64,000 nucleotides of DNA from Deltaproteobacteria bacterium (GTDB lineage Bacteria > Myxococcota > Myxococcia > Myxococcales > 40CM-4-68-19), in NCBI GenBank assembly GCA_005879315.1, contig VBLC01000036.1, positions 22,002 through 86,001 on the forward strand, in the 5' to 3' direction. The position numbers and the translations under genes are program-made. Of this stretch, positions 1-64,000 are shown piece by piece; position 1 is the first letter of the stretch, and the number at the start of each line of letters is the position of its first letter. Under the pieces are notes generated by a model. It was not told the origin of the DNA. It saw only the letters and a program-made list of their open reading frames with translations, and ran no database searches.

Positions 1-167
1 AAGCGGAGCAGGCGCTGCAGGGGCAGTCGCCGGAGCGTGTCGCCTTCCAGCGCGCGGCGGAGATCGCCGTGCGCGGAGCGCAGACGCGGCGGGACAACGC
101 CTTCAAGATGGAGCTGGCCCGGCGCACGGCCGTGCGCGCGCTCACGCTGGCGGCGGAGGGGGCATGA
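1..167 (+). CDS. 3' end of xanthine dehydrogenase family FAD-binding subunit (YagS/PaoB-like), partial
   Basis: The frame starting at nt 3 reads ...AEIAVRGAQTRRDNAFKMELARRTAVRALTLAAEGA*, the N-x-FK-x-x-LA-x-R-x-x-x-RAL C-terminus typical of YagS. Its TGA overlaps the next ATG (ATGA at 164-167). Confidence 0.8.
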   Translation, partial: AEQALQGQSPERVAFQRAAEIAVRGAQTRRDNAFKMELARRTAVRALTLAAEGA

Positions 168-2290
168 AGAACATCGGCGATCCGCTGCCGCGCGTCGACG
201 GCCCCGCCAAAGTGACGGGCGCCGCGCGCTACGCCTACGAATGGCAGGTGCCGGGCATGGCCTACGCGGTCCTGGTCACGAGCAACACCGCGCGCGGCCG
301 GGTGCTGGAGGTCGACGCCTCCGCCGCGACACGCGAGCCAGGCGTCCTTGCCGTGCTCACACCGCAGAACGCAATGCGCCTGCCGGGGCCGACGCAGGGA
401 GAACCGCCCGACCGCGTCGTGCAAGCGCTGCAGGACGATCGCGTCTACTTCAGCAACCAGCCGGTCGCTGTGGCGGTCGCAGACACCTTCGAGCGGGCCG
501 TCCACGCCGCGCTGATGGTCCGGATCCGCTCCGAGCCGGCCCGCCATACCGTGCGCCTCGAGGACGAGCTGGCCAACGCCGTCCCGCATGATCTCATCGC
601 GGGAGGCCGCTCCATCCCCGCCGACGAGGCCCGCGGCGACGTCGCGCGGGGCCTGCGCGAGGCGGATGCGCGCGTCGAGCAGACGTACGAGACTCCGCCC
701 GAGACGCACAACCCGATGGAGCCGCACGCGACCGTCGCGGTCTGGGAGGCTCCCGACCGGCTCACGGTCTACGACTCGACGCAGTGGGTCTTCGCCGTGC
801 AGCGCAAGCTCGCTCGCGCCTTCGCGATGCCGAAAGAGAACGTGCACGTCATCGCCAAATTCGTCGGAGGCGCCTTCGGCAGCAAGGGCTCACCCTGGTC
901 GCACGTCCTGCTCACGGCGATGGCGGCGAAGCAGGTGGGGCGGCCGGTGAAGCTCGCGCTGATGCGGCCGCACATGTTCGGCATGGTGGGCGGGCGGCCG
1001 CACACGCGCCAGAAGCTCGCGCTGGGCGCGCGCAAGGACGGCCGCCTCACCGCGCTGTCGCACCAGAGCGCCTCGGCCACCTCGCGTTTCGACGTCTTCG
1101 TCGAAGGATGCGCCCTGCAGGCGCGGCACCTCTACGCCTGCCCCAACATCGAGAGCAAGCATCGCATCGTCCGGCTCGACATCGGCACGCCCACCTTCAT
1201 GCGCGCGCCGGGGGAGGCGAGCGGCAGCTTCGCGCTGGAGTCGGCGCTCGACGAGCTGGCGGTCGCGCTCGACCTCGATCCGCTCGAGCTGCGCCTCAAG
1301 AACCATGCGGAGAAAGATCCGATCGAGGACCGGCCCTTCTCCAGCAAGTCGCTGCGCGCCTGCTACGCCGAGGGCGCACGCCGCTTCGGCTGGGAGAAGC
1401 GATCGGCGCGGCCGCGCGCGCAGACGCGCGAGGGGATGCTGGTGGGAATGGGCATGGCCACCGCGGCCTATCCGGGCAACTTCGCCCCGGCCCAGGCGCT
1501 CGCGCGCATGAACGCGGACGGCACCGCGCTCGTGCAGAGCGGCATGCTCGAGGTGGGCAACGGCGCCTATACGGTAATGAGGCAGGTGGCAGCCGACGCG
1601 CTCGGCCTTCCCGTCGAGAAGGTGCGCTTCGATCTGGGCGACAGCACCATGCCCGAGGCGCCCATCACGGCTGGCTCGATCTCGACCGCGAGCGTCGGCT
1701 CCGCGGTCCTCCTCGTCTGCCGCGCGCTTCGCCAGCGGCTCGAACAGATGGGAGCGAGCGGCGCCGCCTCCTACGCGGAGGTCGTCCAGCGGGCGGGCGG
1801 CGCTCCCATCGAGGAGCGGAGCAAGGCCGCGCCGGGCGAGGAGCGCAAACGCTACACGATGCTCGGCCACGGCGCGCAGTTCGCGGAGGTGCTGGTCGAT
1901 CCCGAGCTGGGGATGGTGCGCGTCGCGCGGCTGGTCGGCGCCTTTGCCTGCGGCCGCGTGCTCAATGCTCGGCTGGCTCGCAGCCAGCTGATGGGCGGCA
2001 TGGTCTGGGGAATCGGCATGGCGCTGCACGAGCACAGCGTCTACGACGAGAAGCTGGGCCGCATCATCTCGCGCGACCTCGCCGACTATCACGTGGCGTC
2101 CAATGCCGACGTGCAGTCGATCGAGCCCATTCTCGTCGAGGAGGAGGACACCGTGGTCGATCCCGCCGGGGTCAAGGGCATGGGCGAGATCGGCACGTGC
2201 GGTGCGGCGGCAGCGATCGCGAACGCCGTCTTCAATGCGACCGGCAGGCGAATCCGCTCGCTGCCGATCACGCCCGACAACCTGCTCTGA
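164..2290 (+). CDS. xanthine dehydrogenase family molybdopterin-binding subunit (YagR/PaoC-like)
   Basis: N-terminus RVDGPAKVTGAARYA; HNPMEPHATVA, VGGAFGSKG, MRAPGE, GRVLNARLARSQLMGGMVWGIG; C-terminus KGMGEIG...RIRSLPITPDNLL. Confidence 0.93.
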   Translation: MKNIGDPLPRVDGPAKVTGAARYAYEWQVPGMAYAVLVTSNTARGRVLEVDASAATREPGVLAVLTPQNAMRLPGPTQGEPPDRVVQALQDDRVYFSNQPVAVAVADTFERAVHAALMVRIRSEPARHTVRLEDELANAVPHDLIAGGRSIPADEARGDVARGLREADARVEQTYETPPETHNPMEPHATVAVWEAPDRLTVYDSTQWVFAVQRKLARAFAMPKENVHVIAKFVGGAFGSKGSPWSHVLLTAMAAKQVGRPVKLALMRPHMFGMVGGRPHTRQKLALGARKDGRLTALSHQSASATSRFDVFVEGCALQARHLYACPNIESKHRIVRLDIGTPTFMRAPGEASGSFALESALDELAVALDLDPLELRLKNHAEKDPIEDRPFSSKSLRACYAEGARRFGWEKRSARPRAQTREGMLVGMGMATAAYPGNFAPAQALARMNADGTALVQSGMLEVGNGAYTVMRQVAADALGLPVEKVRFDLGDSTMPEAPITAGSISTASVGSAVLLVCRALRQRLEQMGASGAASYAEVVQRAGGAPIEERSKAAPGEERKRYTMLGHGAQFAEVLVDPELGMVRVARLVGAFACGRVLNARLARSQLMGGMVWGIGMALHEHSVYDEKLGRIISRDLADYHVASNADVQSIEPILVEEEDTVVDPAGVKGMGEIGTCGAAAAIANAVFNATGRRIRSLPITPDNLL

Positions 2291-2313
2291 ATGGTGCGCG
2301 ACCGCTGGCGCCA

Positions 2314-2922
2314 TCAGCGGCGCTTGCCCTCGCGTTCCCGAAGCGCTGCGGTCACGTCGGCGAGGCCCAGGCCGTGCGACTGCAAGAGCACGAGCGCGTG
2401 ATAGAGCAGGTCGGCCGCTTCCTCGGCGATCTCCTCCTTCTTGCCGCGCAAAGACGCAGTGATCAGCTCGGCGGCCTCCTCGCCGATCTTCTTGTGCCGG
2501 AGCACTTCGTCGGCGAAGAGCTTCGCGGTGTACGAACCCTTCGGCGGATCGATCTTCCGCGACCGCAGCACGGCTTCGAGCGCCGCGAGAGTCTCGCCCG
2601 GCGCGGGGGGCGCGTCTTGCAGCACCTCGAAGAAGCAGGAGCGCGCGCCGGTGTGGCAGGCGGGCCCGGCTGGATCGACGCGGACCAGCACCGCATCGCG
2701 ATCGCAGTCGAGCCGCACGGCCTTGACCGCCTGGGTGTTGCCGCTGGTCGCGCCCTTGACCCACAGCTCTTTGCGGCTGCGGCTGAAGAAGGTGGCCTTG
2801 CCGGTGGCGAGCGTCTGCTCGAGCGCCTCGCGGTTCATCCAGGCGAGCATGAGCACCTCGCCGCTCGATGCGTCCTGCACGATGGCGGGCGCGAGCCCCT
2901 CCTGATCGAATTTGAGATTCAC
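2314..2922 (-). CDS. hisIE: bifunctional phosphoribosyl-AMP cyclohydrolase / phosphoribosyl-ATP diphosphatase
   Basis: [51 protein letters not shown]. Start re-chosen at GTG 2922, which overlaps the hisF stop (GTGA). Confidence 0.95.
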
Positions 2923-3677
2923 GCCGGCCACCGCATGGGGAATCCGCGCGCCGCGCACTGCTCCTTCACTTCGCCGATCGAGAGCGAGCCGAAATGAAAG
3001 ACCGACGCCGCCAGCGCCGCGGCTGCGCCGGCGGCGAACGCCTCGGCAAAGTGCTCCGCCTCTCCCGCGCCGCCGCTGGCGATGACCGGGACCGGCACCG
3101 CCGCCGTCGCGACCCGCAACATCTCCAGCGCGAAGCCGCGCCTCGTGCCGTCGTGGTCGATGCTGGTGAGCAGGATCTCTCCAGCGCCGCGGTCGACGGC
3201 TTCGCGCAACCAGTCGATCAAGTCGCGGCCGGTGCTGCGCGTGCCGCCGTGCGAGCGCACTTCCCAGCCAGGGCCGCGCGCCTTTGCGTCGATGGCGACC
3301 ATCGCGCTCTGCGAGCCGGCCATCTGCGCCACCGCCGTGATCAGCGACGGGTCGGAAAGGGCGGCGGTGTTCATCGAGACCTTGTCGGCTCCGGCGCGCA
3401 GCAATGCCTCGGCCTCCGCTGCGCTGCGAACGCCGCCGCCGACAGCGAAAGGAATGGCCAGCTCTCGCGCCACCCGCTCGACCAGCTGCACGAGCGTGCC
3501 GCGCGCCTCGAGCGAAGCGCTGATATCGAGAAAACAGACCTCGTCGGCGCCCGCTGCGCCATAGGCGCGGGCCTGCTCGAGGGGATCGCCGGCGTCGCGC
3601 AGCGCGGCGAAGTTGACGCCCTTGACGACGCGGCCGTCCTTGACGTCGAGGCAGGGGATGATCCGGCGCGTCAGCAC
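2919..3677 (-). CDS. hisF: imidazole glycerol phosphate synthase cyclase subunit
   Basis: [61 protein letters not shown]. Confidence 0.97.
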
Positions 3678-4414
3678 GGCCCCTCCAGCACCGCCTGGCC
3701 TTCGCGGATGGTGAAGCGGCCCTCGTAGAGCGCGGTACCGGCGATCGCTCCCGCGAAGGTGTGCAGTCCTGCCGCCGCCAGCACGCGCAGGTGCGAGAGA
3801 TCTCCTGCGCCGCCCGAGGCGATCAGGTGCGCGCCGGGTGCGGCCTGGGTGACGGCGCGCAACAAGGCGAGATCGAATCCCTCCAGCGTGCCGTCGCGCG
3901 AGACGGCGGTGACCACCATCCAGCGCACGCCCTGCGCGGCCAGCTCCGCGGCCAGCTCTCGCGCCGCGGGCCCGCGCGCCTCGGTCCAGCCGCGGGTGGC
4001 GGCGCGGCCCTCCTTGATGTCGAGTCCGCAGGCGACGCGATCGACCCCGAACTTTTCCACGGCATCGCCGGCCAGCGCGGGTTTTTCTACCGCGGCGGTG
4101 CCGAGGATGATCCGGCCGGCGCCGGCGTGCAGCGTCTCTTCGGCCGCCTGCAAGGTGCGGATGCCGCCACCCACCTGCACCAGCGCGGGAGCGACCGAGG
4201 CGACGATCCTCTCGATCAGCTTCGCCTGCCTCTTGCCGCCGAACGCCGCGTCGAGATCGACCAGGTGCAATTCGGAGGCGCCCTGCTCGACGAACTGCCG
4301 CGCCTGCGCTGCAGGGTCCTCGCTGTAGATCTTGTAGTGCTTCCGCTCGCCGCGCAGCAGCCGCACCGCTCGGCCCTCGAGCAGATCGATGGCGGGATAG
4401 AGCCGCGGGATCAC
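3671..4414 (-). CDS. hisA: phosphoribosylformimino-5-aminoimidazole carboxamide ribotide isomerase
   Basis: C-terminal part of track ORF 3671..5026: [51 protein letters not shown] 4414 overlaps the hisH stop. Confidence 0.95.
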
Positions 4415-5010
4415 CTCCGGCCCTCCGGCATGGCGAGGAAACGCCGCAAGAGCGCCTCGCCGTCGCGGGCGCTCTTCTCCGGATGGTACTGCACTCCGTG
4501 TAGCGTGCCGCGGCCCACCACCGCCGCGATGCGCACCGGCCCGTGCTCGACGATTGCCCGCGTCACTTCGGCGGGCGCCTCGCAGCGGTAGGAATGGGCG
4601 AAATACGCCCAGCCCGAAGGCCAGAGCGGACTCTCGCTCACGGACTTGAGCCGCTGCCAGCCGATGTGCGGGATGGCCACTCCCGCCGGCAGCTTCGTCA
4701 CGCGCCCGGGAAAGAGGCCCAGACCTTCGCGCTTGCCGTCCTCCTCGCCCTCCTCGAAGAGAATCTGCATGCCGAGGCAGATGCCCAAAACCGGCGCGCC
4801 GCGCGCGAGCGCGTCCTGCAGCGCGCTCTTGAAGCGGGCGGCCCGCTCCATTCCCAGGCCGAATGCGGCGACGCCGGGCAGGACGATACGCGGCGCCCGC
4901 GCGATCGCGGCCGGGTCGTCCGAGAGCTGCGGGTCGGCTCCGGCGCGGACCAGCGCCTGCAGCACCGAGCCGAGATTGCCGAGGCCGAGATCGACGACGG
5001 CGACGTTCAC
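4411..5010 (-). CDS. hisH: imidazole glycerol phosphate synthase glutamine amidotransferase subunit
   Basis: DLGLGNLGSV, IVLPGVAAFG, VLGICLGMQ (catalytic Cys), IPHIGW, YFAHSY, QYHPEKS (His-x-Glu). Confidence 0.96.
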   Translation of the reverse strand: MNVAVVDLGLGNLGSVLQALVRAGADPQLSDDPAAIARAPRIVLPGVAAFGLGMERAARFKSALQDALARGAPVLGICLGMQILFEEGEEDGKREGLGLFPGRVTKLPAGVAIPHIGWQRLKSVSESPLWPSGWAYFAHSYRCEAPAEVTRAIVEHGPVRIAAVVGRGTLHGVQYHPEKSARDGEALLRRFLAMPEGRR

Positions 5011-5035
5011 GGTCGCGCTCCATCATCGAGCGGGT

Positions 5036-5626
5036 TCACAGGACCCCTTTGGTGCTCGGCACCGTCCCGGCGATGCGTGCGTCGAGCGCAGCCGCCTGCC
5101 GCAGCGCGCGGGCGAAGGATTTGAAGATCGCTTCCGTGCCGTGGTGGAAGTCGCGGCCGGTGAGCAAATCGATGTGCACGTTGGCCCGCGTCTTGTCGGC
5201 CAGGGCCTTGAAGAATCCCTCGAGGACGCTGAGGTCCATCGCGCTGCGCGGGCCCTGGTCGAGCGAGACGTTCCAGTGCAGGAAGCTGCGGCCGGAGAGA
5301 TCGATCACGCTGCGCGCCAGCGCTTCGTCGAGGGGAAAATAGAAGCAGCCGGCGCGGGCGATGCCGGCGCGATCGCCCAGCGCCTGATCGATGGCGCTCC
5401 CCAGCGCGATGCCGGTGTCCTCGACGGTGTGGTGCTGATCGATGTGCAGATCGCCCTTGCAGGTGATGCGCGCGTCGAAAGCGGCGTGCTTCGCCAGCGT
5501 CTCGAGCATGTGGTCGAAGAAGGGAACGCCGGTCGAGACCTGCGCCTCGCCGCGGCCGTCGAGCTCGATCTCGACAGAAAGCTCCGTCTCCTTGGTCTTG
5601 CGCTCGACCAGGCCCCTGCGGCTCAT
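5036..5626 (-). CDS. hisB: imidazoleglycerol-phosphate dehydratase (monofunctional)
   Basis: RKTKETEL, TGVPFFDHML, GDLHIDQHHTVEDTGIALG, DFHHGTEAIFK, VPSTKGVL. No N-terminal phosphatase domain. ATG 5626 overlaps the upstream stop. Confidence 0.96.
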   Translation of the reverse strand: MSRRGLVERKTKETELSVEIELDGRGEAQVSTGVPFFDHMLETLAKHAAFDARITCKGDLHIDQHHTVEDTGIALGSAIDQALGDRAGIARAGCFYFPLDEALARSVIDLSGRSFLHWNVSLDQGPRSAMDLSVLEGFFKALADKTRANVHIDLLTGRDFHHGTEAIFKSFARALRQAAALDARIAGTVPSTKGVL

Positions 5627-6483
5627 GCGTTCGCTCCTCTGCCGGTCTCCATCAAGAGGCGGGAGAGCACGCGGCTGGTGTCGCCGGGCGCCTCGACGTG
5701 GGCGTAGATGATCGGAGCGCCGCGGTCCTGCGCCGCGCGCGAGGCCGAGACGTCGTCGGCGGTGTCGCCGATGAAGAGCACCTGCGAGCCGCGCGGCGCG
5801 CCTTTGAGGAGCTCGTGGCAGAGCCAGACGAGCCCGGCCGGGTCGGGCTTGCGGGGGCGGCCATCGGCCACCCAACAGAGCGCGTCGGGAACCTTCAGCT
5901 GGCAGAGCGCCTGCGCCAGTCGCGCCTCGCCGGGATTGCGGCCGGTGTAGAGGGCGAGCGGGAACTTCTGCGCGACTGCCTCGAGCAGCGCCAGGTCGGG
6001 GAGCACCTTCTCGTTCTGCCACATCCCGCGCTCGGGCGCGTCGGCGAGCGCTTCCTCTGCGTCGAATCCGAACAGCTCGCGGCATCTGTCGCCGCCGTAG
6101 AGCGCGCCGCAGAGGCGGGCGATCTTCGCTTGCGGGAGATCGACGTCCGGATGGCGGGCGAAGAGCGCCTCGACGCCGCGGCCCTCCGCAGGGCGGAGGA
6201 ATTCCTCGAGCGGCGGCGCCCGGCCGGTGACGCGCAGAGAGAGGAGCAGGGCGATGGCGCGGGCCATTTCCCAGTCGTCGTTGAAGCCGCCCGCGGATTT
6301 GAAGGTCGGGATCTCCCGCTCGCGGTCGAACGGAACTGCGCGCGCCTTCGCCTCGCCCACCAGTGGCGCGATTGCGCGGCGGGCCGCTTCCTCGGCGACC
6401 GCGTGGTAGCTGGCGCGCGCGTCGAGAAGCACCCCGTCGACGTCGAGGATCAGTCCACGCACCGAGCCGAGCGTGAAACTCAC
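5623..6483 (-). CDS. HAD-superfamily hydrolase in the his operon, candidate histidinol-phosphate phosphatase
   Basis: C-terminal part of track ORF 5623..7938: motif I ILDVDGVLLD, GGFNDDW, motif II YTGR, motif III KPDP, motif IV IGDTADD. Coupled by GTGA/ATGA overlaps to hisC and hisB. Confidence 0.85.
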   Translation of the reverse strand: MSFTLGSVRGLILDVDGVLLDARASYHAVAEEAARRAIAPLVGEAKARAVPFDREREIPTFKSAGGFNDDWEMARAIALLLSLRVTGRAPPLEEFLRPAEGRGVEALFARHPDVDLPQAKIARLCGALYGGDRCRELFGFDAEEALADAPERGMWQNEKVLPDLALLEAVAQKFPLALYTGRNPGEARLAQALCQLKVPDALCWVADGRPRKPDPAGLVWLCHELLKGAPRGSQVLFIGDTADDVSASRAAQDRGAPIIYAHVEAPGDTSRVLSRLLMETGRGANA

Positions 6484-7559
6484 GGCGCGACCTCGGCTCG
6501 CAGCGCGGCGAGGAAGGCATCGTTCTTTTCGGGCGCGCCGATGCTGACCCGGAGAGCGTGCTCGAGGCTCTTCGCGTTCGAGACGTTGCGGATGAGCACG
6601 CCGCGGCGGAAGAGCGCCGCGTGCAGCTCGGCGGCCGGCTTTCTCGACTGCTCGAAGAGGATGAAGTTGGCGCCCGACTCGTGCACGGTGAAGTGCAGCT
6701 CGCGCAGCGCCGCCGCCATCCGCTCGCGCTCTCGAGCCACCAGGCGCGTGCGCTCGGCGATCAGCTCGGGACGCTTGATCAGCTCGCCCGCCACCAGCGA
6801 AGTCACCGCGCTCAAGTTGTAGGGCAGCTGCACCTTGCGCAGCTCGGCGCAGAGCGAGGGAGCGCCGAGCAGGCAGCCGCAGCGCAGGGCGGCGGCGGCC
6901 ATCGCCTTGGAGAAGGTGCGGAAGAGAACGAGGCGCGGATGGTCGCGCAAGAGCGGCGCGAAGTCCTGCCCGCAGAAATCGCGATAGGCCTCGTCGATGC
7001 CCACCAGGCAGGGCGCGGCTTCGCAGAGCAGCGCGACCTGATCGAGCGAGAGCGTCGTGCCGGTGGGATTGTTGGGCGAGCCGATGAGGATCAGCTTCGC
7101 CTTCTGCGCCTGCGCCGCGAGCTCCGGGACAAAAAAGCGGAACCTCCCGTCCTCGCCACGCAGGGAGACCTCGACGACGCGCGCGCCCAGCGCCGAGGCC
7201 TGCAGCGAGTACAAGGCGAAGGAGGGCGAAGCGACCACCACGGTGTCGCCCGGCTCGAGGCAGGCGAAGAGCAGGAGCTGGAGCAGCTCGTTCGATCCGT
7301 TCCCCACCAGTGCGCCGGCCGGGTCGTGGCGGTAGAGCTGGGCCAGGTCCGCCGCCAGACGCGCTCCGTCGGTGATGGGATATTTCGACCAGTCGGAAGC
7401 GCGGATGCGCGCGCTCAATTCGCGCTTGAGCTCGTCGGGAAGATCGTGCGGGCTCTCGTTGAGATGCAGCCCGACCGCGGCCGGATCGCGGGGCGGACCA
7501 TAGGCGGCGAGCGGCCGCACCGTGGCGCGCACGAAGCTCTCCGGCGCGCGCTGGCTCAT
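6480..7559 (-). CDS. hisC: histidinol-phosphate aminotransferase
   Basis: LHLNESP, VGNGSNELL, GSPNNPTG, IDEAY, RTFSKAM (PLP Lys), ANFIL, LRVSIG. Confidence 0.95.
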   Translation of the reverse strand: MSQRAPESFVRATVRPLAAYGPPRDPAAVGLHLNESPHDLPDELKRELSARIRASDWSKYPITDGARLAADLAQLYRHDPAGALVGNGSNELLQLLLFACLEPGDTVVVASPSFALYSLQASALGARVVEVSLRGEDGRFRFFVPELAAQAQKAKLILIGSPNNPTGTTLSLDQVALLCEAAPCLVGIDEAYRDFCGQDFAPLLRDHPRLVLFRTFSKAMAAAALRCGCLLGAPSLCAELRKVQLPYNLSAVTSLVAGELIKRPELIAERTRLVARERERMAAALRELHFTVHESGANFILFEQSRKPAAELHAALFRRGVLIRNVSNAKSLEHALRVSIGAPEKNDAFLAALRAEVAP

Positions 7560-8875
7560 TTGGAGGAGCCGCCTTTGCCGGCGCCGCGCGCTGCCCGAAG
7601 GGCGTAGCGTTCGAGCCGGACCTCGACTGCGCGGGCGTGGCCGTGCAAGCCCTCGGCGTGGGCGACCGTTTCGATCGCGTGCGCGTCGGCAGCGAGCTGC
7701 TCAGGCCCGTACTCGATGATGGTCTGGCGGCGGAAGAAGTCGGCCACGCCGAGCCCGGAGGCGAAGCGCGCCGTTCCACTCGTGGGCAGGGTGTGGTTGG
7801 GACCGGCGAGATAATCGCCGACCGGAACCGGCGAATGGTGGCCGAGGAAGACGGCGGCCGCGCGCCGCACTTTGGGGAGGGCCGCGGCGGCATCTTCGAC
7901 GAGCAGCTCGAGATGCTCGGGCGCCAGCTCGTCGGCAAAGGCGAGGGCTTCGTCGAGATCGCGCGCGACCACTGCGGCGCCTCGCGCCTGCAGCGACTGG
8001 GCCGCGACCGGATTCGGATGGGCTTCCAGCTCCCGCCCCAGGGCCTGCGCCGTCTTCTCCGCCAGCGCCGCGTCGGGTGTCACCAGGAGCGCGAGCGCGA
8101 GCGGGTCATGCTCGGCCTGGGCGATCAGGTCGGCCGCGATCTGGAGCGGATCGGCGCTGGAGTCGGCGACGATGACCACTTCCGTCGGGCCGGCAAGCGA
8201 GTCGATGCGCACCTCGCCCGAAAGCTGCCGCTTCGCCTCAGTGACGTAGGCGTTGCCGGGGCCGACGATGACGTCGGCGCGCGGCACGGTCTGCGTCCCC
8301 AGCGCCAGCGCGGCGATGGCCTGCGCCCCTCCGGCGAGAAGGATGCGCGTCGCGCCTGCGATGCGCGCGGCGGCCGCGACTTCGGGAAGGATGCTCCCGT
8401 CGCGCCGGGGAGGTGTGGCGACGATGACGTCGGCAACGCCAGCCAGACGCGCCACCGAGGCCGTCATGATCACCGTCGAGGGATAGGCGGCGCGGCCGCC
8501 GGGGACGTAGCAAGCGGCGCGCTGCAGCGGCACGCTGAGGCAGCGGACCACGCCGCCTTTGGCGAGCTGGATCTCATACGAGCCGGGCAGCTGCGGAGCA
8601 TGAAATGCGCGCACCCGCGCATGGGCGAGCTCGAGCGCAGCGCGGACCTGGGGCGGACATTGCCCGGCGAGCGCGTCCCAGCGCGCGCCGTCGAGAAAGA
8701 GGGAGTCGAGCCGCGCGCCGTCGTACTTCTCGGTCAGCTCGCGCACGGCCGCATCGCCCCGCGCACGGACGTCCGCGATGATCGCCGTCACCGCCGGGGG
8801 CACGGAAGAGGCGATGAGCGCCGAGGCGCGCAGGCCTGCCGCTTCCGCATCGCCGGCGCGAAGAATGCGGATCAT
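7556..8875 (-). CDS. hisD: histidinol dehydrogenase
   Basis: YVPGGRAAYPSTVIM, GGAQAIAALA, IVGPGNAYVTEAKR, IDSLAGPTEV, DLIAQAEHD, APEHLEL, GDYLAGPNHTLPT. Start set at ATG 8875 (MIRIL). Confidence 0.97.
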   Translation of the reverse strand: MIRILRAGDAEAAGLRASALIASSVPPAVTAIIADVRARGDAAVRELTEKYDGARLDSLFLDGARWDALAGQCPPQVRAALELAHARVRAFHAPQLPGSYEIQLAKGGVVRCLSVPLQRAACYVPGGRAAYPSTVIMTASVARLAGVADVIVATPPRRDGSILPEVAAAARIAGATRILLAGGAQAIAALALGTQTVPRADVIVGPGNAYVTEAKRQLSGEVRIDSLAGPTEVVIVADSSADPLQIAADLIAQAEHDPLALALLVTPDAALAEKTAQALGRELEAHPNPVAAQSLQARGAAVVARDLDEALAFADELAPEHLELLVEDAAAALPKVRRAAAVFLGHHSPVPVGDYLAGPNHTLPTSGTARFASGLGVADFFRRQTIIEYGPEQLAADAHAIETVAHAEGLHGHARAVEVRLERYALRAARGAGKGGSSK

Positions 8876-9534
8876 CCGAGCGCCTCCAGAAGCGGCAAGA
8901 GCTCCTCCACCTTCAGCCGATAGGCGGCGCGATTGACGACCAGCCGCGCGCTGACCGCCAGGAGCTCCGCGGCGATCACCAGCCCGTTCTCCTCCAGCGT
9001 CCGCCCGGTCTCGACCAGGTCGACGATCGCGTCGGTCAGGCCGCAGACCGCAGCCAGCTCCACCGAGCCGGAGAGATGGACGAGATCGACGGGCACACCA
9101 CGCTGGCCGAACCATCTCGCGCTCAGGCGCGGGTACTTGGTCGCCACCCGCAGCGAGCGGCCCAGCTCGACTCCCAGGCTCGGCCGCGCGGCAGCCAGGC
9201 CATCCTGCGCAGCTTCTTCCGCCACCTTGCTGCCGCGCGGAGCGGCCAGGCAGAGACGGCAGTTGCCGAAACCGAAATCGACCGGCGCGAGCAGATCGGC
9301 CGCCGACTCGAGCACCTGATCGAGGCCGCAGACGCCCAGGTCGGCGGTGCCCCGCTCGACGTAGAGCGGGACGTCGGAATCCTTGAGGATGACGAAGCGC
9401 GCGCTGGCGCCGGCCGGGACGATGAGCCGCCGCGTCGACGCGAGATCCTCCTCGGGCGTGATGCCGGCGCGGGCGAAGCGCTCCAGTGCCGGCCGTTGCA
9501 ACCTTCCCTTTGGGAGCGCGACGGTGAGCATCAC
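8872..9534 (-). CDS. hisG: ATP phosphoribosyltransferase, short form
   Basis: LTVALPKGRL, DVPLYVERGTADLGVCGLD, RVATKYP, LSGSVELAA, DAIVDLVETGRTLEENGL. At 220 aa it lacks the regulatory domain, consistent with the adjacent hisZ. Confidence 0.96.
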   Translation of the reverse strand: MMLTVALPKGRLQRPALERFARAGITPEEDLASTRRLIVPAGASARFVILKDSDVPLYVERGTADLGVCGLDQVLESAADLLAPVDFGFGNCRLCLAAPRGSKVAEEAAQDGLAAARPSLGVELGRSLRVATKYPRLSARWFGQRGVPVDLVHLSGSVELAAVCGLTDAIVDLVETGRTLEENGLVIAAELLAVSARLVVNRAAYRLKVEELLPLLEALG

Positions 9535-10490
9535 GTCTCCAGAAGCGGCGCGAGCGCGTCGAGATCGAGGGAGAAACCGACGGCCGGCCGCGGATCGCCG
9601 AAACGCCCCAAGAGGCTGTCGTAGCGGCCGCCGCCGCCGACCGGCCGCGGCGAGCCGGGCGCGTAGAGATTGAAGACGATGCCGGTGTAGTAGCCGAGGC
9701 CGCGCACTTCGCCCAGATCGATCTCCAGATCTCCTCTGGCGAGGCGGAGGGTGGCTCCGATGCGCTGCAGGGCGGCGCGCGCCTCCTCGCTCGGCGCCAG
9801 CGACTCCGCTTGCGCGAGGAGCTGCGCGGCCTGCGTCTGCGGCCGGGGCGGCTGCGCGAGCATGAGAATGGCTTTTCGAGCCGGACCGTCCGCCACCTCG
9901 CGCTCGCAGAGCGAGCGGAGCATGGGCAGGTCCTTGCGATCGACGGCGTCGCTCAGCGCCCGCGCCAGCCGCTCCGAGGCGCCCGCGGCCTGCACCAGCG
10001 CAGCGAAATAGCCCATCGTGCCCAGCGAAATGCGCGCCGAGCGGAGGCCGAGGGCGCTCATCGCAGCGGAGGCGAGCGAGAGGATCTCGGCGTCGGCCTC
10101 GGGTCCCGCCGCGCCCACCAGCTCGCAGCCGGCCTGGAGCCGCTCGTAGACTGGCCCGCTGTCAGGAGCGATCCGCCGCACCACGCTCCCGCGGTAGTAG
10201 AGCCGCAGCGGCGACATCCCCGAGAGCCTGGTCGCGGCGATGCGCGCCACCTGCGCGGTGAAGTCGGCGCGCAGCGCGATCAGCCGCCCGCCGCGGTCGA
10301 GCGCGCGGAAGGCTTCCGGACCGAAGACGTCGGCGCTCTCGATGGCGGGAGGGATGACCTCGGCGTAGTGCGCGGCTTCGAAGACGCGGCAGAGCGCGGC
10401 CTCGCAGCGGCGCAGCCGGCGGGCCGCCTCGAAGAGCAGGTCCTGGGTGCCGGGCAGCGGAGCGGCAGGCTGTTGTCCGTCGGCGGGCAT
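9531..10490 (-). CDS. hisZ: ATP phosphoribosyltransferase regulatory subunit
   Basis: PLPGTQDLL, LRADFTAQVAR, QAGCELVG, DLGEVRGLGYYTG, GGGRYD, AVGFSLDLD. HisRS-like fold, upstream of a short hisG. Confidence 0.92.
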   Translation of the reverse strand: MPADGQQPAAPLPGTQDLLFEAARRLRRCEAALCRVFEAAHYAEVIPPAIESADVFGPEAFRALDRGGRLIALRADFTAQVARIAATRLSGMSPLRLYYRGSVVRRIAPDSGPVYERLQAGCELVGAAGPEADAEILSLASAAMSALGLRSARISLGTMGYFAALVQAAGASERLARALSDAVDRKDLPMLRSLCEREVADGPARKAILMLAQPPRPQTQAAQLLAQAESLAPSEEARAALQRIGATLRLARGDLEIDLGEVRGLGYYTGIVFNLYAPGSPRPVGGGGRYDSLLGRFGDPRPAVGFSLDLDALAPLLET

Positions 10491-10499
10491 GAAGGCGGC

Positions 10500-10505
10500 A
10501 TTGTA
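10500..10505 (-). promoter_or_regulatory. putative -10 box of the his operon (near-leaderless)
   Basis: The minus strand reads TACAAT-gccgccttc-ATG (hisZ start 10490). No Shine-Dalgarno and no clear -35. Confidence 0.5.
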
Positions 10506-10578
10506 ACTGAGAGGAGCGCAGGCTCGCAGCGAAGGGCGCGGCGATTCCGTCGCGGTTTGGACCTCGCGCGCTGATGAG

Positions 10579-11613
10579 ATGCGCTCTAGTCTCTCGCGCG
10601 TGGCTCTCCTCTACCGCCTGCTCCGGCCGCTCTTCTTCTTGCTCGACGCGGAGCTGGCTCACTCGCTGGTGGCCGCCTTTCTCTGGCTCTGGGCGCGGGT
10701 CTGGCCGCGGCCGCGGCGTCGGGCGCTGCTGGCGCAGAAATTGTGGGGCCTCGACTTCCCCACGCCGGTCGGGCTGGCCGCGGGCATGGACAAAGGGCAG
10801 ATCCTCGCGCCCGCCTGGTTCCGGCTCGGCTTCGGCTTCGTCGAGATCGGCACCATCACGCCGCGGCCGCAGCCGGGAAACCCCAAGCCGCGCCTCTTCC
10901 GGCTGCGCGAGCAGGGCGCGCTCGTCAACCGGATGGGCTTCAACAACGACGGCGCCGAGAGGACCGCCGCCCGCCTGCGCCGCCTGCCTCGGCAGCCCGG
11001 CCCGATCCTGATCAACATCGGCCGCAACAAGGAGACGCCGAACGAGCGCGCCGCCGACGACTACCTGACTGCCTTTCGCGCCCTCGCGCCGCTCGCCGAC
11101 GGCGTGGTCATCAACGTCTCGAGCCCGAACACTCCCGGACTCCGCGACTTGCAGGCCGACATCGGCTCCTTGGTCAAGGCCATCGTCGCGGCGCGGACGG
11201 GGCAGATGCCGGTCCTGGTCAAGCTCTCCCCGGACGAGGACCGGCCGGAAGAGATCGCCGAAGCAGCCGTCGCCGCCGGCGCCGACGGCATCGTCGCCAC
11301 CAACACGACGATCGATCCTGCAGGACGAGAGACGGGCGGACTCTCCGGCGCGCCGCTCAAGGAGAAGGCATTGCGAGCCTGCGCGCGCATCTACCGCCAG
11401 GTGGGCAGGCGCGTTCCCATCATCGGCGTGGGCGGCATCGCCAGCGCGGAGGATGCCTACGCGCGCATCCGCGCAGGCGCCTCGCTCGTCGAGATCTACA
11501 CGGCGCTCGTCTACCAGGGTCCGCGCGCCGCGCGCGACATCTCAGAGGGCCTCGCGCGCCTGCTCGCGCGCGACGGCCTGTCGCTCGGCGAAGCGGTCGG
11601 CCGCGACGCCTGA
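10579..11613 (+). CDS. pyrD: quinone-dependent dihydroorotate dehydrogenase (class 2)
   Basis: PVGLAAGMDK, GFGFVEIGTITPRPQPGNPKPRLFRL, NRMGFNNDG, INIGRNK, INVSSPNTPGLR, GGLSG, IIGVGGI, IYTALVYQGP. Confidence 0.97.
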   Translation: MRSSLSRVALLYRLLRPLFFLLDAELAHSLVAAFLWLWARVWPRPRRRALLAQKLWGLDFPTPVGLAAGMDKGQILAPAWFRLGFGFVEIGTITPRPQPGNPKPRLFRLREQGALVNRMGFNNDGAERTAARLRRLPRQPGPILINIGRNKETPNERAADDYLTAFRALAPLADGVVINVSSPNTPGLRDLQADIGSLVKAIVAARTGQMPVLVKLSPDEDRPEEIAEAAVAAGADGIVATNTTIDPAGRETGGLSGAPLKEKALRACARIYRQVGRRVPIIGVGGIASAEDAYARIRAGASLVEIYTALVYQGPRAARDISEGLARLLARDGLSLGEAVGRDA

Positions 11614-12504
11614 GAGCGAACCGAAGAGGATCCGCGCCGCCGCCATCACCGCGAGGGCAATGCCCAGCCCGATGAAGATGTCGATCAGGTAGTGATGATT
11701 GAGATAGACGGCGGCGAAGCAGATGAGCAGGAAATAGGCGATCGCCACCAGGCGGAACCTGCGCAGATGCCAGCCATAGACCATGGCGAGGAACGGATAG
11801 ACCACGTGCAGGCTGGGGATCGCGCCGAACACGTCCGCGCTCTTGCCGTAGAAGCCGCGCATGATGGGCAGGCCGACGAGCGTATCGAAGCGGAGAGCTC
11901 CGGCGGCGGAAGCGCGCACGCTCATGTCCACCGCGAAGCCGTGGTCGGTCACGTACCAGGGCGGGGCGGCCGGATAGATGTAGTAGCAGCTGAAGCCGAT
12001 GAAGTTGGCGATGACGAAGATCCAGGTGAAGCGCACGCCGCGCCGCTCCTCGCCGGTGAGCAAGAAATAGATGCTGAGGACGATGCATTCGCCGATGAAG
12101 AAGAGGGGCGTGTAGGCGAGCCCGCAGATGAAATCGAGCGCCGCGCTGGTGTGCTGCTGGAACCATTCGTTCGGGGTCTGGCCGTGGATGCCGAAGAAGC
12201 GCAGGTCGAAGTCGTACGGCTCGCGCACGTGGATGATGGGCGAGCGGATGTAGTCCTCGTACCAGCGCATCGAGTCGTAGACGAGGCCGTAGAGCAGATA
12301 GGGAAGACCGATCCTGGCGATGCGGCGGCTGCTCTCGCTCCACAGAGAGAGCGCGAGCGCGAGGGCGACCAGGAGGAGATGCTCCGGCCCCAGCCCGCCC
12401 AGCGCGAGAAGGACCGCGAGATAGACGGTGCCGAAGATCGGCACCCAGACGGTGAAGAACTTCGGCGCGGCGCGGATCTGTTCCGGATGGGGCCGCAGAT
12501 CCAT
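11542..12504 (-). CDS. Aur1/inositol-phosphorylceramide-synthase-like PAP2 membrane phosphotransferase
   Basis: C-terminal part of track ORF 11542..14925. Multi-TM protein with YPAAPPWY, FGAIPSLH and VYLNHHYLID, matching the conserved Aur1/Ipt1 (PAP2_3) motifs including the His/His/Asp triad. Start overlaps the MMPL stop. Confidence 0.88.
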   Translation of the reverse strand: MDLRPHPEQIRAAPKFFTVWVPIFGTVYLAVLLALGGLGPEHLLLVALALALSLWSESSRRIARIGLPYLLYGLVYDSMRWYEDYIRSPIIHVREPYDFDLRFFGIHGQTPNEWFQQHTSAALDFICGLAYTPLFFIGECIVLSIYFLLTGEERRGVRFTWIFVIANFIGFSCYYIYPAAPPWYVTDHGFAVDMSVRASAAGALRFDTLVGLPIMRGFYGKSADVFGAIPSLHVVYPFLAMVYGWHLRRFRLVAIAYFLLICFAAVYLNHHYLIDIFIGLGIALAVMAAARILFGSLSGVAADRFAERQAVAREQAREAL

Positions 12505-14957
12505 CACGCCTCCTGCAGCACCGCCGCGCGCCGCTGCCGCAGGGAGAGGACCGCCGGAAGGGCGAAGAGCGCCGCCGAGAGGCAGGTCACTTCGCCCACC
12601 ACGGCGGTGAGCCCGAAGCTCTGGATGGCCTGGTTGTCGGCGGTCACCAGCGTAGCGTAGCCGATGATGGTGCTGAGCGAGCAGAGCGCCACCGCGCCGC
12701 CGGAGGAGGCCAGCGCCTCTTCCACGGTGCCGGCCTGTCGATAACGTTGGTAGAGATTGACAGCGTAATCGACGCCGATTCCAAAGGTGATCGGCAAGAC
12801 TGCAAAATTGACGAAATTCAGCTTGAGCGAGAGCAGCGTCATCGCTCCTGCCATCCAGAGGACGCCGAGCGTGAGCGAACCCACCACCCAGCCGGTGTCG
12901 CGCCAGCTGCGCATGATGAGAAAGGTGAGCAAGGCGACCGCGAGAAAGCTCAGCGAGGCGGTGAGCGCGCCATCGTTGGTGATGGCCGCGACGATCTCGG
13001 TGGTGAGGACGATCTGCCCGGCGATGCGCGCCGCCGGGTCGGCTTTCAGCGCCGCCTCGCGAACCGCGCGCGTATGGGCCATCTGCGCCTTGCCGTTGGA
13101 CGCGTCGGTCGCGAGCGTCGGATAGACGAGCACGATGCGCCCGCGCTGGCCGTCCTTCTCGACGAAAGCCCGGGTGAGCCGGTCGGGAACGTCCGCGAAC
13201 TGGACCGGCTCGAGCCGGGTCTTCTCGCGCAGCCGCCGCACCTCGGGCGAGAGCTCGCTGCGCGGCCGCTTGTCGAGAAGCGAGAAGATCTCGCGCAACA
13301 GCTCGAGCTTCTGCGGCTGCTTCGGGGGAAGGAACGACTGCAGTGTGAGAACCGAGTCGATGGTGCCCGAAGGCCCCTCCTGGTCCTTCTCCTTCTCCAT
13401 CGCCGTCGCCACCGCCTGCGCGCTCGAGGTCGAGTCGGTGAGCACCACGGTCGGCGTCTGGTAGGACTGCAAGACCGCATCGACATGCTTGTCCCAGAAT
13501 GCCGCGCCCTGGGTGAGCCCGGACCGGCTGCCCAGCTTGCGGAAGTCGTACTGGATGGGGTCCTCGGCGAACTTCACCGCGGCATAGACGGAGCCGAGCG
13601 CGAGCACGGCCGTGAGGACGACCGGCAGCGCCGGCTTCTTCAGCAACAGCTGCCCGTAAGGCCCCGCCACCCAGCCCACCGCGCGCCCGTTGCGCCGCGA
13701 AAGATTGCGGAAGGGCCAGTAACGTTCCTGCAGGACGATGAGCGGCGGCATGAGCGCATAGGTGGCGGTCCAGCAGAAGAGCATGCCGAAGAAGCCCATG
13801 AAGGCGAATTGATTGAAGCCGCGGAAGCTGACCACGCCGAGCGATCCGTAGCTCGCCGCAGCCGCGGAGCTGGCCGCGAACGTCGCCACCCAGGTGGTGC
13901 GCAGCGCGACCGGCAGCGCCTTGTCCGCTGCGCTGCCATTGCGCCGCTCCTCGATGTATCGGGCGAAAAGGATGATGCCGGCATTGATGCCGTTGCCGAC
14001 GATGATGCTGCCGAGAAAAGCCGTATTTGGATTCAGATAGTGAATGACGCCACGGGAGAGAGCGAAGGTGAGCGAGACGCCGGTGAAGAGTGGCAGGACG
14101 AGGAGCGGCACCGCCCGCAGCGTGCGGTAGTACGCGACCAGCGCCAGGCCCACCAGCAGGAGCACCAGCGCGCTCGACACCAGCAGATCCCTCACCAGTG
14201 CCTGCTGCGCCTCGATGACGCCTTTCACCTCGCCGCCGTAACCGATGCGGATGCTGGGATGGAAGCTCTTTGGGTCGAGCCCGCGCACGGCGGTGTCGAC
14301 GGCCTCGAAGATGCGCTCGTCTTCGGTCAGGCCCACGGCTGCTCCGGGCGGAGAGATGAGCATCACCAGCGTGTGTCCGCCCTCGCCCGCGAGATAGCCG
14401 TCGGGAAAGCGATCGACGCGCGAATAGGCAGACTTGATCCGGCCCACCATCTCCTCGAACGTCGGCCCTGGCGCGGTCTCCGCCTCGTCGGCGATCTCGA
14501 CCAGCAGCGGATTTGCCTGGGCCAGCCGCGCGCGCAGCGCATCGCGCGCCATCTGCAGATCGCGGAGGTCGGCGTAGAGCGCGCCGTGGCGGTCGAGGAA
14601 CTCCCTCTCCGCGTCGACCCGCCAGTGCACGCGAGCGACCAGCGAAGGGGGCAGCGCCTTCAGCCGCTTGGCCACCGCATCGACGAAACGCTCGCCGGCC
14701 TTCAAGTCGTCCGTCCGCACGACCAGCGCCAGGCTGGAGAGCCCGCCGATGCGTTTCTCCAGCTCTTCCAGGCCGACCGCTGCCGGGGCGCCGTGAGGCA
14801 AGAGCTCGCGCAAGTCGGTGCGCAGATCGCCGTAGAGGCGCGCGGCGAAGGGAAGGCAGACGGCAAAGACAGCGATGCCGAAGAACGCGATCTCCCACGG
14901 CCGCCGCAGCGAGAGCGCGGCCCACCAGGTCCAGAAGCGGGCGAGACGCGATTCCAC
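12504..14957 (-). CDS. MMPL/RND family lipid transporter
   Basis: 817 aa with two repeats of TM + periplasmic loop + TM bundle. Repeat 2 has GIGVDYAVNL and repeat 1 has GNGINAGIIL. Confidence 0.9.
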   Translation of the reverse strand: MESRLARFWTWWAALSLRRPWEIAFFGIAVFAVCLPFAARLYGDLRTDLRELLPHGAPAAVGLEELEKRIGGLSSLALVVRTDDLKAGERFVDAVAKRLKALPPSLVARVHWRVDAEREFLDRHGALYADLRDLQMARDALRARLAQANPLLVEIADEAETAPGPTFEEMVGRIKSAYSRVDRFPDGYLAGEGGHTLVMLISPPGAAVGLTEDERIFEAVDTAVRGLDPKSFHPSIRIGYGGEVKGVIEAQQALVRDLLVSSALVLLLVGLALVAYYRTLRAVPLLVLPLFTGVSLTFALSRGVIHYLNPNTAFLGSIIVGNGINAGIILFARYIEERRNGSAADKALPVALRTTWVATFAASSAAAASYGSLGVVSFRGFNQFAFMGFFGMLFCWTATYALMPPLIVLQERYWPFRNLSRRNGRAVGWVAGPYGQLLLKKPALPVVLTAVLALGSVYAAVKFAEDPIQYDFRKLGSRSGLTQGAAFWDKHVDAVLQSYQTPTVVLTDSTSSAQAVATAMEKEKDQEGPSGTIDSVLTLQSFLPPKQPQKLELLREIFSLLDKRPRSELSPEVRRLREKTRLEPVQFADVPDRLTRAFVEKDGQRGRIVLVYPTLATDASNGKAQMAHTRAVREAALKADPAARIAGQIVLTTEIVAAITNDGALTASLSFLAVALLTFLIMRSWRDTGWVVGSLTLGVLWMAGAMTLLSLKLNFVNFAVLPITFGIGVDYAVNLYQRYRQAGTVEEALASSGGAVALCSLSTIIGYATLVTADNQAIQSFGLTAVVGEVTCLSAALFALPAVLSLRQRRAAVLQEA

Positions 14958-14966
14958 GCCGCTTCC

Positions 14967-16304
14967 CTAGCGGGCCCCGTGGCGGCGCGCCACCACCTCG
15001 ACGGCCTCGCGCAACAGGGCAAGGCCGGCCAGCGCCGTCTCCTGGTCGATGGTCAGAGCCGGCTGCAGGCGGATGGCGTGCGTGTAGCTCATTGCCAGAA
15101 GCCCGCGGCGCAGTCCCTCCTGGAAGATCTCCTGGCAGATCTTCTTCGGCAGGGGCTCCTTGGTGTTGCGATCGGCGACCAGCTCGACGCCGAGCAACAG
15201 TCCCTCGCCGCGCACGTCGCCCACCCAGCGGAGCCGGTCGGGCCAGCTGCGCAATTCCAGGAGCATCGCGGCTCCCACCTCGCGCACGTTTTCCAGGACA
15301 TGCTCTTTTTGCAAAGTCTCGATCGAAGCCAGCGCTGCCGCCGCCGCGAGCGGATTGCCGCCGTAGGACGAAGACGAGCCGCTCTGGTTGCTCCAGGGCT
15401 TGGCCTGCGCCACCTCCGCTTTCGCCACCAGGCCGCTGATGGGAAATCCCGAGCCGAACCCCTTGCCGATGGTGATGACGTCGGCCGTTACTCCGCTGCG
15501 CTCGCTGGCGAACCAGCGGCCGGTGCGGCCGAAGCCGGTGATCATCTCGTCGGCGATGAAGACCGCGCCGTGCTCGCGCGCCATCTCCTGCGCCCGCTGC
15601 ATGAACTCGGGAGGCGGCACGACGTTGCCGGCGGTGCCCTGGATCGGCTCGATGATCACTGCGGCCAAAGAGCCGGTGGTCGCCTGGTTGAGCTGTTCGC
15701 GCGCCAGATCCGCGCAGGCGACGCCGCAGCTGGGATACTTGAGCTTCAAAGGGCAGCGATAGCAGTTGGCGTACGGCAACAGGTGGCCGGGCGGCAGCGG
15801 CCCGTAGGTGCGCGCATTTCCCGAGCCGTTGACCGCGAGCGTCCCGGCGGTCTTGCCGTGGAAAGCGCCCCAGAAGCCGGCGACTTCGTGCTTGCCGGTG
15901 TAGTTCTTGGCGAGGCGGAAGGCGCTCTCCACCGCCTCGGCCCCGCTCGAATAGAGCTGCACCTTGTCGACGCCCGAAGGCGTCAGCTTGGCCACTTCAT
16001 TGATCAGCTGCGCGCGCGGCGCGCTGGTGAAAGAGCCGACCGTCGCCTTGTCGATCTGCTCGTGCAGCGCCTTGCGATAGGCGGGATGGCAGTGCCCGAG
16101 CGCGTTGACGCCGATGCCGCCGATCAGGTCGACATAGCGGTTGCCGTCGACGTCCTCGATGACGCTGCCCTCTGCGCGTTCGACCGCGATGCCGCTCGAG
16201 AGCGCGAATCCTTGCAGGCCCGGAGCCAGGTGCTGCTGCTCGAAGCGCACCAGCTCTCGCGACTTCGGGCCGGGGATCTCCGTCTGGATGTGCGGTGCCT
16301 TCAC
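14967..16304 (-). CDS. class III PLP-dependent aminotransferase-family enzyme
   Basis: C-terminal part of track ORF 14967..18569 from GTG 16304: DVDGNRYVDLIGGIGVNALGH, SSGAEAVE, FHGKT, IEPIQGTAG, FIADEMITGFGRTG, IGKGFGSG (PLP Lys), VRGEGLLLGVEL. Confidence 0.93.
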   Translation of the reverse strand: MKAPHIQTEIPGPKSRELVRFEQQHLAPGLQGFALSSGIAVERAEGSVIEDVDGNRYVDLIGGIGVNALGHCHPAYRKALHEQIDKATVGSFTSAPRAQLINEVAKLTPSGVDKVQLYSSGAEAVESAFRLAKNYTGKHEVAGFWGAFHGKTAGTLAVNGSGNARTYGPLPPGHLLPYANCYRCPLKLKYPSCGVACADLAREQLNQATTGSLAAVIIEPIQGTAGNVVPPPEFMQRAQEMAREHGAVFIADEMITGFGRTGRWFASERSGVTADVITIGKGFGSGFPISGLVAKAEVAQAKPWSNQSGSSSSYGGNPLAAAAALASIETLQKEHVLENVREVGAAMLLELRSWPDRLRWVGDVRGEGLLLGVELVADRNTKEPLPKKICQEIFQEGLRRGLLAMSYTHAIRLQPALTIDQETALAGLALLREAVEVVARRHGAR

Positions 16305-16390
16305 CGAAACCTCGTTGAAGAGTTCGATTCCCGAGCTGCGTTCCCGTCGCGCGGGCACGTTTAGCACGAAGAAGGGTCGAACTTCTCGAC

Positions 16391-18712
16391 TCAAAAGATG
16401 GGCGGGCTCGGCGGCTTGTTGGCGTAGGAAAATTCCGAGAGCGCCTGCCCGCTGCGCTGCTCGGAGGTGTCGCCTGGGCGATCGATGCGGAGCTGGTAGC
16501 GGTTCTCGTAGGTGTACGCCATCGGCGCCGCGACGGTGCTGACGAGAAGGCGCGAGAGCGGCCCCATCTCCTCGAGCAGATCCTGCCGGTAGAGCAGCTT
16601 GCGGGCTTCGATGCGCACCGTCACGGTCTCGCCCAGCGCGCCGCGCGCCACCGCCTTCACCCGCTGGGGCACGTCGTACTCGAAATGTCCGCCGGCCTCG
16701 TGGCGCGGGGACTCGAAGGAGAGCTTCACTTCGCTCGAGCGCACCTCGGTGCGGCCGCCCTTGCTGGTGTAGAGCCATCCCTGCGGCGGCAGGCGCGATT
16801 CCTCCGGCGGAAAGAGCACCGCCAAGGCAGCGGTGGCGCCGCTCTGATCGTCGAAGGCCTCCATCCGGTACCAGAGCGAGGCGCTCTTGTAGGCGGGCAC
16901 GGTGGAGTAGCTGGTGTCGGCGTAGCAGTAGCCGCGCATCTTGCGGCTGCCCGTGGCGGCGCTCCAGAGCGTGCCGTCGAAGCGGCTGCGCAAGGCGAAG
17001 ATGGTCTGATCGAAGACCGCGCGGCCGCTGGCGTCGAAGACCACCCGGCCGCCGCCGGGCCGCACCGGCTTGGTCTCGGGCAACACCGTCGCGTCGACCA
17101 CGAGCTTGCGCCCGGCAAAGTGCACGTGGTGGCTGGCATCGGGGCCCATGGTGAGGCGTGAGGCGCCCATCTCGATGGCGCCTTCCGGCTGGACGCCCCA
17201 TTCGCCGCTCTCGAAGGCCTGACTGTCCTCGATGGTCTTGCCGTCGGCCGCGACCACCACCGCGCGCACGGCTGCTTTGCCGTGCCCCTCGAGGCCGGCA
17301 TTGCTGACGAGGAACTGCACGCGGGCGAAGGCGCCGTCCTCCGAGCTGAAGAGGAACGAATAGCTCTCCGAATAGAACGCCTCCGGCCGCAGCTTGGGGA
17401 GGAAGCTGGTCTGGGTGATCTCGGCGCTGTCGGGCAGGGCGCTGGAGAAGCCGTGCACCTGCTCTTCTGCGAAGGGATTTCCATAGGCCGAGACGAGCAC
17501 GGCCCACGCCGCCAGCGCCGAGGCGAACGCCCCGAGGATGGCGAGGGCGGGCCGCGGCTTTCCGCTCTGCTCGCGGAAGACGAAGATGCGATGCAGCGGC
17601 AGGTTCCATCCCAGCGACACCGCCACTCCCACGACCGCCGCGGCGATCAGCGGATTCCAGCGCAGGCCTTCGGTGAGGAGGATGACGCCGACGGTGTTGA
17701 GGAGCAGCGAGGTGAGCGAGATGGCGGCGTAGCGGGGCGCCTCGATGAACAGCGAATTCTGCCGCGTCTTGAAGGTGTAGATCTTGTTGAGGGTGAAATT
17801 GGTGACGGCGCCGAGCAGCGCTCCGAGCGCGCGCGAGGTGCCGGTGTAGATGCCGATCACCTCGACCATGATGGTGAACGAGCCGTAGTCGACGACGGTG
17901 GCGACGGCGGAGGCCACCCAGGCGCGCTGGAACCAGCCAGAGAGCACTTCCTCGCGCTCCGCGGGCCGCGGCGCGCCCTCGCGCTTGCGCAGCTCGCCGT
18001 GGATATAGGTGAACCGGCGGATGGCGGTGACGTTGGCCATCACCGCGACCAGCGCGAGCGTGCCCAGAAGCAGGTGATAGGTCGGCCGCGCCACGCCCGG
18101 CTCGAGAAAGCGCGCGGTGATCGGGGCGAGCACGCCGGCGATGCCGATGTAGACGGCCCGCTCGGCGCGGTTCATCGAGCCCATGCGCGCGTCGATTCCG
18201 CTGATCTCTCCTTTGGCGCGAGCATAGGAGACGAGCAATGCTCCACCGAGGGAAGTCAATGCAAGCCAGAAACCGAGCGGATAGTTTCGATAATAAGCGG
18301 CGAGACCGGCGAAAGTGGCGATCTCGGCGTAGCGATCGACGGCGGCGTCGATCAGCTCGCCCGCGTCGGAAGCGGTGCCGCGCGAGCGCGCCACCATCCC
18401 GTCGAGCGCGTCGAGCACCGCGCAGGCGATGACCAGCCAGCCGCCCAGCGCCGGGCTGCCCGTCGCGAACGCGGCGCCTGCGCCGATGCTGCAGGCGAGG
18501 GAGGCCGCGGTGATCTGGTTGGGCGTGAGGCCCAGGCGCAGCGCCGCCTTCTCCAGCGGCGCGAAGCACCAGTAGCCGAACTCGATGAAGAAGCGCCCGA
18601 GGAAGACGCTGCCCGGCTCTTTCCGGATCCGCTCGGTGACGTACCGGCCCTTCACCAGCACTCTCGCCGAGTAGGCGGCAAGGAGCGTGAGCACCGACGC
18701 GATCGCGACCAA
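16391..18712 (-). CDS. fusion: CDP-alcohol phosphatidyltransferase + GtrA-like flippase + TM helix + Svf1/AttH-like lipocalin-fold domain
   Basis: Signature DALDGMVARSRGTASDAGELIDAAVD (DxxDGxxAR...GxxxDxxxD). GtrA-like 4-TM block ATVVDY...NFTLNKIYTF...NLPLHRIFVF, then a hydrophobic helix and a beta-rich ~350 aa domain. The start may be CTG 18721, 7 nt after GGAGG. Confidence 0.85.
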   Translation of the reverse strand: MVAIASVLTLLAAYSARVLVKGRYVTERIRKEPGSVFLGRFFIEFGYWCFAPLEKAALRLGLTPNQITAASLACSIGAGAAFATGSPALGGWLVIACAVLDALDGMVARSRGTASDAGELIDAAVDRYAEIATFAGLAAYYRNYPLGFWLALTSLGGALLVSYARAKGEISGIDARMGSMNRAERAVYIGIAGVLAPITARFLEPGVARPTYHLLLGTLALVAVMANVTAIRRFTYIHGELRKREGAPRPAEREEVLSGWFQRAWVASAVATVVDYGSFTIMVEVIGIYTGTSRALGALLGAVTNFTLNKIYTFKTRQNSLFIEAPRYAAISLTSLLLNTVGVILLTEGLRWNPLIAAAVVGVAVSLGWNLPLHRIFVFREQSGKPRPALAILGAFASALAAWAVLVSAYGNPFAEEQVHGFSSALPDSAEITQTSFLPKLRPEAFYSESYSFLFSSEDGAFARVQFLVSNAGLEGHGKAAVRAVVVAADGKTIEDSQAFESGEWGVQPEGAIEMGASRLTMGPDASHHVHFAGRKLVVDATVLPETKPVRPGGGRVVFDASGRAVFDQTIFALRSRFDGTLWSAATGSRKMRGYCYADTSYSTVPAYKSASLWYRMEAFDDQSGATAALAVLFPPEESRLPPQGWLYTSKGGRTEVRSSEVKLSFESPRHEAGGHFEYDVPQRVKAVARGALGETVTVRIEARKLLYRQDLLEEMGPLSRLLVSTVAAPMAYTYENRYQLRIDRPGDTSEQRSGQALSEFSYANKPPSPPIF

Positions 18713-18781
18713 AAGGGGCAGCTTCGAACCTCCGTTTGCGCTCGACCTACGTGGGCATACTTCTGCTCACATTCGAGCGTC

Positions 18782-18810
18782 CAAATACCTAAAAACAATC
18801 AATGTTGCAA
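18782..18810 (-). promoter_or_regulatory. putative sigma70 promoter of the lipid cluster, in an AT-rich patch
   Basis: The minus strand reads TTGCAA-17 nt (cattgattgtttttagg)-TATTTG, and a GGAGG Shine-Dalgarno precedes the CDS. Confidence 0.55.
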
Positions 18811-18812
18811 TC

Positions 18813-19565
18813 CTATGGCGGCAATACCACGAGGACCATGGGCAGGCCTACTCCGGGGGTGGCCACATCGCTCGTTTCGGTCTTGACGGCGAGCGACGCC
18901 TCTGGACCGCCGTCGAGATTCAGCGCCTCGACGGCGCCCAGCCCCTCGGCCAGCCACTTGCCGACCTCCCGCCGCACCGCCGGCCATTGCGAGGCGAAGA
19001 GCACGATGCGCCCATCCTTGAGCTGCGCAAGAGCCGCGGTGCGGGAAGACTCCGCGCAGTAATGCGCCCCCGCACAGGCCGCGGCCCCCTCGCGCACCAG
19101 CGCCGGGAAGCTCTTGAGCGCTTCCTGCCACTGCTCTGGACGGAAGTTGGCCGGCGTCAGCAGCCGTGCCTGCGAGGAGGGCAGCGACGCCGGCACCGCC
19201 TGCCGCGGCTTGGCGCCGAAGAAGAGCGCGTCCTGCCGATGGCATCCGGCGCCGCGCACCGGCTTTCCCTCGAGGACCAGGTCGCAGGTGGGCCGGACCG
19301 GTGCCGCCGCGGGTCCGTCGAGCGAATAGAAGGAGCCGTTGACGATGGCGAGGGCGCGAGGGAACTTCTGCCGCCACTCCGGGAGCGTCGGCCGCGACGG
19401 ATCGTAACGGACCAGGAAAGTCGCGCGCGCCGGATCGACGAGCACCACCCGCGCCGCCCAGCCTGGGTTGCCGCCCAGATCAGCGGCGGCGGCCGTCTCG
19501 ACCCCAGGCGCGACCTGCTTGAGCGGCGAGGGGGCGAGCGCGGCGATGAGCAGCAGCGCGAGCAT
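18813..19565 (-). CDS. secreted phosphodiester glycosidase family protein (NAGPA/DUF2233-like)
   Basis: Signal peptide MLALLLIAALA; VNGSFY, SRTAALAQLKDGRIVL, ALNLDGGPEASL (LDGG motif). The start abuts the ppk1 stop (TAGATG). Confidence 0.75.
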   Translation of the reverse strand: MLALLLIAALAPSPLKQVAPGVETAAAADLGGNPGWAARVVLVDPARATFLVRYDPSRPTLPEWRQKFPRALAIVNGSFYSLDGPAAAPVRPTCDLVLEGKPVRGAGCHRQDALFFGAKPRQAVPASLPSSQARLLTPANFRPEQWQEALKSFPALVREGAAACAGAHYCAESSRTAALAQLKDGRIVLFASQWPAVRREVGKWLAEGLGAVEALNLDGGPEASLAVKTETSDVATPGVGLPMVLVVLPP

Positions 19566-21860
19566 CTACAGCCGCTTCCTCCGCCGCCGCGCCGGCCTTC
19601 GTTCGGTGGAGGGGAAGATCTCCTGGGCCGCCACCGGCGGCTGCTCCTGGGCCGCACCGGCGCGCCTCGCCACGCTCATGAACCGCTCCTGGCTGCGCAG
19701 CGGCGCGGCCGGAGTTCCCTGCGTTCCGGGCTGGATCCGCTCGTAGCGTCCGTCGGGCAAGAGGATGCGCGCCTTTTGATTGTCGGCGAGCTGGATGCTG
19801 AGCATCTCCATCAGCCGCTCGCGCAGCGCCGCGTCCTCGATGGGGAAGGCGACCTCGACGCGGCGGATGAAATTGCGCGGCATCCAGTCGGCCGAGCTGG
19901 CCCACATCTCCTTCTTGCCGCCGGCCTCGAAGAACCAGATGCGGGTGTGCTCCAGATAGCGGTCGACGATGCTCACCACGCGGATGCGCTCGGAGAGGTC
20001 CGGCACGCCCGGCCGCAGGCAGCAGATGCCGCGCACCAGGAGGTCGATCTGCACTCCCGCCTGCGAGGCGCGGTAGAGCGCCTTGATCACCTCGGCGTCG
20101 GCGAGCGAGTTCATCTTGGCGATGATGCGGCCTTTGCCCGTGGCGCGGGCCACGTCGGCTTCCCGATCGACCATTTCGATCACAGCCGCCTTCAGCCCCA
20201 AAGGCGCCACCTTGAACTTTCGCCACTGCGCCGGCTTCGAGTAGCCGGTGAGCAGGTTGAAGAGAGCGGTCGCGTCGGCGCCGAAGTCGTCGCGGGCGGT
20301 GAAGAAGGAGAGGTCCGAATAGATCTTCGCCGTGGTCGGATTGTAGTTGCCGGTGCCGAGGTGGACGTAGCGGCGCAGGCCGCTCGTCTCGCCGGCCTCG
20401 CGGCGCACCACCAGCACCACCTTGCAGTGGGTCTTGTAGCCGATGAGCCCGTAGACGACGTGCACGCCGGCCTGCTCGAGCGCGCGGGCCCAGAGGATGT
20501 TTGCCTCCTCGTCCATGCGCGCTTTCAGCTCGACCAGCGCGGTCACCTGCTTGCCGTTCTCGGCGGCGCGCTGCAGGGCGCGGACGATGGGCGAGTCCTT
20601 TCCGGTGCGATAGAGAGTGATCTTGATGGCCAGGACGGCGGGATCGTCGGCCGCCGCCTCGATGAAGCTCACCACCGGGTCGTACGACTCGTACGGGTGG
20701 TGGAGGAGGACGTCCCGCTCGCGGATGAGGCGGAAGAGATCGCGCTCGCCGTCGCCGATGGCCGCCGCGATGACGGGCGTGAAGGGCTCGTCGTGCAGCT
20801 CCTTCTGCTCGATGCGTCCGAGGAGCGGCAGGAGGTCCGGTATATTCAGTGGACCTTCGATGCGGTAGACGTCGGCAGGGCCGAGCTTGAGGGCGCGCAC
20901 CAGATACTCGGAGAGGTGCTGCTCGGCGGTGGCCGAGATTTCCAGCCGCACGGCGCCGCCGCGGTCGCGCCGCCGCACCTCGCGCTCGATGGTGACCAGG
21001 AGATCTTCGGCCTCCTCCTCGTCGATGGAGAGGTCCCAGTTGCGCGTCACGCGGAAGGCCCAGCAGCCCTCGATGGGCATGCCGGGGAAGAGTTGCGCCA
21101 CGTAGCGGGCGATGATGTCCTCGAGCAGGACGTACTGGCGCCGGCCGGAGTCGGGGACCTCGACGAGGCGGGGCAGCACCGAAGGGACCGGGACCACTCC
21201 GTAGCGCAGTCGCGTCCCCGGCGCTCCCGGCGCGAATCGTACCGCCAGGTTGAGAGATTTGTTGCGCAGGTGGGGGAAGGGATGGCCCGGATCGAGAGCG
21301 ATCGGCGTCAGCACCGGAAATACTTCGCGCGCGAAATAATCGGCGACGAAGTGGTCCGCCTCGGGCGAGAGCTGAGCGGTGCTGAGCAGTCGCACACCGG
21401 CGCGCTCGAGCTTGGGGAGCACGTCTCCGAGCAGCGCGCGGTACTGCCGCGCGACCATCTCGTGGCAGCGGGCCGCGATGGCGGCCAGCTGCTCGCCGGG
21501 CGTCATCGCGTCGGAGCCGCCCTCCTCGACGTGGCCGGAGAGCTGCTGTTTCAGGCCGGCCACGCGGATCATGAAGAACTCGTCGAGGTTCGAGCTGAAG
21601 ATGGCGAGGAACTTGAGCCGCTCCAGCACCGGCACCGTCGGGTCCGAGGCCTCCTCCAGAACGCGCCCGTTGAAAGCCAGCCACGAGAGCTCGCGGTTGA
21701 TGAAGGAGCGCGCGTCGTTGAGATGGCTGACGGGGGGCGGCTGGGCGGCTCCCGCCTCGGGTGGGAGGACGACCGAAAGCGTGGGCTGGGGCGGCGCTAG
21801 CGGTGCTGGCCCGGTCGCTGGCGTCGGAATTGGTGTAGGTCCTGTGGACACCCCATCCAT
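19566..21860 (-). CDS. ppk1: polyphosphate kinase 1
   Basis: FINRELSWLAFNGRVLEEA, IFSSNLDEFFMIRVAGLK, HPFPH, LLHHPYESY, ELKARMDEEANI, KTHCK (phospho-His), HLGTGNYN, GSADWM-like SSADWMPRN. ATG 21860 is supported by an upstream promoter. Confidence 0.97.
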   Translation of the reverse strand: MDGVSTGPTPIPTPATGPAPLAPPQPTLSVVLPPEAGAAQPPPVSHLNDARSFINRELSWLAFNGRVLEEASDPTVPVLERLKFLAIFSSNLDEFFMIRVAGLKQQLSGHVEEGGSDAMTPGEQLAAIAARCHEMVARQYRALLGDVLPKLERAGVRLLSTAQLSPEADHFVADYFAREVFPVLTPIALDPGHPFPHLRNKSLNLAVRFAPGAPGTRLRYGVVPVPSVLPRLVEVPDSGRRQYVLLEDIIARYVAQLFPGMPIEGCWAFRVTRNWDLSIDEEEAEDLLVTIEREVRRRDRGGAVRLEISATAEQHLSEYLVRALKLGPADVYRIEGPLNIPDLLPLLGRIEQKELHDEPFTPVIAAAIGDGERDLFRLIRERDVLLHHPYESYDPVVSFIEAAADDPAVLAIKITLYRTGKDSPIVRALQRAAENGKQVTALVELKARMDEEANILWARALEQAGVHVVYGLIGYKTHCKVVLVVRREAGETSGLRRYVHLGTGNYNPTTAKIYSDLSFFTARDDFGADATALFNLLTGYSKPAQWRKFKVAPLGLKAAVIEMVDREADVARATGKGRIIAKMNSLADAEVIKALYRASQAGVQIDLLVRGICCLRPGVPDLSERIRVVSIVDRYLEHTRIWFFEAGGKKEMWASSADWMPRNFIRRVEVAFPIEDAALRERLMEMLSIQLADNQKARILLPDGRYERIQPGTQGTPAAPLRSQERFMSVARRAGAAQEQPPVAAQEIFPSTERRPARRRRKRL

Positions 21861-21867
21861 CAAAGCG

Positions 21868-21896
21868 ACTGTACACGCTGACCTGCCACTTGACAA
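21868..21896 (-). promoter_or_regulatory. sigma70 promoter of ppk1 (leaderless)
   Basis: The minus strand reads TTGTCA-17 nt-TACAGT-7 nt-ATG(21860). Confidence 0.7.
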
Positions 21897-21917
21897 CGCA
21901 ACGCATCGCGTTACAAG
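21890..21917 (+). promoter_or_regulatory. putative sigma70 promoter of the divergent phasin-like gene; its -35 overlaps the ppk1 -35
   Basis: TTGACA (21890-95)-16 nt-TACAAG. Shine-Dalgarno AAGGAGG before ATG 21961. Confidence 0.45.
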
Positions 21918-21960
21918 CTCCCCCGCAACGCACCGCGACACGCCCAAGGAGGGCGAGCAA

Positions 21961-22284
21961 ATGATTACTACTGAACAGAAGAACGGCTTCCAGTCAAAGC
22001 TGCACGAGGCTTTCGCCCAGGCGCAGACCAAGGCGACGGCCCGTGCCAAGGAGCTCGAGCAGGAGGCGCGCAAGGTCTTGGAGATGTTGGGCGATCGGGC
22101 CCAGGCCGAACTGGTCAGGCTTCTGCAACTGGCCCAGTCCAACTCGCGAGAGCAGCTCGGCACCCTGGGCGTCGAGCTGGAGAAACTGGGGAAGAAGCTC
22201 CAGCAGTTGGCCAAGGAACCCGAAAAGGCGCCCGCCAAGGCCACCGACGGCACGACGGCCAATCAGCCCGAAACTGTACAGTAG
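21961..22284 (+). CDS. small amphipathic coiled-coil protein (phasin-like)
   Basis: Strong Shine-Dalgarno. 107 aa, helical (KLHEAFAQAQTKATARAKELEQEARKVLEMLG...), with an AKA-rich tail. Confidence 0.7.
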   Translation: MITTEQKNGFQSKLHEAFAQAQTKATARAKELEQEARKVLEMLGDRAQAELVRLLQLAQSNSREQLGTLGVELEKLGKKLQQLAKEPEKAPAKATDGTTANQPETVQ

Positions 22285-22329
22285 GGCAAGAACCGCGCAC
22301 CTGGTCGGATGCCCACGCAGATCGGTCAC

Positions 22330-22359
22330 TTGTCGCCCTTCCGAGGCGGTTGTTAGCCT
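22330..22359 (+). promoter_or_regulatory. putative extended -10 promoter of the SLT gene (near-leaderless)
   Basis: TTGTCG-18 nt-TGtTAGCCT, then 8 nt to ATG 22368. No Shine-Dalgarno. Confidence 0.5.
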
Positions 22360-22367
22360 TCCCCTTC

Positions 22368-23012
22368 ATGAGGCCGAGGACTGTGGCCATGGCGGCGATC
22401 TGCGCCGGTTTCGTCCTTGCGTGCGGGGCTGCGGCACTTTCGTTCGTGCCGCGTTCCGCCGCGCGGCCTGAGCCGTCGGCGAACGGCTGGACCCAGCCGG
22501 GCGTGGATGCCCTCCTAGCCAAGGTCGCGAGATCCTTGAATCCTTCGCTCCGAGGCAAGCTCGCCGAGGCCGTCATCAGCGAATCGCGGCGGGCGGGGTT
22601 CGACCCCCTCTTCGTCCTGGGCCTGGTCTCGGTCGAGAGCAGTTTTCGGCTGACGGTCTCGAGCAACCGCGGCGCCTATGGTCTGATGCAGCTCAAGCCC
22701 AGTACTTTCGCCTGGATTTCCGCTCGTGAACCGGACATCGGCGCCGAGGACGGCGCTGCGGCCGAAGATCCGGTCGTCGACGTCCGCCTCGCCATCCGCT
22801 ACGTGAAGTGGCTCGAGTCGCGGTTCCACAACCGTGACGATGCGTTGATGGCCTACAACGCCGGTCCCCACCGCCTGCGGGATTACAAGCGGGCGGGAGG
22901 GATCCCCTACAGCGTGCGCGCCTACCCGCGCAAGGTCTGGCGGGAGTACCGGCGCCTGGCGCGCATCGCCGGCGGACGCAGGCCCGGCATCGCAGTCGCC
23001 AGCGCGAGATAG
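22368..23012 (+). CDS. lytic transglycosylase (SLT domain), N-terminally anchored
   Basis: Hydrophobic N-terminus; LVSVESSF (catalytic Glu), GAYGLMQL, AIRYVKWL, ALMAYNAG. Confidence 0.92.
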   Translation: MRPRTVAMAAICAGFVLACGAAALSFVPRSAARPEPSANGWTQPGVDALLAKVARSLNPSLRGKLAEAVISESRRAGFDPLFVLGLVSVESSFRLTVSSNRGAYGLMQLKPSTFAWISAREPDIGAEDGAAAEDPVVDVRLAIRYVKWLESRFHNRDDALMAYNAGPHRLRDYKRAGGIPYSVRAYPRKVWREYRRLARIAGGRRPGIAVASAR

Positions 23013-23049
23013 TCTCGATCGGCCGCGGTGATAGAGTCCGCGGCCGCCG

Positions 23050-24876
23050 ATGGCCAACGCATACCTGTTTCGCATCCCGCAGCCCGAGGCGCGCCGGATC
23101 GAGATCGAGCTTTCGCTGGAGGCGCGCGGCGCGCGGAGTCTCGATGTGCGGCTGCCGGTGTGGACGCCGGGCAGCTACCTGGTTCGCGAGCATCAGCGCC
23201 ATATCGATTCGCTGCGCGCGCAGGACGAGAGCGGGCGTGAGCTTCCGGTGGACAAGATCGACAAGCACACCTGGCGGGTGCAGTGCGAGCGCGCCCGCTC
23301 GGTGAAGGTCGCCTATCGGCTGCATTGCTTCGAGCTGACGGTGCGGACCAACCACGTCGACGCCACGCACGCCTTTCTCAATCCCAGCGCTGCGGCGATC
23401 TTCGCCGTCGGCCGCGAGGAAGAGCCCTGCACGGTGCGGCTGGCTCTCCCGCCGGGATGGCGCGCCTGGATGGCGCTGCCGGAGGAGGACGGCGCGTTCC
23501 GGGCCCAGGATTACGACGAGCTCGCCGACAGTCCCCTCGAGGCCGGTCCCGAAACCTCTCACTCCACCCATGGCTTCACTGCGCAAGGAGTCGAGCACCA
23601 GCTCGTGGTCTGGGGGCGCGGCGACTTCGAGGCGCGGAAGGTCATCCCCGACATCGTCAAGATCATCGACGGGGAGGCGGCCATCTTCGGCGGGCTGCCG
23701 TACAAGGACCGCTATCTCTTCATCCTCCATCTGAACGAGAAGGGCCGCGGCGGGCTCGAGCACCGACGGTCGTGCGCGCTGCTCGTGCCCCGATTTTCTT
23801 TCGTGCAGAAATCCTCGTACGAGGACTTCCTCCTGCTGGTCGCGCACGAGTTCTTCCATCTCTGGAACGTCAAGCGGCTGCGGCCCGCCGCCTTCACGCC
23901 GTACGACTGGACGCGCGAGAACCACACGCGGCTGCTCTGGGCGATGGAGGGATTCACCTCGACATACGAGGTGATCGCCCTGCGCCGCGCGGGCCTGGTC
24001 ACTGCGCAGCGCTTCCTGGAGATCTGGGCGGAGCGGATTTCACAGCTCCTCCGCACTCCGGGGCGGCTGCGGACGTCGCTCGCGCAAGCCTCCTACGACG
24101 CCTGGATCAAGCATTACCGGCCTGACGAGAGCAGCGCCAACACCACCGTCTCCTACTATCTCAAGGGCAGCATCGTCGGCCTGTTGCTCGACCTGGAGCT
24201 GCGCCGGCGCAGCGCCGGGACGCGATCGCTCGACGATCTGGTGCGCGCCCTTTTGCAGAAACATGGCCTGCCGCCGGGGTTGCCGGAGGATGGCGTGGAG
24301 CGCGCGGCCATCGAGTTGCTCGGCGCGGAACGCGGCAGCGCGACGCTGCACGAGTGGTTCCGGCGCGCGGTCCATTCGACGGAAGAGCTGCAGCTCGACG
24401 AGGCGCTCGCCGCCGTCGGCCTGAAAGCCGTCAGACGCGCTGCAAACAGCGCCGACGACAAGGGCGGCGCGGAGGTCGATCCCTCCAAGCTCGATGTCGA
24501 TAGCCCGCCCCGCGGGTGGCTGGGCGCGATCCTGCGCGACAGGCCCTCCGCGCTGGAGGTGGGCGCCGTGGTGGAGGGATCGCCCGCGCAGGCGGCCGGC
24601 GTGGCGGCGGGCGACGAGATCGCCGCCCTCGACGACTTCCGCAGCGAGATGAAGCAGCGGCTCGGCCGCGCCCAGCCCGGGCAGACGCTGCGGCTCTCGC
24701 TCTTCCGCATGGACGAGCTTCTCGAAGTGCCGGTCCAGCTTGGCGGCGCGCCGCGCGACACCGTGACTTTCGTCCCCGACGAGAAGGCGACCCCGGAGCA
24801 GCGAGCGCTGCGCGAACAGTGGCTAGGAGCCAAGTGGCCGGCCGAGGAGATTGCGCCGCGCCCTCGCGGCGAGTAA
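23050..24876 (+). CDS. M61 family glycyl aminopeptidase with C-terminal PDZ domain
   Basis: PVWTPGSYLVRE, YDELADSPLE, GGLEH, AHEFFHLWNVKRLRP (HExxH), LWAMEGFTS, SYYLKG, GSPAQAAGVAAGDEIAA (PDZ). Confidence 0.94.
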   Translation: MANAYLFRIPQPEARRIEIELSLEARGARSLDVRLPVWTPGSYLVREHQRHIDSLRAQDESGRELPVDKIDKHTWRVQCERARSVKVAYRLHCFELTVRTNHVDATHAFLNPSAAAIFAVGREEEPCTVRLALPPGWRAWMALPEEDGAFRAQDYDELADSPLEAGPETSHSTHGFTAQGVEHQLVVWGRGDFEARKVIPDIVKIIDGEAAIFGGLPYKDRYLFILHLNEKGRGGLEHRRSCALLVPRFSFVQKSSYEDFLLLVAHEFFHLWNVKRLRPAAFTPYDWTRENHTRLLWAMEGFTSTYEVIALRRAGLVTAQRFLEIWAERISQLLRTPGRLRTSLAQASYDAWIKHYRPDESSANTTVSYYLKGSIVGLLLDLELRRRSAGTRSLDDLVRALLQKHGLPPGLPEDGVERAAIELLGAERGSATLHEWFRRAVHSTEELQLDEALAAVGLKAVRRAANSADDKGGAEVDPSKLDVDSPPRGWLGAILRDRPSALEVGAVVEGSPAQAAGVAAGDEIAALDDFRSEMKQRLGRAQPGQTLRLSLFRMDELLEVPVQLGGAPRDTVTFVPDEKATPEQRALREQWLGAKWPAEEIAPRPRGE

Positions 24877-24886
24877 ACACGCCGCG

Positions 24887-25519
24887 ATGCGAGTCACGGA
24901 GATCTTCTTCAGCATCCAGGGCGAGTCGACGCTCGCGGGAGAGCCCTGCGTCTTCGTCCGCTTCACGGGCTGCGATCTCCGCTGCCAGTATTGCGATACC
25001 GAGTACGCCTTCTACGGCGGCCGGGCGATGTCGCGAGAGGAGATCCTCGCCGAAGTTGCCAGATATCCGGCGCGCTTCGTCTGCCTCACCGGCGGCGAGC
25101 CGACTCTGCAAAAAGAGTTGCCCGAGCTGGCGCGCGAGCTGCTGGAGGCGGGATACAAAGTCTCTCTCGAAACGCACGGCCAGCGGCCGCTGGAGGGCAT
25201 CCCGCAGGAAGTTCGCAAGATCGTCGATCTGAAGACTCCCGGCTCGCGCGAGCCGCACACCGACTTTAGCGAATTGTCGAAGCTCGGCCCGGGCGACGAG
25301 CTGAAAGTGGTGGTCTGCTCTCGCGACGACTTCGATTGGGCCCTCGAGCAGATCGATCGGCTGCGGCTGTGGGGCAGGGTGCCGGTGCTCTTCTCGCCTT
25401 CCTTCAGCGAAGTGGCGGCGAAAGATCTGGCGCAATGGCTCCTCGACAGCGGCAAGCCCGCCCGGCTGCAGCTGCAGCTGCACAAGATCATCTGGGGCGC
25501 CGACGCGCGCGGGGTGTAG
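24887..25519 (+). CDS. queE: 7-carboxy-7-deazaguanine synthase (radical SAM)
   Basis: VTEIFFSIQGES, FVRFTGCDLRCQYCDTEYAF (CxxxCxxC), LTGGEP, DLKTPGS, RLQLQLHKIIW. Confidence 0.9.
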   Translation: MRVTEIFFSIQGESTLAGEPCVFVRFTGCDLRCQYCDTEYAFYGGRAMSREEILAEVARYPARFVCLTGGEPTLQKELPELARELLEAGYKVSLETHGQRPLEGIPQEVRKIVDLKTPGSREPHTDFSELSKLGPGDELKVVVCSRDDFDWALEQIDRLRLWGRVPVLFSPSFSEVAAKDLAQWLLDSGKPARLQLQLHKIIWGADARGV

Positions 25520-26419
25520 ATGAAACGACCTTGCTACGTGGTCGACGCCTTCAGCGCCGAACCCTTCCTGGGCAATCCGGCCGGCGTGCTGCTCGAGGCC
25601 GCCGATCTCGACAGCGGCGCGATGCAGCGCATCGCCAATGAATTGAAGCACAGCGAGACCGCCTTTCCGCTCCCGGCGCGCGAGCCGACGACGGCGCTGC
25701 ACCTGCGCTGGTTCACTCCGGAGTCGGAAGTGGCCTTCTGCGGGCACGCCACGCTCGCCGCCTTCCACGTGCTGGTCGAGGAGGCGCGGCGCATTCGCGT
25801 GCCGGAGCAGGGGACGGTCCGCATCGCCTTCACCTGCAAGAGCGGCAAGCTGCAGGCCGAGCTGTCTCGGCAGAAGGGAAAGCTGCGCGTGCTCATCGAG
25901 ACGCCGGCGAGCCGGTTCGAACCCGCGCAGGTCCCTGCCGAGGTGCTCGCCGCGCTCGGCCTCGTGCCGGAGGTGCTCGATCCGAAAATCGCTCCGCAGC
26001 GCAGCGCCATTCTCGAGGGGAATCTCTATCTGTGCCTGCGCGACCATGAGGCCCTGGCTCGCTGCAAGCCCCAGGCACGCGAGCTGATCGCGCTCGGCAA
26101 GGAGATGGGCGTCGCCGGCTTCGTCGCCTACACCTTGAATCCGAAGGCGGGCGTCGATGTGGCCGTGCGCTGCTTCTTCCCCGGCTACGGCATCCTCGAG
26201 GATCCCGTGACGGGAAGCGCCGCCGGACAGCTGGGCGCGCTCCTTCAATCGGCGCTGCCGCAGGCCCTGCCGCGCAAGCTCGTCTTCACCCAGGGCGAGG
26301 AGATGGGCCGGCCCGGCCGCGTCGAGCTGGAAGTGCGGCCCGACGCGGCGCCCGGGAGCGTGCGCGGCTGGATCGGCGGCGCGGCCGTCACGGTGCTGCG
26401 CGGAGAGCTCGAGCTATGA
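25520..26419 (+). CDS. PhzF-family isomerase
   Basis: VDAFSAEPFLGNPAGV, MQRIANELKHSETAF, LRWFTPESEVAFCGHATLA, EDPVTGSAAG, QGEEMGRPG. Confidence 0.92.
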   Translation: MKRPCYVVDAFSAEPFLGNPAGVLLEAADLDSGAMQRIANELKHSETAFPLPAREPTTALHLRWFTPESEVAFCGHATLAAFHVLVEEARRIRVPEQGTVRIAFTCKSGKLQAELSRQKGKLRVLIETPASRFEPAQVPAEVLAALGLVPEVLDPKIAPQRSAILEGNLYLCLRDHEALARCKPQARELIALGKEMGVAGFVAYTLNPKAGVDVAVRCFFPGYGILEDPVTGSAAGQLGALLQSALPQALPRKLVFTQGEEMGRPGRVELEVRPDAAPGSVRGWIGGAAVTVLRGELEL

Positions 26420-27255
26420 ACGGCCGCAAGACCCGCCCGCGCAGCGAAGCGGCGCTGCGCCGGAGCGGGCCGCAGCTGCGCGATATCCACTCCGAGCGGG
26501 ACGAGCGCCGCCTCGCGCTCGATCGCGCCGGCGTCAAGGGCCTGCGCTATCCCATCTGTGTCCTCGACCGGCAGCGCGGCCAGCAGCACACCGTCGCCGA
26601 GATCGACATGAGCGTCTCCTTGCCCCACCGCCGCAAAGGGGCGCACATGAGCCGCTTCGTCGAGCTGCTCAATCGCCATCGGCGCGAGATCGACATCCGC
26701 AAGTTCCGCGCCCTCTGCGAAAGGCTGCGCAAGGACCACGAAGCGGAGGCGGCGCACGTCACCGTCCGCTTCCCCTATTTCATCGAGAAGAAAGCGCCGG
26801 TGACGCAGGCGCTCGGGCTGGTCGACTACGCTTGCACCTTCGGCGCCAGCGTCTCGCGCAGCGCATCGGACTTGTGGGTGGCGGTCGACGTCCCCGTCAC
26901 CAGCCTCTGCCCCTGCAGCAAGGCCATCAGCAAGCACGGCGCGCACAACCAGCGCTCGCTGGTGTCGGTCCGCGTCTGGTTCGCAAAATTCTTCTGGATC
27001 GAGGACCTCATCGCTCTGATCGAGGATTCGGCCAGCTCCGACCTCTATGCGCTCCTCAAGCGCCCGGACGAGAAGTACGTCACCGAGCGAGCGTACGAGC
27101 GGCCGCGGTTCGTCGAAGACCTCGTCCGCGAGGTGGGCATGCGCCTGCGCGCGGACGCGAATTTCACCCGCTGGGAGGCCGAGGCGGAGAGCTTCGAGTC
27201 CATCCACGCACACAGCGCCTACGCCCGCCTGTCCTTCGAGCGGAAACATTCTTGA
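26416..27255 (+). CDS. folE2: GTP cyclohydrolase I type IB (FolE2/MptA)
   Basis: RAGVKGLRYP, KGAHMSRF, VPVTSLCPCSK, GAHNQRS, KRPDEKYVTERAY, FVEDLVR, ESIHAHSAYA. Confidence 0.94.
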   Translation: MNGRKTRPRSEAALRRSGPQLRDIHSERDERRLALDRAGVKGLRYPICVLDRQRGQQHTVAEIDMSVSLPHRRKGAHMSRFVELLNRHRREIDIRKFRALCERLRKDHEAEAAHVTVRFPYFIEKKAPVTQALGLVDYACTFGASVSRSASDLWVAVDVPVTSLCPCSKAISKHGAHNQRSLVSVRVWFAKFFWIEDLIALIEDSASSDLYALLKRPDEKYVTERAYERPRFVEDLVREVGMRLRADANFTRWEAEAESFESIHAHSAYARLSFERKHS

Positions 27256-27288
27256 CCGGGTCGGCTTTTCCGAGGGACGCTCCGCGCC

Positions 27289-27852
27289 ATGCTGATGGTC
27301 CTCCTGGCTTCGGTCTATCTCAACGGCGTCAACATCGACGGCCTGCGCTCGCAGACTTTCGAGAAGTGCCGCAGCGTCAAGATCGACGATCGCGGCGACG
27401 TGCGCCTCGACTGCCCCGCCTATCAGGTGGAGTCGCAGCCGACGCCGGCGGGCGCGCCCCCGCCGCCGCTGGCGACGGCGGGATTGGCGACCTCGATCAC
27501 CAAGCATTACTGGCTGGTCACCGAGCAGAACGACGGCGCCGCCGCGCAGTACGACGTCGACGTCTTCGTCAATTCCAAGTGGGTCCGCAAGGTGAAGAGC
27601 GGCGATGGGCAGATGGTGCTGGAGATCACCAAGTACCTGCAGCCGGGAGCCAACAAGGTGCTCTTCGCCGCCACCAAGCACCTCGAGGCGGGCCGCAAGA
27701 GCACGGCGGCCGGCTCCTACGTGAAGTTCATCGTCGGCGAGGGGGAGGCGGGCGGCAACAACGTCATGATCGACAACCCGCTCATCGAGATGAAGCGCAG
27801 CGCCGCCGAGACCGACAACCTCAACGAAGAGTTCACCATCCAGGGACGGTGA
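27289..27852 (+). CDS. hypothetical secreted protein
   Basis: Short hydrophobic N-terminus, beta-rich body, coding-like codon usage. Its TGA overlaps the next ATG. Confidence 0.7.
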   Translation: MLMVLLASVYLNGVNIDGLRSQTFEKCRSVKIDDRGDVRLDCPAYQVESQPTPAGAPPPPLATAGLATSITKHYWLVTEQNDGAAAQYDVDVFVNSKWVRKVKSGDGQMVLEITKYLQPGANKVLFAATKHLEAGRKSTAAGSYVKFIVGEGEAGGNNVMIDNPLIEMKRSAAETDNLNEEFTIQGR

Positions 27853-29036
27853 TGCTCCAGGAAGATCCGCGCCGCACGCACCTGCCCGCCGTCCTCTCGC
27901 GCATCGCCGCGCTCTACGAGGGCACCAATCAGCCGGTGGTGCAGCCCGCCGGGCGCACCGCGCAGCCGGCGCTGGCGGTGGTGGCGGCCCTCAACGCTCC
28001 GCGCGGCTTCGAGGTGGTGGTGGCGCTGACCTTGTCCGAGTCGGGCGAGCACGTCATCTACACCGGCCCGCCCGTCGCCGAGAAGGATCTTCCTCAGGCC
28101 ATCGAGGAGGCGCTCAACTTCGCCGAGAGCATGGGCTTCATCCTCGATGCCACCGGCTGGAACAACCTCGACGCGGCACGCCGGGCCGAGCTGGTCGAGC
28201 GCATCGCCATCTTCCGGCCGCCGGTACCAAAGTCGGCCGCTCCGCTGGCGAAGCCGAAGGCGGAGGATCCGATCGCGGCGGTGGCGCGGCTCTTCGCTGC
28301 CTTCTCCTTCCTGCTGCTCATCTCTTGTGGCGGCCTCACCGCAGAGCAGCGCGCGCAGAATGCGGAAGTCCACTGGCAGCTGGGCGACAACCTCATCTCG
28401 CAGCAGGATCCGCAGCAAGCGCTCCGCGAGTACCTGGTCTCGCTCGACTACGACGAGACGCCCGAGGCGCACAACGGCGCCGGGCTGATCTACTCCTGGT
28501 CGTTGGGCCGGCCGCAGGATGGCGAGAAGGAGTTCAAGCGCGCGCTGGAGATGCGGCCGGACTACAGCGAGGCGTTGACCAACCTCGGCGCGCTCTACCT
28601 CTCTCGCGAGCGATATGCCGATGCCATTCCGGTTCTGGAAAAGGCCGCCAAGGACCCCCTCTACAAGTCGCGCATCCTCGCGCAGAGCAACCTCGGCTGG
28701 GCCCTCCACAAGTCGGGCCAGAGCGAGAGGGGCATCTCGGAGATCCGCGGCGCGCTGCAGGTGGCTCCCAAATACTGCCTCGGTTGGCGGCAGCTCGGCA
28801 CCATCTTCTCGGAGAAGGGCAAGCTCGACGAGGCCAGCACCGCCTTTGCCCGCTACGCCGAGGAATGTCCCGACGTGGCCGACGCCCATTATCTCTTGGG
28901 AAAGATCCTCGCCCGCCGCTCCAAGGCGGCCGAGGCGCGCGCCGAGTTCGAGCGCTGCGCCATTCCCAAGCAGGACAAGGACAAGCCGCTGGCGGCCGAG
29001 TGCGCGAAGTTCCTCAAGGAGATGGGGACACCCTGA
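27852..29036 (+). CDS. tgl: N-terminal cytoplasmic domain fused in frame to a Tgl/PilF-like TPR pilotin lipoprotein
   Basis: The ~143 aa N-domain contains EEALNFAESMGF. It is followed by ARLFAAFSFLLLISC (lipobox, Cys at 28326) and TPRs (AHNGAGLIY, YSEALTNLGALY, AQSNLGWA, YCLGWRQLG, DAHYLLG). The adjacent RodZ-like HTH and recO fit a myxobacterial tgl locus as I recall it. Confidence 0.75.
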   Translation: MLQEDPRRTHLPAVLSRIAALYEGTNQPVVQPAGRTAQPALAVVAALNAPRGFEVVVALTLSESGEHVIYTGPPVAEKDLPQAIEEALNFAESMGFILDATGWNNLDAARRAELVERIAIFRPPVPKSAAPLAKPKAEDPIAAVARLFAAFSFLLLISCGGLTAEQRAQNAEVHWQLGDNLISQQDPQQALREYLVSLDYDETPEAHNGAGLIYSWSLGRPQDGEKEFKRALEMRPDYSEALTNLGALYLSRERYADAIPVLEKAAKDPLYKSRILAQSNLGWALHKSGQSERGISEIRGALQVAPKYCLGWRQLGTIFSEKGKLDEASTAFARYAEECPDVADAHYLLGKILARRSKAAEARAEFERCAIPKQDKDKPLAAECAKFLKEMGTP

Positions 29037-29398
29037 GCTTCGGCGCTTATCTCAAGCGCAGTCGGGCGCTGCGGGAGCTGTCCGCCGAGCAGGTGGCCCG
29101 CCTGACCCGGCTGCCCCTGCGCATCGTCACGGCGCTCGAGGCGGAGGACTGGCCGGCGCTGCAGGATCGAAGGCACGCTCTCTTCGTCGCGCGCTCCTGC
29201 GCCTCGGCCATCGGGCTCGACCCGGACGAGACGGCGCTGCGGCTGGAGGAGGAGTTGCAGCTCTCGCAGCCGCCCCTGCCGCAGCGGACGCCGCTGTGGA
29301 AGAGGCTCTGGCAGTCGCGGCCGCGCGAGCCCGCGGTCTGGCTCGTGCTCTGCCTGACGGCGGCCGCCTGCCTGTCGGTTCTGCTCCTGCGGCGTTAG
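29033..29398 (+). CDS. RodZ-like helix-turn-helix protein with C-terminal TM
   Basis: SFGAYLKRSRALRELSAEQVARLTRLPLRIVTALEAED (HTH_25-like) and a terminal TM. The CTG start overlaps the previous stop (CTGA). Confidence 0.8.
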   Translation: MSFGAYLKRSRALRELSAEQVARLTRLPLRIVTALEAEDWPALQDRRHALFVARSCASAIGLDPDETALRLEEELQLSQPPLPQRTPLWKRLWQSRPREPAVWLVLCLTAAACLSVLLLRR

Positions 29399-29401
29399 GA
29401 T
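29396..29401 (+). promoter_or_regulatory. putative -10 box of recO (leaderless)
   Basis: TAGGAT (includes the upstream TAG stop)-6 nt-GTG 29408. CTGTCG lies 18 nt upstream. Confidence 0.5.
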
Positions 29402-29407
29402 CGCGCC

Positions 29408-30196
29408 GTGGACTTGCGCGCGCACAGGGTGGAAGCGCTGGTGCTGCGGGCCATCCCTTACGGGGAATCGGACGCGGTGGTCCACCTGCTCGTGCTCGGT
29501 CACGGGCGCATTCCCGCCTTCGCTCGCGGGGCGCGGACCTCGCGCAAGCGATTCGGCGGCGCGCTGGAGGTCTTCACCCGCATCGAGGCGCTGCTCAAGG
29601 AAGGCCCCGAGCTGTGGGCGCTGCGCGAGGCGACCGTGCTGGAGGCCCACGCGCGGCTGCGCGACGATCTGCACCGCATCGCCCACGCGGGATACGCGAC
29701 CGAGCTGGTGCACGAGCTGACCCGCGCGGGAGAGCCGGCCGACGCGCTCTTCGTCCTTCTCGAAGAATTCCTCGCGCGGCTCGAGAGAGGTCCCGCCACC
29801 AGCGCGCGGCTGCGGGCGCTCGAGCTTCTCGCGCTGGCCGCGTCGGGTCTGGCGCCGGAGCTGGGCGCCTGTGCGCGCTGTGGCGGGGAGGTCGCGCCCG
29901 GACGGGCCGCTTTCGATCCCGATGCGGGCGGCACCGTCTGCGCGAAATGCGTCGTCGACGGCGCGCTGCTCCTCACGGTCGGATCGCGCGCGGCTCTGCG
30001 GCAGCTGCGCCAGCTCGGGCTTGCCGCGGCAGACGCGCCGCTTTCGGCCGATGGTTCGGGCAGACCGGCCGACGCCCGCGCTTTCGAAGCTGCCGCAGCG
30101 CAGGCGGCGGCGCCGCTCGCGGCCTTCTTGCGCCACCACCTCGGCCGCGCGCTCGGCAGCGCCGGCTTCCTCGACCAGGTGGGCGCGCCTCAGTAA
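29408..30196 (+). CDS. recO: DNA repair protein RecO
   Basis: ALVLRAIPYGESDAVVHLL, ARGARTSRKRFGGALE, zinc finger CARC...GGTVCAKC. Confidence 0.93.
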   Translation: MDLRAHRVEALVLRAIPYGESDAVVHLLVLGHGRIPAFARGARTSRKRFGGALEVFTRIEALLKEGPELWALREATVLEAHARLRDDLHRIAHAGYATELVHELTRAGEPADALFVLLEEFLARLERGPATSARLRALELLALAASGLAPELGACARCGGEVAPGRAAFDPDAGGTVCAKCVVDGALLLTVGSRAALRQLRQLGLAAADAPLSADGSGRPADARAFEAAAAQAAAPLAAFLRHHLGRALGSAGFLDQVGAPQ

Positions 30197-32079
30197 CGGA
30201 AGGTCGAAGCGAGAAAGAAATAGGCGAAGAACTGGTTCACCGGCGCGGGCTTGAATCCGGTCGGGTCGATGATGCCTGTCGGGTCATTGGGGACTGCGTC
30301 CTCGCCGGAGCCATAGGCGATCGACATTCCCAGCCGGGAGATGGCGTGCAGGCCGATGAGGCCGAGCGTGACGGTGCCGCCGTAGAGCGAGACGCGCGGC
30401 TGCCGGCTCGAGCCCGGCGCCAGCGTTCCGTCGGGTTGGAGAGAGAAGGCGGGCGCTCCGCTGCGGTCGGTGAAGAACCCGAGCGCGATGGAGTAGTCGG
30501 GGCTGAGCAGGTACTCGCCCCCGGCGTTGAAGTCGACCACCGGCAACCGCTCGATGTGGTCCTGGAGCCGCAGGCGTTGAGCGATCTCCGGCTTGACGCT
30601 GAAGCGGTCGTAGCTCGTCCCGAGATGGCCGGTCAGCTGCGCGGTGGCGGTCCATCGGTGCGGCGCGATCCACGCCGCGGCGAGGCGCACCATCGCCGGA
30701 ACATAGGTGCGGCTCGGGACGTCCCGGCTGGAGTCGATGTTCACCTGCGCGGCGCTGCCCGGGGCGCTGACCACGTCCTGTACGCTGACGGTCCCGGTGG
30801 AGTTGACGAAGATGCCGGGCAAACCCACCGAAGCCCCGAAGAGCCATTCCTCCGAGTACCGGTACTTGGCGCCGAGGAGTCCGACGATGTTGCCGTTCTG
30901 GAAGGAGGCGTTGGCGTGATAGACGCCGACCGCCGGATTCGCGCTGGTCGGACGCGAGAGAGCGTCTTCGGAAGTGTCGAAGAGCCGCAGCACGTAGTGC
31001 AGCGCGAAGCCGAGATTGAGGTGCGGATTGAAGCGAGCGGCAACGCCGGCGGCGAGGTCGAAGGTGCGGTCGGTCACGCGCGTGTGCACTTCGAAGGGGT
31101 CGCTGGCGTCGATGCCGTAGGAGCGATAGGCCGGCACGGTGACGTCGAAGCCATAGGCGAAAGGAGTGCCGCGCTCGTCGACCGGGCCGACGCCCTTGAT
31201 CAGCCCCGCCTCGCCGGGAATGACGTTCAGGGTGTTGAGGCCGGCGATGGAGAAGGTGCCGCGGTCGATCTGGATGGCCCCGCGGCTCTGCCGCTCGATG
31301 CCATAGAGCGAAGCGGAAACGCTGACGTTGAGACGGCGCGAGTCGCAGATGCCGGCGGGGTTGTAGGAGAGGCCGCTCGGATCGTCGGAGAGCGCGGCGA
31401 AGGCGCCGCCCAGCGCGAGCGCCCGCGAGCCCACCGGATAGTCCTGGTAGCGCGAGTCGTCGGCGCGGGCGGGGAGGGCGCAAAAAAGCAAAGCGAGGGC
31501 GAGCGCCTTCCACAGCGCGACGGCGGCCGCAGCCGGGTCCTTCGCGCCGAGGACGGAGCGGATGCAGGCCACGCCGCGCGCGCCCGCGTCGATGCAGCGC
31601 GAGGCGTTGGTGACATCGACACCGCCGAGGGCGAAGACGGGCTTGGAGGTCGCGCGCGCGGCAGCTTGCAGAGCTTGCAGGCCGACGGCCGGGCCTTTGC
31701 CGGGCGTGTCGAAGACGGGTCCGAAGACCAGGAAGTCGGCCTCGCTCGCCGCGGCCACCTCGGCCGCACTGTGGCAGCTCGCGCCGACGAGGCCGACCAG
31801 TTTCCTGGCTTCGCCGGGCGGGAGGCCGCGCGCCGGCAAATGCACGCCGTCCGCGCCGGCTGCCACCGCTATGTCCGCGCGATCATTGATCAAGAGCGGC
31901 GCTGCGAATTTTGTACAAATTGCACGCAGCGCCCGCGCCCGGTCCAGGAGCAGCCGCGCTGGGGTCGAAGGCTGCCGCAACTGCACGCCCGCCGCTCCGC
32001 GCGGCAGGACGGAGAGCGCGGCCTCGACGGCCGGCAGGGGATCCTTCTCCTCGGGCGTGATCAGGTAGATGCGCAACAC
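30190..32079 (-). CDS. thiE: thiamine-phosphate synthase (aa 1-~189) in frame with a signal peptide and a FadL/OmpP1-like outer-membrane beta-barrel
   Basis: ThiE motifs YLIT, VQLRQ, INDRADIA, ADGVHL, ASCH, FGPVFDTPGK, PVFALGGV. Then KALALALLFCALPARA/D, GSRALALGGAFAALSDDPSGLSYNPAG (FadL-family N-terminus) and an aromatic C-terminal beta-signal FLASTFRY. No stop between the domains. Confidence 0.85.
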   Translation of the reverse strand: MLRIYLITPEEKDPLPAVEAALSVLPRGAAGVQLRQPSTPARLLLDRARALRAICTKFAAPLLINDRADIAVAAGADGVHLPARGLPPGEARKLVGLVGASCHSAAEVAAASEADFLVFGPVFDTPGKGPAVGLQALQAAARATSKPVFALGGVDVTNASRCIDAGARGVACIRSVLGAKDPAAAAVALWKALALALLFCALPARADDSRYQDYPVGSRALALGGAFAALSDDPSGLSYNPAGICDSRRLNVSVSASLYGIERQSRGAIQIDRGTFSIAGLNTLNVIPGEAGLIKGVGPVDERGTPFAYGFDVTVPAYRSYGIDASDPFEVHTRVTDRTFDLAAGVAARFNPHLNLGFALHYVLRLFDTSEDALSRPTSANPAVGVYHANASFQNGNIVGLLGAKYRYSEEWLFGASVGLPGIFVNSTGTVSVQDVVSAPGSAAQVNIDSSRDVPSRTYVPAMVRLAAAWIAPHRWTATAQLTGHLGTSYDRFSVKPEIAQRLRLQDHIERLPVVDFNAGGEYLLSPDYSIALGFFTDRSGAPAFSLQPDGTLAPGSSRQPRVSLYGGTVTLGLIGLHAISRLGMSIAYGSGEDAVPNDPTGIIDPTGFKPAPVNQFFAYFFLASTFRY

Positions 32080-32099
32080 GGGCTCTACCTTCGTCTTGG

Positions 32100-32888
32100 T
32101 CAGCCGCCTCCGGCGCCGATCACGCCGGCCAGAGGGCTGGAGGCGCTGCCGTAGAGCTTTTTGGGAATGCGACCGGCGAGATACGCGAGCCGGCCCGCTT
32201 CGGTGGCCAGGCGGATCGCTCGCGCCATCCCGACCGGATCCTTCGCGCCGCTGATCGCGGTGTTCACCAACAGGCCCGCCGCGCCCATCTCCATGCAGAT
32301 GGCGCAATCGCTCGCCGTCCCTACGCCGGCGTCGACGACGACCGGCACTTTGGCCTGATCGAGGATCATCTGCAGCGAGTAGGGATTGCGCAGGCCAAGG
32401 CCGCTGCCGATGGGCGCGCCGAGCGGCATCACCGCGGCGCAGCCCGCGTCCTCCAGCTTGCGTGCGGCGACCGGATCGTCGTTGGTGTAAGGCAGCACGC
32501 GGAAGCCTTCGCTCACCAGCTGCCTCGCCGCCTTGATGGTTTCCTCGACGTCGGGCAGGAGCGTCTTCGGATCGGCCAGCACCTCGAGTTTGACGAGCGG
32601 GTTGCTTCCCCCGAGCTGCAGCTCGCGCGCGAGCCGGCAGGTGCGCACCGCCTCCTCGGCGCTGAAGCAGCCGGCGGTGTTGGGGAGCAGCACCATCTCT
32701 TTGGGGATCCAATGCAAGAGCGACGACTCGCCCCTGGCGGCGAGGTCGAGCCGCCGCACTGCTACCGTCACCATCTGGGCGCCGGAAGCCTCGAGCGCCG
32801 CCTTCATGGTGGGGAAGTCCTTGTACTTGCCGGTGCCGACCACCAGGCGCGAGGTGAATCTCTGGCCCCCGAGGACGAGCTCGTCCAT
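32100..32888 (-). CDS. thiG: thiazole synthase
   Basis: [60 protein letters not shown]. Confidence 0.97.
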
Positions 32889-33089
32889 CTACCCTCCGCC
32901 CACGAATGTGACGATCTCGAGCACGTCGCCCGCGGAGACTTGCTCCTCGGCGTGACGCACCTTCTTCACCACCTGACCGTTGCGCTCGACCGCCACGCGC
33001 TCCGCCCGCACGCCGAGGTGCCGGAGGAGCGTTGCCACGGTGAGCCCCTCGGGCAGCTCGATCGACTCGCCGTTGACGGTCGCATTCAT
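32889..33089 (-). CDS. thiS: sulfur carrier protein ThiS
   Basis: MNATVNGE...VAVERNGQVV...GDVLEIVTFVGGG (C-terminal GG). Confidence 0.96.
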   Translation of the reverse strand: MNATVNGESIELPEGLTVATLLRHLGVRAERVAVERNGQVVKKVRHAEEQVSAGDVLEIVTFVGGG

Positions 33090-33095
33090 GCCGCG

Positions 33096-33124
33096 GTGAT
33101 AGGGCCTCGTCCGCTGTGGGTCAA
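33096..33124 (-). promoter_or_regulatory. sigma70 promoter of thiS-thiG-thiE (leaderless)
   Basis: The minus strand reads TTGACC-17 nt-TATCAC-6 nt-ATG(33089). Confidence 0.65.
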
Positions 33125-33148
33125 GCGAGCCTTGTGCAAGCCACCGCG

Positions 33149-33853
33149 ATGCGGGAGACTGCCCGGGCCGTGGACACCGCTCAGCTGTTGCGCCAGGTTT
33201 CAATTTTTGCCGACCTGTCGCCTGAGGTGCTTGGCGATCTGGCGAAGCGCGTTTCGCACAAGAGTGCCGAGGCCGGGTCGGTCATCGTCAGCCAGGAGGA
33301 GCCCGGCGATTCGCTCTTCATGATCTCCTCGGGCAAGGTCAAGGTGGTGCTCTACGGCGAGACCGGCCGGGAGATTATTCTCAGTATATTGCTCGCCGGC
33401 GACTTCTTCGGCGAGATGTCGCTCCTCGATCGCCAGCCGCGCTCGGCGAACGTGGTCGCGGTCGAGGACTCGCAGCTGCTCTCGCTAGACCGCGAGGGTT
33501 TCCAGACGCACCTCAACGCGCACCCGACCACGGCGCTGGCGGTGCTCGCCGAGATGTCGAGGCGGCTGCGCCACGCGGACGAAGTGATCGGCAACCTCGC
33601 ACTGCTCGACGTCTACGGCCGCGTCGCCCGCATCATCCGCGACCTGGCGCACAAGCAGGGCGAGCAGGTCGACGGCGGCTTGCTCATCCGGGAGCGGCCC
33701 ACCCAGCAGGAGATCGCCGGCCTGATCGGCACCAGCCGCGAGACGGTCTCGCGCGCGCTCAATGACTTCAACCGCCGCGGCTTGCTCGAGATGCAGGGAA
33801 AGCAGATTCTCGTGCGCTGGGGCTTCCTCCGGAAGATGGACGACGCTGCGTAG
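33149..33853 (+). CDS. Crp/Fnr family transcriptional regulator
   Basis: cNMP-binding domain (GDFFGEMSLLDRQPRSANV) and Crp HTH (TQQEIAGLIGTSRETVSRAL). Confidence 0.95.
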   Translation: MRETARAVDTAQLLRQVSIFADLSPEVLGDLAKRVSHKSAEAGSVIVSQEEPGDSLFMISSGKVKVVLYGETGREIILSILLAGDFFGEMSLLDRQPRSANVVAVEDSQLLSLDREGFQTHLNAHPTTALAVLAEMSRRLRHADEVIGNLALLDVYGRVARIIRDLAHKQGEQVDGGLLIRERPTQQEIAGLIGTSRETVSRALNDFNRRGLLEMQGKQILVRWGFLRKMDDAA

Positions 33854-34227
33854 TGTACCGGGTCTCCAAGCAGCTCTGGTTTTGTGCCGCCCACCAGGTG
33901 CGCCTCTCCGAGACGCAATGCGAGGACCTGCACGGCCACAATTACCGCGTCCTCATCCACGCCGAGGCGAAGGACCTGGACCGCACCTCCTACGTGATCG
34001 ATTTCGCCGAGCTGAAGAAGGCCGCGGTGGAGGTGTGCGGCCGCTTCGATCACCGCAACATCAACGAGGTCGAGCCGTTCCGCGAAGGGGAGCGCAACCC
34101 CAGCGCCGAAGAGCTGGCCCGCTACCTCTGGGAGCAGCTCGCCCGCCGCTTCGACGACAATCGCGTGCGCATCAGCAAGGTCGAGGTCTTCGAGACGGAC
34201 AACAACCGCGCCGAGTACGCGCCATGA
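33853..34227 (+). CDS. queD: 6-carboxytetrahydropterin synthase / PTPS family
   Basis: FCAAH, CEDLHGHNY, IDFAELK, FDHRNINEVEPF, NPSAEELA, VFETDNNRAEY. Confidence 0.88.
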   Translation: MYRVSKQLWFCAAHQVRLSETQCEDLHGHNYRVLIHAEAKDLDRTSYVIDFAELKKAAVEVCGRFDHRNINEVEPFREGERNPSAEELARYLWEQLARRFDDNRVRISKVEVFETDNNRAEYAP

Positions 34228-34988
34228 AGAACGGCATCGCCAACGGGGTCGACCGCGGCCGCCCCGGCTTCACTCCCTGGTTCTGGAGCGGCCGGCTGCC
34301 GGCGAAGATCGAAGCGGCCATCGTCGTCTGCGTCTTCGCCGCCGTCATCGCCATCATGATCTTTCTTTTCGAGATGCCCGGCCCGTTGGTGGTGCATCTG
34401 CAGGATGACGTGAAGGAGCCCATCAAGGGCGCGCGCGTGAGCTGTACCTCGCCCGATGGCGCGACGAGCTACGCCGGCACGACCGACGCGTACGGCGAGG
34501 CCAAGTGGCCGGGCCTGGCCAAGGGCGCCTGGAAGTGTGAGGTGACCCCGCCCGACAGGTTCCACGCCGCACCGCTGATCGGTTACGCCACGGTCGTGGC
34601 ACGTCATCCGGCGATGTGGACCACCTCGGTGGAGCGGCCCGCGCGCATCCTGGTGCAGGTGATTCGGCCCGCTGGCGCGCCGCGCGCGAAGGTGGCGGTG
34701 CGGGCGGTCTGCGGCGCATCCGAAACCTGGGAGGCGCGGGCGGGCTTGCTCGACGGCCGCGCGATGCTGGTCGTGCCGCACGGCGTGCCCTGCCGCGCGG
34801 GGCTGGTCGTCGCCGAGCTGCCCCGCGACGGCCCTTCGACCCAGACGATGCTCGACTGCTCCGCTCAGCCCTGCACGCCGCCGCTCACCGGCGGAGTCGG
34901 CCAGGAGATGAGCGCGACACTGAAGCCGACGCTCGAGCAATGGGCCGCCGTGCGACCGCCGCCCGAGCCGGAAGCGCCGGCGAACTGA
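34224..34988 (+). CDS. membrane-anchored protein with a carboxypeptidase-regulatory-like (prealbumin-fold) domain
   Basis: C-terminal part of track ORF 33762..34988 from ATG 34224 (ATGA overlap). One TM (AIVVCVFAAVIAIMIFLF), then PIKGARV...TTDAYGEA...GAWKCEV. Confidence 0.65.
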   Translation: MKNGIANGVDRGRPGFTPWFWSGRLPAKIEAAIVVCVFAAVIAIMIFLFEMPGPLVVHLQDDVKEPIKGARVSCTSPDGATSYAGTTDAYGEAKWPGLAKGAWKCEVTPPDRFHAAPLIGYATVVARHPAMWTTSVERPARILVQVIRPAGAPRAKVAVRAVCGASETWEARAGLLDGRAMLVVPHGVPCRAGLVVAELPRDGPSTQTMLDCSAQPCTPPLTGGVGQEMSATLKPTLEQWAAVRPPPEPEAPAN

Positions 34989-34989
34989 G

Positions 34990-35916
34990 CTACTTGCCCA
35001 GGTAGATGTCCATCACGTCCCGCAGGAGCTTGATCGCTTCGTCGCGCGGGCGCTGGAAAGCGTTGCGGCCCATGATCGATCCGAACGCGCCGCCATCGCG
35101 CAGGCCGCGGATCTCGGTCATGATCTCCTCCGTGCCCTTCGCCTCGCCGCCGGAGAAGATGACGACGCGCTTGCCGTTGAAGCAGCTCTGCACCACGTGG
35201 CGGACCCGATCGGCGAGGGTCTTCCAGGGAATGTTGTACTTCTCGAAGACCTTCTGCGCCTCCGGCTGGTAGATGAACTCGCTGGGCGGCTTGACCTTCA
35301 CGATGTGGGCGCCCATCTGGCAGGCGAGCTGCGCGGCGTAGCCGGCCACGTCGACCGCGGTCTCGCCTTTCTTGTCGGTGATGCCTTCGCCCCGCGGATA
35401 GCTCCACACCACCACCGCCAGCCCCTGCGCCTTGGCCTCCTCTGCCAGCGCGCGCAAGTTCTCGTACATCCGGTTTCGCGCCGCCGAGCCGGGATAGATG
35501 GTGTAGCCGATCGCCGCGCAGCCGAGGCGGACCGCGTCCTTCACCGAGCCGGTGACGGCGCTCTCGGGCGGATGGCCCTTCGAGAGTGTATCGCTGTTGT
35601 TGAGCTTGAGGATGAAGGGGATCCGGCCGGCATACTTCCCCGCGATGGCTTCGATGAATCCGAGGGGCGCGGCGTAGGCGTTGCAGCCGGCGTCGATCGC
35701 CAGCTGGACGTGGTACTCGGGATCGTACCCCGGCGGATTCGGCGCGAACGATCGCGCCGGGCCGTGCTCGAAGCCCTGGTCCACCGGCAGGATGACCAGC
35801 TTGCCGGTGCCGGCGAGGCGGCCGTTCATGAGCAGGCGATAGATGTTGGCGAGCGTTCCGGGGTTGTCCGAAGGGTACCAGCCGAGGATCTCGCGGACGC
35901 GCGAAGTCGTTTCCAT
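34990..35916 (-). CDS. fbaB: class I fructose-bisphosphate aldolase (DhnA type)
   Basis: GKLVILPVDQGFEHGP, FILKLN, AIGYTIYPGS, VWSYPRG, HIVKVK (Schiff-base Lys), VIFSGG, GSIMGRNAFQ. Confidence 0.95.
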   Translation of the reverse strand: METTSRVREILGWYPSDNPGTLANIYRLLMNGRLAGTGKLVILPVDQGFEHGPARSFAPNPPGYDPEYHVQLAIDAGCNAYAAPLGFIEAIAGKYAGRIPFILKLNNSDTLSKGHPPESAVTGSVKDAVRLGCAAIGYTIYPGSAARNRMYENLRALAEEAKAQGLAVVVWSYPRGEGITDKKGETAVDVAGYAAQLACQMGAHIVKVKPPSEFIYQPEAQKVFEKYNIPWKTLADRVRHVVQSCFNGKRVVIFSGGEAKGTEEIMTEIRGLRDGGAFGSIMGRNAFQRPRDEAIKLLRDVMDIYLGK

Positions 35917-35923
35917 GCGCGGC

Positions 35924-35952
35924 AACGTAGACCCAGGCGATCGCGCTTTCAA
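35924..35952 (-). promoter_or_regulatory. sigma70 promoter of fbaB (leaderless)
   Basis: The minus strand reads TTGAAA-17 nt-TACGTT-7 nt-ATG(35916). Confidence 0.75.
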
Positions 35953-35971
35953 GAAGAGGAAGGGCTGGCCG

Positions 35972-38521
35972 TCAGCGCAAAAACAGGTCCACCTCGTCGG
36001 AGAGCGCGGCGAGCCGCGCCTCGGAGCTCCACTCCGCCGTCAGCTGCAGCCGCGCGCCGACGACGACGCCGCGGTCGCGGAGCATCGCCAGCGCATTTTC
36101 CAGCGTCGGCTTGGTGAGCGCCTCGAGCCGCAGGATGCGCCCGGCGAGATACGCGGCGCGGCCGCGGTCGAGCGCCTGGCGGGTCCACTCCCGGGCGGCC
36201 ATCGGGCCGGCGAGAAGGAGGCGGAGCGAGTCGACAGCGAGCCAGACGCCTTCGCCGAAAGGCCGCAGGAGCTCGCCGAGCAGCGCGAGCATGCGCGCTC
36301 CGCCCGACGCCGCGCGGACGAGGTCGCCCTCTCGCTCGGCCAGCCCCCAGCGCAAGAGCAGCGCGAAGTTCTCCCCGACCGTGTTCTCGAAGTTGTGCCC
36401 GGGCGGGAAGATGAACTCGTACTTGGTCAGCCGCGACGCCTCCTTCGCGCGCCGGAGCAGCTCGCCGTGCGGCGCGGCCTGGCCGCGGAAGCTGCGCAGC
36501 GCGGCGGCGAGGATGGCGGGCGCGACGAGGAAGTGGAGGATGCCGTTCTTGTGATAGTCGAGCGCGATGCGCCGCTCCTCGGGGACCGAGTAGTAGCGCG
36601 CCCCGCCCGCCTCGTGCCGGCGCAAGGACCCGTCGGCCACCAGCGACTCGACGGCGCGGAGGATGAGCGGCTCGGCCGCATCCGCGCTGCCGTGCGCGCC
36701 GCAGTCGCGGGCGGCGGTGTGAAGGAAGCCGGCGCGCTCGAGGATCTCCTGCTCCGAGAGCGCGCGCTTGTCGTGGCTGAGCAGCACGGCGCAAAGAAGC
36801 CCCATCGGCGCGAGCGGCGCCGCCGCGTTGATTCCCGCCGCGATGTCGAGGCCGAGGTGCTGGACGATCTTCTTCTTCTCCTCCGCCGTGCAGTTCTTCG
36901 GATCGACTCCGCGCTCGCGGAAGAGCTGGGCGAGGGAGATCGGCTCGTCGACGCGGATGGTGATGCGGCCATAGCGGCTGCGCAGCACCTTCGTCGCGCT
37001 GAGCAGTGCCTTGGCGTCCTCCTTCCGCTTCTCGCCGCCTTGCAGCTCGCGCTGGTAGGCGGAGGCCTCGACCATCTTTTCGTAGGAGATGCTGATCGGG
37101 GCGAAGTAGGCGTCCGGCTTCACACCGGTGAGCCACGCCTCGACCTCCAGCGTGAGCATGCCGTACTTGGGCGGAAGCAGCTTGCCGGTGCGCGAGCGGC
37201 CCCCCTCGATGAAGAACTCCTGGGTGAAGCCGTCCTGCAGCAGCCGCTTCACGTAGGCGCCCATGGTGGCCGCGTAGATCCGGTCGCCCTTGAAGCTGCG
37301 GCGGATGAAGTAGGCGCCGCCGGCGCGCAAGAGTCGCCCGACCGGCCAGAAGTCGAGGTTGTCCCCGGCGGCGACGTGGGGCGGCTGCAGCCCGTAGTCG
37401 TCGCAGATCATCGAGAGGATCATGTAATCGATGTGGCTCTTGTGGCAGGGGCAGAGGATGAGCGGGGCCTTCTTGCTGGCCTCGACCAGCCGCCGCATGC
37501 CCTGCTCGTCGACGTCGACGCCGTCGTAGATCCGGTTGAAAACGAAGGTGAGAAACAATTTCAGGATGTCGACGACCAGCGGCTGGTAGCGCGCGGCGAT
37601 CTCCTTCAGGTCCTTCCGCGCCTCCCTCTCGACGCTCTCCGGCGATCGGCCGCGCTCCTCGGCGATCTCCGCCAGCGCCCGCTGCAGCGAGAGGTCCCGC
37701 AGGGTCTCGTCGATGACCCGTTCAGGGCGCTTGAGGGGCGGCCCGGTGACCACGCGCACCTCTCGGGCGAGGTGTTGGTGCAGCCAGCCGCGCACCCGCC
37801 GCGCGACGCGGTCCGTTTCGGCGCCCGGCTGCATCGCGGTCACGTCGCTGAGCAGGACGATCTCGCCGACCTTGGCGAAGGAACTCTTCCGGTTGAAGTA
37901 GCCGACCAGCGTGCGGAGCGCGCCGGGCTCCTCGGGGTCGCCGAAGAGCGCGTCGCGCCACGAGCCGGCCAGCTTCTTGGGCCGGTTGCGCCAGAGCAGG
38001 GTGAGCGGAACCAGCGCGATGGGTCGCTCGGGCGCCGCGCGCTGCAGCTCGACGAGCGCGGGGAAGGGATCGGCGAGAGACACCACCGAAGAAGCGACGG
38101 TGCGCGGCGCGCGCAGGAAGACCATCGCCGACTCGCCGCGCCGGACCGCCTCGACCACGTGTGCGGCTTCGCCGCCGGAAGGCGCGCGGATTTGTGGTCC
38201 GCCCAGATACCAGCGCGCGAAAGGGGAGAAGATGCGATAGCCCAGCCCCGTCGCGGCGCGAGCGATGGGGAGCCCTAGCTTCCAGAAGGTCCAGTTGAAA
38301 TAGAGCAGCTGCAAGAGCGACGAGGAGCGCAGCACGTAGACCAGCGTCGCTTTGCGCGAAAGCTCGGCGAGCTGCGGCACCGCCTCCGCGGGGAAGGGGA
38401 CGATGTCGAAGAGCGTGTGCAAGAGCCAGCGGGCGAAGCGGCCGTATCCTCCCCGCCGCGGTAGCGGCCGCGGAGTGGGAAGGAGAGCTTCGGAAGCAGC
38501 CCGGGGGGCGGAATCGCCCAT
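35972..38521 (-). CDS. plsB: glycerol-3-phosphate O-acyltransferase
   Basis: PCHKSHIDY (HxxxxD), AAGDNL, GAYFIRRSF, FFIEGGRSRTGK, PISISYEK, GEKRKED. Confidence 0.92.
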   Translation of the reverse strand: MGDSAPRAASEALLPTPRPLPRRGGYGRFARWLLHTLFDIVPFPAEAVPQLAELSRKATLVYVLRSSSLLQLLYFNWTFWKLGLPIARAATGLGYRIFSPFARWYLGGPQIRAPSGGEAAHVVEAVRRGESAMVFLRAPRTVASSVVSLADPFPALVELQRAAPERPIALVPLTLLWRNRPKKLAGSWRDALFGDPEEPGALRTLVGYFNRKSSFAKVGEIVLLSDVTAMQPGAETDRVARRVRGWLHQHLAREVRVVTGPPLKRPERVIDETLRDLSLQRALAEIAEERGRSPESVEREARKDLKEIAARYQPLVVDILKLFLTFVFNRIYDGVDVDEQGMRRLVEASKKAPLILCPCHKSHIDYMILSMICDDYGLQPPHVAAGDNLDFWPVGRLLRAGGAYFIRRSFKGDRIYAATMGAYVKRLLQDGFTQEFFIEGGRSRTGKLLPPKYGMLTLEVEAWLTGVKPDAYFAPISISYEKMVEASAYQRELQGGEKRKEDAKALLSATKVLRSRYGRITIRVDEPISLAQLFRERGVDPKNCTAEEKKKIVQHLGLDIAAGINAAAPLAPMGLLCAVLLSHDKRALSEQEILERAGFLHTAARDCGAHGSADAAEPLILRAVESLVADGSLRRHEAGGARYYSVPEERRIALDYHKNGILHFLVAPAILAAALRSFRGQAAPHGELLRRAKEASRLTKYEFIFPPGHNFENTVGENFALLLRWGLAEREGDLVRAASGGARMLALLGELLRPFGEGVWLAVDSLRLLLAGPMAAREWTRQALDRGRAAYLAGRILRLEALTKPTLENALAMLRDRGVVVGARLQLTAEWSSEARLAALSDEVDLFLR

Positions 38522-38527
38522 GGCGGC

Positions 38528-38533
38528 ACTCTA
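38528..38533 (-). promoter_or_regulatory. putative -10 box of plsB (leaderless)
   Basis: The minus strand reads TAGAGT-gccgcc-ATG(38521). No Shine-Dalgarno. Confidence 0.55.
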
Positions 38534-38538
38534 CCGCG

Positions 38539-38928
38539 TTAGCGCGTCGAGCAGCCGGGGCTTCCGCCCAGTGTCGACAGCTCGGCGACTCTCTTTCCCG
38601 GCTCGAGCGAGAGCGCCTGCGCGAGCAACGACAGCCTCCCGGCCGCGCCGGAAGTGGCGCGCAGCGCGGCGACGCAAGAGCGGCCGCTGCGCTCGAGCGT
38701 CTCGGCAGCGCCGCGCGCCTCGCGAACCTCGGCGAGGGGAAGGTCTCCCACGGCTTTTTCCAGCGCATCGTAGAGGCCGCGCCGCGCCGCCAGCTGCTCC
38801 GCCACATCCAGCTCCGCCTCGTCGCGCTCGAGCCCGTCCTCCTCGGCGCGAGCGCAGAGCGAGTCGAAGAGCGGCTCGCCCAGCTCCGCTCGCACCCAGG
38901 CGACGAGAAAGGCAGGGTCGATCTGCAT
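38539..38928 (-). CDS. hypothetical helical protein
   Basis: C-terminal part of track ORF 38539..39954 from ATG 38928 (TGATG overlap): [18 protein letters not shown]... Confidence 0.55.
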
Positions 38929-39581
38929 CAGCGCGGATTGAGCGCGACGTCGTGGGTGATGGTCTCGCCGGCGCTCACCTCGATCTCGTCCTCGCGCTCG
39001 CCGAGGCGCTCGTGCCAGATCTTCAGCTTGTGCTTTCCCGGCGGCACTCCCGCGAGCGAATAGGCGCCATTGGCGTCGCTGATGGCAAACGCGGCGGTCG
39101 GCAGCACGAGAATCCAGCCGTGCATCCAGGGATGCACATCGCAGCTCACCTTGTAGAACCCCTCCTTCTTCAGCCTGGTCGGGACGGTGTGCCCTTTGAT
39201 CGGCATGGCGTAGTTGAAGGCGCGCGTCTCGCCCGCCTGGGCGCGGGTGTTGTGCAGCACCGGGTCGCTGTTCACCACGTCGAGGGTGGTTCCCACCGCG
39301 GCGGCGACGACGTGCGGGATGAACAGACAGGCCTGCTGGTCGAGCTTCTGCTTCTTGTCGATCTTCTTCGGCGCCGGCACGCCGGGCAGCCAGAGGACGA
39401 CGTTCTTCACCCCTCCGCCGGTGCCCACCTCGAGCGATTCGTCCGGCTTGCTCGTCCCGCAATACTTCATGTCCCGCGTGACCGGCAGGTTGGCGAGCTT
39501 GGGAGCGAGCCCTGCGACAGTCACCTTTCCGGAAACTCCTCCGGTGTCGGCGGCGAGCAGGGCGAGGGCGAGAAGGAGCAT
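38928..39581 (-). CDS. secreted cupredoxin-like / carboxypeptidase-regulatory-like domain protein
   Basis: Signal peptide; [26 protein letters not shown] (Cys-x2-His-x2-Met, type-1 Cu-like), [16 protein letters not shown]. Confidence 0.8.
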
Positions 39582-39598
39582 GAGCGGCCTCGAAAGCC

Positions 39599-39626
39599 TT
39601 GACAGGTGGGAGCAGCTGTCTACATT
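39599..39626 (+). promoter_or_regulatory. sigma70 promoter of groEL
   Basis: TTGACA-16 nt-TACATT, with GGAGG before ATG 39659. No CIRCE repeat. Confidence 0.7.
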
Positions 39627-39658
39627 GCGCCCGCTTTCGATTCAACGGAGGTCGAAAA

Positions 39659-41338
<1,680 letters not shown>

Positions 41339-41413
41339 GAACCCGAACTTGCCTCCACCCGCCCGACCTTGTAGACGTGAAAGCACTCTCTTCGAGAGGG
41401 TCCTTTCGCGCCC

Positions 41414-42499
41414 ATGCCCAAGCATCTGCTCCTCGCCGACGACTCCAAGACCATCCAGCAAGCGGTGAGCATGACCTTCGCGGGCGAGGATGTCTCGCTC
41501 ACCACCGTCGCCGACGGCCAGTCGGCGCTGCAGAGGGCGCGGGAGACGAAGCCCGACCTCATCCTCGCCGACGTGAACATGCCCGGCCTGGGCGGCTACG
41601 AGCTGTGCCAGAAGGTGCGCGCCGATGCGGCCCTCAAGAACATCCCGGTGCTGCTGCTCGGGGGAGCGAATCCGGTCGACCCGGCCCGCGCGATCGCGGT
41701 GGGCGCGAACGGCCACATGCCCAAGCCGTTCGATTCCGGCAAGCTGATCGAACAGGTGAAGCAGATCCTCGGGGGTCCACGCGCCGCTGCTGTGTCCAAA
41801 CCGGCCGCGCCCGCGCCGCGCCCGAGCGCGCCGCCGCCGACCGCGGCGGCCGCCAAGACGATGACGATGGCCCGGCCGCCGCCGCCCGCCGGGGCAGCGC
41901 CGCGGCCTGGAACGTCGATGCCTCCCAGGCCGGCAGCTCCTCCGCCCGGAGCCAGGCCGCCCTTGTCCGGCCCGCCTGGAGCGAGACCGCCGGCGCCACC
42001 TGCCGCCGCCGCCCGGCCAGGGATGTCCGCCCCGCCGCCCGCCCGGCCCGCGGCCCCTCCGGCAAAACCGCCCCCCTCGCCCTCCACGCAGCGGCTCGCA
42101 GTGCCCCCCTCGCCCTCCAAACCCTCGATGCCGGCGGTCAAGCCGCCGCCCCCGGCAGCGCGGCCGCCTCCGCCCGCCGCCAAGCCTCCCCCTGCGCCGG
42201 TCGAGGAAGAAGAGATCAGCATGGACGAGGAGGAGCTGGCCGAAGAGTCTCCCGCTCCGACTCCGCTGCGCGCCGTTCCCTCGCCTGTAACCGCCAAGCC
42301 CTCGCTCTCTGTCGTGCCCCCTCCCGCCGCCAAGGCGCCCGCCGCTGCGGCCGACGGCGGCGAGGCCCTGCTCCGCGAGGCCCTCAGCAAGGCAAGCCGC
42401 GAAGTGATCGAGAAGATCGCCTGGGAAGTCGTGCCCGAGCTCGCGGAAACCATCATCCGCGAGGAGCTGGAGCGGCTCATCAAAGAGCGGGGCGCATAG
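41414..42499 (+). CDS. romR: RomR-like polarity response regulator (receiver + Pro/Ala-rich linker + conserved C-terminal helix)
   Basis: Receiver LLADDS...PDLILAD...KPF, long Pro-rich linker, and C-terminus ADGGEALLREALSKASREVIEKIAWEVVPELAETIIREELERLIK. Lies directly upstream of valS. Confidence 0.88.
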   Translation: MPKHLLLADDSKTIQQAVSMTFAGEDVSLTTVADGQSALQRARETKPDLILADVNMPGLGGYELCQKVRADAALKNIPVLLLGGANPVDPARAIAVGANGHMPKPFDSGKLIEQVKQILGGPRAAAVSKPAAPAPRPSAPPPTAAAAKTMTMARPPPPAGAAPRPGTSMPPRPAAPPPGARPPLSGPPGARPPAPPAAAARPGMSAPPPARPAAPPAKPPPSPSTQRLAVPPSPSKPSMPAVKPPPPAARPPPPAAKPPPAPVEEEEISMDEEELAEESPAPTPLRAVPSPVTAKPSLSVVPPPAAKAPAAAADGGEALLREALSKASREVIEKIAWEVVPELAETIIREELERLIKERGA

Positions 42500-42535
42500 C
42501 CCAACGCCTTCCGGATCTGATATTACGCGCGCGCC

Positions 42536-45500
42536 ATGAGCGAGGCGCGCGCCGAGATGGTCGAACTCGACAAGGGCTACGAGCCCGAAAAGGTCGAGCC
42601 GCGCTGGGCCAAGTGGTGGGAAGAGAAAGGTTTCTTCCGCTCCGAGGACAAGAGCGGGAAGCCGGCCTTCTCGATCGTCCTCCCGCCCCCGAACGTGACC
42701 GGCTCGCTGCACATCGGCCATGCGCTCACCGCCACCATCGAGGACGCGGTCGTCCGCTACAAGCGGATGAACGGATTCAACGTCTGCTGGCTGCCGGGCA
42801 TCGACCACGCCGGCATCGCCACCCAGATGGTGGTCGAGCGCGAGATCCAGCGGACGGAGGGGAAGTCGCGCCATGACCTCGGCCGGGAAGAATTTCTTCG
42901 CCGCGTCTGGGCCTGGAAGGAGAAGTCGGGCGGCCGCATCGCGGTGCAGCACCGCGCGCTGGGCGCCTCGCTCGACTGGGATCGCGAGCGCTTCACCATG
43001 GACGAGCGGTCCTCGCGCGCGGTGCGGGAGGCTTTCGCGCGGCTGTACGAGGAAGGGCTCCTCTATCGGGCCGAACGTCTGATCAACTGGTGTGTGAGCT
43101 GCCGCACGGCGCTCAGCGACCTCGAAGTCGATCATGAAGAGAACGTGAGGACCGAGCTGTACAAATTCGCCTACCCGCTCGCCGACGGCTCGGGCGAGAT
43201 CGTCGTCGCCACCACCCGCCCCGAGACGATGCTGGGCGACACCGCGGTCGCCGTCCATCCCGACGACGAGCGCTACAAGGCGCTGGTCGGCAAGAGCGTC
43301 CGCCATCCCATCACGGGGCGCGAATTTCCCATCGTGGCCGATGCCGAGCTGGTCGACCCGAAGTTCGGAACGGGCGCGGTCAAGGTCACGCCGGGGCACA
43401 GCTTCGAGGACTTCGAGTCGGGCAGGCGGCACGGCCTGCAGCTGATCAACATCCTCAATCTCGACGGGACGCTCAACGAGAACGCCGGGCCGTTCCAGGG
43501 GCAAGACCGCATCGAGGTGCGGCCGGCGCTGAAGGCGCGCCTGAAAGAGCTCGGCCTCGAGCGTGGCAGCGAGCCGCACACGATGGCGCTGGGCCGCTGC
43601 CAGCGCTGCGCCAGCATCGTCGAGCCGCTCCTGAGCAAGCAGTGGTTCGTCAAGACCCGCCCGCTCGCCGACCAGGTGGTGGCGCAGATCGACGAGATGC
43701 GCTTCGTTCAGGAAAACTGGCGTGCGGAATTGCTCCGCTGGATGGAGAAGATCCACGACTGGTGCGTCTCGCGCCAGCTCTGGTGGGGGCACCAGATCCC
43801 CGCCTGGTATTGCGAGTACGGCCACGTCACCGTCGCGCGCGAGACTCCGCGCGAATGCGCCGAGTGCCATTCGGGGCGGCTCAAGCAGGACCCCGACGTG
43901 CTCGACACCTGGTTCAGCTCCGGTCTCTGGCCTTTCTCCACCTTCGGCTGGCCGGAGAAGACGGCCGCGCTCGAGACCTTCTATCCGAACTCCCTGATGG
44001 AGACGGGCTTCGACATCCTCTTCTTCTGGGTCGCCCGCATGGCCATGCTCGGCCTGCACTTCATGGGCGAGGTGCCCTTCCGCGTCGTCTACCTGCACGC
44101 CATGGTGCGCGACGAGAAGGGCGAGAAGATGTCCAAGACGCGGGGGAACGTGATCGATCCTCTCGACGTCACCGCCCGCTACGGCGCCGACGCCCTGCGC
44201 TTCACGCTGGCCTCGATGGCCGGACAGGGCCGCGACATCAAGCTCTCCACCGACCGCATCGCCGGCTATCGCGCTTTCGCCAACAAGATCTGGAATGCGG
44301 CCCGCTTCGTGCTGATGAATTCGGGCGGCTACGACCCGCGCGCCCAGCCGGCTTCCCTCTACGATCGCTGGATTCTCAGCCGCTTCCAGCGCTGCGCCGA
44401 CGAGGCCCGCACCGCCCTCGAGGAGTACCGCCTGGGCGATGCCGCCAATGCCATCTATCGATTCATCTGGAACGAGCTGTGCGACTGGGCCATCGAATTG
44501 TCGAAGCCGGCGCTCTACGGCGAGAAGTCGCCCCGCGAGCGCGCCGGCGCGCAGGCATCGCTGCTCAAGGCGCTGGAGGGGGCGCTGCGGCTGTTGCATC
44601 CCTTCATGCCCTTCGTCAGCGAAGAAGTGTGGCAGCGGTTGCCGAATCGCTCGGGCGAGACGATCATGCTCGCGCCCTATCCCGGCCCGGGCCCTGTGGA
44701 CGAGGAGGCGGAGCGCGAGATGGATCTCGTCACCCGCGCCATCGACGGAGCGCGATCGCTCCGCGGCGAGGTCAACCTGCCGCCGAACCAGCGGGTGCCG
44801 CTCTTTCTCTTCGTCCGCGACGGCCGGACCCGCGCGCTCCTCGAGAAGCACGAGCGCGCCTTCAAGCGCCTGGCCAACGCCGGCGAAGTCACGCTGCGCG
44901 GCTTCGATGCAGCGCGCCCCCGGCAAGCGGCAGTCCACGTCGAGCCGGAGGTGGAGGTGCACCTGCCGCTGGTCGGGCTGATCGATTTCGCCGCCGAAAA
45001 GGCGCGGGTGGAGAAAGAGCTGGGCCGCATCGCGGCCGAGCTGCAGGGCATCGAGAAGCGCCTTTCCAACAAGGGATTCGTCGAGCGCGCCCCAGCCGAG
45101 GTAGTAGAGAAGGACCGCGCGCGCGCCGAGGAGCTGCAAGCGAAGCGGGAGAAGCTGTCGCGCCACCTGGCGCGCATTTCCAGTTCGGAGGAAGGCATGG
45201 ACGAAAAGAATCCGCAGGGGCCGCAGGGAAGCCAGCCGCCGTCGTCACCGGGCTCGACGCCGAACTTCGCCGACCGGGCGAGGGAGATGGTCGACGCCGC
45301 CCGCGAGGCGATGGGGCCGATGGCCGAGAAAGTCGCGCAGGCGATGACCGAGGCCGGCGAGGTGCTCAAGGACCGGGCGGCCGAAGCCGGCGAGGCCATG
45401 TCGCAGAAGGCGGCCGAGGTGAAAGCCGCGGTGGAGAGGCGCATGGCTACCGCGCGCAAGCCGGCAAGAAAGGCGCCGCGCAAGGCCGCCGCCAAGCGGA

Positions 45501-45595
45501 AGGCAGCGCCGAAGAAGGCGGCGAAGAAGAAGGCGCGCAAGGCCGCCAAGCCCGCGCGCAAGGCGAAGAAAGGGAAGAAGAAGTCCCGGAGGTAG
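42536..45595 (+). CDS. valS: valine--tRNA ligase with ~132 aa C-terminal extension
   Basis: PPPNVTGSLHIGHA, DHAGIATQ, TTRPET, DWCVSRQLWWGH, DVLDTWFSS, KMSKT and a C-terminal coiled coil. The extension from Met888 has an amphipathic helix and a Lys/Ala-rich tail. Confidence 0.98.
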   Translation: MSEARAEMVELDKGYEPEKVEPRWAKWWEEKGFFRSEDKSGKPAFSIVLPPPNVTGSLHIGHALTATIEDAVVRYKRMNGFNVCWLPGIDHAGIATQMVVEREIQRTEGKSRHDLGREEFLRRVWAWKEKSGGRIAVQHRALGASLDWDRERFTMDERSSRAVREAFARLYEEGLLYRAERLINWCVSCRTALSDLEVDHEENVRTELYKFAYPLADGSGEIVVATTRPETMLGDTAVAVHPDDERYKALVGKSVRHPITGREFPIVADAELVDPKFGTGAVKVTPGHSFEDFESGRRHGLQLINILNLDGTLNENAGPFQGQDRIEVRPALKARLKELGLERGSEPHTMALGRCQRCASIVEPLLSKQWFVKTRPLADQVVAQIDEMRFVQENWRAELLRWMEKIHDWCVSRQLWWGHQIPAWYCEYGHVTVARETPRECAECHSGRLKQDPDVLDTWFSSGLWPFSTFGWPEKTAALETFYPNSLMETGFDILFFWVARMAMLGLHFMGEVPFRVVYLHAMVRDEKGEKMSKTRGNVIDPLDVTARYGADALRFTLASMAGQGRDIKLSTDRIAGYRAFANKIWNAARFVLMNSGGYDPRAQPASLYDRWILSRFQRCADEARTALEEYRLGDAANAIYRFIWNELCDWAIELSKPALYGEKSPRERAGAQASLLKALEGALRLLHPFMPFVSEEVWQRLPNRSGETIMLAPYPGPGPVDEEAEREMDLVTRAIDGARSLRGEVNLPPNQRVPLFLFVRDGRTRALLEKHERAFKRLANAGEVTLRGFDAARPRQAAVHVEPEVEVHLPLVGLIDFAAEKARVEKELGRIAAELQGIEKRLSNKGFVERAPAEVVEKDRARAEELQAKREKLSRHLARISSSEEGMDEKNPQGPQGSQPPSSPGSTPNFADRAREMVDAAREAMGPMAEKVAQAMTEAGEVLKDRAAEAGEAMSQKAAEVKAAVERRMATARKPARKAPRKAAAKRKAAPKKAAKKKARKAAKPARKAKKGKKKSRR

Positions 45596-45624
45596 GGCAT
45601 GGATCGGCGGAAGGGCACGAAGTA

Positions 45625-46488
45625 ATGCTCGAGCTGGGGCGGCCCGATGACGCCATCGGCCGCCTCATCTCGCTCGCCCTCGAGGAGGACGTCGGGCCGG
45701 GCGACCGCACCGCCCAGGCCGTCGTGCCGGAAGGGGCGCGCGGGTCGGCCCTGCTCGTCGCCAAGGAGGAGCTGATCGTCTCCGGCCTCGCCGCGGCGGC
45801 GCGAGTCTTTCGCGCGCTCGATCCTTCCTCCGAGCTGGAAGCCCTCAAGAGCGAGGGAGATCGCGCCGGACCCGGCGACGGCGTCTTGCGCGTGCGCGCC
45901 AGCCTGCGCGCCATCCTCAGCGGCGAGCGGACCGCGCTCAATTTCCTGCAGCGCCTCTGCGGTATCGCCACGCTCACCGCGCGCTACGTCCAGGCGTTGA
46001 AAGGAACGAAGACCCGCCTGCTCGACACGCGCAAGACGACGCCGGGCATGCGCCAGCTGGAGAAAGCGGCAGTGCGCGCGGGCGGCGGCCACAACCACCG
46101 CAGCGCGCTCTTCGACGGCATCCTCGTCAAGGACAACCACGCGGCGGCGGCGGGCGGCGTCGGCGAGGCGGTGCGGCGGGCGCGAGCGGCAGCGCATCCG
46201 CTGCTCGAGGTCGAAGCGGAAGTGAGCACCCCGCAGCAGATCGAGGAGGCGCTCGCCGCCGGCGCGCAGATGCTGCTCCTCGACAACCTCGGCGACGCCG
46301 CGCTCGCCGCCGCCGTCCGCCAGGTCGCCGGCCGCGTTCCGACGGAAGCGTCGGGGAGCATCACGCTCGACCGCCTCCCGAAAGTGGCCGCCCTCGGAGT
46401 AGACTACGTCTCCGTGGGCGCGCTGACGCACTCGGCTCCGGCTTGTGACCTGAGCCTGCTCATCACCGATTGGGGCGGCAAGCGGTGA
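45625..46488 (+). CDS. nadC: nicotinate-nucleotide pyrophosphorylase (carboxylating)
   Basis: ALEEDVGPGDRT, GERTALNFLQRLCGIAT, LDTRKTTPG, NHRSALFDGILVKDNH, EVEAEV, LLDN, EASG, VGALTHSA. Confidence 0.96.
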   Translation: MLELGRPDDAIGRLISLALEEDVGPGDRTAQAVVPEGARGSALLVAKEELIVSGLAAAARVFRALDPSSELEALKSEGDRAGPGDGVLRVRASLRAILSGERTALNFLQRLCGIATLTARYVQALKGTKTRLLDTRKTTPGMRQLEKAAVRAGGGHNHRSALFDGILVKDNHAAAAGGVGEAVRRARAAAHPLLEVEAEVSTPQQIEEALAAGAQMLLLDNLGDAALAAAVRQVAGRVPTEASGSITLDRLPKVAALGVDYVSVGALTHSAPACDLSLLITDWGGKR

Positions 46489-47519
46489 GCCCCGACCCCG
46501 CCCCTGCGCCTCTCGCAGGCGGCGAGGGCCATTGGACCGATCTCAACCAGGACGCCATCGTGCTCGGGCTGCTCCTCGAGTGCACCGACGATTTCGTCAG
46601 CGGCGCCGTGCTCTGCGACAAGCTCGACGTGCCCCGCGCGGAGCTGCTCAAGCGCATCGATTCCCTGCGCACGCGCGGCTACGGCATCCAGACCAGCGGC
46701 GGCCGCGGCTACCGGCTGAGCGAGATCCCCGACAAGCTCAACGATCAGGTCATCGCACCGCTTCTCTCGACCAACGAGATCGGCCGCAAGCTGCACGGCT
46801 ACGCCGAGCTGGAGTCGACCAACGACGAGGCCCACCGCCTGGCCGAAGCGGGCGCCGAGCACGGCGAGGTGGTCGTCGCCGAGCTGCAGACCAAGGGGCG
46901 CGGCCGGCGGGGGCGCAGCTGGTTCTCGCCGCCGGGAAAGTCGCTCACCCTCTCGGTCATCCTCCGGCCCACGCTTCTGCCCTCGCGCGCTCCGGAGATC
47001 GCCCTGACGGCGGCCGTCGCGCTCTGCGAAGCCGCTCACGAGCTGGGCGCGCCCGGAGCGCGCATCAAGTGGCCCAACGACATCGAATGCCGCGGCCAGA
47101 AGCTGGCCGGGCTCCTCACCGAGCTGCGGGCCGAGGCCGAGAGCATCCGCCACGTCGTGCTCGGCGTGGGGCTCAACGTCCTGCTCACGGCGCACGACTT
47201 TCCGCCCGACCTCCGCGGCACGAGCCTCTTGATCGAGAGCGGGGAGAGCATCGCGCGGCCGCTCGCCTGCGCGCGCGTGCTCGAGCACCTCGAGGAATGG
47301 GTGGCGCTGCACGAGACCGAGGGGTTTGGCCCGGTGCGCGAGCGCTGGCGGGAGCTCTCCAGCACTCTCGGCCGGCGCGTCTTCATCGACGGCGATCCGC
47401 CGCCCCTCGAGGGCGAAGCGGTCGATCTGGCCGAGGACGGCGCGCTCCTGGTCCGCTCCGCCGATGGCGCCTTGCGTCGGGTGATGGCGGCCGATATCGA
47501 GCACTGCACCGTGCTGTGA
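46485..47519 (+). CDS. birA: bifunctional biotin operon repressor / biotin-protein ligase
   Basis: N-terminal HTH ([11 protein letters not shown]...GYRL), [38 protein letters not shown]. The GTG start overlaps the nadC stop. Confidence 0.95.
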
Positions 47520-47541
47520 ACAAAGGTACGATTGCGTAACA

Positions 47542-47571
47542 TTGACGGACCGCCGAAACGCTCCTGATACT
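47542..47571 (+). promoter_or_regulatory. putative sigma70 promoter of coaX (leaderless)
   Basis: TTGACG-18 nt-GATACT-6 nt-GTG(47578). Confidence 0.55.
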
Positions 47572-47577
47572 GCAGAA

Positions 47578-48366
47578 GTGCTCCTCGCCATCGACGTCGG
47601 TAACACGAATACCGTGCTGGGCGTGTTCGAGTTTCGCCAAGGCGAGTCGCGGCTGCGAGATTCCTTCCGCGTGCAGACCGAGAAGGATCGCACCGGCGAC
47701 GAGTACGGCCTGCAGATCAAGTCGCTCTTCGATTTCGCCGGCCTCTCGATGAAGGACGTGCACGACGTGATCGTCAGCAGCGTCGTGCCGCCGATGGCGT
47801 TTCCCCTCGAGCAGATGTCGAAGCGCTTCTTCGGCAAGAAGCCCCTCTTCGTCGGGCCGGGGGTGAAGACGGGCATGCCGGTGCTCGCCGACAATCCGCG
47901 CGAGGTGGGCGCCGACCGGATCGTCAACGCCGTCGCCGCCTACCAGAAGTGGCCGCAGGGGCTCGTCATCGTCGACTTCGGCACCGCCACCACCTTCGAC
48001 GCGGTCACGCCCAAGGGCGAATATCTGGGCGGCGCGATCGCGCCGGGCATCACCATCTCGATGGAGGCGCTCTTCCACCGCGCCTCCAAGCTTCCGCGCG
48101 TCGCCTTCGAGAAACCGGAGCACGTGGTGGGCCGCAACACCGTCGCGGCCATGCAATCGGGTCTCGTCTACGGCTACGTCGGCCTGGTCGACGGCATCTG
48201 CGTGCGCATGAAGGAGGAGCTGGGATTTTCCGCGAAGGTGGTGGCCACCGGCGGCCTCGCGGCGCTGGTGGGCAGCCTCTCCAAGCAGATCGAGGTGGTC
48301 GACGACCAGCTCACCTTGGACGGCCTGCGCATCATCTACCAGCGGAACCAGGCGGAGAGAGGCTGA
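47578..48366 (+). CDS. coaX: type III pantothenate kinase
   Basis: [45 protein letters not shown]. Confidence 0.96.
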
Positions 48367-48986
48367 TGGCAGAGAAGGATCCAACTGCGCCGCCCAACCT
48401 GCGCGGGGCCACGCCTGCCGAGCTGGACGAGCTTCGCGTCTCGGTCAAGGTGGCGGGGCGGACCACGCCCAGGCCGACCGCGCGGCCGCCGATCTCGGCG
48501 ATGCAGGCGCTCACCCACCGCGGCGAGCTCGACAAGCTCATCGATGACGGCCGGGCGACGCTGGAGTCGAATCCGAAGGAGTCGCACGCCTTCTTCGAGA
48601 AGGCGTACCGGAAGAATCTGATGGACCCGCGGGTGCTCTCCAACTACGGCCTGACGCTGGTCCTGGTCGAGGGCGATCGCCAGCGCGGTATCCGCTTCTG
48701 CGAGGAGGCGGTGCGGCGTGGGCTGGTCAGCACCGAGACGCTGGTCAATCTCGCCAGGGCGCTGGTCGTGACCCGCAACAAGGAGCAGGCCATCCGCGCG
48801 CTGCGGCGGGCGATGGAGCTTGCTCCCGACGATCCGCGCGTCGGGCAGGAGTTCGCCGCGCTCGGCCTGCGCCGGCCGCCGCCCATCCCCTGGCTGCCGC
48901 GCGACTGCTTCGTCAACAAGTGGCTGGGCAAGCTCACCTGGTGGTTCTCCCGCCGGCATCGGCTCAATCCGCTCTCGATGAGCTAG
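48366..48986 (+). CDS. TPR-containing protein
   Basis: From ATG 48366 (TGATG overlap): TPR-like helices VLSNYGLTL and LVNLARAL...AIRALRRAMELAPDD, then GLRRPPPIPWLPR. Confidence 0.75.
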   Translation: MAEKDPTAPPNLRGATPAELDELRVSVKVAGRTTPRPTARPPISAMQALTHRGELDKLIDDGRATLESNPKESHAFFEKAYRKNLMDPRVLSNYGLTLVLVEGDRQRGIRFCEEAVRRGLVSTETLVNLARALVVTRNKEQAIRALRRAMELAPDDPRVGQEFAALGLRRPPPIPWLPRDCFVNKWLGKLTWWFSRRHRLNPLSMS

Positions 48987-48995
48987 AGTCGATCG

Positions 48996-50180
48996 ATGAG
49001 CGAAGCTACTCCGGCCGCGGCGGTTCAGTCTCCCGCTGCCTGTCCGATCCCGCTCTCGGCGGTGCCGGCCAACTTCCAGAAGCACGTCGACCCCAAGGCG
49101 CCCACGCCGCTGCGGATGATGGGCGCCAAGGCGCTGGTGCCGATGGGGCCGAAGGAGATGAGCACCGCGCTCTACATGCTCACCTTCGACGCCGACGCCG
49201 GCGTGCGCGAGACGGCGGTCAAGACGGCGGCGTCGCTGCCCGACCGCATCCTCTCGGTCGCGCTGCGCGACGAGACGATGGATCCGCAGGTCCTCGATTA
49301 CTACTCGGTCGTGCTGGCGGGGAAGGACGAGTATCTCGAGATGCTCGTCCTCAATCCCTCGACCGGGGACCCGACGGTGCAGCGGCTCACCTCGACGGCG
49401 GACGACCACATCATCGAGATCGTCGCGCAGAACCAGCTGCGCATGCTGCGCCATCCCGACATCGTCCGCGCGCTGGTCAACAACAAGGCGTCGCGGCCCT
49501 CCACCCTCGACAACGTCTGCGACTTCTGTGTGCGCTCGGGGCTCAACCTCGAGGATCTCCCCGCCTTCCGCGCCGCGCGCCGCCGCATCCACGGCGGCGC
49601 CAGCGAGGACGAAGAGACGGCGAAGAAGGCGGCCGCCCGCGCCGCCGCCGAGGTCGCCTCGGCGGAGAAGGCTCTCGAGCAGATGGGCGCCGCCGGCCCG
49701 GATCGCGCGGAGGAACAGCGGGCCGCTCCCGGCAGCGCCGAGGAGAGGGAGCTGGAAGAGCAGCGGCTCACCATCAGCCAGCAGGTGATGCGGCTGAGCA
49801 TTGCGAAGAAGATCGAGTGGGCCAACAAGAAGGGCAACCGGGAAGTGCGCTCGCTCTTGCTGCGCGACCCGAACACGCTCGTGCAGCTGGCGGTGATCCA
49901 GAGCCCGCGCATCACCGAGGGCGAGGTCGTCAAGGTGGCGGTGAGCCGCACCTCGCCGGACGAGGTGTTGCGATACATCTACAACAATCGTCAATTGATG
50001 AAGAACTATCAAATCAAGCTGAATCTGATCAACAACCCCAAAGTGCCGGTCGGGGTCTCGATGCGCTACCTCTCCTCGCTGCGCATGGCCGAGGTGAAGG
50101 CCATCGCCAGGAACAAGAACGTGCCGCAGGGCCTGGCGAACGCGGCGAAGAAACTGCTGGAGAAGAAGGGCGCGGGCTGA
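48996..50180 (+). CDS. conserved hypothetical alpha-helical (ARM/HEAT-like) protein
   Basis: 394 aa, helical. C-terminal block SIAKKIEWANKKGNREVRSLLLRDPN...SPRITEGEV...NPKVP resembles a deltaproteobacterial hypothetical family. Confidence 0.8.
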   Translation: MSEATPAAAVQSPAACPIPLSAVPANFQKHVDPKAPTPLRMMGAKALVPMGPKEMSTALYMLTFDADAGVRETAVKTAASLPDRILSVALRDETMDPQVLDYYSVVLAGKDEYLEMLVLNPSTGDPTVQRLTSTADDHIIEIVAQNQLRMLRHPDIVRALVNNKASRPSTLDNVCDFCVRSGLNLEDLPAFRAARRRIHGGASEDEETAKKAAARAAAEVASAEKALEQMGAAGPDRAEEQRAAPGSAEERELEEQRLTISQQVMRLSIAKKIEWANKKGNREVRSLLLRDPNTLVQLAVIQSPRITEGEVVKVAVSRTSPDEVLRYIYNNRQLMKNYQIKLNLINNPKVPVGVSMRYLSSLRMAEVKAIARNKNVPQGLANAAKKLLEKKGAG

Positions 50181-50186
50181 GCCTGC

Positions 50187-51386
50187 TCAGGCGCTCTTCT
50201 TCGCCGTCTCCACCTCGGTGGTGACGTCCGACGGATCCTCGCTCAAGAGCTGCAGCGCGATCTCGAGAGCCTTGCGCGTCTTCTCCCGCAGCTTCTCGTC
50301 GCTCTTGATCTTCTGGTAGGCCTTCACCGCCCGGTCCTCGTTCAGCACGGCGGTGACCTGCGCCTCCTCGAGCTGCTTCTTCAGCTCGTCGCGTTCCTCG
50401 GCGAGCAGATCCTTCTCGCCAGTCAGCGCCTGCGCCTCGCTGCGCAGCGTCTCCAGCTCGGCCGACTTCGCGTTCTTCTTCGACTCCTCGCGGGCCGCGC
50501 CCAGCTCGCGTTCGAACTTCTTCGCCGCCGCCGCCAGGGCATCGGCGCGCTGCTGGAGCGTCTTGGCGGCCGCCTCGCGCTCCTGCAGCTGCGCTTCGGC
50601 CTTGTTCTTCGCTTCCTTGAGCTTGAGCAGCTCCTTCTCCAGCTCGGCGACGCGCGCCTCCAGCGAGCCTCCATCTCCGGGGATCTCCCGCAGCTCCAGC
50701 AAGGCCGTGTCGTCTTCGGCGAGGTCGGGCACCGCCTTCGGCTTGGGCGGAGGCTGTTGCGTCGGCCCGCCCAGTGAATCGAAGGCCTTGTCGAACATCT
50801 CCAGATCATGGTCGCCGGCCTGGTGCTCCTCGACCTGGACCACCTCTTCGACTTCCTCGAGCAGCACCGGTTCTTCTGGAGCAAGAGCTGCCTGGGTTTC
50901 CTGCTCGGAAAGCGAGATGGGCTCGTCCTCGCCGTCCACCAGGTCTCCCAGGCCGAGAGGCTCATCCTCGACCGAGACGATCTCCTCGGACTGGGCCTGC
51001 TCGGGGGGGAGCCGGATGCCCATCAGCGCCGAGGCCTTTTCCAGTATGACTTGCGGCTCGAAGGGCTTGATCAGGTACTCCTCGGCGCGGGTCTTGAGCT
51101 TCTTGTGCTTCTCGAACGAGTCGGGGGTGGCGTGGGCGCTAGTCAAAATTACCGGTATGCCCTTGAGCTGCTCGTCCTTCTTGAGTCGCGTACAGAGCAT
51201 GTAGCCATTGGTCGGCTGCGCCTCGACGCAGACCACGATCAGGTCAGGATTTTCCGCCTTGGCCATCGTCATGCCCTGCTCGCTGTTGGTCGCCGTCGTG
51301 GCGACGAATCCGCGGGCGACGATGGCGTGCGACAAACCCTGCGCGAAGGCTTCGTCGGAGTCGATGAGAAGGATTCTTTTCGACAC
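50187..51386 (-). CDS. frzS: FrzS-like pseudo-receiver + coiled-coil protein
   Basis: MSKRILLIDSD...PDLIVVCVE...NGYMLCTRLKKDEQLKGIPV...FEKHKKLKTRAEEYLIKP closely recalls the FrzS receiver-like domain, which lacks the phospho-Asp. Acidic linker, coiled coil, and C-terminus KTRKALEIALQLL. Confidence 0.8.
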   Translation of the reverse strand: MSKRILLIDSDEAFAQGLSHAIVARGFVATTATNSEQGMTMAKAENPDLIVVCVEAQPTNGYMLCTRLKKDEQLKGIPVILTSAHATPDSFEKHKKLKTRAEEYLIKPFEPQVILEKASALMGIRLPPEQAQSEEIVSVEDEPLGLGDLVDGEDEPISLSEQETQAALAPEEPVLLEEVEEVVQVEEHQAGDHDLEMFDKAFDSLGGPTQQPPPKPKAVPDLAEDDTALLELREIPGDGGSLEARVAELEKELLKLKEAKNKAEAQLQEREAAAKTLQQRADALAAAAKKFERELGAAREESKKNAKSAELETLRSEAQALTGEKDLLAEERDELKKQLEEAQVTAVLNEDRAVKAYQKIKSDEKLREKTRKALEIALQLLSEDPSDVTTEVETAKKSA

Positions 51387-51412
51387 GCGGAACCCGGGCA
51401 GGGGAGATCAAA

Positions 51413-51442
51413 AGCTTACGGGCGCGGCACGAGGGGTGTCAA
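51413..51442 (-). promoter_or_regulatory. sigma70 promoter of the frzS-like gene
   Basis: The minus strand reads TTGACA-18 nt-TAAGCT. Confidence 0.7.
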
Positions 51443-51484
51443 CGAAACGCCTTGAAATTCCGCGTGTGTGATGAGGTACGCGCG

Positions 51485-52267
51485 CTATCGCAGCTCGGCC
51501 GACTGCACCAGTGCGAGAACGTCCTCTTCGTCGAGATCGCTGATCAGCGAATAGACGATCTCGTCGTTGCGCCAGGAGGCGATGTTGAAGCCGTGCGCGC
51601 GGGAGAGCCAGACCTGCCGATCGGCGATGCGCCGGGCAGCCCCCGGCAGCTGCGGCTCGGGATCGTCGACGATGAGCAGCGACACCCGGCGGCCATTGGC
51701 TGCCGGCACCGTGTAGGTGACCACCGCCGCCTGCCGCGAGCGGACTTGCGACAGCCGCACCCCCTCCAGCCGCGGACCTTGGGAGAACCGGGGCAGCCGC
51801 ACGCCGAAGTCGAGCTTCTCGGAGAGCCAGCGCTGGGCGCTGCTCACGTCGGACGCGGTGTAGTCGAGGGGGAGCGCTCGCGCGTGGAGGGCGACGCCGT
51901 CGTCGACGATCGAATGTCCGCCCCGGAAGATCGGATGCTGCAGCCCGCCGGCCAGGAACCAGGCAGCTGCGCCCACCGTTGCGGCGGCGACGGCGACGGC
52001 GCGCGGCTCACGCAACGCGCGCGCCCAGCGCCCCCGGTACGGCTCGGCGGCGAGGCTGCCGCGCACGGCATCGTGCAATTGGTGCGGCGCCGCGACGTTG
52101 GCGCGGCCGGCGGCGACCTTGTAGCTCTGCTGGACGCGCACCGTCTCCGCGCAGATCGCGCAGCCCGCCAGGTGCGCCTTCATTTCCGCCGACTCGTCGG
52201 CCGAGAACTCTCCGTCCACGTAGGCGTGGAGGAAGGTCTTCTCCAGCTCTCGGCACTCGAGGGGCAT
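51485..52267 (-). CDS. zinc-binding (ZAS) membrane anti-sigma factor
   Basis: CRELE...AYVDGE...HLAGCAIC (HxxxCxxC), one TM, and a periplasmic domain (WLSEKLDFGVRLP, LEGVRL). Alternative start GTG 52273. Confidence 0.9.
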   Translation of the reverse strand: MPLECRELEKTFLHAYVDGEFSADESAEMKAHLAGCAICAETVRVQQSYKVAAGRANVAAPHQLHDAVRGSLAAEPYRGRWARALREPRAVAVAAATVGAAAWFLAGGLQHPIFRGGHSIVDDGVALHARALPLDYTASDVSSAQRWLSEKLDFGVRLPRFSQGPRLEGVRLSQVRSRQAAVVTYTVPAANGRRVSLLIVDDPEPQLPGAARRIADRQVWLSRAHGFNIASWRNDEIVYSLISDLDEEDVLALVQSAELR

Positions 52268-52274
52268 GGTCACC

Positions 52275-52919
52275 CTAGGCCTTGCGCTTGAACTCGAGCA
52301 CTTCGGCGTCCTCCGCCTGCGCTTCCAGTTCCATCGCCTGGCCGGGTTGGACGACGCCGTTCTCGATGGCGTAGCCGAGCAGGTTGCGCTGCAACAGCTT
52401 CCGGCCGCGGTAGAGCCGGCTCATCACCGTGCCCACCGGACAGTCGAGGATCTCGGCGATCTCCTTGTAGGAGAACTCTTGCAGGTCGGCGAGGATCACC
52501 ACCAGCCGGAAATCGATGGGCAAGACGTCGATGCTGCGGATGACGTCGTCGGAGAGAAGCTTCTCGAAGAAATACTCCTCGGGGTTCGAAGAGCTCTCGG
52601 TGGGCTCGCGGGTGACGAACCGCTCGTTGCTGGCCTCGCGGGCGGCGCCCTCGACGACGGTGCGCTCCTTCACCCGGCGGCGGTATTTGTTGATGAAGGT
52701 GTTGGTGAGGATCTTGAAAAGCCACGCCTTCATGTTGGTGCCGCGCTCGAACTTGTCGAAGAAACGGAAGGCGCGGAGAAAAGTGTCCTGCACCAGGTCT
52801 TCGGCGTCGCGCTCGTTCCTGGTCAGGCGGAGGCCGGCGGAGTAGAGCGCATCGAGATGCTCGAGGGAGAGGCCTTCGAACTCGCGCCGGGTGCGGTCGG
52901 TGTGCTTGAAATCGAGCAT
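52275..52919 (-). CDS. ECF sigma factor (SigR/RpoE1-like)
   Basis: [70 protein letters not shown]. Confidence 0.95.
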
Positions 52920-52976
52920 CGCTCTCCGGAGTCAGTTCGCCTGCAGATCAATCTAACTGGCTGGGGCCGCGGTGAA

Positions 52977-53002
52977 AACCATGGGAACTCCGCGGGTATT
53001 CC
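52977..53002 (-). promoter_or_regulatory. ECF (SigR/SigH-type) promoter upstream of the ECF sigma gene
   Basis: The minus strand reads GGAAT-18 nt-GTT, the SigR-class consensus and spacing, about 57 nt upstream of the sigma ATG. Confidence 0.6.
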
Positions 53003-53068
53003 GGCGGGTCGGGCGCTCGGCCGGTGCGGACTGCACGGCGCAACAAAAAATCAAGTCGTACTGCGGGA

Positions 53069-54184
53069 TTATCGGAGCACCTTCTCGAGCGGCGTATAGG
53101 GCAGATCGAGCGCCTCGGCGACGGCGCGGTAGGTGCAATAGCCATTGAAGGTGTTGACGCCCAGTGCGAGAGCGCGGTCGCGTTTGACGGCCTCGACCAC
53201 GCCCATGTCGGCGAGCTTCCCCGCCCAACCGATGGTCGCGTTGGTGAGCGCGAAGGTCGAAGTCTGCGAGACGGCGCCCGGCATGTTGGCCACGCAATAG
53301 TGCACGACGCCGTGAACCAGATAGGTGGGATGGTCGTGCGTGGTCGGGCGGCAGGTCTCGATGCACCCGCCCTGGTCGACGGCGACGTCCACCACCACGC
53401 TGCCCGGCTGCATCTCGCTGATGAGCTTCTCGCTGACCAGCTTGGGCGCTTTTGCCCCGGGGATGAGCACGCCGCCGATCACCAGATCCGCCTCGCGAAC
53501 GTACTTCTGGATCTGCGTCGGATCGGAAAAGACCGGCGTGATGCGCGAGCCGAAGACGTCGTCGAGATAGGCGAGGCGGCCGAGATTGACGTCGAGCACG
53601 ACCGTCTCGGCGCCCATTCCGGTCGCCAGCTTGGCGGAATTCGTCCCCACCACGCCGCCGCCGAGGATGACGACTTTGCCGCGGCGCACGCCGGGCACGC
53701 CGGAGAGGAGGATGCCTTTGCCGCCGTGCTCCTTTTCCAGGTAGACGGAGCCGACCTGCACCGCCATGCGGCCCGCGACTTCGCTCATCGGCTTGAGCAG
53801 CGGAAGCTGGCCGTCCTCGGTCTGGATGGTCTCGTAGGCGACAGCGGCGATCTTGCGGTCGAGCAGCGCCTTGCTCAGAGGCTTGTCGGCGGCGAGGTGG
53901 AAATAGGTGTAGATGGTCTGCCCTTCCTTCATCAGCGGGTATTCCGAGGAGATGGGCTCCTTCACCTTGATGATCATCTCGGAGCGCGACCAGACGTCGG
54001 CGGCGCGCTCGACGATCTCGGCGCCGACCGACTGGTAGGCGTCGTCAGGAAGACCGCTGCCCACGCCGGCGCCCTTCTCGATCAGGACCCGGTGGCCCCG
54101 CGCGAGAAGCGCGGCCGCGCCGCCGGGGACCAGGCCGACGCGGTACTCGCGGATTTTGATCTCTTTCGGGCAACCGATGATCAT
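53069..54184 (-). CDS. ald: alanine dehydrogenase
   Basis: [67 protein letters not shown]. Confidence 0.97.
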
Positions 54185-54234
54185 TGCGCCCTCCGCGGTT
54201 ACAAAGGGCGCGCAAGATACCGAGCGAAACGAAA

Positions 54235-55530
54235 ATGCTCAAGCTGCTCTTCGCCGACGAGACAGGGCGTGTTTACGAACACCCCGAGCTGCGCCCCCTG
54301 GTGTGGGAGGGGGCCGATTTGCCCGTGCCCATTCCGGCGCACACGACGCTCGCGGCGCTGCCGGGGCGCAGGCCGCTCGGTGTCGACGCCTCGGGCGGCG
54401 TCGTCGAGCTCCGCGAGATGCGCCTCGGCCGCCGGCTGGTGAAGCCGAACGCGGTAGCGGCCGTGCTGCCGCCAGGCTGGACGCGCAGCGAGCTGCCGGC
54501 CTTCCACAAGAGCGCGGTCGCGCCGCTCCTGCCGCAGTGGGCGTACACGGCCGCGGCCTGGGACTCGCGGAGCAACTGCCATGTCGTCTGGGCGCTGCAC
54601 ACCGACCGCCGCGCGCACTGGGATCCGGCGGCGCATTCGACGCCCGATCTGCCGGGACTGGTGGAGCGGCGACTCCTGCGCGAGGAGACTCCGCTCTTGC
54701 GGCAGCTGGCGAAATGCGCGCTCGAGTACCGCTGCTTCACCGCGCAGAACATCTTCTACGCGCGCGACGAAGGCGCCATCCCCGCCAGCACTGGCTGCAA
54801 TGCTCGCTGCGTCGGCTGCATCTCCGAGCAGCCGCCGGAAGGACCGCCTTCGAGCCACGAGCGGATCGACGACGCGCCCGACGCTACGAGCATGGCCGAC
54901 ATCGGCATCGCCCATCTGCGCGCGGCACCCGGCCGCACCATGGTCTCCTTCGGCCAGGGCTGCGAGGGCGAGCCGCTCACCCGCGCGCAGGAGATCGCCC
55001 GCGCCATCCGCCTCATGCGCGCCCAGACCTCGCGCGGCTCGATCAACATCAACACCAACGGATCGTTGCCCGGCGCGCTCTCGCTCTTGATCGACGCCGG
55101 CCTCGACGCCTGCCGCATCAGCCTGAACAGCGCCCACAAGCCGCTCTACGAGGCGTACTACCAGCCCGTCAAATACGGCTGGGAGGACGTCGCGCAGTCG
55201 ATCGCGCTGGCGAAGCGGCGCGGAATCTATCTCGCGCTCAATCTGCTCACCTTCCCGGGCGTGACCGATGCCGAAGGTGAAGTCGAGAAGCTTTGCCGGA
55301 TCGTCCCCTTCGTCGATCAAGTGCAGACTCGCAGCCTGGCGATCGATCCCGATCAGTATCTAGCCGTCGCGCGGGCCCACGGTGCCTCCGGGCCTCGCCT
55401 CGGCCTGCGCGAGATGCTCCGCCGGCTGAAGCGCGCCCGTCCGGGGCTGGTGATCGGAAATTTCGCTCGAGGTCTGGACGAAAGAAATCCGGGGACCCGA
55501 AGCGGATCCCCGGATCTCTCTGCGACCTGA
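54235..55530 (+). CDS. radical SAM protein of unknown function
   Basis: CNARCVGC motif, SFGQGCEGEP, NINTNGS, RISLNSA. N-terminal domain LLFADETGRVYEHP...LPQWAYTA. Confidence 0.9.
   Translation: MLKLLFADETGRVYEHPELRPLVWEGADLPVPIPAHTTLAALPGRRPLGVDASGGVVELREMRLGRRLVKPNAVAAVLPPGWTRSELPAFHKSAVAPLLPQWAYTAAAWDSRSNCHVVWALHTDRRAHWDPAAHSTPDLPGLVERRLLREETPLLRQLAKCALEYRCFTAQNIFYARDEGAIPASTGCNARCVGCISEQPPEGPPSSHERIDDAPDATSMADIGIAHLRAAPGRTMVSFGQGCEGEPLTRAQEIARAIRLMRAQTSRGSININTNGSLPGALSLLIDAGLDACRISLNSAHKPLYEAYYQPVKYGWEDVAQSIALAKRRGIYLALNLLTFPGVTDAEGEVEKLCRIVPFVDQVQTRSLAIDPDQYLAVARAHGASGPRLGLREMLRRLKRARPGLVIGNFARGLDERNPGTRSGSPDLSAT
55481..55519 (-). terminator. rho-independent terminator of the beta-barrel gene (inside the 3' end of the convergent radical SAM CDS)
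   Basis: The minus strand reads ATCCGGGGA..cUUCGg..TCCCCGGAT followed by TTCTTTC: a 9-bp perfect stem with a C(UUCG)G loop. Confidence 0.7.
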
Positions 55531-55533
55531 GGC

Positions 55534-56121
55534 TCAGCGGAAGCTGGCGCCGAGATCGATGCTGACGTTGTAGAAGTCGGCGTTGCCGCCCTTGTCCACC
55601 GAGGCGACCCCGCCGGCAGCGCTGTTGCCGGTGTAGATCTTGTTGAACAGGTAATTGTACTGGAAGCGCCCGCCCAGCTTGAAATCGCCGATGTTGGTCT
55701 CGATGCCGCCGCCGAAGGGCAGAGTATTCACCGAGCGATTGGGGATTCCGGAGGCCTGGCCGCCGTTCACCCAGGTGATGCCGTAGCCGCCGAAGACGTA
55801 GGGCGTGAAAGCGCCGGGGAGGACGTTGAGGCGCAAGTCCCCGTAGCCTTCGTTGGTCTTGATGGTGCTGGCCGACCGGCCGAGGTCGAGGCTCTCTTTG
55901 ACGTTGTTCTGCGAGCCGAGATAACCGAGCTCGATGCCCAGCATCGGCGTGGGCAGGATGCCGAGACGCGCGCCATAGGCGACGCCGAGGTCGGAGCCGC
56001 TGGAGAGCGCCTGGTTGTACTTGGTGCCGCCGCCCTGCAGCACCACCGAGAATTCGCTGTCGGCCATCGCCATCGGCGCGAAGGCGAGCGCGGCGGCGAA
56101 ACCCAGAAGCAATTTCTTCAT
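55534..56121 (-). CDS. outer-membrane beta-barrel protein (OmpA-like 8-strand)
   Basis: Signal peptide MKKLLLGFAAALAFAPMAMA, alternating beta-strands, C-terminal DLGASFR. Shine-Dalgarno GAGGAGG. Confidence 0.85.
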   Translation of the reverse strand: MKKLLLGFAAALAFAPMAMADSEFSVVLQGGGTKYNQALSSGSDLGVAYGARLGILPTPMLGIELGYLGSQNNVKESLDLGRSASTIKTNEGYGDLRLNVLPGAFTPYVFGGYGITWVNGGQASGIPNRSVNTLPFGGGIETNIGDFKLGGRFQYNYLFNKIYTGNSAAGGVASVDKGGNADFYNVSIDLGASFR

Positions 56122-56216
56122 GTGCGTTCCTCCTCTAACTGGCGCAGAAAGAATCAAGACACGGTAGGAATGGGAAAAGTGTTCGGCCTGCCCGGCCGGG
56201 TGGAGGAGCGACGAGC

Positions 56217-57443
56217 TTGGGCCAGGTGAAGCTCGAGTTGCAGAAAGAGCTGGCTCGCCATCTGCGGGGCGGACATCCCTGGGTGTATCGGCGCGCGCTG
56301 GAGAAGCCGCCGGCAGACCTGGCCGCGGGCGCGATCGTGGACGTGACCGAGAGGGGCAAGTTCGTCGCGCGCGGCTACTTCGATCCTTCGAGCGCCGTGC
56401 GAGTGCGCATCCTCACGCGCGATCCGGCCGAGGCGATCGGGCCGCTCTTCTGGCGCAGGCGCATCGCCAGGGCGGTGGCGCTGCGGCGGGCCTACACGCC
56501 TTTCGAGGGCGAGACCGACTGCGCGCGGCTGGTGCATGGCGAGGGAGACGGGCTGCCCGGCGTCGTGGTCGATCTCTATTCGAAGTGGGCGGTGCTCAAG
56601 CTTTACAGCAAAGGCCTCGTGCCACACCGGTCGCACATCCTCGATGCGCTGCGCGGCGAGGTCGGGCTCGAGGGCATCTACGGCCGCGACGAAGAAGTCG
56701 AAGTTGCCGCGGATGAAGAGAACGAGCTTGCCGATCGCGAGTCGCCTCCGGCGAAAGGACAGGTGCTCTGGGGAAAGGAGCCTCCCGATCCGATCGTCGT
56801 GCGCGAGCACGGAATGCGCATCGCCGTCGACGTGCGCGCGGGACAGAAGACCGGATACTTTCTCGACCAGCGCGAGAACCGGCTCGCGCTGCGCCGGTTC
56901 GCCCAGGGCCGCGCCCGAGCTCTCAACTGTTTCTCCTATACGGGAGGATTCTCCCTCGCCGCGGCGCTGGGAGGAGCAGCCGAGGTGATCTCCGTCGACC
57001 GCGATGCCGCCGCCCTCCGGCTTGCGCGTCGCAACTTCGAGTTGAACGGCCTCGATCCCGCCAAGCACGGCTTCGTCACCGCCGACGTGCTCGACCATCT
57101 CGCCGAGCGGCGGTCGGAACAGGCGCGCTTCGACCTGATCGTGCTCGACCCGCCCGCCTTCGCGAAGTCGCAGAAAGCCGTTCCCGCCGCTCTCGACGGC
57201 TATGCCTCGCTCCACCGCGCGGCGCTGCAGCTGCTCGCGCCTGGGGGCATCCTCGCCACCGCCTCCTGCTCGGCGCGCGTCACGCCGGAGGAGTTCGTCG
57301 GCGCGGTGCGGGAAGCGGCTCTCAAGACGCGTTCCGACCTGCAGCTGCTCGAGGAGCGCCGCCAGCCGCCCGACCATCCGGTGCTGCTCGCCTTTCCCGA
57401 GGGGCGCTATCTCAAGTTCTTCATCTTCCGCAAGGGGGACTGA
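56217..57443 (+). CDS. rlmI: class I SAM-dependent rRNA methyltransferase (RlmI/YccW family)
   Basis: GHPWVY (PUA domain), EGDGLPGVVVDLY, GQKTGYFLDQRENR, LNCFSYTGGFS, FDLIVLDPPAF, YLK. Confidence 0.88.
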   Translation: MGQVKLELQKELARHLRGGHPWVYRRALEKPPADLAAGAIVDVTERGKFVARGYFDPSSAVRVRILTRDPAEAIGPLFWRRRIARAVALRRAYTPFEGETDCARLVHGEGDGLPGVVVDLYSKWAVLKLYSKGLVPHRSHILDALRGEVGLEGIYGRDEEVEVAADEENELADRESPPAKGQVLWGKEPPDPIVVREHGMRIAVDVRAGQKTGYFLDQRENRLALRRFAQGRARALNCFSYTGGFSLAAALGGAAEVISVDRDAAALRLARRNFELNGLDPAKHGFVTADVLDHLAERRSEQARFDLIVLDPPAFAKSQKAVPAALDGYASLHRAALQLLAPGGILATASCSARVTPEEFVGAVREAALKTRSDLQLLEERRQPPDHPVLLAFPEGRYLKFFIFRKGD

Positions 57444-58186
57444 TGGTCCTTCCCGGCCAGTATCTCGAGCGGAGCATCGTCGTGGGCGATCTCGACGCGC
57501 TCTACCACCGCGGCGCGCGCGAGCCGCCCTGCCTGATCGCCTCGCCGCATCCGGCGCTCGGGGGGAGCATGAGCTCGCCGGTCGTCGCCGAGCTCGCCTG
57601 GGCGCTCACCCGCGCGGGGCATCCGACGCTGCGCTTCGACTATCGCGGCGTCGGTGCCTCGCGCGGCAGCTCGCCGCACCAGCCCGGCAGCTTGCAGATC
57701 GGCGACGTCGGCGGCGAGCTCGAGGATCTGCGCCTGGCGGCCGACCAGATCCTCGTCACGACGAAAATGAACGCCGCCTGCGCGATCGGCTACAGCTTCG
57801 GCGCCAAGGTCGCCCTCGAGGCAGCGCGCGACGCGCAGCTCTCGCATCTGGTGCTGATCGCGCCGCCCAACAAGCTGGCCGATTTCTCGGCGCTCGCCTC
57901 GCTGCAGAAGCCGCTCCTGGTCGTCTGTGCGCATCATGATCCCTATTGCGATCGCTCGGCGCTCCAGCTTCCGGAGCAGGCGCGGCTGGAGGTGATTCCC
58001 CACGCCGACCATTTCTTCGGGCGCGGCCTGACGGAGGTGGGCAGGATGGTCGCCGGCTGGCTGCGCGGCGATCGGCCCGAATACATCGCGCCGCCCGACA
58101 AGCCGGAAGAGCAGCCGCGGGAGGCGATCCGGGAGCTGGAGCTCACGCCCGGCGAGCCGCTCGAGCTGGATCTCGAGCGCAAGTAG
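57443..58186 (+). CDS. alpha/beta hydrolase
   Basis: PHPALGGSMSSPVV, LRFDYRGVGAS, IGYSFG (nucleophile Ser), HHD (Asp), ADHFF (His). Confidence 0.88.
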   Translation: MVLPGQYLERSIVVGDLDALYHRGAREPPCLIASPHPALGGSMSSPVVAELAWALTRAGHPTLRFDYRGVGASRGSSPHQPGSLQIGDVGGELEDLRLAADQILVTTKMNAACAIGYSFGAKVALEAARDAQLSHLVLIAPPNKLADFSALASLQKPLLVVCAHHDPYCDRSALQLPEQARLEVIPHADHFFGRGLTEVGRMVAGWLRGDRPEYIAPPDKPEEQPREAIRELELTPGEPLELDLERK

Positions 58187-58259
58187 ATCGCCGCCCGCAT
58201 GCGCGCGTTCCTCTCCCGAAATAGACGCCGCAACGTCGCGTATCTGGGAGGGGAGCATT

Positions 58260-60047
58260 ATGCTCCGCGAGGCAAGGGGGCTCTGGATGTCGTCTGGCAC
58301 GCTCTCATCGCGACCCGCGCTCAAGGAGCGCCTCGCGATCGCGCTGCTCGCCACCGCCGCGCTCCTCCTGCTCGGCCTCGCCGGCTGCGCGCGCCAGCCC
58401 GCGCCGGTGATGGAGATGAGCGACGAGGCCGTCCCCGGCCTGATCGAGGTGGAGCTGAAAGGCCCTGCCTCGCTGCCCGGAAAGGTGCTCGACCAGGAGG
58501 AAGTCGAAGACGACGAATTCGGCGATCTCTTCTCGCGGGAACTGCAGGTCGAGCTGCAGGTCGATCCCGCTGACGAGGCCGCTACGCTCGCGCAGCTGCG
58601 CGCCCGGCCCGACGTGATCTGGGCCGAGCCGGTCACTCGGCTGCAGGCGCTCTGGCTCCCCGACGACCCCGACTTCGCCAAGCAGTGGCACCTCAAGGCG
58701 GCGGGCGCGGAGGCGGCCTGGGACATCGCCCGCGGCGAGGGCGTGACGGTCGCGGTGATCGATACCGGCATCTATCCCGTCGACGACCTCGACCCATCGC
58801 GCATCGTCAAGGGCTACAACTTCGTCGGGCGCAACGAGGATGCGCGCGACGATCACGCGCACGGAACGCACGTCGCCGGGACGATCGCGCAGAGCACCGG
58901 CAACGGCAAAGGCGTCGCCGGCATGGCGCCGCAGGCGCGGCTGATGCCGCTCAAGGTGCTCACTGCTTTCGGCAGCGGGACCTCGCATGACATCGCCGAG
59001 GCGATCCGCTGGGCGGTCGACCACGGCGCGCGCGTGCTCAATCTTTCGCTCGGCGGCGGGATGCGCTCCCTGGCGATGGAGTCGGCCGTCCACTACGCGC
59101 GGCGCAAAGGCGCCATCGTCGTCTGCGCCGCAGGCAACAGCGGCGGGCGCGGAGTGTCCTTCCCGGCGGCGTATCGCGATGCCTTTGCGGTGAGCGCAGC
59201 AGGGCCGAAGGGCTTCGCCGCCCCGTACACCTCCTATGGGCCGCAGGTGCGCCTCGCCGCGCCGGGCGGGGACAAGACGCTCGGCGAGGAAGCCGGGGTG
59301 CTGCAGCAGACCCTCGCGGAAGGCTCGACGACGGAAGCTGCGTACCGGTGGTTCCAGGGCACCAGCATGGCGGCGCCCCACGTCGCAGGGGCCGCGGCGT
59401 TGATCATGTCGCTGGGAGTGAGCGCGCCAGCCGCGGTCGAAGACTTGCTCACGGCCACTGCCCGGCGCGCGCCCGAATCCGATGGCGAGAAGTACGGAGC
59501 GGGACTCCTCGACGCCGCCGCAGCCGTGCGGCGCGCGACGGTGTGGTGGGGATTGTGGCGGCTCCTCTTCGCGCTCGGTGGCGCGCTGGTGGCGGTGGCT
59601 CATGCCAGGCGGAGTGGAGAGCGCATCAAGACCCGCGGGCTTTTCTGGGCGGGGATCGGTGTCGGAGCAGGAGCGCTGGCGATGCTCGCGCCCCTCGGGG
59701 CGGAGCGACTTCCCTTCCTCGCGCTCCTCGCGCTGCCCCCGGCAGCGTGGCCACAGCGGCTGCTCGGAGCGGGCAGCTTCGCGGGCTACATCGGCTGGAG
59801 CGCGCTCGTGCCATTCTTGATCGCGCTGCCCGCGCGGGCGGCGGCGAAGCCGATCGACAACGGATTCGGCGCGCTGGCTGCCGGGCTGTCGTTCGGCTGG
59901 GCCGGAGCGCTCTTGCATGCGGCCCTCTGGCGCACGGTCGATCTCCCCTGGATGCCTGCCTTTTTGATGCCGCTCTGGCTGCTCATCGGCGCGGTGGTGG
60001 CGTGGAGCGCGGGTCGCGGCCTGCTCGCGCGGGAGCCGCTGCGATGA
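58260..60047 (+). CDS. S8 subtilase lipoprotein with C-terminal multi-TM domain
   Basis: Lipobox LAGC; catalytic VAVIDTG, HGTHVAG and GTSMAAPHVAG; oxyanion AAGNSG; about 4 C-terminal TMs. Confidence 0.93.
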   Translation: MLREARGLWMSSGTLSSRPALKERLAIALLATAALLLLGLAGCARQPAPVMEMSDEAVPGLIEVELKGPASLPGKVLDQEEVEDDEFGDLFSRELQVELQVDPADEAATLAQLRARPDVIWAEPVTRLQALWLPDDPDFAKQWHLKAAGAEAAWDIARGEGVTVAVIDTGIYPVDDLDPSRIVKGYNFVGRNEDARDDHAHGTHVAGTIAQSTGNGKGVAGMAPQARLMPLKVLTAFGSGTSHDIAEAIRWAVDHGARVLNLSLGGGMRSLAMESAVHYARRKGAIVVCAAGNSGGRGVSFPAAYRDAFAVSAAGPKGFAAPYTSYGPQVRLAAPGGDKTLGEEAGVLQQTLAEGSTTEAAYRWFQGTSMAAPHVAGAAALIMSLGVSAPAAVEDLLTATARRAPESDGEKYGAGLLDAAAAVRRATVWWGLWRLLFALGGALVAVAHARRSGERIKTRGLFWAGIGVGAGALAMLAPLGAERLPFLALLALPPAAWPQRLLGAGSFAGYIGWSALVPFLIALPARAAAKPIDNGFGALAAGLSFGWAGALLHAALWRTVDLPWMPAFLMPLWLLIGAVVAWSAGRGLLAREPLR

Positions 60048-60253
60048 AGGTGACCGGCACCATCGAGCGGCGCGATCTCGAGGGCGGGATCTGGCAGCTC
60101 GTCGCGGACGACGGCAAACGGTACACGCTGCTGGGCGGAGCCAAGGAGATGAAAGCCGGCGCGCGCGTCGAGGTCGAAGGCACCCTCGACGAAGGCTTCG
60201 GCATCGGCATGGCGGGCCCTCAGCTGCGCGTGGCGAGCGTGCGCAAGCTGTAG
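60044..60253 (+). CDS. small OB-fold-like hypothetical protein
   Basis: MKVTGTIERRDLEGGIWQLVADDGKRYTLLG...VEVEG. ATGA overlap with the S8 stop. Confidence 0.75.
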   Translation: MKVTGTIERRDLEGGIWQLVADDGKRYTLLGGAKEMKAGARVEVEGTLDEGFGIGMAGPQLRVASVRKL

Positions 60254-60435
60254 TACCTCGACCGCGGCGCGTTGACACCTGCGAACGGCGATGCCGGGGC
60301 TGCGACGCGCGGCCTCGTCGCTGCGCTGCTCAGCGTAGGATCCACTACGCTTCCGCTGCTCGCTCCTCGGGCACGCGTCTCGCCTTGGGCCTCGCCGTTC
60401 TCGGTTCCGATTCCCGCGCCGCGGTCGAGGTACTA
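60251..60435. mobile_element. MITE-like / structured repeat with 21-bp perfect terminal inverted repeats
   Basis: 60251-60271 TAGTACCTCGACCGCGGCGCG is the exact reverse complement of 60415-60435. Inner stems GAACGGCGA/TCGCCGTTC and AGCGTAG/CTACGCT. Flanked by TA on both sides; non-coding. Confidence 0.6.
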
Positions 60436-61332
60436 GCGCACCAGCAGCACGACTCCGGCGACTACCGCTGCGAGCCAGAAGAGCGACAGCCCTGCCGCGC
60501 GCGAGAAGCGGAATCCCCGCGGGCCTTCGCGGGCCGGCTCCTCGCGCGGAGGCGCCGGCGATGGCCGCCGCAGCAGGCGCACGAGCAGCACGAGGCCGAC
60601 CACCAGCAGCGCCGCTCCCAGGGCCAGGACCCACCAGGGCGGGGGAATGTCGGGGTCCTCGAACCCGAGCAAGAACGCCGCGCCCGCGACGCCGTTGTTG
60701 ACGGCGTGGGCAAGCACCGCGGGCCAGAGCGAGCCCGTCCAGTGGCGCAGGGCCGCGAGCAGGATGCCGATCTCCATCAGCCCGATGAAGCCCACCGGAT
60801 CCAGGTGCAGGACCGAGAAGAGGATGCCGCTCACCACCACGGCCGCCGCCAGGCCCATCGACCGCTGCAGCGCCGGGAAAGCAAATCCGCGAAAGAAAAG
60901 CTCCTCGCCGAGCGGGGCGGCGATCACCACCGTGATCGTCATCGGCAAGGCGTGCACTGCGAAGATGGCGTCGAGCAAGCGCTGCTTGGCGTCGAAGGAG
61001 GCCACCAGCGAGCCGGGAAGGATCTCGCGCGCTACCCAGGTGAGGAACGACACCACCGGCTGGTTCGCGGCCGAGGCGATGGCCGCGACGAGAAATTGTC
61101 CGGGGCGAGCGGAGCGCAAGCCCAGATAGGGCGCAAATCGCAGCCCTGCCCCACGCAGGACGATGATGGCCGGAAGCGCGATCGCCACCGCCTCGGTGAC
61201 CCAGAGTCCGACGACGATGCTGCGCTGCTGCGCGCCGGCTCCGACGACGAGCTGCCCCACCAGGAGCGCCAGATAGGCGAGCAGGGCGGTCCCTGCGCCC
61301 AGCGCGGGCTTCTCGGGGTTCGGGGCGGACAT
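60433..61332 (-). CDS. CPBP (CAAX/Abi) family intramembrane metalloprotease
   Basis: APLGEELFFRG, FSVLH, HAVNN motifs; multiple TMs. Confidence 0.9.
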   Translation of the reverse strand: MSAPNPEKPALGAGTALLAYLALLVGQLVVGAGAQQRSIVVGLWVTEAVAIALPAIIVLRGAGLRFAPYLGLRSARPGQFLVAAIASAANQPVVSFLTWVAREILPGSLVASFDAKQRLLDAIFAVHALPMTITVVIAAPLGEELFFRGFAFPALQRSMGLAAAVVVSGILFSVLHLDPVGFIGLMEIGILLAALRHWTGSLWPAVLAHAVNNGVAGAAFLLGFEDPDIPPPWWVLALGAALLVVGLVLLVRLLRRPSPAPPREEPAREGPRGFRFSRAAGLSLFWLAAVVAGVVLLVR

Positions 61333-61406
61333 CGAGCGGCGCGAGATACCACAGGCGAACGCGCGCGGCGACACCTGTCCGATGCCGGAGCGTGCGGTGC
61401 TCTCTG

Positions 61407-61412
61407 TACAGT
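61407..61412 (+). promoter_or_regulatory. putative -10 box (leaderless) of the lipoprotein-FadL operon
   Basis: TACAGT-gcgcgc-GTG(61419). This start gives a clean lipoprotein signal peptide. Confidence 0.55.
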
Positions 61413-61418
61413 GCGCGC

Positions 61419-62777
61419 GTGCTCCGGTTCGGCATCGCGCTCGCCGCTCTCGCCTCGTCCGGCTGCCTCGACTGCCGCACGGGCGGTCTGTTCTGCGGCG
61501 CCGAAGGAACGCCCGCGCCTGAACCGCGTGCGGTCTTGCCCAGCGCCTGCCAGCCGCGCGCGGTGATGCCGCGCTTCTTTGCGCTCATCGACAGCCGCGA
61601 TCCATCGCTCGCCGGCCTGCGCGTGGCGGTGGCCGATCTCGCCAGGCCCGTCTGCCTCTTGCCCCAGGACCGCGGCTGCATCAGCGACGACCAGTGCGCC
61701 GTCGGCCTGTGCAAAGACAGTCTCTGTCCCTGCCAGACCTCCTACAGCCCGCTCGCCGACCTGCTCGGCATCGCCCTCCGGGGCATGGCGACCATCGCCA
61801 CCGACGAGCTGCGCCGCACGATCGATGTGCTTGTGAAGTCCGGTGGGGCAAACGTGCTCGGCGACCTCAAGCGCGTGGTGCTCGCGCTGCTCGACTACGC
61901 CCAGGGCAAGACCGACGGCAAGACGCACTACGATCTCTTCACCGGCATCGGCCGCGCCGCCGGGGCCCAGACCGCCGCCTGCGACCCGGCCGCACCGTGG
62001 CAGATGCTGGACGCGGCGCTCGGCCAGCTCACCTCCGCGGTCGCCGCGCGGCAGCTCTCGCATCTGAAGACGCTCTTGATGCATCCGTACACCAGGCAGT
62101 TTCTCGCCGGGCTGTCGTACCCCGAGAGCGCGCAGGGGCGGGACAGCTGGATCGTGCTCGTCCACGCCATCGCGCCGTCGATCACGAACGCGAGGAGCGG
62201 CAGCGCGGCGTTGGACGCCGTCGCCGCGATCCTCCATCAGGTGACGAGCGGTGCGCCGCAGGACTTCATCGTCGCGCTCGATGCAGTCTTGTCGGACACG
62301 CGAGCCATGCTGGGGGATTCGGCCGGCATCTTTGCGCCGCTGCAGGCCGTGCTGCGCTGTGCCGGCAGCACCGAGGTGCGCTGCCCCGACTCTGGTCATT
62401 GCACGACCCACGACGACGAGCTGGTCGGCGCCTTCTACGATCTTCTCTCGCGGCCCGAGCAGGTGGTCGGCGGCGGCCTCGATCTCACCACCCTCCTCAC
62501 CACCCTCGTCGGCGCGCTCGAGTCTCTGGTCACGCTCGACCGCGCGGGCGAGGTCTTGCGCACGCTCCGGCTGGTCGTGCAGGGAATCGAGGGCAGTCCC
62601 GACCCGAACGACCCGCACGAGGCGCGCGATGCGGCCTTTGCGCTGGCCAAGGAAGCGCTCACTGCCGAGGAGGGCGCGCGGCTCGTGCCGGCGCTCAGCG
62701 TCCTCCTCGAGAACGGGGTGGTGCTCGAGCTCTTCACCCTGCTGCAAGACCTCCTCTCCACCTGCAAGCCCCGATGA
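61419..62777 (+). CDS. Cys-rich, largely helical lipoprotein of unknown function
   Basis: MLRFGIALAALASSGC lipobox; Cys clusters (CLLPQDRGCISDDQCAVGLCKDSLCPC). ATGA overlap with the next gene. Confidence 0.75.
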   Translation: MLRFGIALAALASSGCLDCRTGGLFCGAEGTPAPEPRAVLPSACQPRAVMPRFFALIDSRDPSLAGLRVAVADLARPVCLLPQDRGCISDDQCAVGLCKDSLCPCQTSYSPLADLLGIALRGMATIATDELRRTIDVLVKSGGANVLGDLKRVVLALLDYAQGKTDGKTHYDLFTGIGRAAGAQTAACDPAAPWQMLDAALGQLTSAVAARQLSHLKTLLMHPYTRQFLAGLSYPESAQGRDSWIVLVHAIAPSITNARSGSAALDAVAAILHQVTSGAPQDFIVALDAVLSDTRAMLGDSAGIFAPLQAVLRCAGSTEVRCPDSGHCTTHDDELVGAFYDLLSRPEQVVGGGLDLTTLLTTLVGALESLVTLDRAGEVLRTLRLVVQGIEGSPDPNDPHEARDAAFALAKEALTAEEGARLVPALSVLLENGVVLELFTLLQDLLSTCKPR

Positions 62778-64000
62778 AGCCCCGCTTGCTGGCAGCGCTG
62801 CTGTCCGTCGCCGCCGCGGCGCGCGCGAATCCCTTCGAGCTCTACGGTTTCACTCCGCGCGCGACGGGGATGGGTGGAGCGATGACGGCCGTGGGCGAGG
62901 ACCTGGGCGCGAGCTTCTACAACCCGGCGGCGCTGCTCGGCCACACCAGGACCGAGCTCGGCCTCGGCTTCGCCGACACCATCTCGAATCTCTGGATCCA
63001 CCGCGCCAGGGACGGCACCGCCGCTTCCCAAGTCGAGCGGGCGCCGCGCTTCGAGGGCGGAGTCATCTTCCCGCTGGGCGGCAACCTCCTCAAGGACCGG
63101 GTGGTGATCGGCATCGGCGGCGGCCATCCAATCGGCTCGCTCGTCCGGGTGCAGACGGTCGACGAGGCGCACCCGCAGTTCTACATGTACCAGAGCAAGG
63201 CGCAGCGTTTCGCGCTCGACGCCGCCGTCGGAGTGCGCATCGTCGAGGGCCTTTCCCTGGGCGTCGGCGTGCAGGTCATCGCCGAGCAGATCGGCCGGGT
63301 GAACTTTGCGCTCGACCTCGCCTCGCGACAGTTTCGCGCGCGCGACATCACCGTCGATCTCAACACCGTGCCGACCCCGACCGCCGGCATCCTCATCGAG
63401 CCGAGCGACCGCATCAAGATCGGCTTCTCCTGGCGCAAGGAGGCGCAGCTGTATTACGCGCAGCCGACCAGCATCGACCTGGGCGACCTGGGGACGCTCC
63501 GGCTCGACGTCGATGGCCTCGCCCAGTACTGGCCGCACGTCTTCAGCCTCGGCGTGTCGATCAAGGTCGAGCGCCTCCTCATCGCGATGCAGGCCGACTA
63601 TCTTCTCTGGTCGAACGCCCCCAACGACCAGGTCCACGTCAAAGTGACCCCGAGCGGCAACGTGCTGCAGGCGCTCGGCCTCGACGCGCTGCTCTCGATG
63701 GAGTCGGCCGACGCGCGGATGGGGTTCTCCAACGTCCTCGTTCCCCATCTCGCGCTCGAATACGTCTTTGGCGCGGCTCTCACGCTGCGCGCCGGCGGCT
63801 GGGTGCGCCCCTCGGTGGTCCCCGACCAGAGCGGCATCTCCAACTATCTCGACAACTTCAGCGAGTGCCTCGCGGCCGGCGCTACCGTCAGCTTCAGCGA
63901 TCCGCTCGAAGTCTTCACCGATCCCGTCCACCTCGACCTGGGCGGGCAGGTGATCATCGCGAACCCGCGCAGCGACAGGAAGCAGGCGGCCGAGGCGAGG
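62774..64000 (+). CDS. FadL/OmpP1-family outer-membrane transporter, partial (runs off the window)
   Basis: Not in the ORF track. MKPRLLAALLSVAAAARA/NPFELYGFTPRATGMGGAMTAVGEDLGASFYNPAALLG followed by beta-strands; open to the end of the window. Confidence 0.85.
   Translation, partial: MKPRLLAALLSVAAAARANPFELYGFTPRATGMGGAMTAVGEDLGASFYNPAALLGHTRTELGLGFADTISNLWIHRARDGTAASQVERAPRFEGGVIFPLGGNLLKDRVVIGIGGGHPIGSLVRVQTVDEAHPQFYMYQSKAQRFALDAAVGVRIVEGLSLGVGVQVIAEQIGRVNFALDLASRQFRARDITVDLNTVPTPTAGILIEPSDRIKIGFSWRKEAQLYYAQPTSIDLGDLGTLRLDVDGLAQYWPHVFSLGVSIKVERLLIAMQADYLLWSNAPNDQVHVKVTPSGNVLQALGLDALLSMESADARMGFSNVLVPHLALEYVFGAALTLRAGGWVRPSVVPDQSGISNYLDNFSECLAAGATVSFSDPLEVFTDPVHLDLGGQVIIANPRSDRKQAAEAR

Follow-up and report, generated by a model that had tools for sequence, protein, structure and literature searches.

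An undescribed amino-inositol membrane lipid as the probable exported product of a soil myxobacterial operon

To our knowledge, the genetic characterisation of bacterial inositol lipids and sphingolipids is recent and has been carried out in Bacteroides only. Among the described systems closest to the locus reported here is the inositol-lipid cluster BT_1522-BT_1526 of Bacteroides thetaiotaomicron (Heaver et al. 2022, PMC9246714). Knockout of GtrA in Bacteroides gave no lipid phenotype, and ceramide phosphoinositol of the ordinary kind was reported as a product of Myxococcus xanthus (PMC9246714). The conversion of myo-inositol to aminocyclitols by PF01408 dehydrogenases and aminotransferases has been described for Hyg17 and Hyg8 (PMC10949010), and GabT1 was found to aminate a keto-sugar phosphate (PMC8382821).

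We analysed a 64,000-nucleotide stretch of DNA from an uncultured soil myxobacterium (the window, to which all plain positions refer) and found within it an operon of four genes, A to D, at 11542-18712, all called on the minus strand by GC3 frame analysis and ORF lists. Gene A occupies 16391-18712, gene B 14967-16304 (alternative start, 16367), gene C 12504-14957, and gene D 11542-12504. The genes are spaced as in an operon: the gap between A and B is 86 nt, or 23 nt with the alternative start of B, that between B and C is 9 nt, and the stop of C overlaps the start of D (GTGATGG). The upstream neighbours are ppk1 and a NAGPA-family gene, and pyrD lies downstream in convergent orientation. The gene calls and spacing, together with the domains described below, bear out the first-pass annotation of this DNA in its description of four tightly packed, co-oriented genes. 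That annotation had also credited the operon with its own AT-rich promoter. The 100-nt spacer 5' of gene A on the minus strand (18713-18812) was indeed AT-rich, with 49% GC versus approximately 70% for the genome, and relatives carry a spacer of 140 to 300 nt at the same position. The promoter itself fared less well, as a scan of 18713-18812 for the sigma-70 consensus gave no match. We regard this spacer as a candidate promoter region, and a promoter of the operon's own within it is plausible.

The order ppk1-NAGPA-A-B-C-D/pyrD was retained in approximately 25 Myxococcales metagenome-assembled genomes and related clusters were found in other lineages, in agreement with the proposal that A to D function together as a conserved unit. 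In other Myxococcota families the order was PIPS-(GtrA)-AT3-GFO-MMPL, where PIPS is the PIP synthase, AT3 the class III aminotransferase orthologous to gene B, and GFO a specific Gfo/Idh/MocA dehydrogenase, with the inositol synthase MIPS and the PAP2_3 gene adjacent or at most 8 kb away. Oligoflexia carried GFO-MIPS-PIPS-GtrA-AT3 plus MMPL-MFS-PAP2_3. The commonest order in Bdellovibrionota was GFO-PIPS-AT3, and many of the clusters in that phylum are too tight between PIPS and AT3 to hold a GtrA gene. The flipping step that the first reading had given to GtrA finds no support in these clusters or in the Bacteroides knockout (PMC9246714). Genomes of Myxococcus size carried a plain MIPS-PAP2_3-PIPS-GtrA cluster without AT3 or GFO. 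No MIPS, phosphatase or serine palmitoyltransferase (SPT) gene was found inside the four-gene cluster, just as the first reading had stated, and a search of the whole window gave no inositol synthase either. The further idea that the system works without inositol is not supported, since MIPS is present in the source genome, on contig C40 and unlinked to the operon, and is a member of the homologous cluster both in Bdellovibrionota and in other families of Myxococcota. The single PgpA homolog of the source genome is also elsewhere (C50:188041-188454). The operon set recurs in Myxococcota and Bdellovibrionota with MIPS and one specific GFO. By their domain and model matches, its PIP synthase, GtrA and PAP2_3 genes are shown to be homologs of the inositol-lipid genes of Bacteroides and Myxococcus, to which the operon adds an RND exporter and a dedicated class III aminotransferase.

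Gene A encodes a fusion protein. Its residues 1-255 (17948-18712, minus strand) make up a PIP-synthase-like CDP-alcohol phosphatidyltransferase, recognised with Pfam (CDP-OH_P_transf, E 5e-12), NCBIfam and alignments to PIPS structures in the PDB. The best NCBIfam models were archaetidylinositol-phosphate, PIP and BT1523 synthases, and the scores against NF045883, NF040950 and NF052561 (117, 97.3 and 96.9 bits) were all below the respective cut-offs of 180, 170 and 350 bits. A four-helix membrane domain of the GtrA family follows at residues 268-379 (17576-17911; PF04138, E 3.5e-18, and hydropathy), then an extra transmembrane helix at residues 389-407 (17492-17548; hydropathy peak, 2.27), and a C-terminal domain at residues 408-773 (16391-17491). 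The PIPS signature is complete (DALDGMVAR-x8-GELIDAAVD), with Glu119 at the position of an Ala in canonical PIP synthases. This Glu, which comes after the second Gly of the motif, was found in 17 of 17 cluster-associated PIPS and in none of the 29 non-associated PIPS compared, which have Ala or Gly there and include three solved structures as well as second copies in four AT3-positive genomes.

The extra helix would place the C-terminal domain of gene A on the other side of the membrane, and helix parity suggests that this domain is periplasmic. A sequence search with it against the PDB gave no match, and the match to Svf1_C was weak (E 8e-4; 19.7 bits, cut-off 25). Its AlphaFold2 model (pLDDT 74.7, pTM 0.77), in contrast, was matched by Foldseek to AttH (2ICH; E 5.5e-12, TM 0.61/0.71), with further matches to Fsa2, Phm7, kievitone hydratase and 25-phosphosteroid lyase. 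The predicted model has the tandem beta-barrel, double-lipocalin fold of AttH, CrtC and Svf1, which upholds at the level of fold the lipocalin-like domain claimed earlier; on this model, the domain has a fold that binds hydrophobic ligands. The PIPS-GtrA-lipocalin-like fusion recurs in other families (loci L039 and L066). Gene C (12504-14957, minus strand) encodes an HpnN-like RND transporter of the MMPL/HAE3 type with two large periplasmic loops, as judged from Pfam (MMPL, E 3e-29), hydropathy and NCBIfam, in which HpnN was the best model at 214 bits versus a cut-off of 751.85. The MMPL gene comes after AT3-GFO in the other Myxococcota families. Genes for MlaC and OEP proteins were found in the clusters of relatives and adjoining MIPS in the source genome, and the export role that had been suggested for the MMPL protein and the lipid-binding domain fits the presence of these genes in relatives.

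Gene D (11542-12504, minus strand) encodes a headgroup phosphotransferase of the PAP2_3 family, like Aur1 and phosphoinositol-dihydroceramide synthase (PF14378; E 1e-24, 87.7 bits versus a 27-bit cut-off). Its sole NCBIfam match was to phosphoinositol dihydroceramide synthase (NF052609; 190.9 bits, cut-off 480). The catalytic residues are His233, His270/271 and Asp275, and the motifs PSLH and NHHYxxD that hold them were invariant, so that the gene is, as first described, an Aur1/IPC-synthase homologue with intact catalytic motifs. The NCBIfam models likewise agree with the earlier likening of the CDP-alcohol transferase and the Aur1-like enzyme to Bacteroides inositol-lipid genes. A comparison of PAP2_3 enzymes for group-specific residues gave one uninformative column. 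When all PF00155 matches of the source genome were scanned against NCBIfam, a KBL/BioF-like gene and a PKS-AONS fusion turned up but nothing that was clearly an SPT on its own. A ceramide pathway is thus not clearly present in this genome, and a ceramide acceptor is no more than a candidate here. In one other family (f3), the cluster runs on with an AONS gene that scores best against the NCBIfam model of serine palmitoyltransferase, and then a GNAT-like gene.

Gene B (14967-16304, minus strand) encodes a PLP-dependent, GabT-like class III aminotransferase of a distinct subfamily (Aminotran_3, PF00202; E 4e-97), which is cytoplasmic given that it has no transmembrane helix. Its best NCBIfam score, 355.7 against a cut-off of 552, was below every equivalog cut-off, and its nearest solved relatives are GabT enzymes. 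Five motifs were invariant in the subfamily across both phyla (FHGKT, QGTAGN, DEMITG, SSSYGGNP and IRLQPAL), and all orthologs of B have FHGKT where GabT and ArgD have FHGRT, a replacement by Lys of the substrate-carboxylate Arg; the 2-oxoglutarate Arg is retained. AT3 orthologs were found in 16 of 201 Myxococcota genomes and 21 of 151 Bdellovibrionota genomes and were confined to genomes bearing the cluster. All 14 GFO-positive genomes among the 201 Myxococcota were also AT3 positive and also contained MIPS, and all 21 AT3-positive genomes among the 151 Bdellovibrionota were also GFO positive (Fisher p 9e-20 and 8e-25, respectively, uncorrected for phylogeny and overstating independence, since the sampled genomes are related). 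AT3 and GFO are usually adjacent, often on both sides of PIPS. The source genome has its GFO at C40:11319-12368, on a contig separate from the operon, so the pairing is kept in this family though the two genes are unlinked, and the first reading missed the partner as a result. These distributions suggest that gene B is obligatorily partnered with the GFO dehydrogenase in its pathway. Among NCBIfam models, GFO matched levoglucosan, UDP-GlcNAc-3 and inositol-2 dehydrogenases best, with scores far short of every cut-off. MIPS, a PF01408 dehydrogenase and an aminotransferase, three enzymes that together could aminate inositol, are thus all present and co-inherited. Known inosose aminotransferases are mostly of the DegT type, not class III. 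The proposal that a PLP enzyme makes an amino headgroup was sustained as to a conserved aminotransferase but not as to that enzyme acting alone. Since gene B has a real and conserved place in the pathway, the reading we prefer is a headgroup that carries an amino modification.

GFO has no specific subfamily match, and the pair could act on the lipid moiety or another polyol. Other readings were also weighed. One is an ordinary inositol-lipid operon, in which A, D and the unlinked MIPS would make plain phosphatidylinositol and inositol-phosphoceramide, as in Bacteroides and Myxococcus, and B would merely travel along with a regulatory or salvage role or one in amine metabolism of the GABA/ornithine type. 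The matches of A and D to PIP and phosphoinositol-dihydroceramide synthase models, the presence of an unlinked MIPS, the GabT enzymes as closest solved relatives of B, and the ceramide phosphoinositol of M. xanthus (PMC9246714) are all consistent with it. Nevertheless, we consider it unlikely: AT3 occurs only in genomes with the cluster and together with one GFO in two phyla, PIPS is often sandwiched between the two, B has subfamily-specific active-site motifs and falls under all NCBIfam equivalog cut-offs, Glu is found in all associated PIPS while plain PIPS lack it even as paralogs in the same genome, and plain clusters free of AT3 and GFO do exist in Myxococcus-size genomes. An ordinary product made with an unlinked ino1 had been named in advance as an outcome that would overturn the original proposal; ino1 is indeed unlinked, but the AT3-GFO pair and the altered PIPS motif speak against an ordinary product. 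A role in hopanoid chemistry, with B as an HpnO-like enzyme aminating the bacteriohopanepolyol side chain, C as an HpnN-type exporter and the phosphotransferases decorating hopanoids, draws on HpnN being the best model of C, on HpnO being a class III aminotransferase, and on a squalene-hopene cyclase gene that adjoins SQS_PSY and a PAP2_3 paralog on contig C116 of the source genome. However, of the genomes bearing the cluster, 5 of 14 in Myxococcota and 9 of 11 in Bdellovibrionota (14 of 25), two of the source family among them, had no cyclase or only an insignificant match to it, the operon is not adjacent to hopanoid genes, and gene C reaches only 214 of the 752 bits asked by the HpnN model. 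As a general role, this is rejected by the cyclase distribution, and for the operon itself we find it highly improbable.

Two further readings were considered. The GFO-AT3 pair could modify the lipid backbone and leave the inositol headgroup unmodified; the keto group to be aminated would then belong to an intermediate of sphingoid-base or ceramide synthesis, or to a long-chain alcohol of polyketide origin. Class III enzymes act on long-chain amines and aldehydes, the f3 cluster continues to SPT-like and GNAT-like genes, and the source genome has a PKS-AONS locus of the long-chain-base type. Against this, the characteristic substrates of Gfo/Idh/MocA enzymes are soluble sugars and cyclitols, neither B nor GFO has membrane segments, the pair is linked most tightly to PIPS and MIPS rather than to SPT (GFO-PIPS-AT3 in Bdellovibrionota), and the correlated Glu change sits in the enzyme that attaches the headgroup, all of which makes a modified backbone improbable. 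The first reading itself had proposed a headgroup without inositol, an amino-alcohol phosphate that the PLP enzyme makes unaided, A attaches and D then moves; it would be of the serinol-phosphate type. In its favour, DHAP-type aminotransferases belong to class III, the local cluster lacks MIPS and A scores below the PIPS model cut-offs; yet MIPS is present in homologous clusters elsewhere and in each of the 14 genomes with AT3 and GFO, the partner that gene B requires is a dehydrogenase of the sugar/cyclitol type, and the best models of A are all inositol-phosphate transferases, so that we hold this version to be very unlikely.

From the presence of a dedicated aminotransferase, a lipid exporter and a lipid-binding domain in an operon of the inositol-lipid type, we conclude that the operon probably serves to make an undescribed membrane lipid with an amino-inositol headgroup and to export it. 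That its genes make up the core of a variant pathway for bacterial inositol lipids, with an inosamine headgroup, a ceramide-like acceptor and export has, in our judgement, somewhat better than an even chance. In such a pathway, MIPS (C40) would yield inositol-1-phosphate, GFO (C40:11319-12368) would oxidise one ring hydroxyl, and gene B would turn the ketone into an amine with glutamate, giving inosamine or its phosphate; alternatively, GFO and B may act on the lipid-bound headgroup. The PIPS-like domain of A, with Glu for Ala, would then join the headgroup to CDP-diacylglycerol, some phosphatase (the genome has a PgpA homolog on C50) would strip the extra phosphate, and D, working at the outer face of the inner membrane, would take the phospho-headgroup off the glycerolipid and place it on a ceramide-like acceptor. 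Transporter C and the AttH/Svf1-fold domain of A would pass the lipid toward the outer membrane, probably helped by the MlaC and OEP proteins encoded beside MIPS. The net result would be the exchange of an anionic inositol headgroup for a zwitterionic one.

A literature search for inosamine or amino-inositol lipids, or for the gene combination of this operon, found no description. We tentatively propose, at a little under even odds, that amino-inositol (inosamine) phosphoglycerolipids and phosphosphingolipids are an undescribed lipid class of soil and freshwater Myxococcota and Bdellovibrionota, made by a specialised PIP synthase bearing the Glu, which the module of MIPS, GFO and class III aminotransferase supplies, and exported by a dedicated RND/lipocalin-domain/MlaC/OEP route. 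The locus would then be a second, more elaborate version of the inositol-lipid system, widespread in uncultured soil predators. The chemical prediction is an amine in place of a hydroxyl on the inositol ring, which makes the lipid 0.984 Da lighter and its headgroup zwitterionic instead of anionic; if this is true, the charge of the outer membrane would be altered in the manner of lysyl-phosphatidylglycerol or aminoarabinose. Whether the motif of the CDP-alcohol transferase has Glu or Ala may serve as a single-residue marker for mining such pathways. The operon also offers a candidate dedicated route for the export of sphingolipid-type lipids to the outer membrane and, in the C-terminal domain of A, a putative membrane-anchored bacterial relative of the AttH/Svf1 lipid-binding fold.

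Compared to BT_1522-BT_1526, the operon likewise brings together a PIP synthase, GtrA and a homolog of the PAP2_3 phosphoinositol-dihydroceramide synthase (all below NCBIfam equivalog cut-offs), and its headgroup is likewise predicted to depend on MIPS. Unlike that cluster, it has neither a local MIPS nor a PgpA-type PIP phosphatase, fuses PIPS, GtrA and the AttH/Svf1-fold domain in one protein, has Glu for Ala in the PIPS motif, and adds an MMPL exporter and a class III aminotransferase with its GFO partner. Gene D belongs to the same PAP2_3 fold family as fungal Aur1/IPC synthase and has the same catalytic H/H/D residues. Yeast Svf1 is a ceramide-binding lipocalin, and the C-terminal domain of A has the same AttH/Svf1-type double-lipocalin fold in its predicted model; it differs in its remote sequence similarity, with an Svf1_C match below cut-off, in being membrane anchored and in its fusion to a synthase. 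The bacterial host and putative RND-mediated export set the system apart from both fungal proteins. Gene C has the twelve-helix MMPL architecture and two periplasmic loops of HpnN and MmpL (HAE3 RND) but scores far below the HpnN cut-off and accompanies inositol-lipid genes, even where the genome has no squalene-hopene cyclase. Aminocyclitols are further formed from myo-inositol in the streptomycin and rhizopine scyllo-inosamine routes. The hydroxyl-to-amine cyclitol module, here known from genes, resembles Hyg18 (MIPS), Hyg17 (PF01408) and Hyg8 (aminotransferase) of the hygromycin A pathway (PMC10949010). Whereas such aminocyclitol pathways give soluble antibiotics or signals, mostly with DegT-type enzymes, gene B of the operon is GabT-like and class III, and because the module is joined here to a CDP-alcohol phosphatidyltransferase and a lipid exporter, its product would be a membrane lipid.

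Within the window, where GC content was approximately 70%, a third-position GC frame plot singled out four consecutive minus-strand genes from many spurious long open reading frames: A (16391-18712, 773 aa), B (14967-16304, with a GTG start preceded by GAGG and a possible alternative upstream GTG at 16367), C (12504-14957, 817 aa), and D (11542-12504, 320 aa). The gap between A and B was 86 nt, or 23 nt with the alternative B start, that between B and C was 9 nt, and the stop of C overlapped the start of D (GTGATGG, with AGGAGG ahead); this spacing is operon-like. The 100-nt spacer 5' of A was 49% GC, and a sigma-70 consensus scan of it found none. The flanks were housekeeping in character, with ppk1 and a NAGPA-family gene upstream of A on the same strand and pyrD convergent downstream of D. 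The NAGPA-family "phosphodiester glycosidase" gene (18813-19565, minus strand; PF09992, E 1.4e-12) abutted ppk1 directly upstream of the operon, a position shared by all close Myxococcales relatives but by none of the other families. That an enzyme cleaving phosphodiesters lies beside a phosphodiester-lipid operon may not be due to chance alone.

The CDP-alcohol phosphatidyltransferase domain of A was best matched by the NCBIfam models for archaetidylinositol-phosphate, PIP, and Bacteroides BT1523 PIP synthases, all below cut-off, and domain searches also returned GtrA and a weak Svf1_C match. One extra transmembrane helix is predicted after GtrA (residues 389-407), followed by a C-terminal domain of approximately 365 residues. 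The AF2 model of this domain (pLDDT 74.7, pTM 0.77) matched AttH (2ICH), the fungal Diels-Alderases Fsa2 and Phm7, kievitone hydratase, and 25-phosphosteroid lyase (E down to 3e-12), and is predicted to be a double-lipocalin AttH/CrtC/Svf1 fold, a holder of hydrophobic ligands. C is an HpnN-like MMPL/HAE3 transporter that scored below its NCBIfam cut-off. D belongs to the PAP2_3 family, its sole NCBIfam match being phosphoinositol dihydroceramide synthase (190.9 bits versus a cut-off of 480), and its PSLH and NHHYxxD motifs were invariant among homologs. The four genes described in the first-pass annotation were thus borne out in every structural respect: gene calls, spacing, domains, and double-lipocalin fold.

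GTDB genomes were scanned with a D alignment, and the 41 loci returned were annotated by tblastn with the window proteins. The entire ppk1-NAGPA-A-B-C-D/pyrD arrangement was kept in approximately 25 uncultured Myxococcales MAGs. The homologous genes of Oligoflexia ran myo-inositol-phosphate synthase (MIPS)-PIP synthase (PIPS)-GtrA-class III aminotransferase (AT3, the B ortholog), with MMPL-MFS-PAP2_3 alongside; a Gfo/Idh/MocA oxidoreductase (GFO) gene immediately preceded MIPS, and the genes downstream were LPG_synthase_TM and FemAB-like. The aminotransferase and the exporter are therefore retained in more than one phylum as part of a cluster linked to inositol. At two Oligoflexia loci (L036, 5042-8104; L032, 2866-5768), AT3 was followed downstream by genes for an uncharacterized 268-aa protein, an LPG_synthase_TM protein resembling the MprF flippase, and a protein resembling FemAB/GNAT aminoacyl-transferases, which suggests further headgroup aminoacylation in this lineage. 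Myxococcota families other than that of the window had PIPS-(GtrA)-AT3-GFO-MMPL around B; MIPS and PAP2_3 were either next to this block or within a few kilobases of it. Myxococcus-size genomes carried a plain MIPS-PAP2_3-PIPS-GtrA cluster from which B and GFO were absent, and ordinary ceramide phosphoinositol has been reported from M. xanthus (PMC9246714).

The window's own genome (4.43 Mb, 125 contigs, 97.6% complete) contained one MIPS gene, located on contig C40; an OEP (TolC-like) gene came next, and an MlaC gene lay 5 kb beyond (C40:64436-71785). Because OEP and MlaC adjoin the PIPS-AT3-GFO-MMPL cluster in other families, C40 appears to carry the other half of the system, separated from the operon. 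The first-pass annotation, noting no inositol synthase in the cluster, had proposed a non-inositol amino-alcohol headgroup; MIPS is indeed off the operon, but its linkage to the homologous clusters contradicts that headgroup. The ortholog of the Oligoflexia oxidoreductase was also on C40 (11319-12368, 56% identical), unlinked to the operon.

Co-occurrence was then counted in 201 Myxococcota and 151 Bdellovibrionota genomes. Among the Myxococcota, B orthologs were present in 16 genomes and GFO orthologs in 14, all 14 of which were B positive and carried MIPS; the two B-positive, GFO-negative genomes were one that was 65% complete and one carrying the most distant B homolog. GFO lay on a different contig from the operon in all four genomes of the window's own family, yet was retained. 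Bdellovibrionota had B orthologs in 21 genomes and GFO in 22, with 21 shared, most commonly as immediate neighbors in the order GFO-PIPS-AT3 with PAP2_3 next door. Fisher p values for AT3/GFO co-occurrence were 9e-20 (Myxococcota) and 8e-25 (Bdellovibrionota), both inflated by kinship among genomes.

B belongs to the class III aminotransferases (E 4e-97); it fell below every NCBIfam equivalog cut-off, and among solved structures GabT-type enzymes came closest to it. In GabT and OAT, the Arg of FHGRT binds the substrate carboxylate and a C-terminal Arg engages glutamate or 2-oxoglutarate through its alpha-carboxylate. FHGKT, QGTAGN, DEMITG, and SSSYGGNP were invariant in B orthologs of both phyla and absent from the genome's other class III paralogs. 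Because FHGKT replaces FHGRT and the Arg of IRLQPAL is kept in B orthologs, these roles would mean that B depends on glutamate and acts on a second substrate other than a carboxylate. The partner synthase differed as well: in 17 of 17 cluster-associated PIPS, Glu followed the second Gly of D..DG..AR..G...D...D. Six plain PIPS had Ala there, as do three solved enzymes (M. tuberculosis 6H53, M. kansasii 6WM5, and Renibacterium 5D91). Ala or Gly occupied the position in 20 more PIPS not adjoining AT3 or GFO; among these were three Bdellovibrionota enzymes whose similarity equaled that of some associated ones, and the second PIPS copies that four AT3-positive genomes carry. An acidic catalytic-motif residue tracking the amination module would be what an ammonium-bearing acceptor calls for.

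PF01408 dehydrogenases paired with aminotransferases swap a hydroxyl for an amine, as Hyg17 and Hyg8 do on myo-inositol alongside the MIPS Hyg18 (PMC10949010), and GabT1, a relative of ValM from validamycin aminocyclitol biosynthesis, carries out amination at the keto group of a sugar phosphate (PMC8382821). Because of this precedent, we propose a six-step inosamine-lipid route. By homology, MIPS would supply inositol phosphate, which GFO and B, given their co-inheritance, would convert to inosamine(-phosphate); A, a Glu-type PIPS by homology, would couple this to CDP-diacylglycerol. A putative phosphatase would strip the extra phosphate, D would move the headgroup onto a presumably ceramide-like acceptor, and export would proceed via the A lipocalin domain and C, probably also with MlaC and OEP. 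A calcineurin-like metallophosphoesterase gene following the MMPL gene in one family (L069, 14022-15197) may encode the headgroup phosphatase that the route lacks and has a 35% homolog on C92 of the own genome. The cluster of another Myxococcota family (f3) extends to an AONS gene that scored best against the NCBIfam serine palmitoyltransferase model (SPT; 466 bits versus a cut-off of 640), and then to a GNAT-like gene with a 40% own-genome homolog on C107. SPT-like sequences found in the own genome came down to two, a KBL-like gene and an AONS domain at the C terminus of a polyketide synthase. The sphingolipid link of the system is indirect. That 2291-aa synthase (KS-AT-ACP-KR-DH with the fused AONS/SPT-like domain; C62:1-12514) neighbors genes for a fatty-acyl-AMP ligase, a CMAS-type methyltransferase, an ACP, and an HpnA/OleD-like reductase; the locus resembles a polyketide pathway for making a sphingoid-like long-chain amino alcohol and could supply the acceptor lipid.

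Were the product ordinary PI/IPC and the aminotransferase merely a passenger, neither the strict AT3-GFO-PIPS association nor the enzyme motif changes would be explained. Modification of the lipid backbone by the dehydrogenase-aminotransferase pair is less likely, given how the genes are linked and which enzyme families are involved. HpnO/HpnN-like hopanoid chemistry is suggested by the own genome, where hopanoid genes on C116 adjoin a PAP2_3 paralog, but fails as a general explanation, since squalene-hopene cyclase was absent from 5 of 14 Myxococcota and 9 of 11 Bdellovibrionota cluster-bearing genomes. This second paralog (C116:1216-5385), which scored 172 bits against the PI-DHC synthase model, neighbors an Omp85-like gene, squalene/phytoene synthase, and squalene-hopene cyclase, an arrangement that may connect phospho-headgroup transfer with hopanoids.

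The closest literature is the work on Bacteroides inositol lipids (PMC9246714), and our literature search found no description of this gene combination or of inosamine-type phospholipids. The operon is a variant of the already known bacterial inositol-lipid pathway, and there is a substantial chance that its predicted product is an undescribed lipid class.
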